Positions 1-64,000 of a DNA stretch of 64,000 nucleotides are shown piece after piece. The stretch is from Spongospora subterranea f. sp. subterranea. Lineage: Eukaryota. Below the pieces are notes generated by a model. That model was not told the origin of the DNA and searched no databases. It was given only the letters and a program-made list of their open reading frames with translations. The translations under genes were made by a program, and so were the position numbers. The stretch lies in the NCBI GenBank assembly GCA_049724395.1, contig JAUGWO010000140.1, positions 62,001 to 126,000 on the forward strand, in the 5' to 3' direction. Within the stretch, counting starts at the first letter, position 1, and every line of letters starts with the position of its first letter.

Positions 1-142
1 AAATCCCGACAAGGTTGGTGGCCACGCTGACCGTACGCAGCGAGGACAAGCTGGACTTGAACAGTATCCTTTGTTGAATAAAGCAAAAATAAATAATGTA
101 GTACAAAAACGAACCAAACTCCGAATGACCGCAGCCTCCTGT

Positions 143-275
143 GGGCCCTCTCCTCCCGATATATCAGATCACTCGGGCTGTATGTTCAGTGTACATGGAG
201 ATAAGGCCCCGCCCACTGTATCCATCATTCACCGGTACCCTGTTGAAGGGCCCTCTCCTCCCGATATATCAGATC
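143..275. repeat. 28-bp exact direct repeat (143-170 and 248-275) upstream of the kinesin gene
   Basis: gggccctctcctcccgatatatcagatc occurs twice, 105 bp apart. Confidence 0.9.
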
Positions 276-359
276 CATCAAAGTCCATCAGATTGTCAGA
301 GGATTAAATACCGTTCATCAACTTGTATATGCAACCGCCATTATAAGTTGCCCCAAAGC

Positions 360-2595
360 ATGATCCGACTTCTCTATCAGGTCTAGGATTCGCTCACTTG
401 TTGCAGTTGTTCGATATTCATTTTGCGGGTTTCCTCGTCGAATCAGGTTAAATATGAACGAAGTGCGACACATACATTGGTGGTTGCGGGCGCGATTCCT
501 CAGCTGGGATCATGGGATATTTCTGGGGCAATTCCATTACAAGAATCAGCTCGTGATCCACAGACCTGGCATTGCCAAGTTGATGTTCCGTCCATTGATT
601 TCGAATACGCTTACGTAATGGTGGCGAAAAATCACGAAGAAGAGAGCATTTGGTTTCCTAAGTAAGTCGAATATTTGATTTATCCTTTGTTGTACTTTCA
701 ACCGTTTTTAATCTTTATAAGAGCAGTTCCCCGTTTGTTAATCGTATCGTGTGGTATTCAGGCAGTTGATCCGTTTACGAGGAAAGCACAGGGTACAATA
801 CCACGTGTCCTTCCGCTCCATTGATCTGTGCCTGACATTATGATCCGGTTATATAGTGTGAACCTGTAGTATGTGTAACCGACGACAGGCTGAAATACTC
901 ATCAAATAGCCTCACAAGGCGCCTTTCAGATCTTGAAAATCGTCTTAGTTTCGTCGGCGAGACCATACATCGCGACAGTAGTGATACAGTTCACACTTCG
1001 AACATGAAGGATGTACAGCAAGTTCTTGAACAACTGCGGAAGCAGTTTGTTCAGGAAGCTGGTCTGGATACTCCGCTTACTCCAGATTTACAAGTTGCAA
1101 TAGTTGCTGCAGATGATGGCGTTAAGCGTGTTCGTAGAGCATGGCTAGCCCTCCACCATGATATGCAAATATTTCGGAAGTCGGTTATTGACGAATCTCC
1201 ATTTATCACGTTGCGGAATCGCATTGAATCCCAACGCAATGCGATGACTCAGTTGGCTGCGGATTACGCCAAAGAAAGGTCGCGAAAGAAGGGCCTTAGT
1301 AGATAAAGTTCAGTCTCTTCGAGGTAAAATTCGGGTTTTGGTTCGCATTCGTCCCCAGCTGGGCTCCGAACTTGACGAAGCTTGTGCCGTCGAACCTATT
1401 GACGACACTTCATTATGCATTCGGGACAAAACATTTTCTTTTGATGGCATTCTTGGTCCTTTTTGTTCTCAAGCTGATGTATTTCATGAAGTGGAAGATG
1501 TGGTGGGTTCCTGTTTGGATGGGTTCACCTGCTCGGTTTTCAGTTATGGTAAGCGCTTACTTTTATTGTTATTCAGTTTTTTGATAATATTTTTTAGGGG
1601 CAACAAATAGCGGGAAAACGTTTTCCATGGAAGGCCCGAAAAATGATCGAGGCGTGAGCTTCAGATCATTGCGACATTTATTTGACCTGAAAGAGCAGCG
1701 TCATTCTACTTTCGATGTATCAATGCATCTAAGCGTCGTCGAAGTCTATAATGATGCTATTTACGATTTATTGGTTCCAGGCGATGATAGACCTCCATTA
1801 GAGATTGTCGCCGCCGCCGGATCTGATGATCGAGGCAGAGTGCTTAATTTGACGTGGTCCGACATTACGTCAGCTGACCAAGCTTGGGAGTCCATATCAA
1901 AAGCCACACAGTCTAGAAGTATTGGAGCGACAAGAAGCAATGAACGAAGCTCGAGATCACATCTGGCAGTTTGCGTATCGGTGCAGAGTTTAGATCGCCG
2001 CTCCGGTGCTCGCCTTTCTGGTAAGCTCGCGTTGGTCGATCTCGCAGGAAGCGAGCGTCTGAGAATATCTGGAGCTGTCGGTGATCGGTTGCGCGAATCC
2101 CAAGCCATCAACAAGTCATTGAGTTGTTTGTCAAATGTTTTCAGAGCTTTGTCAGGCGCCGGGGAGCAACATGTTCCGTTCCGCGATTCACGCTTAACAT
2201 TTCTTCTCCAAGATTATCTGAATAGCAGCGCTCGGGTCATTACCATTGTCCATGTGAGTCCTTGCAATGGCCCTTCTGCGGATGAATCGCTGTGCTCGTT
2301 AAGGTTTGCAGAGCGAGTTAAAGATGTTGACCTAGGACCAGCAAGCCGCCGAATGGAGTCTGGCAACTATGTGAAACACAAAGTAGCTTCGTCCAACAAG
2401 GATAAACTAATCGAGTCGCTTAGAGCCGAAATCGCATATCTTCGATCTCGACAACCGCATACCTCAACAGGCTCACCGGTGAGGCAATCACCCGCACCAA
2501 GAACTCCACGACATCAGCGAAAATTGGCACAATCAATCAGATCGGGTGAAGAAGAGAACAATAATTACATTCCCAACAGGAAAATACCTTTCTAA
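360..2595 (+). CDS. Kinesin-14 (C-terminal motor) with N-terminal CBM20 module; apparent 1-nt frameshift at ~1285
   Basis: Spliced MIRLLYQ|VKYER..VVAGAIPQLGSWD (CBM20-like), coiled coil, neck LRGKIRVLVRIRP, P-loop YG|ATNSGKT, switch motifs NERSSRSH and LVDLAGSER, HVPFRDSRLT; introns ~381-446, 662-721, ~792-869, 1549-1597. Confidence 0.9.
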
Positions 2596-2623
2596 ACGTT
2601 GACGAGATATATTTATCATCATA

Positions 2624-3792
2624 CTACTTGAGATATTTGTGAAAAAATCGTTCACATATATCGTATGAAAGCACAGCCATTCCAAACAGGGGACCAACTA
2701 CCATACCTCTGGCAGATGCGCCTTTGAATAATGCTGAAACTCCCTCTTTTCTCAAAACGGTTTGGAAAGCATCAAACACGCCAGAGTACTGGGCATGACC
2801 TACTGTCGCTTTACTCTGCAATCTCGTCTTGATTACATCACAAGGGGTGACAGCAACGGCACTGACACACACAATCACTCGCCGAACCAACAAGACCAGC
2901 TAACGTGATACCTTATTATTCCAGCGACAGTTCCAAGGGCCAGCGTTGAGCTGACCGCGAGGTTGCCCTCTTCATCAGCGAACTTCTCCTTGGATTTACA
3001 ATTGATTGTAAAAAAGAGAACCGAGAACGGTATATCCCTGAGTAGGGTTGCAGCACTCCCTTTATACATACCCCGAAGACCCAGATCACGTATCACCTAT
3101 AGAGTGAACCGCTAAAACCCCCTGTCGCTAACGTAAAACAGTGTGTTATCGCCAACCTGAACAGAACTGGCTCCTTTACTGGCCATTTGGGATCGGATCT
3201 TCACGATCTCCATTGGACTCGTTATGCTGCACTGTACAAGGCCTGACCACAGAGTTCTTGTCATAACCATGCATTACATACAAACTATGATTATTGATAT
3301 GAACCTGTCAATGCTCCGGCTAGGACTTCGTTCAGCAGCGAAACCTTTCCGTTCGAGTCCGCCAGAATTTCTCGGAATTGTGCATTACAGGCAAGTTTGA
3401 GCGCTTTTTCGGGCATAACACCGACTATGGACATAGTGGGTTAATTACCGGAAGGGGATTAATGATAATCAGACGTGATACCGAGATTGGGAATCAGACC
3501 TCGATAGGCCCCAGAGAAACCATCTGTGGCGATGGAACTCCTTAGACAATGCCATATTCCTCGGTACTGGATGGGTGATTCGGCAGTCTGATTCTGGAGC
3601 CGAGTCTTGGCCAGATCAAGCGGAAAAATCACTATCAGTAAAATGAAATCAGATCATGATATCCCCGATTGGCCCATCGCATCATCGTTCACCTGCTGTT
3701 CCTATAAACCCACCAATAGCGCCTGATACCAATTTGACGGAAAACGGGGTTGCAACTGCATATTCGGAATCAGTCGGTGTAGATGGTTTCAT
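2624..3792 (-). CDS. Mitochondrial carrier (SLC25), glutamate or aspartate/glutamate carrier-like
   Basis: Three PxD/ExxKxR repeats (PLDLAKTR, PMEIVKIR, PCDVIKTR), PEKALKLA and LLRDIPFS motifs; several short introns. Confidence 0.9.
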
Positions 3793-4666
3793 CGGGGGCG
3801 AGTGTAGTAGGATGTGTTGGACCGGTTGGTTGATGGCGATGGCCTATATCTGTGTATAGCGACTGTTCCTGTGCCCCGAATTGCCGGAATATCAGAGCTG
3901 TGTAGATATTCTGTACGGCGTAATCAATCGACCCAGACCCAATGTATTAATCCATAGTATCTGGTCCTTATTCGCAGCTATCACAACAAGGGAAGACGAT
4001 GGGCAGAATACACACGAGAGCCGATCTTATTATCGGCTGAAGATTCAGATATCTTTCGAAAACCGAAATACATGAAAACTCACCCGCCATTGACTGTCTC
4101 CCCATTAATTGGTTTTCTTTATATTTTACCGTGTTTGATACCAATTTGGGCAACGTAATGTATTTGACGAGGCTGATTGTGCTACGTTTGATGGTGCCAA
4201 GGCGAGGCGGCGATATACTGTCGAATCACATTGGCCACATTGCGCGAAAAGTAATTTCAGAAAAATTTACTAATCCCCAAATACATCATCACTTTTTCCG
4301 ATCAATGTGCTTACCTATTCCCTCCGTTTGCTGAAATTATTATCAAATGATATCGGAGTCGGCTCATGCGATGTTCCATCTGGAAGAAGAGCGGTAGATG
4401 GCGACAGCACTTATACATGGCATTGGTCGGGGTTGTAGAAATTGGTTCAATCAGGTTCGTCTTTGCCGTAAAATGGAATGATGAGTCGTTGTTTAGTTGT
4501 GTTGACATTCAATAATAGAGCCGCTGTCGCCTGAACAATTTTGTTTTAGCAGATTTGGTCATTGGCGTTGATCATGAGCATTGGGGGTTCAAAAAACAGA
4601 AAGCCAGTAGACGATCACCGCCGATGTTGTCACACAATCCTGACAAGAATTACACAGCAATTGACG

Positions 4667-5954
4667 TCAGCAATTAGCCATAAGTTTAAGAATATGATCG
4701 GCATTCATTCCGTCCTTGAAGATAACCCGTTCCGGTAGATACAACCTTTGCTTGGCGGCATCTTCTTGTGTCAATGTTCGACAACGGTCCTGCTCATTCA
4801 CGTATTCGGAACTGGCGATGCGTGTTCGATAGGACTCCTCCGTCATCGAATACCAGTCCATCGCCAATTCGGGTATGTGATCATCTAACCTGGAATCATC
4901 CTGACGATGGACGAATCGGAACGACCTATCTTTCTTGAACCACGTGACCTGACGCCGCGCAAATTGCCTGGAAGCGGCCTGAAACTGATCGACAAACAGT
5001 CGGAACCCAGGGATGCTGAACGATGGCGTGTTCCAATTCGAATCCAGATATTGACAAGCGTGCTTGTATCCGATAGCGGTGGCCGGAGGTGAACCTGGCA
5101 CCAGATACCCTTGCGACCTTAGCTCCATCACTTCGTCCAACAATCCTTGCTGCAGCATCTGTTCACATCGCAGATCGATCGCCCGATACATCGACTCGCG
5201 TCGGGAATATTGCAGGAAAATCGAACGGAAATCGATGAGGTTATTGTGTTCGGGTGGCGCGGAACGACGGCCGTCGTATTCCGGAAACGACGAACCTTGA
5301 GGAAGGGACCGTAACCGATGAACCGCCCGACATAATCGCTTCATATTCCCAGGTTGGATCGTGTTTAGATAATCCATATATTGATTTGGGTGGAATTCAG
5401 GACGGTTTCCCGACAACAAAGAGGCGATCGTGGGTATCGCTTCAGCCCATGATCGGTTGTCGCCAAACCCATTCTGGACCAGCGCCAGCGTATCTTGATC
5501 GGGTCGCAGAATGGTGGACGGCGATCGATCATGGCCATAGGTCAGGAAGCTGAGATACATGCCAGAGCCGCCACAGACGATCGGCAGTTTCTTGCGATTA
5601 TGGATGTCGAATATTGCCCGACGAGCGCGCTGGGCGAAATCTGCAGCTGTGAACGGGGCCGTGAGTGCAGTTGATGGATCAACGATATCGACCAGATGAT
5701 GTGGGATCTGATCCAACCACAGTTTGGGGGGTTTGGCGGCCCCAATATTGAAATGTCGGTAGACGGATAACGAGTCGGCCGATACGATTTCTCCATCGAA
5801 CTGCTTGGCCAGCAATGCGGCCAACGCCGATTTCCCAACTCCAGTACAACCTGAGGCCCATAGTTGGCTGAATGATGGTAAAAACAAACCACAATGCGAC
5901 TGGTTATTCACCTGATAATACTAAACATCGAGGCCTGACAGCAGCAACGGCCAT
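4667..5954 (-). CDS. miaA: tRNA dimethylallyltransferase (MiaA/IPPT family)
   Basis: MAVAAVRPRCLVLSG|CTGVGKS P-loop across one intron (~5852-5911), SADSLSVY..IGAAKP, PHHLVD, GGSGMYL, AIGYK, FARRQVTWF. Confidence 0.92.
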
Positions 5955-6453
5955 GATGAAAAAAGAATTTGGCGAATCAGACACGATCCGGGTGCCAGAA
6001 ATGTATTCTCTCGCGGAGTTACCGGAATCGCCCGAGATTCGGGCACAATATAGGGTTTTGGAATTTACTGTGATCACATAACTCTGATCAAAACTGATAT
6101 TCGTATTCGCTGAAGAATATAGGGGCAGTTGAGCGAAACTCGTCGTGATTGCGAGTTGTATTGTTTCTCGGTGTAGAATGGGCGTTGTACACGTGTAGAA
6201 TATATATTTCAACTGTATAGAATTTCTTTAATAAAACGAATTCTTAGGTATGAGCGAATAGAATATTTCAAAATTGCAGACCGAAGACCATGATGGCGAT
6301 ACGAAATCGGTCCAAATAGCCAGTCGTGTGTTGCGACTTGCCTGTGAGACTGTCATGCCAATGACCGGGGCCTTTTTCTCAGTCAAATTAGAGGCCGCCC
6401 TCGACCAAGCTGCCATCTTTCGTTACGCCACTCACAGTTAAAATCATTTCGAT

Positions 6454-7999
6454 ATGAGCCAGATATCGGGATCACGACGATTGTCACATTCGCCAATATG
6501 GGATATTCCCTATCCCTTGCATCGACATTCGGCTGATTTATCATCGTCTTGCGCCCACATCGTATCCGCGTTCGTCGTGTCGAATTCGTCGTCGAATGCC
6601 CCGGCGGTTGTTATTCTCAATTGCGGTTCCGGTGAGTTCGGGTTTCTGATCCTAAACTGCCTCATCAAATCACATAATCCGGACTCCAAGTTCACATTGA
6701 TTTTCTCGGATCCGTTTCGACATAATATTATTGAATGCCAAAGATATTATAATCTCAGGCAGTTTCAGCCTAGCTTTGACGTCGATTTCGCTGTGTTTGA
6801 TGCCGAATTAGACACAGTTTTAAACCTAGAGTCGGCTCGAATTCTACATAATATTCCTGTCATCGTCGTTGCAGAATCGCTGTTCTTGGACCGGCTTCGT
6901 TCTGATATATTTATAGTACGTGATGGCGAGCTTCTGGAAGGTGTCACCCAACTCCAGTCTTGCCGATTGTGGGAGCCAGATCTCTGCGATCGATCTTTGC
7001 GCCAAAGATTGCATCTCGGCGTGGAGTACGTAGCGATTCCGGATTCGAAAAAGCCTCTGTATACTGGCTCATATGAACCGCTGAAGAAACTCGTTGATCA
7101 ATTTCACGTCGATAATGAGCCGTTTTTCATTCCTGTTGGAGCTTATACTGCCATCAACAATTTAATATATCTAAGCCAACGGAAATTGTTTATGATCTGT
7201 ATCGATGATTGTCCACCGATAGCGTAATGTCCTTGTATTTCACGTTTTGTCTCACGGTTTCTCATGAATTTTTCAGGCAGCTTTCTAGAGATACTATTCG
7301 GTCATCATTTTTGCCCTTGATCGATTCATTGAACGGAACATTGTTGACGACCTCCTCCTCTTGCAATACTAGTATTGCGTATTTTGATTGCCAACCAGAA
7401 CAGGCTATTTCATCTTACAATACTATCAAGAGCAATGGACAATTTCCTGATGTGTCCAAATTCGATCAATGCGATGTGTTAAACGCGTTGTGGATCCTCA
7501 CCCATTCCGATTTTGATCCTAAGGTAACTCTTCAGCAATACCCTGGTATTCATATCCAAATGTGTGAATCGTAATTTCAGGTTTTTTTGAGCGTTGCAGG
7601 CCATTTATCCAACGTTGCTGGATTGCCTGCGTTGGTTCAAGAGCAACTTCATGCAGCTATGCGGAATGTATTTGACAGGCGTGGACCAAGGGATCATACA
7701 AGTTGCTTGCTAGCGTCCAGAGTTCTGATGAGTCTTAAACTTTTCAAGAATTCCTCCATCATTTTGAAAAAAATTATCATTGAGTAGGCGGTTTTTTACG
7801 GACAAATATCCTCAAATTCACCCTCTGCTTGCTCAGATGGCCTAATAATGCAGCTGATTCATTGTACAATCTGGCATTATGTTATGAACGGCTTGGATCG
7901 GTAGAGCAAGCGGTCAAGACCATCGATAAACTTCTCGAATGTTATCCACATAATGCCAACGCAAGGGAACTAAGGCTTGAATTATCAATGCGTCAATAA
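6454..7999 (+). CDS. Degenerate SAM-methyltransferase-like domain with C-terminal TPR
   Basis: LNCGSGEFGF (motif I-like), DFAVFDAE, IVVAESLFLDRLRSDIF; last exon ADSLYNLALCYERLGSVEQAVKTIDKLLECYPHN is TPR-like. Confidence 0.55.
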
Positions 8000-8308
8000 G
8001 TTGATTTTCGTTGCCTAAACTTATAAATACTACTAATATATGCTGCCCAATGGTTTGTTATTGGAATCCGTCAGCCATCTTCAATACACAATCTATCTGT
8101 ACAGTTGCGTTCAGCAACGATCACTAAGTCCCATTGCTCAAACTATGTAAACCATCTCATGAGGGTTATCGGGTTCGACGAGTTGATTACTCGATATTAT
8201 ATCGCTAGATATTAGGTACCGAAGATATTCGCCTCATTCATTGTTGCGATTAATATCTATCGTCGTCCATATCTCATTGGACACTCTGTCGCAAGCGTTG
8301 GTTTAACA

Positions 8309-9347
8309 ATGGACGGCTATCTCGATTCGAAAATCAGCGACGATAAACTCGAATTCGATCCTCAAGTCAGGCTATCTTCTGTTTTATCCGGGGCGAAGTT
8401 CTGAACATATTTCACTGCTCAGATTGGAGTTCTGTCGCATTTGGATCTTCGCGAACATACTTTCGCTTATGACGAACGTCAACACAATCGACGAGATTCG
8501 CACTCTTCATTCACTTCAGAGCCAAATGTAGCGGATTTAAACATATGCGGAAGCGTTGGCGACGATGTCGAACAATCCACATCATGCAGGCAAGGCTCGT
8601 CATATCACTATTCACAATTTAGCCAGCTCGCGATCAATTTCTATGCAAAACCTGATTTTGACGTTGATTGAAATTTTTGATAATCGTGTTTACAGGGGCT
8701 CAGTCGTATCCAAAAGTGCTCTCGGGTCAAGAAGAAAGATTAGGAAGAATAATCGTGAAAAAAAGCGACGCCTTGAGCTGAACGACAAATTCGAGGTTCT
8801 CACAGATATGCTAAATATGTCATGTGCGAAAGGTGATCAATATACCACACATAGCTCAATTCGTATTCACCGATTTCAATGCAGCTGAAAAGTTCATTAT
8901 ATTAAGCGAGGCGATCAGTCTCATACAGAGCTTAAGAATGGAGAACAACAGCATGCAACACGAGAAGATGCAGCTACGGTCCGAGCTACAGCATATGACT
9001 GCGTTACTGCAGCAGGCGTTCCCTGGATCGGTATCCTAAATTCAAAAATATTCCAGAAACTTGTTTCAGACGAGAATGTGTGATAGGTGTTGCCAGAGTA
9101 TCAGTCATCGTTCTTGATAGGTTCCGAACCTCAAGGACAAAAGGAAACAGTGGACAGTTTCGGATTTCAGGCGATGCCTCCAACATCCAGATTTCAATAC
9201 GATTCATTTGATAACGATGCGAGTGGCCTGAGCAATGGCTCGGTTCAACCGCAGGATTTACCACTGTTTAGGCCAGGCACTGATAATCCATTCCATGGCA
9301 ACGCCAATAGTAAGAGCTCGGAAAGTCACTTCGACATATTCGTTTGA
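8309..9347 (+). CDS. bHLH-leucine zipper transcription factor
   Basis: RKNNREKKRRLELNDKFEVLTDML..|AEKFIILSEAISLIQSLRMEN followed by heptad repeats; multi-exon. Confidence 0.85.
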
Positions 9348-9485
9348 TGATGAATCACAAATGTTAATTGCTTCCGTCGGGACACAAACTCGTTCATACA
9401 CAATAAAATAACATAAAACAGATTGACTACATTCATCATTTCATATTAGTGGATCGATATATACTGGCAAAACTCAGATGGTAAC

Positions 9486-11924
9486 CTAAAAACATCCTCC
9501 TGAACACGCAGCCGCGAAAGGAGTACAATGAACATATCGGGACTGCACTGCAACTGCACACTGAGCGCGTCGACGTAGGTCTACAGATCCAACATCCATA
9601 TCGTTCTAAACAAACGAGTAAAAAAAGGAGCCAAAATCAAAATCATACATACGTAAACAATGATGAACTGAAGAGAATTGAAAAACTGCTGTAGTCGATA
9701 GCGAGACGCTACATCATTGGTCGACAATGCTGAGATAAGGTCAGGAATTGGTGATAGTATGTTGTTAATAGGAGGATTGGGAGTGCATAATTGTAGACAC
9801 TAATAGTGGGTTCAGAATGGCAAATCGCGGGGTCAAAGTGGTTTTACCTGAACAATTGCTTTATGATCATAATCCCCCGAACCGGATTGATTCATTTTAT
9901 CTATCAGGGGAATGAAATTACAGAGCATCTCAGGGATGTTGATAAGACGTGACAACGGGGCAGATGACCCATCTAGATTCGCATAGAAAGCGATGAGATT
10001 CGATAGCGAAAAAAAATTGACACCAGCGAACCTGAGTGATAAATTATAGGGCACACAAACGCAGAGTATGGCGATATATTCAGTGGATAACGGGGACAAC
10101 CAAGAATGGAAAATAACGGTTCAAGTACTAATGTTGGAGGTCAGACAGGGAGACACTTTTCAGCTGAAATCAGCACCTCGGATAATGCTGATGGGGAAAA
10201 AATCCATCCGGCGAGCCCCTAATAAAACACAGTTGAAATTTGAATGACGAGAAACTCGAGGTGTTATGACCAATATGATGACATATGTGGTCAATTAGGC
10301 CAACTGGGTCTACTGATGATTCTGTATTTGGTCCCTTATCAAGCTTAGACTCTAATGCCAGCAACCGTTTGCTGGACCGGACTGGCGATAAGAAGATGTA
10401 TTTGAACATGAGTCTGTCGCCATGTGATTAATTACATCATCAGCAGATCCCATGACAGTATCACCGATTAGACACCGCAAAAAAAATTATTGGCTTCAGA
10501 TCTGGATGCTCTCTGTCAAATGTCAACTTCAAGATAACTGGCAGATCCGCTATCTGCTTAGCTGCTGACATTAACGCTGTCAGATCATTTATCGCCATCT
10601 ATTGGTATATCAGCAAGCTAAAAACTGGTGCCTGAATCAGAAATACGTGTTGCTCAGATTCAACAAGGTGGTAATGCACAACAGGGAATACACGGCCTGG
10701 AAAGACAAAGATATGAAGACCAGCGAAAGGGCAACAGCTGCGATCCCACCTTTCAAAAAACAAGACTGATCCACGGTGGCTAAATCCCGAAGACGGTCAT
10801 AAGGAAGTTCTACTAGTAGCAGACATTGACGCGAGACATTCAGGATATGGTGAACTAATGAGTTGAATTGGACCACATGAGACAATGAAGGAAGCGAACC
10901 TAATTGTACTATGAACAACGAAGATGGAGTAAACTAGCATATACATTACCTCCTTGAACGTTAATCATATATGAAAAATCACCAGAATACAAGGCATTGA
11001 ACTTATGAAGTGAGGCATCGATAGAGGGGATAGACATAAATCGTTTCTCAGAGTACAACTATATATTGCGGATCTCAGATAAAAGGCATGATATGAATAT
11101 GCCGTATTACCTGTAACTGCATAATTATTGGGCGATGTTCTTTATGAGCCCGAACGAAATCGTCAATATCGGCATCTAACCGGGGCTGTTTGGATGCAAA
11201 CCCCATAGCATTGCTGAAAAAAGAGGCATCCCGACAGTAGACAATCGATTTGACGCCATGTGTAGGGCATCTCCTCTCTAAATATACACATCCATCACGC
11301 TCAATAACCTATCATCCCGTCAGGGATCAATGGACGCGATGTCAAATTCTTCATACAGCTGCATCGACAGGGTCGAATCCGCGTCGCTCAATCAAAGAGC
11401 ATGATACACATAGCGTCTTCGTCGAATAAATAACACGTTCCGTAGCCCTTCCTGTATCAGCTGATCTCTTCACGCCAGACTCAGTATTGATGACCCGCTG
11501 TTGGCAAGATGCACAGCACTATAAAGAACAAAACATTAAATTTGAGATGAAAGGTCAAAATTTTGAAATACCCGCTGTAAATCGATATCGGGTGCGTTTG
11601 GATCTAACGACATACGCTTATTGGAACAGGGATCACAAAATACTCGACCACAGAACCGGCAATGACTGAGAAATTTCATGAGTACAGCTGATTCAAATTG
11701 CCGATTCATTCCACATACTGCTAGAATGTTTCAAATTATGGTCAGTTTAGATTGCTTTGCTCCATATGCATATCAATGTCGAATCAGCTGCTGCCGTTTC
11801 AGACAAAAATTGAGGTTACCTTGCGGCGGAATAATGTGAAAGATGCAGCGCATGCAAAACAGACTGGGGATTGACTATCTGGAACCCATTTGAAATCGAT
11901 AGATAGCCTGGCCGATCTGGCCAT
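9486..11924 (-). CDS. FYVE domain fused to Tes/GDGT-MAS (MJ0619)-like radical-SAM-derived protein lacking CxxxCxxC
   Basis: Spliced WVPDSQSPVCFAC..FRRK|H|HCRFCGRVFCDPCS..R|CCASC (FYVE); TKTLCVSC..VIERDGCVYLERRCPTHG; DFFPIS; DGSSAPLSRLINIPE; C-terminal FIIVYNDMDVGSVDLRRRAQCAV..TPFAAAC; more than ten short exons. Confidence 0.75.
11719..11720 (-). other. 2-nt microexon (CA) in the FYVE gene
   Basis: Minus strand reads ttctag|CA|gtatgt; joining AAG|CA|T CAT TGC CGG restores RRKHHCR. Confidence 0.8.
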
Positions 11925-12259
11925 GGCGGTCCTCAAGCTGGTTTAACTCTAGCGCGACGCTTTGTCCCGGCGATTAGGGTAGTCCGAATAGACGGAATCA
12001 CGGGGCAAGCGAGAGATAAGTCCCCGCGATCAACATCATTTACGATCGAGGTCTCCGCTCCCTAATTCTGCATTGCACTATGAACTCCATGATACGATAA
12101 TGAAGGCATCATCACACCACCACTTGATCACCTATATCATAAACGCTTCAAATAGCGATCACATTATTTGTTACGTCTGGTGTTACATCACTCATCGCCC
12201 TAACGTTCAACCCCTTTACATTAGCCATGTTTGGCTCAACATATACTTTCCGGGATTTA

Positions 12260-12930
12260 TAGAATCGATTGTTTTGCATATTCGAGCGAAACGTTTTCAG
12301 CGCATTAACGTAACAAAATGGTCTTCATCTGTTTATATGAAATGCGCTGGACACTATTCATTATTCATGTAACACAAGCCTGTCAACCAAACAGCTTCGG
12401 TAAACGTCTTTCATCACCTTCATCTAAGTAGTGATACACCGGCAATTCGGTTCTTACTTGATTGTTTTTTGGCTGGCTGCTTTGAATCATAGCACCGCAA
12501 CTACATTACTTTCATGATAGGTGATGTAAGCAGAACCGAACTCTCTCAACTTTATCCAAAGCTTTCAGTTGTTTCAGAGTGTTGGGATGGCGTATCAAAG
12601 AGCGCTCTTTCAATCGGTTGAAAATCGCTGCGGGCGATCCAGAGCAGCCCCCAGCGAACGTATCGTCGTTCTTTGAGAACCTCGATCATTTTCACCTTCT
12701 CACTGTCGAGAACTTCCTTTTCTTCTAGCGCAAACGCTCGTCAATATGACATCACTAACGCATTATTTGTGGCGAGACCACATTCTTTCGTTCGTTCGTC
12801 GATTTACATTATATTCGTCTGCAAGTTGCTTAATTGACCCCCTTTCCAATTTCCAAATCGCTTCTCATTGAAAGAATCTCGTACATTTTTTATGAGCGCT
12901 ATCTTTCAATTCGATTTTGGCAGGCAGGTT
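12260..12930 (-). pseudogene. Decayed Tc1/mariner (plant/oomycete mariner-like) transposase
   Basis: Frame-broken fragments YEILSMRSDLEIGKGSIKQLADEYNVNRRTNERMW (HTH), RTTIRSL, IRHPNTLKQLKALDKVERVRFCL and I*TDEDHF, in the order expected for mariner transposases. Confidence 0.65.
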
Positions 12931-13141
12931 CTCATTTTCAGCAAGAGTGAACTCCAGTTCCGGGTAGAGGCACAGTCCGACAACCGATCTTCAACTTCAA
13001 AATCCTCGTTAATACCTTCCATTTACAGAATTGTATCGGCATCGGGAAACGGAAGTCAACCAATGTCAAATTCATTAAAAGTGTTGATAATGTTATAAAA
13101 AAAATGACATATCCAACAGTTAAAAAAGAGGGAGTACAATA

Positions 13142-15164
13142 TTAATCGGATAGTTTATTCGGTTGAATCTGGTTCTCGATTATGGCCATGAACTTTGCTG
13201 GGACCCATCCTTTCTGGCTGGACTGATTTTGAGCCAACCACCAACCACTGCTGGCCGGCCGCTTTAATATCGCTATACAGGGGGTGGGCATTCTTAAGTG
13301 GGCTATTGACATATTATTTACTGACCTAGTATTTCATCAATTGCACACGGTAAACAATCAGGTTTGTCACTTTTAAACTCATATTGGCACCGAACGAATA
13401 TTATCCCATCAGTGTCAGTATATTTCTGGGTCGTCGCCACCTAGAATCACTCTTCAAAATAGTATCCTTCATGCAAATAATTGTCCAACCTCTTTATCTG
13501 GTGTTGCCGATCTGTTCAATGTCTTATTCATTTGTATCGGTTGTCTGGCCACTGGATTTCCATCATCCAGACTTATTTGGGTGCCTCGTGCCGGTGCTGT
13601 CCGCTCAAATCTCGTATCATCTGGGGGTTGCCTCTCCAAAACAGATGTTGATGGTGCATCAGCCGACCGTTGTACAATCATCCTTTGATGCGTCTGCCTT
13701 ACACTAGGCGTCCTAGAGAAACATCAGTAATCCACTATTTATTCATATTCGACGTTGATACAGGTACTTTTTTTCAACAATAGATGAAGCTGTCCGCTTC
13801 TGATCTTGAAATGAAGGAGATGGCGTTTTTCTAAAAATTGTAGCTTGATCATCCAGCAATATGTCTGACAATGTCCTTACTTGATATCTGATTTTCTGCT
13901 TTGACCCAGCGGAAACCCCTGATCCCTCGAGGTTTTCGATTGCTCGTTAGATGGTGATGCTGTTGCTGAATACCTGTACCCGGGCATCTGTCAAATACCA
14001 TATTAGATACGGCCATCGGTTTACTTTTGAGGTATATCATCAGCGGCGTCTTCCTCTACGATTTCCAGCGATCCAGGTGTGATTATTACTTCGGGATATA
14101 GAAAATCGGCATTAAATACCCCCCTAGCAACCTACATTGAGATGAAATTTACAAGCGATATGTTGCAATACCAATGCTCCCGAAATATTGGCCTTCCGCG
14201 ACAGATGAATGTGAAGTCCATGTTCTTCAGCTTTGGTGCTGTTTTCAGCAATCTGTACTGAACAGTTAAATGCCATTCAAGACAGTTGGATTGGCATATG
14301 CACCTTTCGTGGATCTCCTCTAATGTTGTTTGACCTACTACGTTTAAAGTAGCGATGGGTTTATCGTTGCTTTCGGACCATCTAACTGAAATTAGTTTCA
14401 GTTTTGTTGCTGATACCGTATTGTCGATATCGTCGACGTGCAGCCGTGGATTGGTGACCGCGAACGGCGATACTGGCCCTTCATCTAAACATTTGGGGTG
14501 AACAACGGCAGAATCGAATTGAGATGAGAATACCGAGGACTGCCCCCGCTGCAATATGATAACGGCATTCATGGCATACACGAGCTGGATTTTTCTTCAT
14601 TTTCTTCAGAAACAGTGGTGGAACGTCCATTTTGGTTGTGCAATCATTATCAAACATTTCGCCGCAAGTTCGGCAATTATGGGTCTTTCCATCGGCCAAA
14701 GGTTCATGGCATAACTATTTCGAAATTCTGTCGATACCAATAGCATATCCAATAATTAGCTTCTTTTGGCTTACTTTGCAAGTATTATAAGATCCAGGTT
14801 TAGCCCAAATTGGTGGATAAATCCTCATTACGCCAGATTTGTCATAACTCGACACCATTTGCGGTTTCAGCGGTGGTTCGTTTTTGATGAATTTGGAGCG
14901 GCGTTCAAGGCATTGGTCGCGACAACCGAAGCACACTCGATCAGGGCCGTCCTTATCCTTGCGCTTAAACTGGGAGTTGACAAGATACTTGGCTGTGCAC
15001 ATCGAGCAGAACATGTGACCGCATAATCGGCAATTATGCTGATGGGCGTAGGTGAACTTTTGATTGCAGTGATAGCAAGAACTATACGCCTTCTTATCGT
15101 CCCATTCAGGGGCTGATAAATGCCCCATCCATCCCAGAATAAGCTTATTCGGATGATCTTGCAT
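13142..15164 (-). CDS. Protein with two atypical FYVE domains, a ubiquitin-like fold and a C-terminal SH3
   Basis: WDDKKAYSSCYHC..HNCRLCGHMFCSMC..RVCFGC; second unit W..HNCRTCGEMFDNDC..RVCHEC; QTTLEEIHE..FTFICRGRPI; VRCQYEFKSD..GWWLAQNQSSQKGWVPAKFM. Confidence 0.8.
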
Positions 15165-15891
15165 GCCAAAATTCCTCAAAATTACACCACCAGGAAATGA
15201 TACATAGGAACTAAAAAACAATAAGGAACGATTGCGAGTCAAAATATCTGGTTGATTGCGTGCAATGTACTCATCGACCTTAAAAAACAAAAACCAACCC
15301 GCGTAACAAGTGCAGATAAAGTCTGTATTCGTCAGGTACACATATCATTACCAGTGGATTGGTTAGTCAAAAACCAACAATTAAATACTATATTAGCGTA
15401 AATCATTCGCAAAAACGACCTCCTCTTTTGTCAAGAATTTTGCGGGAGGACTCGAATGGGCTTGGTGAAAAAAAAAACATATCAAAGAGGTTATCCTAGG
15501 ATCAGGTCTTGAACAGATCCTATTGGTTTTTTATATTTGGCGTTAACTGATGCGGAAGATTCTGGTTGCGAAACCGAATGTCACGTCCAATTCTCGCAAG
15601 TCGAAAAGCTTTTTTGGCTAGCTGCCATCTCAGGTAAACTAGTCAGATGGCGAGAACGGTTCGATATTGATCTCAACCCGCTGGCGAGCCGACCATCCCT
15701 GAGCAATGCGATCATCATAAGGATAACCGCGTTGACTGGATCAAAGCTTGAATCGGTTACCAACGGAACCTGTGTGATATCGGCTTTCTTAAAATCACGT
15801 CAGCCGGTCACCATCGATTACAAACATAGATCGGACTAAGTAGATTAATCTAAATATTCTGGTTTGGAAATTTGCCCCTGGAAACCGATGA

Positions 15892-18448
15892 TTACGATAA
15901 TGTAGCTGCTTTCCTTTGAGCCGCTATTATTTTTATTTTTTGGTCTATTTCCGCTTTCAAAGCGGCGGCTTCCTTTACGTGCAACGCCTCTGTTCGGGTT
16001 AGTAATACTTCCATAGCCACGACGCGCGATCGGGATATTTTCCACAGGACAAACATGATGGTGGCGATGAATATATATGGCGCCGGCTGGATAACGATCG
16101 TGTAGAGGAGGTAGATGTTGACCTGTTTGGCGTATTGAGTAAGCGAGCTAAGCGGGATGTGGTCGGGAAGTTGGGAGAACGGGCCCAAGTGCTGGCCGTT
16201 GTCCAAACAGGTCCACGGGCTGTTGAGGAAGAACAGGTACGAGGAGAAACACGAGACCAACGTCAATATATAGATTAGGTTGAAAAACCGGGTGGTGTCG
16301 TGAGCTGATGAAGACGACGACGATGTTTGCGATGGTCGATCCTATCGTGTCCCATTAGCTCAACCTTAATTAGGGTTCGGACTCATACCCGTAATATGAT
16401 TAGCTTGATCTTCTCGAACTTGAAGTTGGCGAACAGGAATATGAGGGAGAGTATTGACCCAGGTGGATACAGGGGCAACGCCACCCAGACCAGCGATTGG
16501 AAATAGAGGATGTCGATGACACTCTCGCTGACACTGTATTCGCTGGGGCGGACGTGAAATATGGTCATGGCGATGTGCTGAGCCAGCATTAACGACTTGC
16601 TGACAAAGAACTCTGATAGAACCAGATAAAACATTCCTATGGGAAGAACTAGGTTGGTGAATATGATTGGCTGATGGATTGGTTCAATACCGGCACCAGC
16701 CGCATCAGTGCTGCATTTGAATTTGGTGTCGTAGGCAACGGTGCTCTTGAGCTGGTCTATTAATGGCTGCTGTTTGGCCATGGAGAAATACGAGATGACG
16801 TTGATGAGAATATTGAGCTGTCGTCCGGCGTAGAGCCTCCATAACTATGTGTTGGTGGACGACACGAGCTGGATTTACTCAGATATTCACCGAGATCATG
16901 TGAATATCACAAACCTGATGCTTTACCAGCGTTGATGAACTATCCCAATGTTCAAACTCGGTGATGGCGAAGGTGATTGCCGGCAAGACAGCACCGATCA
17001 CACTTGTTGCTACAGGGGCCGCCAGGCTTGCCGCCTAAAGACCAGGTTCAGGGACCACGATCATGGCGATACGCTTCCATACCCATGACGGCAGCCAAGG
17101 CAAGATGTTGTCCTTCTCTATTGTCAGGTATATGATCGCCGTCCACGAGCTGACCAGGCAGGCCAGGTTGATTGACAGCCCGACAACACGCCGAGCCCAG
17201 AGACGAACGTTGTCGACGGCGGTTCTGGACAAGAGCCGCTCCAACAGCAGATCCTCGCTGAGAAGCGATTTAACCTGAGCGGCGAAGAAATGGCGGTGAT
17301 CAGAGGCGAGGGTTTCGTCGGCAACTGTGAAGTCCCAAGGATTCATAACGGAGCTGGCGAAGTGTCGCGGCGGACGATGGTCCCCGGTATTGTGATGAAG
17401 GAGTTGGTCCTGGATCAGATGGGTGTGGTCGGAGATGGTCTTGCGAAGGGCGGTGACGACCGATAGGATCATGCAGGCGATGAGAGCCAGGGTGTAGGCC
17501 AGGGCGGATGACGATGGGAAGGCGCTGTATAGGGTCCAGCTGGGGACGACGCCGTTCTGGGAATGATCGGGATCAGATCAGGGCATGATCAAAGGAGGGC
17601 GATAGCCAATACTATATCTGATAAAGACGTATCGCTGTTCAACCTGAGATGGATTATAATTCCACCCCATATTATGGTGTAAATCACCGATGATATACAG
17701 GTCGACTTGATGAACATGAATACGGCGGATACGGCGTGACCATATCGCGATGAGACAAAACTGGGGAAATCACGATGATTTGGGCAGTTTCAACCCATGA
17801 GAGATGGCGATGATCACCTGATATCCCTTCTGAACGGGTCGTAGGTCTGCACCATATTCTGATACAGATCATAGGCCCTGTCCCTGAGCCCGCCACGATC
17901 GCGACGACCCTCGCCCATGTCGTCGCCCCTCAATGGGGTATCGCCATCTCCCCCGATCATCTCCAGCCCCTTCAACAGCTCCCTCCCTACACCCCATTAT
18001 ATCGGTCACCAGTTGGCGCCCTCATATTCCCCCAATCCCGCTCACTCAGCTCCGCCCGCCTTCGCTCGGCTTCCGCGTCCACAACCTGATCGCCAGCTCC
18101 ACCGCTTGGCAGAACCCGTAACGCAGCCATGGCGTCACTCATCTCTGACATGTTCTTCGCGTCCGTTAACTCTTGTATCAGCCCTGTCAGTCGGCCATTC
18201 TCTTTCACCAGCTCGTTGTTCCTTCCGCTGATCTGCCCCCGATTCCATCATCAGCAGCGCCATCAGCCCATCAATCCTCAGTATTCACCTTCATCACTTT
18301 CTCCTGATACTCCTCCATTTTATTCCTCCCAGAACCATTTTATTCCTCATCGTCTGTTTGATGGCCTCTAGTTCCCCAACTGTCATGCTGATCCGGTCAT
18401 TAACCTCCCTTCCTGCGAATTCTGCATTGGCGTTCTGCTTTCTACCAT
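15892..18448 (-). CDS. Transmembrane channel-like (TMC) protein
   Basis: PFRRDIR..SRYGHAVSAVFMFIK, TMC-domain-like YSVSESVIDILYFQSLVWVALPLYP, LGPF loop, many hydrophobic helices; start and end approximate. Confidence 0.75.
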
Positions 18449-19216
18449 GATCGATATTATGAATATTAGCGGCGAATGCGGCAGGTGTTGGCCGCTCCTG
18501 CATAATCAATAACAATAACACCACACGATCATGTACTCATAACAATTAGATCGAATGGATGACTAATAGATTTATAGATATGGACCAATGGTTGCGGTTT
18601 TACTCGAATACGATATACCTGAGTTGTAAGCGCATCCAAGGTGCACTTTCTGGGACAACGAGCTTTCAGCCAAGTAATTGTTCAAAAGGCATAGGTGTAC
18701 TGACAATATTGTGTCATCCTGACAATCGCAGCCAGATCAACAAGGTGCCTCGTCTGCTCCCATCTGATGTGAATTGCCGTTGGAATTGTTCCCGCAGTTC
18801 TCGCAGTTCTAAAGCTCATTCACATTTTCTTTGGGGTGGGCGATGATTGCGCCTTCGATACTCTCGGCGAAGGACGTCGATTTTTCCTCGCTTCCTCGCT
18901 TGCTCCAGCGTCTCACTACGGTCGCGAGTGTAAATTGATCCAAACTAGGCTTTGCTTACACTGCCAACGTATTCCTTGTCGGATGTGCTAGTGTTGCATG
19001 GCATTCACCAGTAGGTTGTCCCGTACGCGCGCCGAAATCGGATGGCAACTGGATGGGTGCCAACTGACAATAATATCTCTAGATATAAGTTGTACAGCTA
19101 TCGTGACGAGTATAATAATTACCTTAAAACCCCTGCCTGGCTATGCTGCTCACATCACTTAGTATCGAACGGATTTCGGATAGATTTATTGAATAACTAT
19201 CCAACGCTTGGAGCTA

Positions 19217-19768
19217 CGGTTCAGACGTTCTGCTGAGCGCAATGGACGAGCGTTTCCGGCCACGCTTATATGGCCGACGATCTTTAACTTGTGCAAAAAA
19301 AGCAGAAACTTGCTTTCATTGATCAAATCATTTTGATAGCCTTTGCAAACGTTCCAGTCAAGGAATTCTTTCTGTTTGCCCGACCACGTCTCCTCCAAGA
19401 TTGTGATGGCGCTATAATCGATCTCCGACTGATGGCTGGAATGCTCCATCTCCACATCATCACAATGAATCCGACCGTCGTATCGTCTCTAGCGGAACAG
19501 CGTAGGCAACAAACTGACCTACGGTTAGAAGAATAGCAAGCCGCACATCGTTTGCAATTTCAAGTCGGCGAGCATCGTCCTCAGACGACGAAAAACACGT
19601 GGTCGGGCAAACAGAAAGAATTCCTTGACTGGAACGTTTGCAAAGGCTATCAAAATGATTGTGATCAATGAAAGCAAGTTTCTGCTTTTTTGCACGAATT
19701 CAAATCGTCGGCCATATAAGCGTGGCCGGAAACGCTCGTTCATTGCGCTCAGCAGAACGTCTGAACCG
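19217..19768. repeat. Inverted repeat with ~172-bp arms (19217-19389 and 19597-19768) copying the 5' Crypton coding region
   Basis: Arms are near-perfect reverse complements; both encode TWSGKQKEFLDWNVCKGYQND on opposite strands. Confidence 0.9.
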
Positions 19769-21750
19769 GAGAACTGCCGCCCTGATCATTTGGGTTGGCA
19801 TACCCTTGACGGATACGTCAATGCTGTTATGGATCTTTAGAGACTGCAGCATATCCTGGGGCGGTATCCTCCTGAATTTCCGATACCGGCACGCCCTCCG
19901 AGTATCAAAGAATGTCTCAAAAGCTCAAAAAAAGACGTCATGGATCGTGAAAACGCAATGATTTTAGATCGTGGAATTGGGACTTTGGCCGATGAAATTT
20001 CCGCCCATGAGTTTGGCAAACTCGCCAAGCATTATTGGGAATTGGACAGCGAGGAGGGTCTGAAACAGCGGACAGATTATCTGTTATCTTTCGCTCTGAC
20101 GTGCCAGGAGCGACAATCTTCGATGACTCAAGTTATCGGAGATTGGACATAAATTCTTCCCCGGCGAAGGTGTCAGTGGCGCTCATCTTCTGCGTACTGT
20201 GTGGCGAAGGTCGAAGAAAAACCAGTTTGGAAAAGTGCAACAGAATGCGTTGATGCGTCATTCATCAGTGAGTTTGTGCCCTTTCGGAAGCTTGTCTTTG
20301 TATTTCTTCTTTCGATTTCAAGTTCGGGGCGATCCTTGGCCTGATCTTTCTGGAGCAAGCCGTTGCTACAACCTATTCGTTTTGCCGAATGGTATCCATT
20401 CAGATAAGCCGATGACATACACCAAACGGTATGAAGCCATCAAGGCCGCTCAAGCTTCGCTCGGTCTGGCCATCACAACGAAAACGCAGATGGGTCGAAA
20501 GGGCGGCGCGTCCATGGGCGAAAATTTGGGTGCAAGTGAAGCCTCTGTTGACAAGAATGGCCACTGGCAAGTACGTTCGCGTGGCGGAGCCTACACAAAC
20601 AACGTCATCCCATGGGAATGCGTTCGGGTTTTGGCAGGGTTCTCTGCCGATCCTAAACAGTATTACCTGCCACGAGCTCTGTTGGACCCGCCGGAACATT
20701 TTCGAAAGTTGGTGTTTCCCGGTGAGTTGCATCGTTGTTATCGTCCGGCGTTAGAAAGACGGAGATTGCAGGACAAAGCTTTCTCAGCTTGCTAGATCAC
20801 ATGCGAACAGTCATCCTACAAGATTCTGCTATTCTAATAGCTGATGAGGATCATTCATCTCATGCAATATGGCAACATCCGATATTCTCTTCAGAGGCGT
20901 TCACGACCTTTGCTGCTGAGCTGTCCGGCAAGATCTCTTCCACCGTAACCCCGTCGACGATCGAAGTCTTGCGAGCGTTGCCAGCCGTCGGCAGTCATCT
21001 ATGCGAGCTGGTTCATGCGAGCGCTGTTCATTCGCGATCAATATCTTGTCTTGACCAGAAGTTCGACCAGAAGATCCAGCAAGTGAACGAGGACGTGAAC
21101 AAAAATTTGCTAATGATCCGCAACGAATGTCTAAAGTGATGGCGTCCACTTTAACTGGACTGGGAAATTGTATGTCGACACAGGTATGGGCGGATCAACT
21201 GCATGATTTCTGAAAACCATACTAAGAGAAGTATTGATGGTAACCACAGGTTGGATCGGCTGCGAGCGCAGATGCTGTCGCTGTCGCGAGTCGTCCTTCC
21301 GAATCGCTTCATTTTGACATGAATGGCAATGCCGATTATATCATCGAGCCGGCTGTCATTGTTCCTGACCCGGCTGTTGTTGTCCCGTTCCGAATGAACA
21401 GATCTGTGACGACGGTGCACGATGCATGGAAGGAATGGAAATACGGCGGTATTTCCATGGACAACGTCGTTGTACCGCCGATGGAAGAGCTGGAATCGCG
21501 TCCTGGCAAGAAGTGGCGAGGTGCCAAGAGCTCTGCGGAAGGGAAGTTTTTTTCTAGACGAAAACCTCTATTTGATGCTGTTGACGACTTGATCAAGGAG
21601 GGATTTAGCGAATCCGACGCGTTGAAGTTGCTCGACGACCTATGCGTTGCCAAATGTCATACGCTTCGGAAGCTTTGCGATCAGATTGCTATACGCTACG
21701 GCATCTGGGACAGAGCTCGTTGCTTTTCTAGTAGCCTTACAGCAATATAA
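19464..21750 (+). mobile_element. Decayed CryptonF tyrosine-recombinase transposon (Ndc10-like YR domain plus GCR1_C)
   Basis: KQKEFLDW..INESKFLLF, LDGYVNAVMDL, DRGIGTL, KNQFGK..ALMRH..CPFGSLSLYFFFRF, KTQMGRKGGA, YYLPRA..PP; C-terminal MNRSVTTVHDAWKEWKYG..KKWR..KFFSRRK; several stops and frameshifts. Confidence 0.85.
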
Positions 21751-22797
21751 CCTATAAAGATACTAACTTTGACCGTTTCGTTTGAATGATGTGTGGCTGC
21801 CGGTGCTCGTCGACTTTATACTAATGTAAAGTAGGGGAACTCGAAGTAAATAACATATTCTTTTAATATTCGAAAATAGAACGCCAGGTACAGTAAAACT
21901 TCTATCCTATCGGATCGCGGCATCCATAAAACGGCTTTCTATTGGAACGAGTTCGATAGATGGGGAGTGGCATCGGCAATGTGGGCGCGAGTGTGAACGG
22001 ATCGCATTTATCGTAAAGACGTTGACGCGTGGGCGATCTGACCAAGCCTGATTTATCCTAGAGAATCTGGACATTAGCCGGACACGATGTGGGCATTAAC
22101 AGAGCAGTCGACAGAGACGTCAAGCGAAGTAGGCCTGCGCCGCCTGGCAGAATGCTCTCCAGAGGCTGGTGAACTGCGCATGGGGGGCGTTAACGACAGC
22201 CCCCGGGATCCAAGCGAATTTTATTTCCAATAAAAATGACCAGGCGTAATTTTATTTGAAATAAAATTCGAATTCGGTCACCCTTGGTCACCCTCCCCAG
22301 TCAGAATGGCCGTGACCGACCTGCCCGCGCCACAGTCACAGGTGTGACCACAAGGTGACCAGGAAAATTTCATTTTCTATTCAGTTGATTTTCCGAACTA
22401 AATACAGTAGATAACTTCAAGCTACCGAGGACACCGTACCGCCAATTTTTTCTATTTTTCATTTTTCAAAATCAACTTCTGTTCAATGAGTGGTCTCCCT
22501 GCATGGTTCCAGCAATCAAGCCACTCTAGACAAACTTCTCTCAAAAAACGTTCAACGCCAACCAAAAAGAGGCAAGGCCCTGGCGATAAGTTCGAAACAA
22601 ACGCCTCATCGCTCCAACGCAAAGCCCAAACAAAACTTACCTTTTTCAAAAAGGCAAATCCGGCAAAACGAACAGCGCGAAAAGGAAGAAAATGAAGCTT
22701 CGTCGGCTTCATAAATCCTTCATTTATCCACAGTACGAGCTATTATCAACCTATGTACCACAAATCTGCCGGAGTGTCCGGTTCTTCAGTAGTTCAA

Positions 22798-23351
22798 AGG
22801 ACCGGGTTCTGCAATCACTCAAAGTATCCGGAAAGTAACTAAAAGCGTTATGTTTAATTTATTAGACATCGAACGTTAAGGTGGTGTCGAGGCACGTGCA
22901 TAAGAGAGGTGAATCAACGGTGGGCAGCGTTTTCCTGTAGTAACACGGCTTGTGTTTCCGTGATGTTGGAAGAACTGCTTAGCGAAAGAATGTTCTTGTT
23001 TCTGTTAAAGACCTTGTGAATTTGCAGATTCGCTTGATTGGTCCAAGGAAGTTTTACGTAAGATTTCTTTTCCAGGTCGATCAATCAAGCGAATCTGCAA
23101 ATTCCTTGTGGTCTTTAACAGAAACAAGAACATTCTTTCGCTAACAGTTCTTCCAACGTCACGGAAACAACGAATCCAAATTTGTGGTGTTACTACAAAT
23201 TCTTTCGCTAAAACGCTGGAAACCGTTGATTCAGGAAAACCTGTCTTATGCACGTGCCTCGACACCACCTTAACGTTCGATGTCTAATAAATTAAACATA
23301 ACGCTTTTAGTTACTTTCCGGATACTCTGAGTGATTGCAGAACCCGGTCCT
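22798..23351. repeat. 554-bp foldback hairpin (arms ~22798-23040 and ~23082-23351)
   Basis: Arms are reverse complements; outer ~110 bp almost perfect, inner part interrupted by bulges. Confidence 0.95.
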
Positions 23352-23387
23352 AATCGGGTTATTCCCTCCTTCATTCAAGCTAAACAT

Positions 23388-23958
23388 AAGCTTTCGTGAA
23401 AACGCTTCCTTTCACAGATCCTTCAGAAGCCAACAATGAACTTGCATTTCTGATCGACCTGGAAAAGAAAACGCCAGCAAATTTGGCAAGAGAATGATAT
23501 TGCAGAAGGCAAGTTGTTTTTTGACATGTGTAGGACAAACCGAAAGATTGCTTCATGGTCCTGTGCAAGGGGGCTCGCGTCCAGGCCGGGCTCCAAACGC
23601 AGATCGTGATCACGAAGGCGGACATCGACGAATCTTTGAGGAGAAACTGAACGCTATCATGACTGCATGCATTATTCTTCACAATATGAGAGTCGAAGAC
23701 GAAAGGGGAAATGAAGAATCTGGTTTAGATTGCGATTACGATATCGGTGCTGCAGGAACTCGCAATCGCGTTCGTCAGCATCAACAAGAACAGCCTGACT
23801 TGATTACCATTGAAGAGCCTACAGATATTGAACTTTACCCTACGTCGTTAACCGCCATAATCAGTTCAATGCACGAAGCTCGCGACAAAACGACATATTT
23901 TCAAAGGCAATCAGATATCAGTTCAATATCTGTACGCTCTTCAATGGTAATCAAGTAG
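23388..23958 (+). pseudogene. PIF/Harbinger transposase C-terminal remnant
   Basis: AFVKTLPFTDP and EKLNAIMTACIILHNMRVEDERG, typical of PIF/Harbinger DDE transposases; catalytic core missing or broken. Confidence 0.8.
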
Positions 23959-24620
23959 TCAGGCTGTTCACCATACGCTTTTTGCTGCGGTTCGAGTCGA
24001 TTGTCCTCCCATTGCTCACTAATGATTGTATAAGAGAGCGATCTATGTTAAGTCAAGTAATTTACCTCGGCAGCCCAACTATAGCTGTGTTTGAAAACAA
24101 TTTTTTACAAAGAATCTCTATAATTCGACATCCGCAGAAGACACCATTTGAAAACATTTTCAATGGTTGCTTCGCGGAAAAGATATGAGCTAGGGGAGAT
24201 GAACAGCTTTAATACCAAGCAGTCATTCCCATAATTTCACGACTTTGGCAACGGATTTACGGAACTCCTTCCTGCGAGAAGCAACCGAAAGAGACGACGG
24301 TTGACACTTGTGATAGCCAAAAAGTCCCAAAATAAATTCCATCAAAGCGCTGATTTGCCGACCGGCAAGGCCAATATCAAGAAATTAACGGCGCCCGTTC
24401 TATCATTATGGAAGCGCATTGCAGCAACATTGAGTAAGAATTGCACAGCCAAGTCTGAACGGGCGGCCTACCGGTATTGAGCTACAGCGCGGCCAATCAC
24501 TTTCGCCATAGCCGGTCGGTAGGGCCGCAGTGGTAGAGAGATCAGACCAAGGGTAGGGGGTTTAGTGTAGAGTAGTCGTACTGTAGTAGGAGGGTGACAC
24601 TTTGCTGGCCGCGTACCAAC

Positions 24621-25418
24621 ATGAAGGCAACAAGTAAAGGTTGGTCCAGCATAAGCAACTGTTGATCAAGGGCTTACTTTCGCTGATAGCGGAGTTCAAA
24701 CAGACGGTTGATCATTTATGGTCTTTCCTTGATGAACTGGCGCAGTCGGATCCTGCAGCTTATAAAGAATTCATATCGAAACAAATGAAAGAAAACGCTC
24801 CTAGCAAATCTGTATTACCAAAGCAACCATGCCCTCCCCAGTCTCGCGAAAGTAAAACAACGCCTTCGATTTTCCTCCCGTTCAAGTCATCATTAAATGG
24901 TGTTAAAATGGCGTCCGAGAGTGATGATAGCGTTGAAGGCAAACGCCCCGATAACTCCGCTCAAACCAAAGAGCTTAGGACAGAAATTATTATGCCTTAT
25001 TCGTCTTCACAGTTCTCAGCGTCCGAGAAAGCGAATTCTCAAAAAAAGGGAAAAAAGTCTCTTGTTCAGGAAGTGAAAACCATTCCGGAATATACGATAG
25101 AGCAACTGGACGGCGGTATAGTTGTCAAAATTAGCCTCCCTCTTCTGGTATCTTATTCGGTTTCAGTTGAAACTCAACAGTCTAATGTGATAATACAGGA
25201 TAATATTCGCGATGTCACTGTCGACATTGGCTCGCAAGATCTAACACTGGATTCACCTGAATATCACGCGCAGGTCTTATTTCAGGAGAGACGATTTGCG
25301 AGTTGTACGTAGCTAACCCGTTTATGATCAGATCTCATTCCCTCTCGTGGTCAATAGCGATGATTACGTCGCCCGATGGTTTAGGAAAGGTCGTCGATTG
25401 GTTATCGGCAGATTGTAA
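24621..25418 (+). CDS. PIH1D2-like co-chaperone (N-terminal helix motif plus C-terminal CS domain)
   Basis: VDHLWSFLDELAQSDPAAYKEFISKQMKE; C-terminal PEYTI..IVVKISLPLL..VTVDIGSQDLTL..YVARWFRKGRRLVI. Confidence 0.7.
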
Positions 25419-25577
25419 ATAAAGCTAAGTAACATTTCAACACGTACCACGTTTCCAACACCAATCAAGTCATACGCACCGGCCGCTGCTCAGTCACGAT
25501 TGTGATTTTGTCCGACTGTCCGCACCGCAGCTTTAATCTGATCATTATTCAGATTGAGTTTGGCCATTCGTTGAATA

Positions 25578-25924
25578 ATGAGCTTGCCCGCCACCAATAA
25601 AGGTATCAAACTATTGGTTCTCCATTTCCTATAGACAACTTATCGCGACCGCGTTGTTTTATAGTTCTCCTTTATCTCCATGCTGGGCCTAACACGCCAA
25701 TCCTAAAAGCTGGGAAAATTCGTATTAGTCGTAACTCCCAGTTTTCGTCGATCCACACTTATATTCGTGCTCAGCTGCGCTGTAAGGAGCAGGATAATCT
25801 CTTTCTCTACTGTTCTGCTGCATTTTGTCCTACTCCAGATGCTGTTATTGGCGATTTATTTGACTGCTATTCGGTCAACAACCAACTTCACATTCATTAT
25901 TGCTTAGCTGATACATGGGGCTAA
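25578..25924 (+). CDS. ATG12: Ubiquitin-like autophagy protein ATG12
   Basis: Missed by the ORF track: MSLPATNK|VLLYLHAGPNTPILK..LFLYCSAAFCPTPDAVIGDLFDCY..LHIHYCLADTWG*. Confidence 0.92.
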
Positions 25925-26132
25925 TTCGTAGAAGGAATTGCGTCATTGATGATTTTATACTTAGGGAGATCGTCTGTGCAGAGGATAGAGTGACGTCATC
26001 GCTGACGAGGGCACGCGTTATGCAATATTTGGCGAGTAATCAGTTATTCATTTCTGAAGTTATCATCATACTACAAGCAAATAGCTGTCCTCGACAACAA
26101 CTAATAGCATTACTTCTATCGTGAGTAATTCG

Positions 26133-26366
26133 ATGCCCGCCAAAGCTCGCAAAGTGGCAGGTGCACGACACGGTGAACATCGCCCTGCCCATGCTCATCA
26201 TCCAGTTCAAGGTTGCGAGCCAGAGCCGAAACTTTCTTACTACGAAGATAACGACATGATGTCAAAGCATCTCCAGCACCAAGCAGATTTGAAGCGCCAA
26301 GCTCACGATCGTCCAGCTGGAAAAAACCTTCACACCTCTCCCCGCAATTCCAAGCAATTTCCGTAG
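26133..26366 (+). CDS. Small hydrophilic hypothetical protein
   Basis: 77-codon ATG ORF (MPAKARK..) with protein-like composition; no recognised domain. Confidence 0.35.
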   Translation: MPAKARKVAGARHGEHRPAHAHHPVQGCEPEPKLSYYEDNDMMSKHLQHQADLKRQAHDRPAGKNLHTSPRNSKQFP

Positions 26367-26901
26367 TTGTAATACACCAATGACAAAGATTACTGTAAAT
26401 TCCCTATATCCAGCTATCAGAGCCCACGTTTTTGATTGTCCACCTGGGATTAGCTATGTGTCTTCTACATCGTGTTGTCAGTAAGCGATCACACGTCATC
26501 TAGTTGTTTGAATTTCTGTGTACAGTACTCTTCTTAAGAAGCACGTTAATACAAGAATCGTACGAAGAGGGTTCGAGCAGTGGCGCAAGATGGCTCCAAA
26601 AGGTTTGCAATCACCTCAGTTTGAGGCAAACACTGCAACAACTCTTCGACAAAAATCGCACCGTTTTTTGTGACAACGGAAGCAGGTTCCCATGTGCCAT
26701 CACCTAATTCAAACCTTATCATGCATTTAATCATTGGTTTATCAAGCTTCGAGATCAAAATGCCAAATTGGGGCATCGCAGATTTCAAAATCCTGATACA
26801 GGCGCCGCGCTCTTATGAAGTTGATTCACCTTCTTTTACTTTCCGTTCAAGGACACAATGACTCAATTCACACGGAACCATTAATCCTAAACTGCTTCAC
26901 A

Positions 26902-27228
26902 ATGCGGTTCATTTTGTTGGTTTTGATGCTGATTTTTGCAAGATGCTGCCACTCACTTGGGTATGAATACGGCCATGGAGGAGGATTCAATGACAATTAT
27001 TACGATCAAGATGAACACAACCATAACGAACTCGAACATGATAGGTAACTATATAATCTCTGAGCGGCTTTAACATCATGCAATGATCGTTGCCGTTTTA
27101 GGCATTCTCACCATCATCACGATCATGTCCATGCAGACCATGATCATCACGTTCACAATAGTGGTCATGGCACTGCTCCAGGCGCTTCCATGCAACACAA
27201 CTCAATTTTCAGCGGAATATTCCACTAA
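26902..27228 (+). CDS. Small secreted histidine-rich protein
   Basis: Signal peptide MRFILLVLMLIFARCCHS, one intron (27045-27101), then HNHNELEHDR|HSHHHHDHVHADHDHHVHN. Confidence 0.75.
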
Positions 27229-28317
27229 TGCTAAAAATTAATGGTCGAATTCAAAAAAAAATAGTAAACCGGTTGTTAAATTCCCCTTAATTGTATTCTT
27301 TCTCCAAACTGTTAAAACAATTTTTGCCGTTTGCATTGTCCTATTTCTGGGTAAAGGACATTTTGGTTGGATAACACAGTTTTCCAAATAAAATCAAGCC
27401 AAGTAAACAACAGAATACTCAATTAGTCAAAATGTTGACCAAGTTGGCGATACCTACTCCGGCACTATCACACAGTAGTTTCAACAAACTTATTACGTTT
27501 TGGGCAACAGAAAATTTCTCCCCGAGCGTCGACAAGTTGAGAGACATGATGAAGGGACATCCGCCCACAATTGACCGAATCCTGATGAGCAATGCAACAT
27601 GCTCTCTGCTGCTGATGTGATCAGGCGAAGATGTTTCATTTTAGAAGCGTTCATTTTGATAGATAAGCTGTTTCTTGTTCGTCATGTGCCAAGCGATTGC
27701 CGATCCAATGAACTGGAATCGATTGATTCTAGAAATAGACGATATCGAGAACAAATGGATCGTTTTGTCAAATCAGTTCCGTTGCACGTTTCCGTTAAGC
27801 GTGACAAGCGAAGAGCATCCAATATTGAACACGGATTGTGCATCCTCAGACTAACACGCAACGCCAACCACTCTTTGGGGATACCTACTCTTAACTGATG
27901 GATAATTACCCCCTACTCTGCTTAACACAACTCTACAACTACTTCGGACCGTCAGGCTGGAACAGTATAAATTTCAATCGATTTATTTTGAAAACGCAAT
28001 GGACCATACTGTGATGTTGTGGTACAAAATGCGTGCGTCGTTGCTGATGGCGTAGCGATAAAGAAATAGATGTTCCCAGAGACTTTAGCGATTGAGTCAC
28101 AACTTAGTCAAATAAATTTCAGACAATGTCTGCAGCCTTGTGGAAACACGTGGCCATTTCCCATTGCCCATCGCCCAACTATCGCCCATCTGATGGTATC
28201 CTGAACCATAACATACAGAGAGTAACGCAGGTGTATATACCATTAACTGAACATATATATCTCACTTTGGTATACATATCTCGATTTCAACAAGGGGTTT
28301 ATGCCAATTCACACATA

Positions 28318-30452
28318 ATGTCGTCTCTGTTCGCGCTTGTTCTCTCGATCGCCTCCATAGGCTGCATCTGTGGTCAACCGCTCAACACTGCCGAGCTTGT
28401 CAGCCGCATTGAGTTAACGGAGAAGTCATCATTACAAGACGTATTCGCTGCTGCCGTGGCCCTTTCTTCAAGTGATTCGGCTATTCCAGAGACCATCTGC
28501 TCCCGTTTGCGGACAGAGACTCCCAGTTTCATAGCTTTTCACATTGCAGCAATTGCTAGATGTGACTCCAAAAACTTTACACCTACAGGCGAGCCAGAGT
28601 CAATTGAGGTTTGATTGCTTTGGATTGCTGTCGACTCGTTCTCAGCTTGTATCAGGATTTATACCATCTTAGTTTGGTTAACCCTGAACCGCATTTGTTT
28701 GATAGCCTTGTTCAAAAGCTCAAGAATGCGAATCAACTGCAAAAAATGATGATACTTGATGCCGGAGCCTTCATTATCCAAAAAGATGCTTCTAGTGTTA
28801 ATGCAACCACCGCCTATGAAACATTTATGTCTACTTTGAGGCAGGTTATCATAAGGGTATCAAGTAGTGATGGGCTAAAGTATGTATGTAGTATTTTCAG
28901 TTGGCAGAAATTTTAATCACATGTCGTTGCAGATTCGACAGGGATGCGTCCTCTCCTATCGAACTCGCAGATCACTTAGGATCGGCTTGTTATGCTCTTC
29001 AGAGTTGTGGGGCGTTTGATGTCGGAAGTCAGTTCGCGCAGAACCTTGCATATTCTGTTATCAAGCAGCAGTATGCCACGTCTCCTTCCGACATCTCAAG
29101 TCTTTTACGGCTAGCCAAAGTGCTTTCAAAAAACATGTTTAGAGTTCCTGTAGTTGCTGACGTCATCGAAGCTAAGGTATCAATGTGGCGCTGATCTGAT
29201 TCAGGCATGGAATTCACGCCACTTGCCTTATTAGAAAGGTGTTCTCGATTTCAAGCTGACGAATGTTATCGGTGAACCAATATCATCGATCTCAGCCACT
29301 GTGGCTTCATGCAAAGATATATCAGGACCGCAATCCCTGATTGATGGTGAGGCCAAAATGAAGCCTATGGGTGGTAGCAGATACCATATCAAGTTTGAAA
29401 CTGAAAAAAAAACTCCCGGAAATTACATCCCCGTTATCCGCGTTGAAACCGAGTCGCTTGGCGCCATTTTACTACCTCATATATCTGAAATGTGTATTTC
29501 TGTGTTTGGGTCTGCTGAGCCAGCTGCAATCGATATATGGACATCCTCAAAGGAGGTCGATCGTGTATCGGCAGTAACGTAAGCTCTTTGTTTTATGAAG
29601 TGCGATTTCGACAAATGTCTATGTACAGACCCCGATATCCTGAGAAAAGTAAACATATGCTGTTAATCGACTCTTCTTCCACCCACCTAAATGCCCGCTT
29701 CAAAATCAAACATAACCTTGATCACTTAACATATGTTGGTGTTGCTCTAGTGAACAAGAATTCATCGCAATCAGTGATACTGTTCCCAAGCCGGTTGGCA
29801 AATGATACGTTTTCTGTTCGAGTGAAGTATACTCACTCCGTTTTTTCTAATGGTGTCCCTGGAAACGGTAAGTTTTTCGTTCCAGTTTTATTTACTTTAT
29901 GCTGATGTATCCAAGGTAACTATGAACTGTCCCTCATTGTAAGCGACCCGCGTTTACCAAAAGCCATCAAATGGGTTTTATGCGAAAGCATCGTAAATCT
30001 GGTCCATGCACCAGGCGCGCTACGTCTCGAACAATTATATGCTCATATGTAAGACTTTCAAATAACGATATTTTGGGGAGGGGTCATTTTTCTTAAATGC
30101 CTTTATTCGTTCTAGGGAGCAGCCACAGATTCGTCATTCTTTTCGCAGTTCAGAGAGTCGCTGCAATCCCCTTCTCTCACTGTTTTTCACTGCGGTCATA
30201 ATCGGGATGACGATATTTGGCCTTTTACCTGCATGGAACGCAATTGGCTTAAATATTACTACTCCAACACCAATGGGGATTCTTTTTTACGCGTTATTAA
30301 CCTCTGTATTCTGTGTTCTTTGCGGATATTGGGTTAACATGAGCTTGTTTGATGTTCTTAAATACCTGTTCGTTCTTGGGCCTTTCGTTGCCTTCTCTGG
30401 ACATAGATTTTTGAAGGCGCATATGCGTAAAATCAAGAAAAAAGTTGAATAG
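28318..30452 (+). CDS. RPN2: Oligosaccharyltransferase subunit ribophorin II (RPN2/Swp1), isoform with last exon A
   Basis: Signal peptide, GNYELSLIVSD, EQPQIRHSFRSSESR, three TM helices with YWVNMSLFDVLKYL..FSGHRFL, C-terminal KKVE. Confidence 0.85.
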
Positions 30453-30573
30453 AAACAATTATAAAACTATTTTCAGATGACAATACACGACATCGCAGTT
30501 GCAACGTTTGTTTTCATGCTAAATCGGAGATAGTGCAACTGATTTAACTCGCTAATGTCGTTCTGTTATTTAG

Positions 30574-30931
30574 GATATCTCAGGAAATACATCATCAGCT
30601 CAAAAGCTCCCCTAGTCGCCCTTCAGCACCTTTAGCTATCATATGTTCGCTTATAAGCATCCTGCTTTTGGTTAAATTGATTCATTCCTGGAGCTCTCTT
30701 CATGTTGACTTCGACCTCAATGCCGTCCATGGCGCCGTTTTTTTCCATGGAATTCTTCTCAGCATTGCAATGGTTCTAATATCATACTGGTTAGGATCGC
30801 TTAATCTTCTGCACGTTCTCCCTCCTCTTTTCGTGCTTTGCGTTGCTGCTTATATCGCGTATTGGTGTATGATCCAGCGATCTTATTTGACAACCGACAT
30901 CCAAAAACCTTCTAAACAAAAAATTGACTAG
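30574..30931 (+). CDS. Duplicated alternative last exon B of ribophorin II
   Basis: gctaat branch-like site plus tttag acceptor; same phase as exon A; ISQEIHHQLKSSPSRPS..VFFHG..YWLGSLNLLHVL..KQKID*. Confidence 0.7.
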
Positions 30932-31209
30932 TCATATATTTTCTGTGTGCCGATTTGGTTCTTTTGCCGTTGAGATAAGCGAAATTTATATATCAATAGC
31001 AATCGCACAGGCGCTTGAATTCTTATTACTTCCATCGACAAATCATCACTCCTGCGTGACCACCTCCCTGGCACCCCGGCTTTATATTTCACGAAGACAT
31101 CGACACTGCTGCAGCCCATTCTGTTTCTACCTCTACAACGCCATCTGCTACGCTACGTCATCTGATCGTGTAACAGTACCACGTGAGTGAATCAAAACGG
31201 GTAACAACA

Positions 31210-34200
31210 ATGGTATCCTCACATGGTGTTAAGCCATGCGCAAAAGTAGACAGTTCCCTCGACAGGGAGGTCAGGGTGGCCGGCCTCAGACAGGTATTCA
31301 ACACCGAGCAGGTAACAAATAGTAATGTCGCTTGATCGTTACAACATGAAAATCAAAATATATATCAGAATCAATATCATTCTGCTATTAGCCATTGCCG
31401 CCAAAGACTAGATCAAGTTCTGACCGAAACACGGTCGGCGATATTGCCTGATGCTCATCGAACGCACGTTTGTGCACAACTGATTTATCAGGTTGGATAT
31501 GCTTGAGCAGATCAAAGCGTTACGCTAAGTTTATGTTGACGGTTAGTTGTCGAACCTGTTAACTCGTCTGTCACCTGTGCTGCAACCGTTAACAAAGGAG
31601 ATCATATCCAGTATATATTACAAGGCGAGCGATGCACAAGGCGAAGAGCCCATTCCATATTTCACATTAGTGAACACATTGCGAACTAACCTCAATGCCT
31701 TACATCAGAAGATGGTTAATCTGGAGAGCAGAAGGCGAACATTGGAATCTAACGAGGTTAGTAAATTCACACCCAACGTCGCTATCAGAAAATTTCGTTC
31801 AACGCGGTACAGGCACGGCGCGTTCACGTATTGGAGAGATCAGGTTATCTTCAAAGAGACTTCTTGGATTTAATTGATGAAATAACTAATTTGACGTAAC
31901 AGCTAAGAAATGGCAATTGAATCTCACTGTTCAAGCATTCTATATCTGGAGGAATCATTCTCGACGTATAGTAAGGCAGAGGATTTCATTTGAGTAGGCA
32001 AACTACCCAGAAATCTTCGACCGTTAACTTCAGTTGTACAATAGGAGGCTGGCCAAAAAATGGAACTCAAATCCAGATTTTCTGAAATATGCGTTTTTTG
32101 CGGTGGAGATTAGACCATACGATGAAGAAAAAGGAGCAGGTTGAGATTCAGTTAGACATGGCCGTAAAAAAGCAACGAGAAACGGAAATGGAAACGAATG
32201 AAGCAAAACGATCTGCTGAAAATGCAGAGAAGCAAGTTCAATTTATGCAGAGCACGGTAATTCTAATTATGCCAAATAGCAATTTTCTTTTGTAAACTGA
32301 AGGATTAGGTTGAAAACATGACGGCCCAGCAGATGGAATTGGATAAGGCAATAGCAGATATGGACCATCAGATATTTCAGAGTAAAGGTTGGCTAAATAA
32401 CGCAAAGCAGATTATAGTATTTTAATTAGCAACAGATCAAGATATCAATTCAACAATCAAGACAGTGATGGATATTACTAGAATCGGGTTGCATGCTCTG
32501 TCGTCGGAGATAAAGTTGAAGCAATCGGAATATATCCCTGATTTGAAAGCCATTTTACCGACACCTGATTATGCCGATTCATCATCTGATTTCGGCCTCA
32601 TATCAGATCAGCAAATATTGCTGCTGTTTTTGAATCACCACATGAAATCTGTCAAGGATATGGTGAACATCGGACCTATTGAGAATTTCACAACCGATCT
32701 GGTAAGAGCTTGGAAAAACAACAGTATTGTGTTTCGTTTCTACACATGACGTTATCATCTGGTTGTAACAGGCCGATGGGATTGCATTGTCAGCTTTGAT
32801 CCACTGCGTTAAACCATCGATTATCAATTTTCCAGCGATGGTGAATGTTAGATCAGAACATGAACGTTGTTCTCGATTGGAATCACTATTAGAATCTTGC
32901 GATGAAATTCCCGCAGATATTCGTCTAATGATCCGTTCGAACTCATTATCGTTTGGATTGACGCCTGACATTTCGGCCGCGTTTATATGTCGACTGTTTA
33001 TTGAGTTTCCCGGGCTCACTCGACAAACACAAAATTTCGAGGATGTTATTGAAGATATTACAAGGTCCCATTCCTTAATCGATCAAATTTTCTCATGTAA
33101 GGCGAATCATGACTCTTCAATTTTTTATCCATGATACCGTCAATCGTAGTGCTGAACCGCGACGAGGATCTATGCAATGATATACTTCAGGAAATGGTCT
33201 CAACAATCAACAAGACGTATACAAGGTCGCTGTTTGTTAACGCGTATTTTTATCGCTTATGCAGATAATGTTAGAGCTGGAAAGCTATATCGCGCCTTAC
33301 GGCAGAGTAGAGATGAATGGAACCAAATGCAGAATCGATTACGGCGATATTGCCTTCACCTATTAATTCGTCGACGATGTAATCACCCGATGCCGACGAT
33401 TGATATTAGAAAGACGAAAAATCGATCGGAATGGTCAAACATAGATGAAGAAATGGTCAAGGTAGAAATGGGTGTCCTACAACCAGGCATGAATCCCAAT
33501 GTAGATCAAGTTGGTTTCCGACTAATGTCATTGCCTCAAAATTTCATTAATCATGAAGCCATTTTTATATGTAGAACAGTCGGCCTGTAGATACAAACAG
33601 GCTATTGCTAGTGGAATTAATTTCTATTCGCCACACATTATTAAGCAATTATAATGAGTTGCAAACAATATTCTGGCATTATGCGTCATCGGAGGTTGTA
33701 CTCTGTCACATCGGTTTATTGATTTCTGAATATTCGATTTATACAGGTGCCGGTGTCATCTCCAACTCTAGGGGTGAGCCCTACTTTGAACTTTTTGGAG
33801 TTGTGGATGATGGTCAAAGATTCCAGATTGTTGTCGCCCTTTTTAACGCCTACGGTATTGTTAAAATTATTCGATGATGTCGCCCCAGACGTTGGGGTAG
33901 GTCTTGATACTCAAATCAGCATCCACCAGTTTGTCCACTTACTTATCAAAATTGCCACAACTCTCCCTATTTCTAATACTAGTTCCAACACTCGTTTATC
34001 GCACCGATTTCAACATGTAATCGAGAACAATATCTTGGTTTGGGCAAAACGAACGTTAGAGAACGAGAATCTTTCGTCTCGTTCGTCGCCGCGAATACTA
34101 CAAACTTTGAGACCATATTTGAAGGTGAATACCATGTCTTCTCACAAAATTCCACCTCACAGAAACAATTTAGAATATATCCTCAATATTTCTCAAAGTG

Positions 34201-34554
34201 ATGACAACCAAGCCAGCAACTAGTGATAATCGCGGCATGATGGCGTCATCCATATCTCTGGAAAACATCGATCACATATTTTACGAATGTAAACTACATC
34301 AGTGCGGCTTCACTGTGGACGATGTCATGGACGTAGTTAGACACGTTCTCCGTCAAAATAGCGATCCTAATCAGCAATCACCTTCCGCACCTTCGTCGCC
34401 TACAGCGTCAACAATATATCTTCCTGAGTTTATCGACGTGCTGATAGCACTATCTATGACTCGATATCCCAATCCGTTTGAGGAGATCGCAACCCGTCTT
34501 CACCGATTCTTAACGCGCGACATGATGCTAGCAACAGAAAAAAAATCCTGCTAA
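31210..34554 (+). CDS. Large coiled-coil protein with a calponin-homology domain and C-terminal EF-hand-like repeats
   Basis: QILLLFLNHHM..IENFTTDL|ADGIALSALIH..AAFICRLFIEFPGL (CH-like); LNFLELWMMVKD, ISIHQFVHLL, IYLPEFIDVL; many exons, start uncertain. Confidence 0.6.
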
Positions 34555-34583
34555 AGATACTGCCGAATCGCAAGATAAAACAT

Positions 34584-36306
34584 TCATTTTTGGTTCACAT
34601 ATTCTCTGTGCAACGGCGGTTGATTCTTTTCGACGCTAATAGCGCACTTGTCAACAGCCCATTTGCAAAAATCGACATCGGCGTTGTGTAGGAATTTACC
34701 CTGACCGAGAGAATTGTTAACAAACCGATCCAGCACTGAATTAGGGTATTGGGTTACGTCCAAAGAGAACACGCTTTTCTTGTGCACGTCAAGATATCCA
34801 TATCCAACAAAGTACGTCCCAAACGGATGGCGGATTGAGGGATCATTGTACAGGCGGACCGGATCTAGGCAATCCATGTGAGAGAGGGCAGGTCATTCTG
34901 GGCAATAACTGGGCCATACCTGTTAATGGCTGTTTACTCATTATTTCACTTTGTAGCCGTTGATCCTCGTCTAGACAATATCCCCAATCATCTTGATCGA
35001 CATAGTTCAATCCGTCCTCGAACGTCATCGACACCTATAACGCCAGTACCAAGTTTTGAGCAAACCAGCCCGCCATCGTCATCCTTGATATATTTGAAAA
35101 TATCGACAAGAACATAACAACCTGCGTTGGCACTCCTTTCACCCATAATGCTGATACAGATCCAAGGGAGAACACCATCACCCCATCTCCATGAAATCTG
35201 ACCAATCATCACAATCACGACCCACACCGAGTTCTATACCGTTCACCTTCCGTCTAGGAACTCTCCCCGGTACACCACCCCGTTCTCGAACACGAATTCG
35301 TGGTAGCCATCGGGCGGTTGATCGACCTTCAAAGCGTTGAGTATTCGCTCGATATCGTCAGCTGTAAGTGCCTTCATGCTAGGCCATTCGTAATAGTTCA
35401 ATATAAAGCACTGCACAATGGTTACGTACGATCCGTCGGGTTAAGATATCTTTTGCCGATATTATTTGTCAGATCCCAATTTTATTCGTTTGGACTGTCT
35501 AAAATCGGTGTCATGAATCATGCCGTAATCGATATATCTCCAGTGATGAACGAGTTCGCTCCTAGTTTCCTCGATCGATACACGCAACGGTCCAGCTCGT
35601 TGTCGATCTCGATCGATTTCCGCTTCCGCCCGTACATCGCCGGGAATTCGTTCAGGGCGATATCCACCTGGTGACTATCCGACGACGACGACGACTCGTT
35701 GAGGTCAAGGGCCCCGGCGATGCGAATCGATCGCTGGATGGTGCCGATGGAGCAATCCTGTTCTGTCAGTCCGTGGTCGTACAGGAATAATTGCAGAACC
35801 GCTATCTTATCCAATAGCGCCATCTCCGACAACGCGTCTCTATCCAAACTAAACGCACACAAAAACCAGATCAGCTAATCGGCTTGAACAATTTTTGGGG
35901 GATTATTCTCTGATTACCTAATCTCTAGGAGCGAGCACAGTTTCCGAAGCTGCGAATAATATGCCGATGTTGGCGATTTGTTCCCGCGATCGCCAGCGCG
36001 AATGACGCAAGATGACGACAGTTTGACGGTGGCTACGACTTGATCGGTCAGCAACCGAATGTATCGCCTGGTCCGGCGACATTTGTGGAGCCGGCCCCGA
36101 TCCAGGCTCAGCTCTTGCTCGAGGAACGCTCTGATACTGATTTGGGTGGGTGGTTGCGATGATGATTGGTCACCTAGGTGGGTCGCGATCAGAAACTTCA
36201 CTCGATCCGAATCGTTCTTGATAATCCTCAGCAATGGATGCGGTTCACGATTCGGAGCCGATAACGGTGATGCGCCTGATGGCGATAGGTCCGACAATGA
36301 CGCCAT
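34584..36306 (-). CDS. Hypothetical multi-exon protein
   Basis: Consecutive minus-strand ORFs separated by GT-AG gaps; no family recognised. Confidence 0.5.
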
Positions 36307-37385
36307 GCTTTTATAATAAAATTAACCTACTCGGTAATCCGAATTATAATGATATATCAGTTGGTTGCGATTGATTGACATTTCTGCACCAGCGTTGATC
36401 AGGTCACGAGTGACCGTCGAGATTAATCCGTTGGGCTACAGTAGCGCCATTGATCGCGTCTGGCAACTCTGCGATCGGGTTTGACCGACGCTGGCTGCGA
36501 CTCAACGGTTGATATCGGGCTTATAGACGATCAATTTTTCTGGAACCTGGCGCCCCCCCGCCGTGACAAGGTCCGGAGCGATGAAAAAATCGGGTGAGAG
36601 GCGCTCTGGCGCTGGCGAGCAATTGTTGGGACTGAAAAGAGTTATGGACACCAGTGGTGGAGAAACCTAAAAATGTAGGAAGTAGGTTGTGGCCGAACTA
36701 GATTGTCATCTCCACGACAATCCTGATGATGGCGATGATATTGTGGTCGACCAGATATTCGGCGGCGATGCTTGTCCAAAGACACGCTCCGACCTTGTGC
36801 GATGCATGGCGTTGTGCCTGCTGGGAGACCAGCCGAGTTGCAATGTAAAGTCAAGTCGCTGATGTAGTTTGCTGCGGGATCGTGCCGCCGAGAAGGAAGA
36901 TGATATCGCCCACTCATCTCTGAATTCGGTGACCATTATCGCGAATGATTTTTCCAGGGCCGACAATAGCCCGATATTAAGACTTTCACGCAGAACGCAA
37001 GACCATTGATTTGTGTCGACCAAGTAGAAGACCATTTTCAGCAGCAACGATCCAAGGGAGAAATAGCCAGCTCAAGTGGAAGAGGCGACCGGTGGGGATC
37101 GGACCTAGGTAGGTAGGTAGTCCCATTTCCTTTTAAAGGGACATCGTCCTCCACGAAATTGTTCAGGGCGTTATCAACGGTCGCTGACTGTCCACTCCAT
37201 AAATAAAATTGATGTAGATAGTGACATATTTTATTTGTTCGTGGACAATCCGAACCCATATGCAATGGCGTTAGAAAAGAAACACCTTTGTACTAACGAG
37301 TAGCGACATTTGTTAAATTTGCTTCAGGATATCTCATTTTCTTCGTTCTGCCTTTGTACCTCCGACAAATCGAAAGGCAACAAAC

Positions 37386-38470
37386 ATGCAAAGAGTCATG
37401 ACGATCAGAACCTGGTTGGCAGTTCGAAAAATGGCCATATACGACGTAGTGCCAGTCCTATCAGTGAGAGATGGCGCAACGCGCAGCCCCCTGGACAGAT
37501 TGAAACCCATTCTCGTGGTGAGGAGTCGGTGGTTTGGCAAAGCAAAACACTCACAGATGACCGGCAAATCCAGTTTGTTCTCAGCGTTAACAGCTGTTGA
37601 TGCACCAGGCCAGCATGTGGCTACGCTAGTGTTTATGCATGGATTGGGTGATACGGTATTCATTCATTGTTTTGTTTTGTTTTTCAACATATCTACAACA
37701 TGATTGACAGGCAGATGGGTGGAAATCTCAGCTAAAGCTGCTACAGAGCTCTAAACCTGGCCTTAGAATTGTACTGCCAACCGCTCCAGTTCGTCCTGTC
37801 ACTGCCAATGGTCGGCCCATCATGTGAGAGTTTGGTGCCAATCGTGCAATTAACTGCATTGACCCAGGCGGTATGCGGATGACATCCTGGCATGATATCC
37901 GGTCATTTGCATCGATCGCGTCTGAAGATATGAAGGGACTAGAGGAGTCATCCGCTGCAGGTTTACATTGAATTCCTATCACATATTGATCCGCTTGTCT
38001 GAATCGGTCTACACAGTTCAAGAAGTAATCAACCAAGAAATTCAGCGGGGAGTGCCTTCAAAAAATATCATAGTTGGCGGTTTTAGCCAAGTAAAAGCGT
38101 CGTAAATCACGACACTGTATTAGAGTTTTTTATTTTCGGCTTGTTTAGGGGAGCAGCCCTGGCAATGTACGCTGGGCTTCAAATGTCGTCTCCGCTTGGG
38201 GGAATCATATCCATGTCCGGATACCTTCCCCATTACGAGACTTTTATGCAGTCGAAACTATCTGCCTCGAACGCCAGGACTCCCGTAATGCTTTGCCATG
38301 GCTCTGCAGACCCGATTGTCCCATATCGTGCCGGTCAACTCACCTATGAGATTCTCCATGGAGGAGGAGTCCCTGCCGAAATGAAAACCTATCCTGGGTT
38401 AGGACATTCCGCCGATCCTCACGAGCTGAACGATGTCGCCAAGTTTGTGTCTAAAATTATGGGCCAATAA
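37386..38470 (+). CDS. Acyl-protein thioesterase / lysophospholipase (LYPLA family)
   Basis: FMHGLGDT, PTAPVRPVTANGGMRMTSWHDI, GGFSQ|GAA nucleophile, HGSADPIVP, GLGHS; alternative start at 37557. Confidence 0.92.
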
Positions 38471-38521
38471 AATAAAGCACACCAGGAGCGATACTGTTAG
38501 ACATATGAATCCAGGTTTAAT

Positions 38522-41500
38522 TCAAGAGAGCTTATCACATATTGCTTGCAGGTATTCTAGCCCGAAATACTTGCCGATTCTAGAGAATATTGATATTTTA
38601 GCGGCCCAATCCTCTGGTGTTTGCCTCAGCTGCAGTTCGCCACTACAAGGACACGTCGAACTCATATTGGTGCTAACGGTTCGACAGCATTTGGCGCATA
38701 CGGAATCCTGGATCTGGTACATGTCTGATTGCCTCGCGACGTATTTTACAAGACCGGTTTCGATGAGACGCATATCGAGCGGATTCATGCATATGGAACA
38801 CTGGAGTTGCCCATGATTGTTGAGCGGTTCTCGACACATATCAACGTCTCTGACGGTGTCGCAATACAGACAGGTCACGTCTGGCACGATATATGTTGAG
38901 CAAGGATTCTTGAACGTCGCCGCCGGACTGAATGCGCTTACTCCCAGCAACTGGAAAGCCGCCGAGCGAACCGATTCCACTTCACTATGCACAGATGACT
39001 CCTGTACAAACCCGTCAATCGATGAATTTCGGGTTAAAAGACGGCTAAACGAACCAAAGACAAAACGTGTGTGCACATCTTGACAAATTCTAGAGGTGAA
39101 CTGACAAAAGGTAGGTGCTTCCCGCGAATATTAGATGGGAAAGCCAGAGCCCTTTCCCTGTCTTCATCTGAATGCATAGCCCCATGACCGATCACATTGA
39201 TCTCATCAACCATTTCCAGTATTCTCCTCATATAGTGCGTCGACTAAAGAAGTAATCTCAAGTTAACAAAGCGAAACCACATTTTTTTGGGTTTTTTTGG
39301 GTTGCCACTTACGACTTGAGATCGAAGATAATCGTTGAACTTCTCTCGCAATGATTCAGCATTTGCCCGCTCATTAGCACGCGTTTCTGCTTCTGAAATG
39401 TCTCGCCAATGCAGATACGGCCGAATCACAAACTCTGTGATGAGCTCGATAAAATGGGCGCGCGGGATCTCGGGGAGGAACTCGGAAATGTTCCACTCGC
39501 CTTACACGTTGGTCAAAGGAAAAGTTTGGGATATAGGTATTTGAGAATACCTTCGGCAACAATATCTTCTTCGACTGGGCATCTGCTGAGATCGTCTTCG
39601 TCTGGTTTCCAAGGAATACCTGTGTAATTGGCAGGATCCATATAGAGCATCGTTAGCCAAAGGCGGTCAAACCTGCCATGAACACAGTCAACAGTCCGGT
39701 GCTGAATGAAAACAGGCAACAACTAACTTGAATGATATGTTCCTGAACATTTCTTGCTCGTTTATGCACTTGGACGCATATTTGAGGAAGGATAATGCTG
39801 TCTGAACGTCATGCCGTTTAGTGCATATTACCATCTTGTTGAACGTGCCTAAGACAATCTAGAAGGGAATGCGTTGAAAAGGCAGGATTTTGGACGTGTG
39901 AGTAAACCGAATACTTGGGATCCTAGAGATTTGAACTCTGAACAGAGTCGATTGAAAACTTTTTCCATTAGGCCGTGAAGAAGACGGTGTAAATGCGGTT
40001 CGTAAAGTAGCGACATTGCGGAAGATATCCACTATGTATCGGTGAGATGTGGTGCTCACGAAAGAGAGTTTGACCAAAACCTTATAAATATTTGAAATGA
40101 CCATGTCGGCAACAGCGTTATGGTTCAAACGAACTTCGTCGAACAGGGTGCAGGCCAGTTGACTGAGTATTGCAAATGCAGAAGAGGACTCCAAACAGTC
40201 TGACGGCTTAGGTCGAAACCGAAACCTTGGCTTAGGCGCTGCAGAAGAAAACGTACTTACTTGACTGTCATTGGAACATCTGTAAACGAACCTTCCTCTA
40301 CAGCGTCATATCGGGCTGACAGTGTTCCTTCAGCAATACTGACCATTTCGTTGATCAAAAGGGCGTTCGCCGCCATATTGCACATTTCAAACTCAATGCA
40401 GATGCCACGGTATGACCTAAGAAAGGAGAGCATTGATATTCAAATTCAATGGGTTATGGATACCGACCCTGGGGAAATTCTTTCGGGATTAACAAGAGTC
40501 TCATCATAAAGGGAATCGCATTGCGAAGGGCGTTTACTTCCTAAATCTAAGTGACAAACTGTCAAAAAAAGGAAATGAACAGGACGGAATCGATATACCT
40601 GGACAATGTGAAGGAGAGCACCAGAGAATATGGTCGTGCTGTTTAAGTAAACGAGCGAAGAAAACATCAATAATCAAAGATGCTGATCGGCTCCCCATAT
40701 TGCCGATGGGAATAAGGCTGTACGAACTGCAAGCCAGATAATCGGCCAAAACTCGCTCCATGCATAAAAACCTGATAAAAAAAGATATTCGCGTCAGGCC
40801 TAGCATCTTTGCCTGCAAAGCATTTGAACCTGGCAGTCATTATTCGACAGCACGATGTGACCCATTGCAACGTCTCGAATCGGTCGTCAGCGAGATTTGG
40901 AGGAATCTCAACAACCGGGAAGGACGACCGATGACCTAAAACGATTGACGCGGTGGCGAATACGGCTTAGCAAAACACATTGATTACCAAACTGTGTCAG
41001 ATCTCCGATAGATGGGAGCAAAACTGATGATATCTGGGTTATCAGCAGTAAATTCTCGCGATGAGATTTACAAAACGCCAGCAACCTAATTAGACCCATT
41101 AACAGAATTCGCCGCATCTATCGAATCACCGACTTTTTTTTTAGGTCCTCGGCGCCCTTGTTAATGGTTTTGACAACCGTTAACTTTGTATGAATAGTGC
41201 AGCTTGTGTCAATCCCAAGTTTCGCCGATAGAGCATCGACGAAACTTGCTAGCTCAGGTCGCTCAGTGGGATTTCCTCGGGTACTAACAATGAACACAAA
41301 TGCCTGATATACCCAACCAATGACTTCCTTATGTTGCTGATTTGACGACGATGCAATTACATGTATCGATTCGGAGTCTGGAACAAACGCGCCTAGCACA
41401 GCGCGGTCGGGATGACCAGTCGCGTAAATGAAGATCTTCCTTATGCCCGCATCGCCCATACCTGGGCAATACCGACTTTGCGTACCATCAACAAACTCCA

Positions 41501-44500
41501 ACTCTGAAATTGAACACCCTTTACGCCAAAGATCATCTCTTGCAATTCAAACGAAAGTCTGAAACTGGACAAAAAACGCTGGCACAGGGCATTTACCTTT
41601 TTTGAATACGGACCATATTGCCCAACTGCATTACTGCACGGAAAACAGGAGAAATATCAGACTCATAGACAGCGTCTACGAAACTTTGACGACGAAAATC
41701 CTCAATTTCTTCGCGCGTCACCGATGTTGCTTCGTATAGAAAGTGTATTGGGCGAGAACGCGGTAATGTACGTCGGACCTGAAGTGGATGAGAAGAGAAT
41801 TCTTAGAGGAGAGCAACATACTTGTCGCAAATCGGCAAGTTCTACAAGCGAATTGATATAAACAGTTCGAGGAACGTGCATGGAAAACTGTCGCATTTCG
41901 CTGTGCTCCTGTTAAGCGCTCAGCGATTGGTCAAGCCTAACGGTCCATTCTGCCTACCGGAAGATAGACCCAGACGACAACTGAATCATCTGATTCTCCA
42001 CATTGTTTGTACTGAACTACCTGCATTATGACAGAGCGCGATTTCGATTCTATAACAACCACAGTTAGAACTCAGATGGCGCAGCACTTAATATGAAATA
42101 GTACCAACAATACGCTGCAACTTTTTGTGTTTAATCTTTTCCTCAATATTATTGCATTGGGCAACTTTGCGTTTTCGAAGGCTTTGCCATCGTTTTTTTT
42201 CATACTGGACAACAAAAACAGATAAAAAACAATGTAAAGCAACGCCACATTCAAGTGAGACCGATAGCCACGACGCAAAATCTTGTCGCATGTTAGGCGC
42301 GTTTTCGTGCGAAATAATCGCGACAGTCTGATTGTCGGAACGGGACACAGTCTCCGAAACAGGCGTTCGTTCCGCGACAATGGTATCTTCAATATCAGCA
42401 TCCAGAGTGTTTTCGACTGGTTTGACCGAGAAGAAACGTGATATCGACGTTTGCTTGAAACTTGACAGTTCCTGACAATAACGCAAGTTTGAAAACTATT
42501 ACTGCGATGGAACGCACGGAGAAGATTACGGTGGCAACACGAGTTTTGAGCCATTCTGGATGCTCTACGCGAGAACATGGATTTTCGACGCCCTGTAACG
42601 CGGCAGGAACTGATGGAATAAGGAATTACAGAGTTCATTCCACAAAACGCATCATACTCGTGATAATCTTCATAATAGCCGAACCCAATCTCGTAGTGTA
42701 ATACGACCAATCCAGGATCGAGCGAATATCGAAATCTTGCAGTCCACTATCTCCGAGCCTACGTGAACAGCTTATTAGCAATAGTTATGCGAAGCAGCGA
42801 TAAACTCGGACCATTTACGAAGATATTTCTTAGATTCAACCTAAAACACATTTCAATGCCTGTCAAATTGTTAGAAACCTAACGTACCGGATTAGCAGAG
42901 AAAATTGCAACCGGAACTGCACGATCCGAGACAGGAGCACCTTGAGGACTTTTGGAGATGATAAACCTTAAATCAAGTAAGGACTTGTTTCAGATTAGGA
43001 TCTGTTCAATGACATCACCTGCAAGATATTTTGTCTTTCAAGAGACCGGAGCCAAGGAACTCTGCAAGGCGTTTGGCGGTGGTAATCGCGGTAGACCTCT
43101 GAGTAGCATAAGCTGAAAGCGACTGTTCGAAATGTTTACAACCATAGCAAAAACCAAACATAGCATTGTGACGTACTTGCGACATCGATTTTGTCTCAGA
43201 GAGAAGTTCAAATACTTCTTCATCTGAAAGATCGGCCCCTTTTCTGTCAAGAACATCAAGCCAACGGTTCGCAATTGCCCCAACTGCTTCATAGCATTCT
43301 TTCAGCGTAGCGCCGTGAAGAAACGCGGGGAATACTTGGCCTGCATACGACATTCGTAACGGCTCTCAAATATATAAATTAGACATCATACTTTGAAATA
43401 CTTTGATCAAGCTAAGCTCACCACGACGCTTAATCTCGAAGCCTGAAATGATTTAGCAAACTGGGGCCGAAAAAGGGCCATTTCCTTGCCTTTTAACTCG
43501 GCAAAGGATCCGTCAGTATTGAAAACGGCATAGCGTTTTTTCAAAGTTTTTCCTTCAGCAGGCGCTGCAGGAATCACCATAGCCCTGTACGGACCGTCAA
43601 CTGAGTAAAACCAGTCAGGATCAACATTGAAAGCAAACTACCCGGATTATCTAGACCTTCAAAAAAGATCGTGTTCTCAGTAGACCTGGCGAAGGATTTC
43701 GACTCTTGCTTTAACGTTAAATATCTGACCAAACTCTGACTCAACGAAAACCAAAAAGTCGTTTCTTCGCCTACTGATCGTTCGTGAAGTGCTTGTGAAT
43801 AACACGGTTGAGGATTGTGCAAGGGTAACTGAATGTAAATCTAGGACGAATCGAATAGAAAAAGGTCAAATTAAAGAGTTTGAGGCTGATGCGGAACGTA
43901 CTTGTGCGTTACGTTGTTATTGTCAACAGCAATAGCAGTGAAGTTCTCAGGAAACATTTTTGGTAAGATACACCAAATCCCATCGGTATCCAACTCTAAA
44001 GGAAGCCCGATTTTTTCAATCAACTCACGAGCCATCTTGATAATGTTCGCTCCTAGAGAAACAGAATTGAGACACAGAGTCAGATTATATGTAAATTGGC
44101 GTCGTTGAAACCTGTAACAGTAACTACACCAGCCATTTCCATCGAATGCCACCTAGCGCCCTACACAAAATGCGCTTTAGAAACAAACTTTTTGAAGAAT
44201 TTCAACGTCTATTTCTTACCTTTCTCATTACGTAACCGTAGAATGAGTTCAGAATACACTGAGAAAATGTATCAAAATATCATACTAACTGCCAATGAAA
44301 ACATGAGGTCGAGTACTTTATGGGCAAGCTGCATCGAATCGTATAGAAGAACCATCGAATTAGCCTTTTGCTTGTCTACCAGGGTTTTGGCATTTTTCAA
44401 ATTATCTTTCCATTCCCTTCGACAGATAAGAAGACTGCGCATTGAAACGTCAATAAATCTCACTTGTTTTTTGCTTTATACAAGTAACGGCGATCGCGGA

Positions 44501-47500
44501 AAGATCGCACAGTATCGACATCTGGGGCAAAAAAGCGCTTAAACTTAAGTTGTACAAAGATAAACAACATGTTTTGTACAAAAAGGATTTTCTCGCTGAC
44601 AGATTGTTGCGGAACGGATTTCGACCTTGTCTTCAAACGACTTCTTATACACCTATAGCATGAGCATTAAATTATCAGGCATCATTTCATCGAGGTTTAG
44701 ACCGACTAACTTTGTTTGAATATTGTTTTACTCGAGCAGCAAGCATTTCTGCCTGTTTAGGGTAAGGCAAATCGCTGAAGGATAAAGATAATGAGCCGTC
44801 CTAGTCAACAAAGAACAACAAATTAAAACACGTCATGTGAAGCTTGTTCAACGAAGGCATACTGGCCCGGGATACATTCTCTGCTGTAAAGTTTCTCGCA
44901 TATGTTCAAACTCTGATCGCTTAGCAGGATAATAGCGCCTATAGAGAAGATGACGAATGCGCTTGGCAATTGAGAACATATTACCCTTTCCAGGCCCATT
45001 CCATATGACGCTGGCATATTTCCGATTCGACATTGTAATCACAAGCAGCGCATATTTTCCCATTGACGATTGCCATAGGCTGTAGGCGATTCGTCAAAAT
45101 CAAGTTGGGATACCTGTATTTCACCAAATTATAAGGTCATGTTAGGTTCATTCACGACGACGGTACATGGCCTGAACATCCAAATGATAAATCAAAGGCT
45201 CAGCATCTAGCTTCGGGTTTTCCAAAAAACACGACAACTTGGAAACGATTTCCGAAATGATCACGTCTGCATTGGTAACCTGCCTGACGCTTATGGGTAT
45301 GCTTACGGGCCAACCGTGTACTTACCTCATCCATACTTCGTTGCCATTCTGTTTCAACCGCAAATCGTAGAGCATCAGCCGCAGAATCAATGAGTTCTTG
45401 AATCTGGGTTTTGTCGATGGCGAACTTTTCAGGGATATTTGCACGAAACACACCTGATTTGAGGCACTCGACATGACTGCATAAATGTATCAAACAATAA
45501 CCAGAGGCGATGCAAAAGACAAGATACCCTCCGATGTATGTTTGTGATTCTAACAGATGGCCTTAAGGGAATTGAGCGAACTATATGATGATGATGCACA
45601 CACCGAACCTTCGTGAAACTGAATAAGTTCCATCTTATCTTTGTTGGGGCAGACTATATTCGCGCGAGCAGCTTCCACCATCAGCAGCTATCATTAGCGT
45701 GAATAAAACATGCAGCGTTGCAAATCAAGTTACCTGTTCACAAAGGGTTCCACTGCCTTTTCGAAGGACATCAGCGGGGCCCATTGGAATAATCGTACAC
45801 AAAGAATATACAAAAAGGTGGACGTATTTCATATATCTACAATCAATAAGTATGATTTAGTTGGCAAATGAAGCCGCTGACAGATAATATGTTGCGACGG
45901 CATCGGAAACAGAATAGGAAGCGAGCAACTGCGGTCGTGATCTCGCAAATGGCAGCATTTCTTCAGGGTCAATTTCAATTGGATTATATGAAAGTTTAGC
46001 CTGCAAGAAGGTTAAACACGTTTTCTAAAATTTCTGTGGGCATAAAACCTTAGTCACAGCTTTTAAACCTTGCGACCCCTGCGGAAGATACGAATCACGA
46101 CGCACCCAGCAAAATGCATCAAGATGTACGACGAATCGCCCAGCGTATTCATCACCTATATCGCGGTGCATTAACTCGAATTTTCATATGAGAAACCAAA
46201 CTACCAGAATTTTTCAATCCTATTCCGATTCTTCTCTGCATTGACAATCCGTAATGTGCAATCCGGGCGTCTAGAAACCTAAGCTCAGATTTAAAAAAAT
46301 GCAGAAGAAATCCGACATAAGGCCGATACTTGAAGTCGAAAAAGTCTCCGTTATAGGTTGTAACCACATGTGGTCGAATTTCTTGTAAATGAGTCATAAA
46401 TCGTTCTAAGAGCGATTTCTCATCAACCTAACAGGTGTTAAAATCCTTGAAACATTTAGACGCGCTCTAACCTCGTTGAAAACAAAAAAAGGACCAGGAA
46501 ACTCGGGTTTTGGAGTATATTCAAAATTGTCAATGTCTTCCGACACAATTTGTCGGTTGACAATCAGAAACCCCTCACCGTCAACCATGTAAGATATCAT
46601 CATGACTGAATCGACAGAGGGGTCAGGAAATTTTAGAGGTGATTTCGTCGTTTCAATGTCGTAGGCTAGAACTCTTAAATCTGGGATCTAAACGATGTTA
46701 GGCCACAGTCAGCGACACGTGCACAATGTTCCACAAACCTCCACTAATTCGGGTTTATGAGTAAGCACTGTATCGCCTTCCCTAATAGCTACATCATACC
46801 AAAGGCCAGCGCGATAGCCTTTGGCGATACAAACGGCCTAACAGGTACGAGTAAGCAGCAGCAGATAGCACAGCAGGGTCAGAAGCACCTGAGTATATGG
46901 GACATCAAACTCCCGCATATCCAAGAGTGCATTGAGGCATTCGATTTTGGATAATTTTGACTTCCTTTCACGATCTTCTTCATCCCAACTAAATGCTGTG
47001 AACTCGATATTCAGTACATGGACAAATTTCTTATAAAGTACAAAACCTTCAGCATTTCCGACGTATTTCCTATTCCTGGCGGCAAATGGATGCAAAAACT
47101 TTCTGACAGTCATCAACTGCTGTCCGTTGGAAAAAGAAAGTTTGAGAAAAAGAGCTTGGATCCCTGCCGAAAAAGTCGAGACATAAGGCCTCTGTGTTCT
47201 TGATCTGTATGATATTACCTGAAAGATGATTAGGCAGATCCAAATCCTCCATTCGCTTGAGTTCAATTGAGAGGATAACACCTTCGAACCTCTTCAATAA
47301 ATATTGTTCAATTTCCATCCTCCTTTCTTCCTAAATATGACTTCTAGTAACACAATACGTTTACAATTCCCAGAATACCTTGACACGAATCAGAAAGTAA
47401 GGTGGTACAACAACGGTGGCCCTAAACTCATCACCATCCTCCCCCACGAAGTAAAAATTAACCGCGGATCGTTCAACTCTGGTCTCGGGATCAAACACCG

Positions 47501-47774
47501 ACGTCTTTGAAAAAACAGCAAATCAAATCATGACCAAAATCAAAAACGAATAACTCTCTCTCAGGTTTCAACAATATCGTACCTGATTGAAATTTAGCAG
47601 CCATCCCGTTTTATCTTGACCACCATTCAAGAGCGTATATCCAAACTCATCATCTTGTTTATTTTCAGCCTCGACGATAGATTGTGTGGATTCGGCAGGC
47701 TGTTTAGCTTCATGCTCTCCAACAACCTTCTTCGCCCTCGGGACGAACCCTTTATGCTTGCCCTTGACAACCAT
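38522..47774 (-). CDS. POLE: DNA polymerase epsilon catalytic subunit
   Basis: [17 protein letters not shown], exonuclease AYDIETTK and TYNGDFFD, polymerase [34 protein letters not shown]-terminal Cys clusters. Confidence 0.97.
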
Positions 47775-48969
47775 GAAGGAAACTGCGTCAATTATAGTCT
47801 GTATGGGGTGCGACCGCCCACACCCGGTCCAGATGATTGTGTAACGCTAATCAAGTCACCACGTTACGCTGCCGCAATCGTAATGTCCTACAGCAGTACG
47901 AGTAACTCTGATAAGGGCGATGAGGACGGTGCGCCTTTTTCCGACATCTGAGGATCATTCTGTTATCGGCTTGATAGCATTGCAACCGTTCCTCTACCTA
48001 CATTGATGCGCGTAAACTGTCAAGATTACCTACATTTTCAAGATGAACATCGTTTGAGTTGGCGTTGGCTGTTCGCTGTGCGCGCGCGGGCGACTTGACG
48101 ATTTGCCTCCGGAAGTAAATTAGCCAAACTGGATCTACAATATGCATTATCAAACATTCATGAATCGGCTCTGGCAACCATATATCGCAATTTTTCCAAT
48201 TCCAAAGGATAACGGCATAATCTTGATGTTGAAAATTATGTGTTGAAGAACAAGATACCGACGTAATTGTATGGTAAACTGAACCTATAAACGAAGTTCC
48301 GCACTCCACTCTGAAGGGTACGTTTGAGCTCTTCAAAATTGTCAGCTGATCTATTCCCGCGCTTGGGGATCTGTTGAATGCGATTTTGGGGTAATGATGG
48401 TGAGATAGGGTGGTTACTATTCTAGAAATGATCTTTGACGTTATATTACAAATAATCAAGAATTGTGTTTATAGAATGATGGATCTTTGTATTACGATGA
48501 CTGACCAATAATCAGTGATACAAGTGATACTGACCGCAGACGAGATATTACGCCAAATATTTCATGTACAAGAAGAAACAGAGGTGGCAAATATTTGTGA
48601 TACGTTGATGGCGATTTCGTGCATTTTACAACACTGCAGCCTGCAGCTTGCTAGACAATGGCAGTCTACGATTGGCCCAATCAGTTGCGTAATCGCAACA
48701 ATCTCGACCAGAGGTCTTCCTTAGATAGAAATCAAGGGATTTCCTAGGTCCAATATTAAACTGGATTATAGTGGGTTTCAACATATGCAACAAAGGATCA
48801 CGTAATTGGGGGAAATGTTTGCAACAGTCATAACAGGCAAAGCTGAAAGTCTATCGCGGCAGGACACAGATTTTGCCTTGGTTCCCCTTTTTGCGTCGAC
48901 GAGTACTGTAGGTTTCTGGTGAAAAAACCAGTTTCGCTGGGTTTCGAACTCTGTAGCTCAGGAGTCAAG

Positions 48970-49081
48970 TCAGGCTCGCGTCGGTAACCAGTCCACAGAT
49001 CAGGCGCGCGTCGGTAACCAGTCCACAGGTCAGGCGCGCGTCGGTAACCAGTCGACAGGGCAGGCGCGTGGCGGTGACCAG
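48970..49081. repeat. 30-bp minisatellite, about 3.7 copies
   Basis: tcaggc(t/g)cgcgtcggtaaccagtc(c/g)acag(a/g) at 48970, 49000 and 49030, degenerate partial copy at 49060. Confidence 0.9.
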
Positions 49082-49235
49082 GTGTATAACAGGGGATAGG
49101 GGTCCAGTTATTATTTTACCGAGCCTGAATACCGGGTCGATGATTAGGGTGGCCTTGATATAACAGGCGGCCGGATAGAGGTGCCGGGGTCAAAAGGCTA
49201 CAGATAACGCGATCCTCTTTGAATCTGGAGCCCCG

Positions 49236-52215
49236 ATGGGGAATAATCTGTCAGCCGTCCCAGCTCCTCGCTCTAGAAGGTCGTCAAGCATGTCAGAGGA
49301 ACAATCTTCCCCGAAACGACGTGTTGGTAGGACTCTTTTTAGTTCAGTTTGGCGCAACGTTTGTCAGATTCGACGGTTTCAGCATCACGACGAAGAGCGT
49401 CAGATTCTTCTTTGGACGCCTCATTCGATTGTCAAGGTTCTCGACAGAACCGAGGCGGCGGTGATGAGCAACCTATCTCGTCATTACCAATGGGAGGAAT
49501 AACCACTGAAGGTCATCGCCAAAGAAATCTATTTGCATGGTGCTCCTGGTGCTACAAAGAGTGTAATATATCCGGGTTCACTGTCAATACATCGTCGCTA
49601 ACTCTACTCCATTTTATGCAGGCTTGCATGGAAGGACGCAAAAAAATCGTCTAAGAAGATCCCTATACATGTGCCTTAACTGTGTAAGGTAATCCATAGG
49701 CCAAGGGCAATTTTTCGTAATGTTTTGCGGTAATGATAGTGTTCGCAGGAGGACCCTACCTTGCAGGTGGTGCCAACAAGGTATGGCACGTGGACATCGA
49801 GATTACGACGATATGTTATGCGCCAAATGTGATGGTACAATTATTGCATGGGGCTCAGTTCCGTCGACAATTCGTACTGTGGGATGGTGCTCGTGGTGCT
49901 ATGACCTCACCTCTCATGATATTCGCATGACCAACGTTGTCCGACGTAATACCTATATGTGTGAGGCATGTGGTGGTAGGACCGCTCTCTGCATATCTTG
50001 TAAAAAAGCCTTCACGCGATGCAATTCGTTCTACGATGATTACCTATGTGCATTGTGTCAAGGAATGATGACTTCATGGAATGATGTCGACACCAATCGC
50101 AAAAAGAGTCTGGCTGAAGGTCTCACAATTCTTGATCACGACGATCCATATCAGTCTATTTATCCGTTGAGGAGGGGCCAATATGTCAAAGCTCTCGTCG
50201 ATGCCAAATGTTTTTATGAATCTCTCCTGGAAACTTTGAATGCCGCAACAGAATCCGTCTTCATGTCGTTTTGGCATCTGAATCCCAAAATATACCTTCG
50301 GAGAAATCCAGGAACCGAGCCCGATATCTCTGATCGATTTGATTCGGTCCTCAAAGCCAAAGCCAATCAAGGAGTAAAATTCTACATTATCCTTTGGAAA
50401 GAAAATTTGACCGCTGTCGTCAACAATTTTAGTGAAGAAGTGGCTAACGAGTTAGAAGGTTTGCACTCCAATATCTTTGTTGTCCGTCATGGTCCGCCAA
50501 ATCCATTATTGACATATTATTGTCATCATCAGGTATGTTAAATACACATTTTATGTTGATGCCATGATTTCAGCAAATGTGGTTAGAAATTCGTGGTTGT
50601 CGATCAAGATATAGCGTTTGTTGGGGGATTGGATGTATGCTTAGGAAGATATGACGACCCATCTCACGTCTTAAACGACGAGGACTCACAAATTTGGAAA
50701 GGCGTCGATTACTACAATCCCCATTTGGTTAGACCTTCCTCGATCAAAAGTTTCTTCACCGACGTGATCGATCGGCAATCCGTTCCCCGGATGCCTTGGC
50801 ACGATATCGATTTTGAGGTACGATTCCAGCATCGTAGCCCTCACTCGATTGTAGCAAACAATGACGCCGTTCGTTCGATTGTAGCTGCATGGCTCGACGG
50901 CCCGGGACGTTGCCCGAAACTTCGTCGAAAGGTGGAACCATCACATTGGAAGTTCCGGCCACCGAGACCTTATTTTGACTCCACGACCACATGACGAACC
51001 TCCCATTGTAAAAAAGCATATCTCAACTGCAATTCAACAAAGTTTGAACTGCGTTGGTTTAGCAATCTGTAAAATCTGGAACCTGCATTTGTCAAGTTAT
51101 CCGTTCGATGGGACAATGGAGTGGAGCTTCTAGGCTTGATCGATCGATCTGTATGTCTGGCTAATTCTGCCACTGCTTTAGTGATCAACGCTGAAATTGT
51201 GTAGATGGCGCTTATATCCACGCTGTCATGTCAGCTCAAAAATATATTTACCTGGAAAATCAATATCTGAGTTCAAGTGTCGCCGGAGACGGCGTCGAGA
51301 ACATTGTCGCTCAAAGAATCATCGATCGACTGAAGGAGAAGATCTTCAGCCAAAGAGACTTTCAGGGTCATCATCATACTACCCCAACCAGAAGAGACCG
51401 GAGATAGCGCCATGGAGTTGCTACGCTGGCAATATCAAACCATCAACCGAGGCGGAACCTCAATGGTTGAGCAACTCGCGCGTGCGTTTCCCGATGTTGA
51501 TCTCGAGCAATATCTGTCGTTCTTTTTTCTACGGCAACACGGGTTCTTGTGCGGTCGCCCGGTTACAGAAAAAGTCTTCACACATAGCAAAATTTTACTG
51601 GTCGATGATCGCATCGCTCTTGTTTCGTCAGCCAATTTCAACGATCGGAGCCTGCTTGGTGATCGCGATAGTGAGATTGGCGTCACTGTCGAAGATGAAG
51701 ATTCATTGCAGATACCGATGGACGGCGCGTCGTTTTCTGTTGGGCGATTTCCGCATGAGCTGCGTCTGCAACTTTGGGCGGAGCATCTTGGCTTATCTGG
51801 ATCTGATACCGAACGAATCATTGATCCGATATGCGATTCCGTGTATAACGGCATCTGGATGAAAACTGCTCGAGATAATACTCGAATCTTAGAACAAGTG
51901 TTTCCTAGTAAGGCCGTTTTCCGCCACTTCAGCACTCAAATTTACCATTTTTGTGCTTCTAGGTATTCCCCAAAATCATCATACTACAATGAAGGTGAGC
52001 TCACATGCGCTTGTTCAATATCATCGTTTGAACAAGCTCTATACTAGATATTCAAAAAGGAGCATGGGCTAGAAGTTCCAGCAGTAGCCGTCACCGATGG
52101 AAAAGAGCTATCTGGAGTCCATGGGACACTGACAATGCATCCAATAGGGTTCCTGCTCGATGAAGAGATCTCTACGGTTTTATCATTAGTCCTTGGCGAG
52201 AATGTATCGCAGTAG
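49236..52215 (+). CDS. Phospholipase D with N-terminal tandem Cys-rich module and putative N-myristoylation
   Basis: HKD1 HHQ|KFVVVD..AFVGGLD, PRMPWHD, IYLENQY, HKD2 HSKILLVDD..SANFNDRS..DSE; starts MGNNLS. Confidence 0.92.
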
Positions 52216-52507
52216 CGCGATTTATCAACTTGTATATTTGCCATATTTATTTCAAAAGAATACTCCCTAAATTACGGGAAATGATAAAATTCCAAAGAAT
52301 CGCAATGGTGCATCAATAATGTAAATAGATGTGATTAATGACGTTTGTCATCTATCATTCATTGTAATCACGAGTCTTAAGCAACGGTGAGGATGACGAT
52401 AGGATGACAGCGATGGCGATAGCGTGTTTCTTGGCAGCAGCAGCGAAGGGGGTCAGAGGAGTCCGTGGCGGAAAGCCCAGCCAGATAATATACAGCCAAT
52501 TGGGCAA

Positions 52508-53947
52508 ATGAAACAGCTAATCAGGGTTAAAGGAGATAGTGGCCGACTCCATATTGTGGATTGCGCCAGCCCTGAAACGCTGTGCACAACCTATCGTGAT
52601 CTGCGTAACGTTCTGCAGCAGGAGCAGGGTCTCTCTTCGGATCATGAGTTATGTGATGCCAATGACGCTGTAAAAATGCATTCGAATCCAGAGACACTTT
52701 CTCCTTCCCTAAATACGAGTGCAGGTATACGATCTGGACACGCCATTGCAGTTCTCCAGTCAGGCGGTCGTTTATGTGAAATGGAAGAGTTTTGATGTCG
52801 TTGTTATCGACGAGCCTCATGAACCCCAACATGTTCAGGTGTCATCGTCCTGGACAGTATATCAAGTAAAGCTCTATTTCAAAACTTTCATTGTTGTTTT
52901 CTAATTCAATGCAGGTTAGGAAAGCATATGAGATTGAAATTGGGACACCAATCGATAGGATATCGTTTCAAGGTCTGGAGCTTGTTGACGACGCGACATT
53001 AGCATCGTATAAAATTATTCAAAACTCCACCTTGGTTTCCCGTATTCGCATCTATGTTCATGATAAGTTTTGCCATGTACGTCGGTCTCTCACTTTTCAG
53101 TTGTGTTCAGAATATTGATTACGTTTCTTACTTTACAGATCGAACAACCATTATTGTTATATGAGTTCAGTACGATTGGTGACCTGAAACTGGCGTTTGG
53201 TACATCGACCGCGCGCTCGACCATGTCTGGAAAATGCACATTTCGTGGGAAAGAACTTGATGAGTACAAAACTCTATTCCACGCTGGAATCGCCACTGAT
53301 TCTGTAAATCGCCAATTAATGTGTTCATTGCTGTTTTCCCAACGTTTACCTATGTTCAGCTGGTTGAATTTACGAGTGCTCCGTTCACGATAGATATCGT
53401 TGTGCCTGGTCCGCCTGGGGATGAAGAAGAGGGCGAACGGATTGTTGAGTTGTCAACGTATGATCATCATACCATTCAAATGATTAAAGACAACTTTGGT
53501 TTAGCCACAGGTGGTCAGGTAATCTATTGAATGCGATGTTTTGTTCGCGAAATCACATAATTTTTCTTCCAGGCTCTGGTTCCCGAGGATAAGCTGACCT
53601 TGGATGGAGAAGCGCTAGCTGAGAATGAGATGATTTACCTTCGCGGGATCAAGCATGGAACACAGTTATATCTTCAACGTGAAGATGTTGTCAAGTAAAA
53701 TTACCGACAATCGATTTGTGCTGATATTCACTCGCCGTTTGAGTGTAGATCGATCGCCTATGAATGTGGAAGTTGCGGCGATAACAACAAGATTCGGCGA
53801 AGGGATCCCATTCGCTGTAGGAATTGTGGATATCGAGTACTGTACAAACTGAGGACGACCCGCCGTAAGTGAACACTATCGCCGCATATCTGTTTGTCCC
53901 CATCCAATTTGATATTTACTACAGCTTGTCAATACGTTGCGCGATAA
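52508..53947 (+). CDS. RPB12: Four tandem ubiquitin-like domains fused to RNA polymerase common subunit RPB12 (RPABC4/Rpc10)
   Basis: Ubl ends FQGLELVDDATLASYKIIQNSTL, FRGKELDEYKTLFHAGI, LDGEALAENEMIYLRGIKHGTQLYL; splice VVK|SIAYECGSCGDNNKIRRRDPIRCRNCGYRVLYKLRTTRP|CQYVAR*. Confidence 0.85.
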
Positions 53948-54147
53948 CGGTTTTGTGTCGATAAACGCTATTTTAATACACAATTCGGTTTAATCACGGT
54001 CACAATGGTTTCGTCAATCTCGTTAAGGATACCTTCGTCACCCCTGGATATTTCGTGTCTATCATGACCAGGATATTCTGATCTGCGTGCCTGCCCTGTC
54101 ATCATATCTTGTTAATCGACCTAGGAGATAAACCTGATTACGATTTA

Positions 54148-54701
54148 ATGTCGAACACCATTGACGGGTCCTTGTCACCAAGGTGCGGGAAGAAGGTGGC
54201 AGATTTGAAGCGAGCGAAACCCTTACACGAAGGGACCAAAGTTGTCACTCCTCTTCCATCACCCGAGTGCAAAAAACACCCGATTATCGACGTTCATGAC
54301 GATGAAACAGGGTTTGAGACGTAAGAGAGACTGCAGAAAACGACAAACCTCAAACTGACCGATAATCAACGGCCAGTTACCTGCAGAAATTAGAGTCGAT
54401 ACAATGGGAGAATTCGTCGTCATCAGTTGCGTCGGTGTTAGGTGAGATGATCTCATCTGTCAACAACATATCGACAGAGTTGGACGTTCAGTTCGACGCT
54501 ACGTCTCCTGATAGTGGTCTGCACATGGGATTGCAGCAAGAAATACAATCGGAACTGAACGAGATTAGCGAACTGTTCGCCGATTACGCCGAACGGCATC
54601 CGAGCATATGCCATGACCAAGCTGTTGCAGCGGCGATATTCGAGCAGCTGCAAACACCGGGCGGTAAGAAAACTACGTCGCGACGCATTTCACATTCATA
54701 A
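54148..54701 (+). CDS. Hypothetical protein
   Basis: Two ORFs joined by a plausible intron (~54321); helical acidic C-terminus; no family recognised. Confidence 0.4.
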
Positions 54702-55519
54702 CGAATGTGTTCCTTGCCAAGCTCAGTCGTAATTCTATTATCCAGACTATTTCGCTCATACAGATTACACGCTTTTTAATCAATCGCAACAATAGCTTAT
54801 ATTTTGTCTGGAGATCCTCCCGGCACCAATATGCAGACATTGTTGCCATTTACCAAGCAGGAGTCGATCTGGGTTGCCCTTTTGCCTTCCGGAGTGACCT
54901 CGCTTTGTAGGCATCGTCAGACACATGATAACTAGACTTGAGCGAATATGCTTACTATTCAGTGGCACCGTCTAGAACCATGTTCACATAATCATCGAAC
55001 CCTATCGTGGCCAAACGTTAATCCAGTTCGGCAATGAATATTAAGGAGAAACTATCGTCTACCTCGCAAAGTCCCGACGATTTCTTTTTCCCCTTTCATA
55101 ACAATCCAAATGCTCGACCCAATGCATTTATCAAGAAGTTCTGATATTCAAGTATATCAGTCAGGACAGACTTTTTCAATGTGCCAAAAGAGGGATCCTC
55201 CGCTATGCCAACGCGTACCTAATGGCAGCAATTGGCTTAGGTTGGTCTTGGCCGTCGATGCCGTTTCTGTTGCCATGGTTGATGGACTGGGTCTGCAACG
55301 CCAACGCCACTGTTACCTTAGGTATTGGTCTCCATCACGTGTCCGCGGACTTGCCTTCGTTGGTGTGTATATTCCTGACACCCAAAAGTATGGAAATAAC
55401 GTTCTGGAGTCGATCATGATTTCAGGTTCATTGACGTGTCACGATGCCAAATGCAGCATAGCGCTATGGTACATTGTCCCTGTTCCGTTTCCAAGCCAAA
55501 ATGCCACTGGTTTCTGCAA

Positions 55520-58144
55520 TTATTCATGGCCCAGTTTTATAATAGTTAGCAGCGCCGATGTGGCGTTCGACTTGATTGCATTCCGACATGCTTGGATCAC
55601 AGCTGCCTTGTGAGCACCCGTCCGCAACCTTGCTGCTCGCTGGATCATTAAATTAACCTATTCACGGGAAATTTTATTTTTAATTTCACAAACGTTATTC
55701 TACCAACCTGCTTTAACGCGTCTAAGAGCGCCTCATGATTAGCCTGCCCTTTTGTTCAATTCGCCTATGAGTTCATTGTTTGTATCAAACAATTCTGAAT
55801 ATTGTATCTTCATTTCAGCCATATCTCCCAAGAGCCGCGCATCCTGTAATAATAAGCCGGGACGCTAATGTACAACCTGGCGCAGTACCTCGCCTTTGAC
55901 AACTAGAGTTTTCATAAAATTGCTGAGGTCTACCATTTCGCTGCAGAGCCGTTTTCTAAGATCTGCATATTCGCTCATGTTTTTAAGCACATCTTCAAAG
56001 TCCTTGAACTCCTTTGGGAACGAAGCAACGCTTTCACAGTTGTCTATGGAAAGAAACGTACACAAATCTTGAATAATATCACCTTTGTTCACAGTATATC
56101 AGACCTTGAATGGAATGAAAACCACGTAAAATTACCGGCCAATTGCATGTCGTCAGTGCGAACTTGAAATTGGCTGCTCCCAGTGGTATTTACCGCCATG
56201 TTTAGAAATACGTCATTCCTCATGCATTTAAATCCAATGTTTAGCGTGTCGTTATCATGACGATTAGCCAGGTCCAACAAGAAGCTTTGGCTGAGCCAGA
56301 GGATGACTCTGGATATGCGTTCCTTCAAAGGTAGAGTGACCTGTATCAGAAGTTACTTGCCCTCTTTACGTGCAAAAAAAATGAGCAAAGAACGCACCAC
56401 AGAGCCTATCTGAGGCATGTCCCGTGGCTTGCAGTAAACGAATGACGCAAACTTTGGCAACCGGTGAGAGAGCTCAAACACATGATCTTGTGCAACGCCT
56501 TGCTTGACAAGTAAGTCAGAATTGAGCAAACTCACCGAGATGTCTTACCTTTGTATCCCACCACTACTTTAATCATCAATTGACAAGCTACATGCCGCTG
56601 AAGGCGCAAAGGGACTGCAACGGTTTTATCCGGGTTGTCAGGGAAATATAAAAGGCTACCGCTTTCGAAAACACCGTCAGCAAATATCATGACAACCTAG
56701 AAACCATTTGATCAAACCTTATTCGATGTCCAACTAGTGTCACAAACCTTAATCAATGTATCATTTGAACTTTCCATTCTCAGTTCCAACGCCGTTTTGG
56801 TCAGGTTAGGACCCAAAGCGCATGAAATTTTGGTGTCCACAGGGATGCTTCCTAATTGTATAGACGACTTTTGAATCGCAGCAAGATTAGAGTCATAACC
56901 ATTTAGTTCTCGTTGCAGTTCGGCGATTCTTGATTTCATTTTTGCGATTGCCGCGTCGTCTGATCCTGATCGAATAGCAGGAGTGGCTTCTGAACTTTCC
57001 GTATCTGGACCTTGATAACCTGTTGGTAAAATCTGCATGAAATCATGCAAGCTAAACAGAGGCTCGAAAGCATTACCTTGAATGGCACCGTCAATGGCGC
57101 AGACAATGACCTCCATTGTTCCTTTTTGACGATAATCGCCAATAAGAATAGCAGCGACAGTGGCGCCAATGTTATCGGAGTATAACAGAGTGCCATGCTT
57201 CATCAACCTCGCCTAATAAAAAAATCGGTAAAACAGTCGTGGTTTGACAAGTGAGTACTACTTCAATGGTTCCGTCAGTTAACCCGAGAATAATTTCGGG
57301 AGTCCCATCTCCATCGATATCAAAACTTGCTATGGCCACCGCTGGAACTTGCAATTTCAAACTCCATAATCTCGAGTTGCCCTCATATACGCCAATACTT
57401 CCGTCAGTGAGTGCATATGCGAAGCAATTACCTTGGATCGCAGTCAAGCCTGATGTTATAGTAAATATAATTCTACAGAAAAAATGGGGCATTTACACAA
57501 GATTGCATCACTTTCGCTTGTCTCCCAAATAATTTGCTCCCCCCGGTAGGCACGAATTTGGCAGTCTTCGCTACCAACGATCAATTCTTGCGATCCATCT
57601 GCATCGACATCACACAGCGCCAGTGAGGTCACATTGTCGCCAGTAACTGTCCAAAACTGTTCTTCTCCAGAATAATCAAATCCCTGAACAGAACAATTGC
57701 CACCAACGACGGCCAAAGGTGTCCCATTTTTTGATACGGCTCCAACAGCAATTGCATTGACACCATCAGCGACATCCTTGAACAGTACGTCGGAATTCCG
57801 AACGATGTCGTACCCCGTCAAATTTGTGGGTGTCCCAATGAATAATGTGTCATTTGCTGCAGAGTCTAGCCTGCCGATTGCTAGAGATGTTATATCTCTA
57901 TTTATTCGTATGATCTATAAATCGGCATCTACGATCAAAAGAGGGTAGTCTCCAGTTTTGCACTGATGTTTACCTGAGGTTTGTCAGGGGCATGTGACCA
58001 GTGGATGGATACCGTTCCTCCAGGGTTGGCGGCGGCAATTGCAGCGTTTTCGCCATCCAGAAAGCCGAATACAGCCCGCCTGGGAAGGATAGCTCCATCT
58101 AGCCGTGCCTGAAATGCAGGTGTTAATCGCTGCACGACCGACAT
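55520..58144 (-). CDS. BBS2: Bardet-Biedl syndrome 2 protein (BBSome subunit)
   Basis: GTPTNLTGYD, AVVGGNCSVQGFD..EEQFWTVTGDNV, ELIVGSED, FAYALTDGSIGVY, C-terminal QRAARLRTG..ACRNAIKSN. Confidence 0.95.
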
Positions 58145-58220
58145 TAAACAATTTGTTTGAATGGCGAAACCGAAATTTCTCTATTGTGACGAAATACAAC
58201 TACATACAGTTGACCAAAGG

Positions 58221-59667
58221 TATGCAACCTCCTATTGTAACAAACTGATGACACAAGTGGTATGCAACCTCCTATTGTAACAAACTGATGACACAAGTGG
58301 TATGCAACCTCCTATTGTAACAAACTGATGACACAAGTGGTATGCAACCTCCTATTGTAACAAACTGATGACACAAGTGGTATGCAACCTCCTATTGTAA
58401 CAAACTGATGACACAAGTGGTATGCAACCTCCTATTGTAACAAACTGATGACACAAGTGGTATGCAACCTCCTATTGTAACAAACTGATGACACAAGTGG
58501 TATGCAACCTCCTATTGTAACAAACTGATGACACAAGTGGTATGCAACCTCCTATTGTAACAAACTGATGACACAAGTGGTATGCAACCTCCTATTGTAA
58601 CAAACTGATGACACAAGTGGTATGCAACCTCCTATTGTAACAAACTGATGACACAAGTGGTATGCAACCTCCTATTGTAACAAACTGATGACACAAGTGG
58701 TATGCAACCTCCTATTGTAACAAACTGATGACACAAGTGGTATGCAACCTCCTATTGTAACAAACTGATGACACAAGTGGTATGCAACCTCCTATTGTAA
58801 CAAACTGATGACACAAGTGGTATGCAACCTCCTATTGTAACAAACTGATGACACAAGTGGTATGCAACCTCCTATTGTAACAAACTGATGACACAAGTGG
58901 TATGCAACCTCCTTCTGTAACAAACTGATGACACAAGTGGTATGCAACCTCCTTCTGTAACAAACTGATGACACAAGTGGTATACAACCTCATCAGTTTG
59001 TAACAATAAGAAGTTGCATACCAACCAATATGAGGTTGCATACCGTACTGATGACGCAAGTGATATGCAACTTCCCGTTGTAACAAACGAACGACACAAG
59101 TGGTATGCAACCTCATCAGTTTGTAACAAAAAGAAGTTGCATACCACTTGCGTCATCAGTTTGTTACAATAAGAGGTTGCATTCCACTTGTGTCATCAGT
59201 TTGTGGTATGCAACCTCTTATTGTAACAAACTGATGACGCAAGTGGTATGCAACCTCCTATTGTAACAAGTGGTATGCAACCTCCTATTGTAACAAGTGG
59301 TATGCAACCTCCTTCTGTAACAAACTGATGACACAAGTGGTATACAACCTCATCAGTTTGTAACAATAAGAAGTTGCATACCAACCAATATGAGGTTGCA
59401 TACCGTACTGATGACGCAAGTGATATGCAACTTCCCGTTGTAACAAACGAACGACACAAGTGGTATGCAACCTCATCAGTTTGTAACAAAAAGAAGTTGC
59501 ATACCACTTGCGTCATCAGTTTGTTACAATAAGAGGTTGCATTCCACTTGTGTCATCAGTTTGTGGTATGCAACCTCTTATTGTAACAAACTGATGACGC
59601 AAGTGGTATGCAACCTCCTATTGTAACAAGTGGTATGCAACCTCCTATTGTAACAAACTGATGACAC
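58221..59667. repeat. 40-bp tandem satellite followed by a duplicated 360-bp higher-order unit with inverted monomers
   Basis: 17 exact copies of tatgcaacctcctattgtaacaaactgatgacacaagtgg (58221-58900), 2 variants (58901-58980), then 58981-59340 repeated from 59341. Confidence 0.97.
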
Positions 59668-59728
59668 GATACCATGCGACATGCAGTGATAAGAATCCGA
59701 TCAATTTTGAACCGGTTTTAAATGTTTA

Positions 59729-61434
59729 TTAGCTAGGGATCGTGACATTTCGCTCTGTAGATGACTCCATCGATGTGGTTGATGTTTTCGGGCCTTCGTT
59801 CTGCGCGCCATGGCCCATGCCGTTCTTCTTCAGTTTCGAGCACAACGCCCAAGCCGGAATCCCACTCAGTATAGCAAGAATGCCCAGCAGAGGAGGCAGG
59901 TAATAAGGGAACGTGGCGATGTGGTGGGACACGAATGGGAATACGGAGAGGAAAATGCAGGTGACAATGAATATGAACGGCAAAGGCAACCAGACAGAGA
60001 AAGGACGGTTTCGGTTAGGTTGTTGGATGCGCAGGAGGAGCAATCCTACAACTGCTAAACCTGATGATCAAGCACAACATTGATTTCCATTCCTCGCAGT
60101 TCGAACTCAACTTTCGCTTACCGTAGAATACCCATTGAGGATACCCTACCAACTCGAGTAGGAAATCAAACGCGTCTTCAGAGGGGGGTATTGCGATTAA
60201 GATCATAGACAGAGCCCAATTTAATATGAAGGCTCTGGTAGGAGTCTTAAAGTAAGGATGTACAGCACTTAAATATTCCGATTTTGGAATAATGCCTGCC
60301 TTTGCCGAAGCCAATATTATCCGACTAGCACTGAAAGCCATTGCTGAAACTGCCCCAAGTGCCGACATTGCAAGTAATACTGGGAAAATCTTGGAGCCTA
60401 CAAAATCTCCAAACACGGCAATGAAAAACTGTCCAGCGAGAAGCTCTGACGACGAAACTATCTTATCCAACGGTACGACGGTAAAATAGGCGAAATTCGC
60501 TGCCAGAAAGAGTATGGTGACTAAACCAACGCCCATTGCTGACGCTCTTGGTAAACATTTTTCCGGGTCCTTGAGCTCTGCAACCGAGTAATTAAGGTTG
60601 TTCCAGCCATCGTACGCAAAAAATACTCGGAAGCACGCGCTTGCGTAGCTTCCAGGGCGATTGTCGGTTCCAGCAAACGGATGGGCAAAATTGTTTGGCC
60701 TGTTATCGATCTTTACGAGTTGAACAGCAATCAGCACTCCAGTCAATGCGATTATCGTAACAACAGCGATTTTCAGAACTGTGATGACATCGTGGATGAG
60801 AATAGCGATACGAGTATTGCTGATATTGATGGCAGTAATTAAAGAAATTGCTGCCATGGCAATTAATCGCTGTTGCACTACATTTTGGTTAAGGCCGCTA
60901 TTGAAAGGGAACATGATATACTTCGAAACCACAATACAATCGGCAGCTTCCGATCCTGGCCGGATGCACAAAATCATAACCCAACAAAAAAGGAACGGCA
61001 TCAAATCCCGAGGGCGGCTGTATGAAGTCTGGAGGTAAACTTGTTCGCCGCCGCTTTCAGGCATCATTGTCCCTAATTCTATATATGAACTGCTCCAAAT
61101 TCAACCTCACAGCAATTGCGACGAGAAGGTGTTGCTTACAATGTTCCACAAAATGTAATGATCCCTCCTACGGCCCATATTACCATCGCCATTCCTGGTG
61201 AACCGACAGACATCAGTACTTTCCCTGGGGTCGAAAATATTCCAGATCCTGATCAATTTATTTAGGCTTAAGCGGTGACAACTAAATCAGATAGATGGAA
61301 CTTTGATTACCTATCATCAGCCCTACAACTAGGCACATTCCAGAGAATGTGTCAAAGGTCTTTCTCAGCGGAATATCGACAGTATCATGGCCTAAAGGCA
61401 ATCGTGTTCGTCGCCGAGAACAACGCATCTTCAT
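59729..61434 (-). CDS. APC-superfamily amino-acid permease (LAT / Mup1-like)
   Basis: GLMIG|SGIFSTPG, ELGTMMPESGGEQVYL, FAYDGWNNLNY, RPFSVWL; about 12 TM segments. Confidence 0.92.
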
Positions 61435-62982
61435 TGCTATCGAATACACTAATTAGAATCACACGGTCGCCGATGGCCGGTGTGCGTTGATATTGCAGGA
61501 CTCCGAGGTCTCGTGATTTCATGAAGAATGCAGGCTCGCCAAGGTTCTACTGTTCATTGGAACGACATTAGACAATCATAACCAAGTTTTTTCAAATAAT
61601 GTGAAATTGATCTAACGAATTCACGATTGAAGTGGTTTACATTCGCAAGGGCAGCATACAGGTTTCCCCTGGACCGGTGGTGCGCCCTGTCTGATGGAGT
61701 GGCGTATCTCTGTCGTGGTGCACTGAGTGTGTCTGCAGGTCTGGCGTGTAGTAATCTGGCCATTTGGCCGCACCTGCCTCGCTGGGGTGGAGAGTAAGAT
61801 TAGTGTCAGGTGTCGGGTCCCCAACACATTAATTGTGAGTGTTTTACTGAGGTTGCTGGCATCGACCTCCTGCCCAACTCAGGTTTGAGCATTGCTGAAC
61901 TGTAGCCTTTTTGAACCCCTGCGTGGTCATTGCCTGGTAGATGGGTGAAGTCCAAAACTGTGGTTTCTATACTATAGAAAAGCGTTTGATGAAATTGAGT
62001 ATTTTCGTGATTGCGCATTTTGGCGATCGATAATGTTCAATACGAGTTGCAAGAAATCGAAGGTTTCCCTCTGCCCCTGAAAAGCGTTTCGATTTCAGTT
62101 AACTATCCGAAAAGGATTGTTAGTTCGGCCTCATCTGTATCGACTGGAGTTTCACAGCGGCGTCGTAGATTCTGTGCTAATGCAGGTGCCGTATAGTTCG
62201 CGTCGTGTTGAACGTGATCAAAAACTTGATATTTGTCTGGTTTGCGTTTTTCGGATTCCAGACAGATTATGGATGATTAAAACAGTTCGCTTAGACGCTC
62301 TGTCACTCGCCATCGACACTCAGCACCGCCCGCAACGCTTTGAATTGAGATTGGAGATCTCCCCAGCCGTCAATTCAACGTTGAATTGACGGCTGGAATA
62401 ACTCATCGTACGAAATCACCGTTCATCATGTGGAATGGCGGAGTGGTGAAGTACAGGATCAACAACATTTGAGTTGACCCCCATTGTTCCTATCAGTCCA
62501 TCGCCTGATGAATCAGGCTGGACGTGTATTCAGATCCATAACCTGGATGGGCATATTCTGCCTTTTCATCTCTGATGTTCCAGTCCTCATTATAAAGAGC
62601 ATGTGTGATTTATTTCGTTTTTCATGGCGGAATCTGCCGCAGTAATCGGATCCCCTAAGTAGTTCATTGAGGAAATCAAATGCAACCAACACTGGTTCCC
62701 AGATAGGGCTTAATCGATAATGATAGAATATTTGGTGTAGAAAGAGACGCTGGATCGTAGCGATGAATGATTTTATAGACCTCCATCGCTGATTTCCGTT
62801 TCGGGTCGTGATTGGCGACGCAACGCAACCCTCATCCGCCAGACATGTTCTGATGGTGAGGATCGTGAAATCGGTTCACGACAGAATTACCATGGTGTAC
62901 CTGATGATTAAAGGACCGGAAGATAACTGAATTGTTCATCAGAAAACCGCATTTGCGTCAAAAAATATTGGAAGGTGATGCA

Positions 62983-64000
62983 ATGGAGGTCGAACGAATT
63001 GACGGGTACACGAGGGTCGATCTGTGAATCTGATTATCGCTCAGGTTTGATTCACAGATGGATGGTCTATTTCTCGTGGATTTCGAACTGCGTGAGGAGA
63101 TCGGCGAGGAATGCAACGCCACCCAATCGGCGTCGTTGATGCTGTATTCGGGGATGGAAGCGCACGAGCTGCAGAACATGTTGGCGGCCGTGTTCGCCAT
63201 ACCGAATCCCACAGCCATTGCCGGTAAATTCGTGCACGATTCTCACGATCATCGTGTGCGACTCATCTGACATCGCTCCTCTGGACAGCTATTCAGGTTC
63301 AGCCCGAAGGCCACGTGATCCCGTTGTCGTTCCTAAGCCTGAACCCCTCCGCGTTTTCGTCATCGGACAAGTACCAGACGCTTCAGTTGCTGATCACGAG
63401 GGCGCCGCCTAGAACTGACCATCAATTATCGTTCACGAAGTTGGCCCGACCCCATGCCGGAGCCTCATTATCAGCCGACGCCGGATACGGGACGTATCAC
63501 GCAATCGGCAGCGACGGAATCGTCGCTGATGGCGTTCCTATCGAGTTTGGTCAGTTCACCCGTACCGTTGATCAACGCCGCCGAACAGATCGCGCTGAAA
63601 GCCAGAGTGGAATGCGACGATCGCGAGGTAAATGGCGCCATTTCCTCATTGGTTTCACCCCCATCAAAACAAAAAACGTCGTGACCAGATATTCAATTGG
63701 TACGACTCCTATCAACAAGAGGGGGATATGCTCCTGTTTGTGCGACGCCTTCTCATCGCCGCCCAGAATGACCTGTCGTCGTTGCCGCCCCCGTGTCTCG
63801 AGTTGACCTTGGCCCGTATCTGGATTCTGAAGGAGATGTCGCTGATCAGCCAAGAGGTGGGTCTTCCGTGATCGACCTGTAAAGGTTCTGAACGCCATCG
63901 GGTTCAGGAATGTTTGGCGTTGCAAGATCTAGCACGAGATCAGGATTCGTTGGTCGTCACTGTGTTCGCCATATATGGCGGAAACGATGTCGATGAAAGG
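62983..64000 (+). CDS. Hypothetical protein, probably running off the window end
   Basis: Successive plus-strand ORFs with GT-AG gaps (63058-63270, 63454-63684, 63632-63871); no family recognised. Confidence 0.4.

What the first reader, a model, noticed from the sequence alone, without database searches (positions are those of the whole stretch)
9486..11924. FYVE domain fused to an apparently catalytically dead homologue of the tetraether-lipid synthase (Tes/GDGT-MAS, MJ0619) radical-SAM family
Seen: hand splicing gives an intron-rich, stop-free protein. It has an N-terminal FYVE domain, then TKTLCVSC..VDAAVIERDGCVYLERRCPTHG, later DFFPIS..SPYSAF..DGSSAPLSRLINIPE, and ends FIIVYNDMDVGSVDLRRRAQCAV..TPFAAACSGGCF. 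Known: MJ0619/Tes-type enzymes begin with a rubredoxin-like CxxC..CPxHG metal site (T.SLCP.C...VYL.K.CP.HG), carry CxxxCxxC, DFxP and HPxC motifs, and end FMD..NFD..R..RC.I...PFC. FYVE domains bind PI3P on endosomes. All these landmarks appear collinearly here. The four N-terminal metal ligands are intact, but CxxxCxxC is absent (PIIMQLQLYSEKRF at that position) and HPxC reads SPYS. Inference: a prokaryote-derived lipid-handling radical-SAM scaffold domesticated as an endosomal pseudoenzyme, lipid sensor or lipid carrier. The homology call is from recalled motifs.
Basis: partly seen in the sequence, partly recalled or inferred. Interest (0 to 1): 0.88.

Follow-up and report, generated by a model that had tools for sequence, protein, structure and literature searches.

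The report
Archaeal lipid enzyme relic in protists
A spliced, transcribed protist gene joins a FYVE finger (a module known to bind endosome lipids) to a predicted whole copy of the archaeal tetraether-lipid synthase fold that has lost its radical-chemistry loop, and it belongs to a wide, apparently undescribed protist family that likely binds or moves lipids on endosomes instead of making tetraether lipids.

Summary
Confirmed, and wider than reported. The minus-strand gene (15 exons, 558 codons, Spongospora subterranea by its matching protein record) is spliced as one transcript; a 2-nt micro-exon completes a canonical FYVE finger. The rest is a full-length Tes/GDGT-MAS homologue (profile match to 7TOL E 7.5e-20; model vs 7TOM Z 27.1 over 419 residues). 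Both CxxxCxxC motifs of Tes are gone: the radical-SAM loop aligns to a gap, and no hidden exon supplies it. It is not a lineage oddity: 160 protein clusters match, with named members in seven eukaryotic groups; 0 of 151 have CxxxCxxC; of 90 scanned, 18 carry FYVE and 7 carry PX, both PI3P modules. The family keeps the Cys3His rubredoxin site (75 of 80) and mostly a Cys3His version of the C-terminal cluster site (74 of 86), which this gene has partly lost. Best reading: a non-radical lipid-binding protein of PI3P-positive endosomes or phagosomes (0.5); a metal-dependent new enzyme is the main rival. A zinc-ribbon insertion shared with a third of Asgard Tes hints at archaeal-host inheritance, but trees cannot place the origin. 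Lipid binding, localisation and metals are untested.

The parts
9486..11924 (-). Whole gene, 15 exons, 558 codons (557 in the RNA seen): exons 11924-11820, 11720-11719, 11665-11572, 11518-11357, 11308-11111, 11058-10950, 10899-10750, 10696-10647, 10598-10465, 10413-10271, 10218-10177, 10127-10032, 9972-9848, 9799-9653, 9605-9486
   Evidence: RNA joints; stop-free translation, all introns GT..AG; match to P0001
11504..11888 (-). FYVE zinc finger (residues 13-72): WxxD, basic HHCR patch, closing R-x-CxxC, Zn ligands in place
   Evidence: PF01363 on exon 1 E 9.5e-5 and exon 3 E 1.5e-7; aligns motif for motif with 12 homologous FYVE domains
11719..11720 (-). 2-nt micro-exon that keeps the frame and completes the PI3P-binding basic motif; the P0001 model starts downstream of it and lacks the FYVE core
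   Evidence: two letters between joint 11665/11820 in X1, X15, X3, X17; frame stops at codon 46 without it
11231..11431 (-). Rubredoxin-like zinc ribbon of Tes type; ligands Cys104, Cys107, Cys135, His138 intact; spacer of 27 residues against 20 in canonical Tes
   Evidence: PF23545 E 1.3e-9 over cut-off; C-C-C-H in 75 of 80 family members covering the site; spacer counts
11040..11136 (-). First barrel strand and the shortened loop where the radical-SAM CxxxCxxC of Tes would be (15-residue gap); intron 5 (11059-11110) holds no hidden exon
   Evidence: profile-profile alignment, ligand mapping, RNA joint 11058/11111, six-frame scan
10359..11137 (-). Partial TIM barrel of radical-SAM type; GGE glutamate, Arg210 and Gln268 equivalents not kept; family-specific conserved Asn, Arg and Pro residues, with Arg at the Ser271 (SAM adenine loop) position in 110 of 114
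   Evidence: model secondary structure, VIA-align range 40-504, column counts; the barrel alignment is the least certain part
9489..10316 (-). C-terminal domain homologous to the Tes lipid-pocket and [4Fe-4S]C domain; here Ser418 (codon 10063-10065) and Tyr519 (9653-9655) replace two of four ligands; Cys535, Cys553 and the family-specific Cys557 remain
9525..9527 (-). One Cys codon present in the window but absent from the RNA of four runs and from P0001; allele, strain or assembly difference, not resolved
   Evidence: no DNA run was available

Best explanation
The gene makes one transcript encoding a FYVE finger fused to a predicted full-length Tes/GDGT-MAS fold that lacks the radical-SAM cluster loop, and the protein likely docks on PI3P-rich endosomes or phagosomes and likely uses the inherited lipid pockets to bind, sense or shuttle membrane lipids without radical chemistry. 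Shown: the transcript, the fusion, the homology, the loss of both CxxxCxxC motifs, the family's spread and its repeated FYVE or PX fusions. Inferred: PI3P binding (from canonical motifs), an open lipid pocket (from Tes, which binds two phospholipids, including E. coli ones), a structural role for the zinc ribbon, and a structural or regulatory role for the C-terminal metal site, which this gene and some other lineages have partly or wholly lost. A plausible setting is recovery of lipid from engulfed prey or host organelles.
For: One transcript. Fold: AlphaFold model pLDDT 86.5, Foldseek 7TOL E 9.6e-18, TM 0.63-0.66, next hit 6.5e-4, VIA-align Z 27.1, 419 aligned, rmsd 3.7, next 11.8; a full-length FYVE relative gives both 7TOL (E 1.2e-17) and EEA1/Vps27/Hrs FYVE hits. 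CxxxCxxC in 0 of 151 family proteins against 128 of 128 prokaryotic Tes-like proteins at the radical-SAM motif; the three Cys align to a gap. Two different PI3P modules are fused at the N-terminus: FYVE in 18 and PX in 7 of 90 scanned; all 17 FYVE rows in the tree fall in one clade (support 99), PX rows in three places. Hydropathy pattern of the C-terminal lipid-pocket domain follows Tes (r 0.61; shifted controls -0.19 to 0.24). GDGT-MAS co-purifies with two E. coli phospholipids, so the pockets accept ester lipids (PMC9433317, section 5). The C-site ligands are lost in different ways in Spongospora (S-Y-C-C), Plasmodiophora (C-D-C-S) and the choanoflagellate PX group while the fold, zinc ribbon and barrel arginines persist, so the function survives without that site. 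Phytomyxea phagocytose host organelles (PMC10953367 abstract).
Against: No lipid binding, localisation or metal content was measured, and no coordinates were available to measure the pocket. The C-site is intact (C-H-C-C) in 74 of 86 members, with a further Cys in 66 of 79, which is more conservation than a bare carrier needs. Many members have no FYVE or PX (65 of 90 scanned; some are truncated gene models, but P0015 and P0042 come from genomic contigs and start at the zinc ribbon). A hydropathy match is expected from the fold alone.
Confidence: 0.5

Rival explanations
1. The family is a new kind of enzyme: it dropped radical-SAM chemistry but uses the C-terminal Cys3His metal centre (Fe-S or Zn) beside the lipid pocket for Lewis-acid, redox or sulfur chemistry on endosomal or prey lipids; the phytomyxid copies are degenerate or use spare cysteines.
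For: C-H-C-C in 74 of 86 members; the labile Met439 ligand of Tes is replaced by His in 90 of 106; an added terminal Cys in 80 of 84; near-invariant barrel residues Asn (95 of 101), Arg (104 of 108) and Arg at the former SAM loop (110 of 114). In Tes this cluster lies beside both lipid pockets and takes part in catalysis (PMC9433317 passages).
Against: The gene in hand lacks two of the four ligands, Plasmodiophora lacks two others, and the choanoflagellate PX group lacks the whole site, yet all keep the fold. Of 9 prokaryotic Tes-like proteins without Met at this position 7 have His, so His alone does not mark new chemistry.
Confidence: 0.25
2. The Tes fold serves only as a protein-protein scaffold or adaptor on PI3P membranes, with no lipid cargo.
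For: Loss of every catalytic landmark; FYVE and PX proteins are often adaptors (general knowledge); a GOLD-like segment in 2 of 90 members.
Against: The whole fold, including the amphipathic helices that line the Tes lipid pocket, is kept across distant lineages.
Confidence: 0.2
3. It is still a radical-SAM enzyme, with the SAM cluster held by non-canonical cysteines.
For: Radical-SAM barrel fold is retained; spare conserved cysteines exist near the C-terminus.
Against: The cluster loop is deleted; no column in the barrel holds Cys in even half of the rows (the richest has 21 of 56); GGE glutamate and Gln268 equivalents are not kept; no PF04055 match in P0001 or in 90 relatives at E 0.01.
Confidence: 0.03
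4. The fusion or the loss of the motif is an artefact of hand splicing (two genes, a missed exon, or a decaying pseudogene).
For: The public models P0001 and P0002 lack the FYVE core; the window differs from RNA by one codon.
Against: One RNA contig joins all exons; those models begin inside the FYVE tail; 18 relatives carry the same fusion; 39% identity over 97% of the length with Plasmodiophora.
Confidence: 0.01

Closest known systems
Tetraether synthase Tes / GDGT-MAS (MJ0619; PDB 7TOL, 7TOM; NCBIfam NF045702)
   Same: Whole fold and domain order; Cys3His rubredoxin site; C-terminal cluster domain with its three Cys in most relatives; conserved DFxP, MD and D-x-x-x-R landmarks.
   Different: No radical-SAM CxxxCxxC, no N-terminal auxiliary cluster motif, Met439 position is His (Tyr here), Tyr459 not kept, added terminal CxxC, N-terminal FYVE or PX, eukaryotic and intron-rich; 36.7 bits against a cut-off of 450.
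TrsS-type radical SAM proteins (NF045646) and bacterial Tes homologues
   Same: Zinc ribbon and C-terminal domain; some have His at the Met439 position.
   Different: They keep CxxxCxxC and score lower against the eukaryotic profile (23-76 bits for the 28 full-length bacterial rows against up to 113 for archaeal Tes).
FYVE- and PX-domain PI3P effectors (EEA1, Hrs/Vps27, sorting nexins)
   Same: Canonical FYVE motifs; fold matches EEA1, Vps27 and Hrs FYVE domains in the relative P0004.
   Different: The partner domain is a radical-SAM-derived fold; the paper searches listed in the Full report section found no such pairing.

Membership tests
Tes / GDGT-MAS | Overall fold: rubredoxin domain, partial TIM barrel, C-terminal cluster and lipid domain | tested here: met
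   Predicted model: Foldseek E 9.6e-18, VIA-align Z 27.1 over 419 residues; profile-profile probability 99.8
Tes / GDGT-MAS | Rubredoxin-like C-x2-C-x20-C-x2-H site | tested here: met
   Four ligands present, spacer 27 instead of 20
Tes / GDGT-MAS | N-terminal auxiliary cluster ligands (C73, C77, C80 and His) | tested here: not met
   Cys positions align to a gap, His not conserved
Tes / radical SAM superfamily | CxxxCxxC cluster motif after strand 1 | tested here: not met
   Absent from the protein, from six frames of the locus and from 151 of 151 family proteins
Tes / radical SAM superfamily | SAM contacts (GGE glutamate; Arg210, Gln268, Ser271 of GDGT-MAS) | tested here: not met
   Not conserved in the mapped columns; the barrel alignment is of modest confidence
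Tes / GDGT-MAS | C-terminal cluster ligands (three Cys plus Met439) | tested here: not met
   This gene reads S-Y-C-C; 74 of 86 relatives read C-H-C-C. The three Cys positions are inferred from conservation and the 7TOL alignment; the passages read name only Met439
Tes / GDGT-MAS | NCBIfam NF045702 score over cut-off | tested here: not met
   36.7 bits against 450; best relative 81.5
Tes / GDGT-MAS | Binds two lipids; forms C-C bonds between lipid tails | not testable with these tools
   Needs protein work
FYVE domain | WxxD, R(R/K)HHCR, RVC-type motif and eight Zn ligands | tested here: met
   All present, the Val of RVC is Cys; PF01363 on single exons
FYVE domain | PI3P binding and endosomal localisation | not testable with these tools
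   Inferred from motifs only

The most novel reading that the evidence does not exclude
The family descends from the tetraether synthase of the Asgard archaeal host, was already present in the last eukaryotic common ancestor, lost its radical chemistry when archaeal lipids were abandoned, and was kept by phagotrophic eukaryotes as an endosomal lipid-handling protein: a surviving molecular fossil of the archaeal-to-bacterial membrane switch.
Probability: 0.3. Interest if true: 0.93.

Novelty: new variant of a known kind. Interest (0 to 1): 0.8.

Why it matters
Tes is described as an archaeal enzyme with bacterial homologues; the papers searched name no eukaryotic relative. A Tes-derived family across seven eukaryotic groups, stripped of radical chemistry and repeatedly fitted with PI3P-binding modules, would be a rare case of a radical-SAM scaffold turned to another use, and a new candidate for lipid handling in phagosomes. 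If it came from the archaeal host, it makes the long-open question of what became of the archaeal lipid machinery during eukaryogenesis testable, since a dictyostelid member gives access to a genetic model. It also shows how a 2-nt micro-exon can hide a targeting domain from gene models.

Tried and rejected
No whole genome was held for the window, so copy number and paralogues in the organism are unknown. Word-index searches found only P0001 and P0002 and, with the 56-row alignment, only P0001; the family came from the exhaustive phmmer search. Pattern scans for close relatives found none in prokaryotic genomes (P0009), plasmids or, for P0004, P0013, P0026 and alignment A3, viral contigs; one search reported one viral-collection match to P0042 but gave no locus, while the contig that encodes P0042 carries eukaryotic nuclear genes, so a viral origin was not pursued further. 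Profile scores do not single out Asgard: best full-length scores 112 (top 30 of 251 Asgard genomes), 106 (top 20 of 101 Thermoproteota-phylum genomes), 100 (top 10 of 81 Thermococci-phylum genomes). Trees failed to place the origin: the eukaryotic stem is about 3.2 changes per site; 67 of 89 placements were not rejected; joining eukaryotes with two Asgard rows (p-AU 0.69, group chosen after seeing the tree) or with five bacterial rows (p-AU 0.60) was not rejected; the tests with the 7- and 10-row Asgard groups did not finish. An IQ-TREE run on 91 family rows did not finish; the FastTree version was used. A second ESM Atlas search without radical-SAM clusters did not complete. Earlier findings of the scan gave nothing. 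A C-terminal prenylation signal was considered and dropped: the family ends CxxC plus one residue, not a CaaX spacing (motif rule recalled).

Full report
Observation. The finding is a minus-strand gene from ATG 11924 to the stop at 9486-9488. Public RNA contigs laid on 9000-12400 show 13 joints inside it; the first skips 154 nt with two letters left between, which is two introns around a 2-nt micro-exon. Seven runs were read. In X1 a single 1790-nt contig carries all 13 joints from 11970 to 9423; X15, X3 and X17 cover the gene in two contigs each (X3 and X15 have identical depths and are probably one data set); X7 shows 12 of 13 joints but not the FYVE one; X13 and X14 cover small pieces. Contigs cannot give expression level. 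The 15 exons give 558 codons without a stop, all 14 introns are GT..AG, and dropping the micro-exon ends the frame at codon 46. Residues 54 onward equal P0001, named CRZ03449.1 of Spongospora subterranea by its source, except for one Cys codon at 9525-9527 that is missing from the RNA of the four runs that cover it and from P0001; no DNA run was at hand to settle this.

FYVE. Exons 1 and 3 each hit PF01363 (E 9.5e-5, 1.5e-7). The joined domain aligns motif for motif with 12 homologous FYVE domains. P0001 and the Plasmodiophora brassicae model P0002 (PBRA_002661, 39% identity) both begin inside the FYVE tail, so the public models miss the fusion; that the micro-exon is the cause in Plasmodiophora is a guess.

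Homology to Tes. P0001 alone scores weakly: NF045702 E 1.9e-9, 36.7 bits against a cut-off of 450; PF23545 E 1.3e-9; 7TOL E 0.0064, the only solved-structure hit; ESM Atlas feature score 0.95 to Tes clusters. A 56-row family alignment hits 7TOL at E 7.5e-20, next hit 0.32, and 50 of its 56 members hit NF045702 at E 0.01 or better. Profile-profile comparison with 128 prokaryotic Tes-like proteins, extracted from loci, gives probability 99.8, E 1.7e-28 over 429 columns. The AlphaFold model (pLDDT 86.5, pTM 0.86) matches 7TOL/7TOM at Foldseek E 9.6e-18 and 5.3e-17, TM 0.63-0.66 and VIA-align Z 27.1, rmsd 3.7, 419 residues, next entry Z 11.8. A model of the full-length FYVE relative P0004 (pLDDT 88.0) matches both GDGT-MAS and the FYVE domains of EEA1, endofin, Vps27 and Hrs.

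What is lost and kept. GDGT-MAS has a rubredoxin iron (C9, C12, C33, H36), an N-terminal cluster (C73, C77, C80, His), the radical-SAM cluster and a C-terminal cluster with labile Met439 beside two lipid pockets (PMC9433317, passages and section 5; PMC13459092 passages). In the family the Cys of both CxxxCxxC motifs align to gaps, the radical-SAM loop as a 15-residue deletion; 0 of 151 proteins contain the motif, against 128 of 128 prokaryotic rows at the radical-SAM position. The rubredoxin ligands are intact here and in 75 of 80 members that cover them. The C-terminal site reads C-H-C-C in 74 of 86 members that cover all four positions, with a further terminal Cys; Spongospora reads S-Y-C-C, Plasmodiophora C-D-C-S, and the PX group around the choanoflagellate protein lacks the site. 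SAM contacts are not conserved, but the barrel has its own near-invariant Asn, Arg and Pro, including Arg at the Ser271 position in 110 of 114; the barrel is the least sure part of the alignment.

The family. phmmer over 1.84 billion representatives gave 160 hits at E 0.001, 150 listed. Of 90 scanned with Pfam, 18 have FYVE (three of them under the curated cut-off) and 7 PX, none PF04055. Of 30 clusters looked up, 10 carried an organism name: Hemimastix, Dermamoeba, Cavenderia, Lotharella, Amorphochlora, Rhodelphis (two), Didymoeca, Ploeotia and Pterocystis; by my own knowledge these span Hemimastigophora, Amoebozoa, Rhizaria, Archaeplastida, Opisthokonta, Discoba and Haptista, and all are phagotrophs or mixotrophs. 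One further cluster held a 49-residue member labelled Escherichia coli, which I take for a stray fragment but did not check. The other clusters are unnamed; one, P0042, lies among eukaryotic nuclear genes. No animal, fungal or land-plant name appeared, but most hits were not looked up, so absence is not shown. In a FastTree of the 91 rows covering 300 or more profile positions, all 17 FYVE rows fall in one 29-row clade (support 99) whose named members are Rhizaria; PX rows sit in three places. The targeting modules thus look like repeated additions to an older core.

Origin. Prokaryotic genomes hold only canonical, cluster-bearing Tes in the loci examined; archaeal ones score higher than bacterial ones. 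Between the two halves of the zinc ribbon the family has 27-28 residues (44 of 55), canonical Tes 20. Asgard-phylum Tes often has 25-26: 25 of 29 in a set ranked by the eukaryotic profile and 24 of 68 in an independent PF23545 search of 71 genomes. None of 87 other archaeal proteins nor 13 from another archaeal phylum has it. Against this: the site takes independent insertions (42 residues in three bacterial proteins), Halobacteriota, Thermoplasmatota and most bacterial phyla were barely sampled, and the trees are uninformative (67 of 89 placements not rejected; bacterial sister not rejected). Asgard inheritance is a lead, not a result.

Mechanism. Shown: transcript, fusion, fold-level homology (predicted model), loss of radical-SAM motifs, breadth of the family. 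Inferred: the FYVE finger binds PI3P and brings the protein to endosomes or phagosomes; the Tes pockets, which in GDGT-MAS hold even E. coli phospholipids, still take lipid; the protein senses, extracts or shuttles lipid. Phytomyxea phagocytose host organelles (PMC10953367, abstract), which gives a setting. I put this at 0.5, a metal-dependent new enzyme at 0.25, a pure scaffold at 0.2 and residual radical-SAM activity at 0.03.

Literature. Nine searches (listings and abstract starts only) showed no paper on eukaryotic Tes homologues, and the accession search found none of the family's records. Passages of PMC8941075 and PMC13459092 place Tes in archaea, Asgard included, and some bacteria. Term look-ups in three Asgard-eukaryote homology papers found no mention in the main text or in the readable supplements of two (one scanned file not searched; the COG and KEGG labels used there were recalled). 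The supplement of bioRxiv 10.64898/2026.10.28.762692 could not be seen and may list this family under a cluster number; subscription journals are not covered.

Verdict. A real, expressed, correctly read gene; not a member of the Tes family by its defining cofactors, but derived from it; representative of an apparently undescribed, widely spread eukaryotic family. New variant of a known kind, interest 0.8.

Noticed in passing
window 8541-9428 (+): A bHLH gene (PF00010 E 4.7e-5) ends tail to tail with this gene; RNA contigs of the two overlap by a few bases near 9423-9429, with a spliced intron at 9030-9085.
   Followed up: partly
window 10513-10569: A minor in-frame 57-nt splice inside exon 9 in run X17 (depth 4 against 13) would remove 19 residues of the barrel.
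   Followed up: no
window 14484-15344 (-): A second gene with two FYVE domains lies 2.5 kb upstream.
   Followed up: no
window 4667-5920 (-): Long open frame (417 codons) with an IPP transferase domain (PF01715 E 2.6e-49); such enzymes are linked to cytokinin synthesis in plasmodiophorids (recalled).
   Followed up: no
window 20127-20795 (+) and 23440-23958 (+): Fragments matching NDC10_II (PF16787 E 8.2e-17) and Plant_tran (PF04827 E 8.9e-6), probably mobile-element derived.
   Followed up: no
window 1588-2595, 38522-39130, 51334-52047, 60015-61100: Kinesin, DNA polymerase epsilon zinc fingers, phospholipase D motif and amino-acid permease exons.
   Followed up: no
L162, L163, L168: Bacterial Tes-like proteins with a single CxxxCxxC and a 42-residue zinc-ribbon spacer, a distinct subfamily.
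   Followed up: no
L205:1-17425: The family member P0042 sits in an intron-poor eukaryotic contig beside PI3/PI4-kinase, WASH and OSCA-like genes; probably coincidence.
   Followed up: partly

Follow-up and report, generated by a model that had tools for sequence, protein, structure and literature searches.

A zinc-ribbon RPB12 joined to four divergent ubiquitin-like domains in Spongospora subterranea and other Rhizaria

The DNA analysed here (the window) is a stretch of 64,000 nucleotides from Spongospora subterranea f. sp. subterranea (contig JAUGWO010000140.1, positions 62,001 to 126,000 of the forward strand), with a GC content of 40-52% and GT-AG introns of 49-62 nt. Its + strand carries a gene, with an ATG at 52508 and a stop codon ending at 53947, in which four ubiquitin-like (Ubl) domains, D1 to D4, precede the zinc ribbon of the RNA polymerase subunit RPB12. 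A phospholipase D gene with PLDc motifs (49693-52215, + strand) lies directly upstream; its N-terminal region contains many CxxC pairs and has no Pfam match. The gene for the BBSome subunit BBS2 (PF14781, E 6.5e-17) is found at about 56700-57914 on the - strand. The features of the fusion gene are listed below, the E values of the family profiles against ubiquitin being those for a two-sequence database.

52508..53947, + strand: whole fusion coding region, 8 exons, 349 aa, four Ubl domains and then RPB12 (all 7 joints found in transcript contigs)
52508-52669, 52725-52865, 52915-53076 and 53139-53303, + strand: exons 1-4
53360-53518, 53573-53694, 53749-53864 and 53925-53947, + strand: exons 5-8
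52508..52784, + strand: D1, aa 1-74, the most divergent Ubl domain (profile against ubiquitin E 1.1e-4; beta-grasp, pLDDT 89-97 in the model of an orthologue)
52785..53043, + strand: D2, aa 75-144 (PF00240 E 1.5e-4 on exon 3; profile E 1.3e-10)
53044..53380, + strand: D3, aa 145-217 (profile E 6.1e-10; VIA-align against a Ubl with 75 residues aligned, Z 13.9 and rmsd 1.5 A)
53381..53680, + strand: D4, aa 218-299 (profile against ubiquitin E 2.9e-8)
53681..53755, + strand: junction, an R-E-D linker that lacks di-glycine and is interrupted by intron 53695-53748; GG in 0/71 aligned rows
53756..53947, + strand: zinc ribbon of RPB12 with the C-terminal tail (aa 307-349), interrupted by intron 53865-53924

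No in-frame ATG is present in the exon that encodes the ribbon (start at 53749), and splicing of a 54-nt GT-AG intron (53695-53748) joins this exon in phase to exon 6. This arrangement had been proposed by a sequence-only reading of the window, and both the gene model and public transcript contigs bear it out. The stretch is represented in 17 public runs, and contigs from 8 of these were examined. All 7 introns are spliced as GT-AG joints, and the joint between the Ubl part and RPB12 (53694-53749), which the same reading had singled out as the one to check (~53693-53748), is present in 7 of the 8 runs (X1, X2, X7, X13, X3, X5 and X15, from studies P1-P5) and absent from X9; X1 and X13 gave identical tables and are probably one data set deposited twice. 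Oligo-dT RNA is on record for X7 and X9 only, the RNA of the other runs being guessed or unlabelled, yet their contigs are spliced. Single contigs span the fusion ORF in X3, X5, X15 and X2: those of X3 (1095 nt, 52512-53996) and X15 (1074 nt, 52542-54002) each cross all eight exons, and that of X5 reaches back beyond the ATG, to 52491. If intron 6 is left unspliced, the reading frame ends at a TAA one codon inside the intron and the product would be a Ubl-only protein of 304 aa; retention of this intron was not found among the contigs of the 8 runs, contigs being a form of data that drops rare forms. An intron is present at the same position between D4 and the ribbon in Plasmodiophora brassicae and in a third plasmodiophorid (P0009, P0096, P0001). 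That two genes had been wrongly predicted as one is ruled out by the spliced contigs, by an intron-free copy on a metagenome contig (L002) and by conservation. Combined, these results show that the fusion gene is real, conserved and transcribed as one spliced message.

The P. brassicae orthologue PBRA_002644 (348 aa) is 58% identical to the S. subterranea fusion over 344 columns. A search for long proteins with the ribbon as query gave two matches among 7 candidates, PBRA_002644 and a read-through fragment that carries an intron at the corresponding junction. When the P. brassicae fusion was used as query with no filter, 948 matches were obtained at E 0.001 and the best 150 of them were examined. 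Sorted by the ribbon motif, these 150 comprise 67 proteins with an upstream part devoid of GG, 7 in which the upstream part is a true ubiquitin with a terminal GG, and 8 short proteins, the remainder being polyubiquitin-like proteins or exon fragments; two members with a variant Cys spacing were added to the family by hand. Twenty entries were looked up, and two clusters among them have organism names: one belongs to foraminifera, Bolivina argentea and Nonionella stella (EukProt), the other to a chlorarachniophyte, Bigelowiella natans (JGI 68195). The fusion is thus common to P. brassicae, B. natans, two foraminifera and more than 60 further relatives, and its presence in related taxa, a check that had been suggested from the sequence, extends to Phytomyxea, Chlorarachnea and Foraminifera, three deep branches of Rhizaria. 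Judged by this distribution the fusion is old, and we infer that it is limited to Rhizaria. Among metagenome contigs 12 of 143 were confirmed, three with all domains and nine with the ribbon only and no Ubl exon in the available flanks; contig L002 carries the complete fusion within a single ORF. None of 93 pattern matches on viral contigs was confirmed.

An alignment of 71 rows was assembled from the window model, the 67 motif-selected proteins and three added sequences, one intron read-through and two near-duplicates being dropped. The order D1-D2-D3-D4-RPB12 is found in 33 of the 36 full-length rows, with profiles built from the same rows; two of the exceptions lack a D2 match and one has an ambiguous fourth domain. 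A full-length tree made by a quick method has 19 of 67 branches starred and a tree of the 43 ribbon columns has 5 of 81, so that neither can settle the origin or monophyly of the family. In the ESM Atlas, no feature match reached 0.9 for P0002 or P0110, and the nearest feature matches of the fusion were Ub-eL40 precursors (score 0.81, under the 0.9 bar); a structural row of 313 aa (TM 0.48), listed with no taxa, may belong to the family. Databases label the P. brassicae protein as a 'ubiquitin-like domain-containing protein' with both Pfam domains annotated. No description of a four-Ubl-RPB12 fusion was found in the full-text literature, a coverage outside which most subscription papers lie, and the supplements of PMC4815078 (minus two picture-only files), PMC8256667 and PMC4471660 gave no match for the family or gene terms; the fusion is apparently undescribed to date.

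The transcripts and the alignment bear together on the idea that an internal start or a separate promoter yields a short RPB12, the fusion being incidental. Exon 6 contains an in-frame ATG (Met283, 53630) from which a 67-aa product could be made, and this Met is found in all three plasmodiophorid sequences. Neither an alternative first exon nor a loose end was seen near the 53694-53749 joint in the contigs of the 8 runs, and the independent RPB12 start or ATG exon within 53600-53748 that the sequence-only reading had named as the contrary case was not seen in them either; contigs cannot show transcript starts. Across the family, however, a Met occupies the Met283 column in only 13 of 71 rows, any Met occurs in the 43 residues before the ribbon in 46 of 71 rows against 41 expected by chance, and the entire ORF is conserved in frame across lineages. 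We consider this explanation very improbable.

By its ribbon the fusion belongs to the RPB12 family. The ribbon exon matches PF03604 with 55.5 bits (E 4.3e-15, cut-off 24), 60 of the 65 members of alignment A1 match the same family at E 0.01 or better, and comparison with solved RPB12 chains of the PDB gives E values of about 1e-12. The four zinc ligands of the CX2C...CX2C motif are kept in 71/71, 71/71, 71/71 and 70/70 rows, rows that were partly selected by this motif. In the C-terminal part, the importance of which is described in PMC2680338, Lys337 is kept in 71 of 71 rows and Arg339 in 69 of 71; 64 of 71 rows end 38-43 residues past the first Cys and 60 terminate in AR or CR. The four-Cys ribbon, the K-x-R motif and the free C-terminal tail are shared with RPB12/RPABC4/POLR2K and archaeal Rpo12 (PF03604). 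Size, in contrast, sets the protein apart from this family, and copy number probably does so too. It is encoded as 349 aa in one spliced ORF, about 300 residues of which are an N-terminal extension, compared to about 45-75 aa for stand-alone RPB12 chains; the 14 solved PF03604-type sequences matched by the full fusion or by the ribbon are all 46-76 aa long.

The upstream part had been described as three clear and one weaker Ubl repeats, and the profiles agree, with E 1.1e-4 for D1 against 1.3e-10, 6.1e-10 and 2.9e-8 for D2 to D4 in the two-sequence database. The D2, D3 and D4 profiles match one another (HHalign 98-99%), and structural alignments place the Ubl domains at ~16-21% identity to ubiquitin. 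The ribbon is the best conserved part, with a mean pairwise identity of 50% vs 19-27% for the Ubl domains. These domains are acidic (D1 is negative in 36/36 rows and D4 in 65/71) and the ribbon is basic. AlphaFold2, run with a 65-row alignment, predicts four beta-grasp domains and a zinc ribbon with strands that continue across the junctions (pLDDT 93.7, pTM 0.80); a single-sequence fold of exon 1, which encodes 54 aa of an incomplete domain, reached a pLDDT of 61.9 and was set aside, and a homodimer prediction scored 0.00, a value that gives no answer either way. The top Foldseek match of the model is linear tetra-ubiquitin (315 columns, E 7.4e-22, TM 0.30), followed by the USP7 Ubl array and ISG15. 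VIA-align superposes model residues 2-301 on tetra-ubiquitin with 281 residues aligned, D1 aligning from residue 2.

That no repeat ends in di-glycine had also been noted, and the whole alignment agrees: GG within six residues of the four junctions occurs in 0/43, 0/57, 0/68 and 0/71 rows. The single GG of the window protein (aa 261-262) sits in a loop inside D4, away from the domain ends. Junction spacings are fixed, at 10 residues in 55/55 rows, 7 in 68/68 and 15-16 in 71/71, the last being the distance from the strand-5 Leu of D4 to the first ribbon Cys. By our own reading in ubiquitin numbering, the tails that connect the Ubl domains have lost 3 to 6 residues relative to polyubiquitin. A deubiquitinase needs an extended RLRGG tail, and the Ubl tails of the fusion offer none. 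As di-glycine is absent from the junctions and the inter-domain tails are shortened, cleavage of the fusion by deubiquitinases is unlikely. The model predicts an acidic and fairly rigid arm, in which the four Ubl domains abut through these shortened tails. Two residues stand out in domains that otherwise evolve fast, Arg181 of D3 (codon 53214-53216; R in 62 of 63 rows) and Asp245 of D4 (codon 53462-53464; D in 69 of 71 rows); they may lock D3 to D4 as a candidate inter-domain salt bridge, or may form a site for a partner. Covariation between the Ile44-equivalent of D4 and ribbon position 317 gave a Fisher p of 0.16, with mutual information dominated by a gappy loop, and was dropped.

The same junctions were used to weigh whether the fusion is a precursor, its arm aiding folding or delivery and then being lost, either to a protease that is not a deubiquitinase or through partial trimming by the proteasome, to give an RPB12 of normal size. 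The linker between D4 and the ribbon does contain a conserved R-E-D (R in 59/71 rows, E in 53/71, D in 40/71) and is about as long as the ubiquitin tail; the part of PMC6133090 that was available describes unusual insertions at rhizarian polyubiquitin junctions, an ancestral rhizarian character; and the seven proteins in which a true ubiquitin ends in GG before RPB12 indicate that a cleavable form exists in some eukaryotes. In contrast, GG is absent at every junction of the four-Ubl family, the six residues after R-E-D are variable, and the fixed four-domain order with its near-invariant Arg181 and Asp245 would be more constraint than a disposable leader seems to need. A processed precursor is therefore, in our estimate, quite unlikely.

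The arm also recalls ubiquitin precursors (Ub-eL40, Ub-eS31, polyubiquitin), in which a ubiquitin fold precedes a subunit of a large machine, the subunit being small, basic and zinc-binding. Unlike these, the domains of the fusion are ~16-21% identical to ubiquitin, differ from one another and lack an RGG tail; on these features it is not a classical ubiquitin precursor. Ubiquitin fusions of B. natans with actin, P1/P2 and NiSOD have been reported (PMC6332867), in a Table 1 that omits the B. natans member JGI 68195. Tandem divergent beta-grasp domains are likewise found in the C-terminal HUBL of USP7, OASL, the SUMO-like domains of Rad60/NIP45, ISG15 and FAT10, all of which are among the structural matches. 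USP7-type tandem arrays serve as docking surfaces, and ISG15 and FAT10 end in GG. These arrays differ from the fusion in partner and in geometry (whole-model TM-scores 0.2-0.3), and none is joined to a polymerase subunit.

The likeness to linear tetra-ubiquitin, the best structural match over four domains (E 7.4e-22), would suit an adaptor for assembly or quality control. The ribbon would then act as a placeholder in an RPB3/RPB2 subassembly and the arm would recruit chaperones, p97 or the proteasome, the protein being absent from the transcribing enzyme; a stand-alone RPB12, as found in P. brassicae, would be available for the mature one. The hydrophobic residue equivalent to ubiquitin Ile44 is kept in D4 in 55 of 71 rows, which favours such a role. 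However, this patch is gone in D2 (0/52 rows hydrophobic, Ser/Thr in 48/52) and mostly gone in D3 (13/64), D1 being unscored; the D4 of the window itself has Thr at this position, the Val70-equivalents of the Ubl domains are mostly polar, and the overall TM-score to tetra-ubiquitin is just 0.30. We regard an adaptor as unlikely.

A second, stand-alone RPB12, another check proposed from the sequence, was found in one species, P. brassicae, as a gene model present in two annotations. This protein of 74 aa (PBTT_06217 = PBRA_007113, CEO99000.1), judged by eye, has CX2C-X13-CX2C, K-x-R and a terminal AR. Both it and the fusion (PBTT_02118) are listed in Table S5 of PMC11191646, the proteome of P. 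brassicae from a telomere-to-telomere assembly, and this table was covered to about PBTT_09363 of 10,521 models. On these gene models the fusion is a paralogue in P. brassicae and not the sole RPB12 copy, unlike the usual single gene. A search for short relatives of the P. brassicae ribbon gave no candidate and is uninformative, its word filter being too strict and missing the stand-alone copy that exists. The stand-alone and fused ribbons match at 25 of 43 positions (by eye) and the two fused orthologues at 39 of 43, so the duplication would predate the split of S. subterranea and P. brassicae; S. subterranea likely has, or had, both genes. Exact motifs in the same part of the table gave one gene each for RPB5, RPB6 and RPB10 and no extra paralogues, and specialisation is thus not backed by a wider set of polymerase-specific paralogues.

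The two P. brassicae copies raise the question of which one is the main subunit. Set against residues 16-51 of human RPB12, the fused ribbon and the stand-alone one each match at 22/36 positions (by eye). A Thr and an aromatic residue that are kept in the fused tail are missing from the stand-alone protein, and on both counts the main copy could be the fusion. In its full form this explanation holds that rhizarian Pol I, II and III all use the uncleaved fusion as their main, shared RPB12, the stand-alone protein of P. brassicae being minor or limited to its lineage. Retention of the fusion across three lineages and a ribbon and tail at least as canonical as those of the stand-alone protein argue for it, and no stand-alone copy has come to light for Bigelowiella or the foraminifera. 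On the other hand, the stand-alone protein is of the usual size, has the four Cys and K-x-R and appears in two annotations, and its existence lowers the likelihood that all three polymerases use the fusion as their sole RPB12. We hold this explanation to be unlikely.

Three outcomes had been offered by the sequence-only reading: a non-cleavable Ubl array tethered to the polymerases, processing by an unusual protease, or a neofunctionalised paralogue. The evidence favours a mixture of the first, from the lack of GG and the fixed short linkers, and the third, from the stand-alone RPB12 of P. brassicae; processing is less favoured. We see an even chance that the fusion is a variant RPB12 through which some of the nuclear RNA polymerases carry a four-Ubl arm, left uncleaved and close to the initiation-factor face. 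In this mechanism, those polymerases would contain the variant instead of the ordinary subunit, and its ribbon would occupy the usual site between RPB3 and the RPB2 wall and protrusion. The arm, whose attachment point lies a few residues ahead of the first strand of the ribbon, would extend outward at the RPB12 corner of the polymerase. For the archaeal enzyme, the part of PMC2680338 that was available states that the RPB12 site is near the position of TFIIB/TBP, and an arm of 300 residues there could thus dock factors or gate their access. Such a docking surface or steric gate might make a single type or state of polymerase distinct from the others. A point against the variant-subunit explanation is that so bulky an arm might clash there with initiation factors.

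The working analogy combines polymerase-specific paralogues of a shared subunit, as with RPB5 in trypanosomes and plants, and an integral Ubl array of the USP7 type. Shared polymerase subunits are mostly encoded by single genes, the exceptions for RPB5 being two forms in Trypanosoma and up to five in Arabidopsis, as given in the part of PMC1540719 that was available. These paralogues are likewise duplicates of a shared subunit; they have no sequence relation to the fusion and no Ubl array. Gdown1/POLR2M, which according to the accessible part of a preprint (bioRxiv 10.64898/2025.12.10.692585) touches RPB2, RPB3, RPB10 and RPB12 and inhibits factor binding, has no sequence relation to the fusion either. 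More tentatively, and with clear reservations, all Rhizaria may have inherited a second RPB12 that places a rigid, non-cleavable four-ubiquitin arm on one polymerase class or state at the initiation-factor face and provides a new marker of Rhizaria.

Few eukaryotic proteins are as uniform as the small subunits that nuclear polymerases share, and the fusion is six times the usual size. The same five-part order in foraminifera, chlorarachniophytes and plant-parasitic phytomyxeans would suggest that Rhizaria, a group whose transcription machinery is hardly studied, control transcription or assemble their polymerases through a layer as yet unknown. If limited to Rhizaria, the fusion would be a rare-genomic-change marker for the group. 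An ordinary RPB12 alongside the fusion weakens the proposal that all rhizarian polymerases carry the arm and raises the question of the role of the second form. The fusion is open to direct testing in B. natans, a cultured alga, and by yeast complementation.

Other forms of RPB12 were seen in the course of the searches. Firstly, in seven proteins among the best 150 of 948 matches (P0101, P0109, P0110, P0111, P0114, P0118 and P0130), one true or near-true ubiquitin ending in GG lies directly on RPB12. Their ribbons cluster with short stand-alone RPB12s (SH-aLRT 95) and not with the four-Ubl family, and they form a separate, probably cleavable fusion. Secondly, P0115 and P0126 are stand-alone RPB12s (53 and 61 aa) with a tail like that of the fused family; they lie on the fused side of a weak tree and could have lost the Ubl arm secondarily. 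Finally, paired RPB12-like ribbon matches on the same strand, separated by a few hundred bases and without Ubl exons, are present on metagenome contigs L006-L009 (about 460-560 and 1000-1145) and L012 (866-1006 and 1252-1317), possibly tandem RPB12 genes of other eukaryotes.

Downstream of the fusion gene (window 53925-54800), the ORFs have no Pfam match. A contig of X1/X13 continues through this segment from the last fusion exons into the next + strand gene, which contains an intron at 54321-54376. In X2, a low-depth joint of 46 nt with CT..AC ends (54095-54140) suggests a spliced transcript from the opposite strand.
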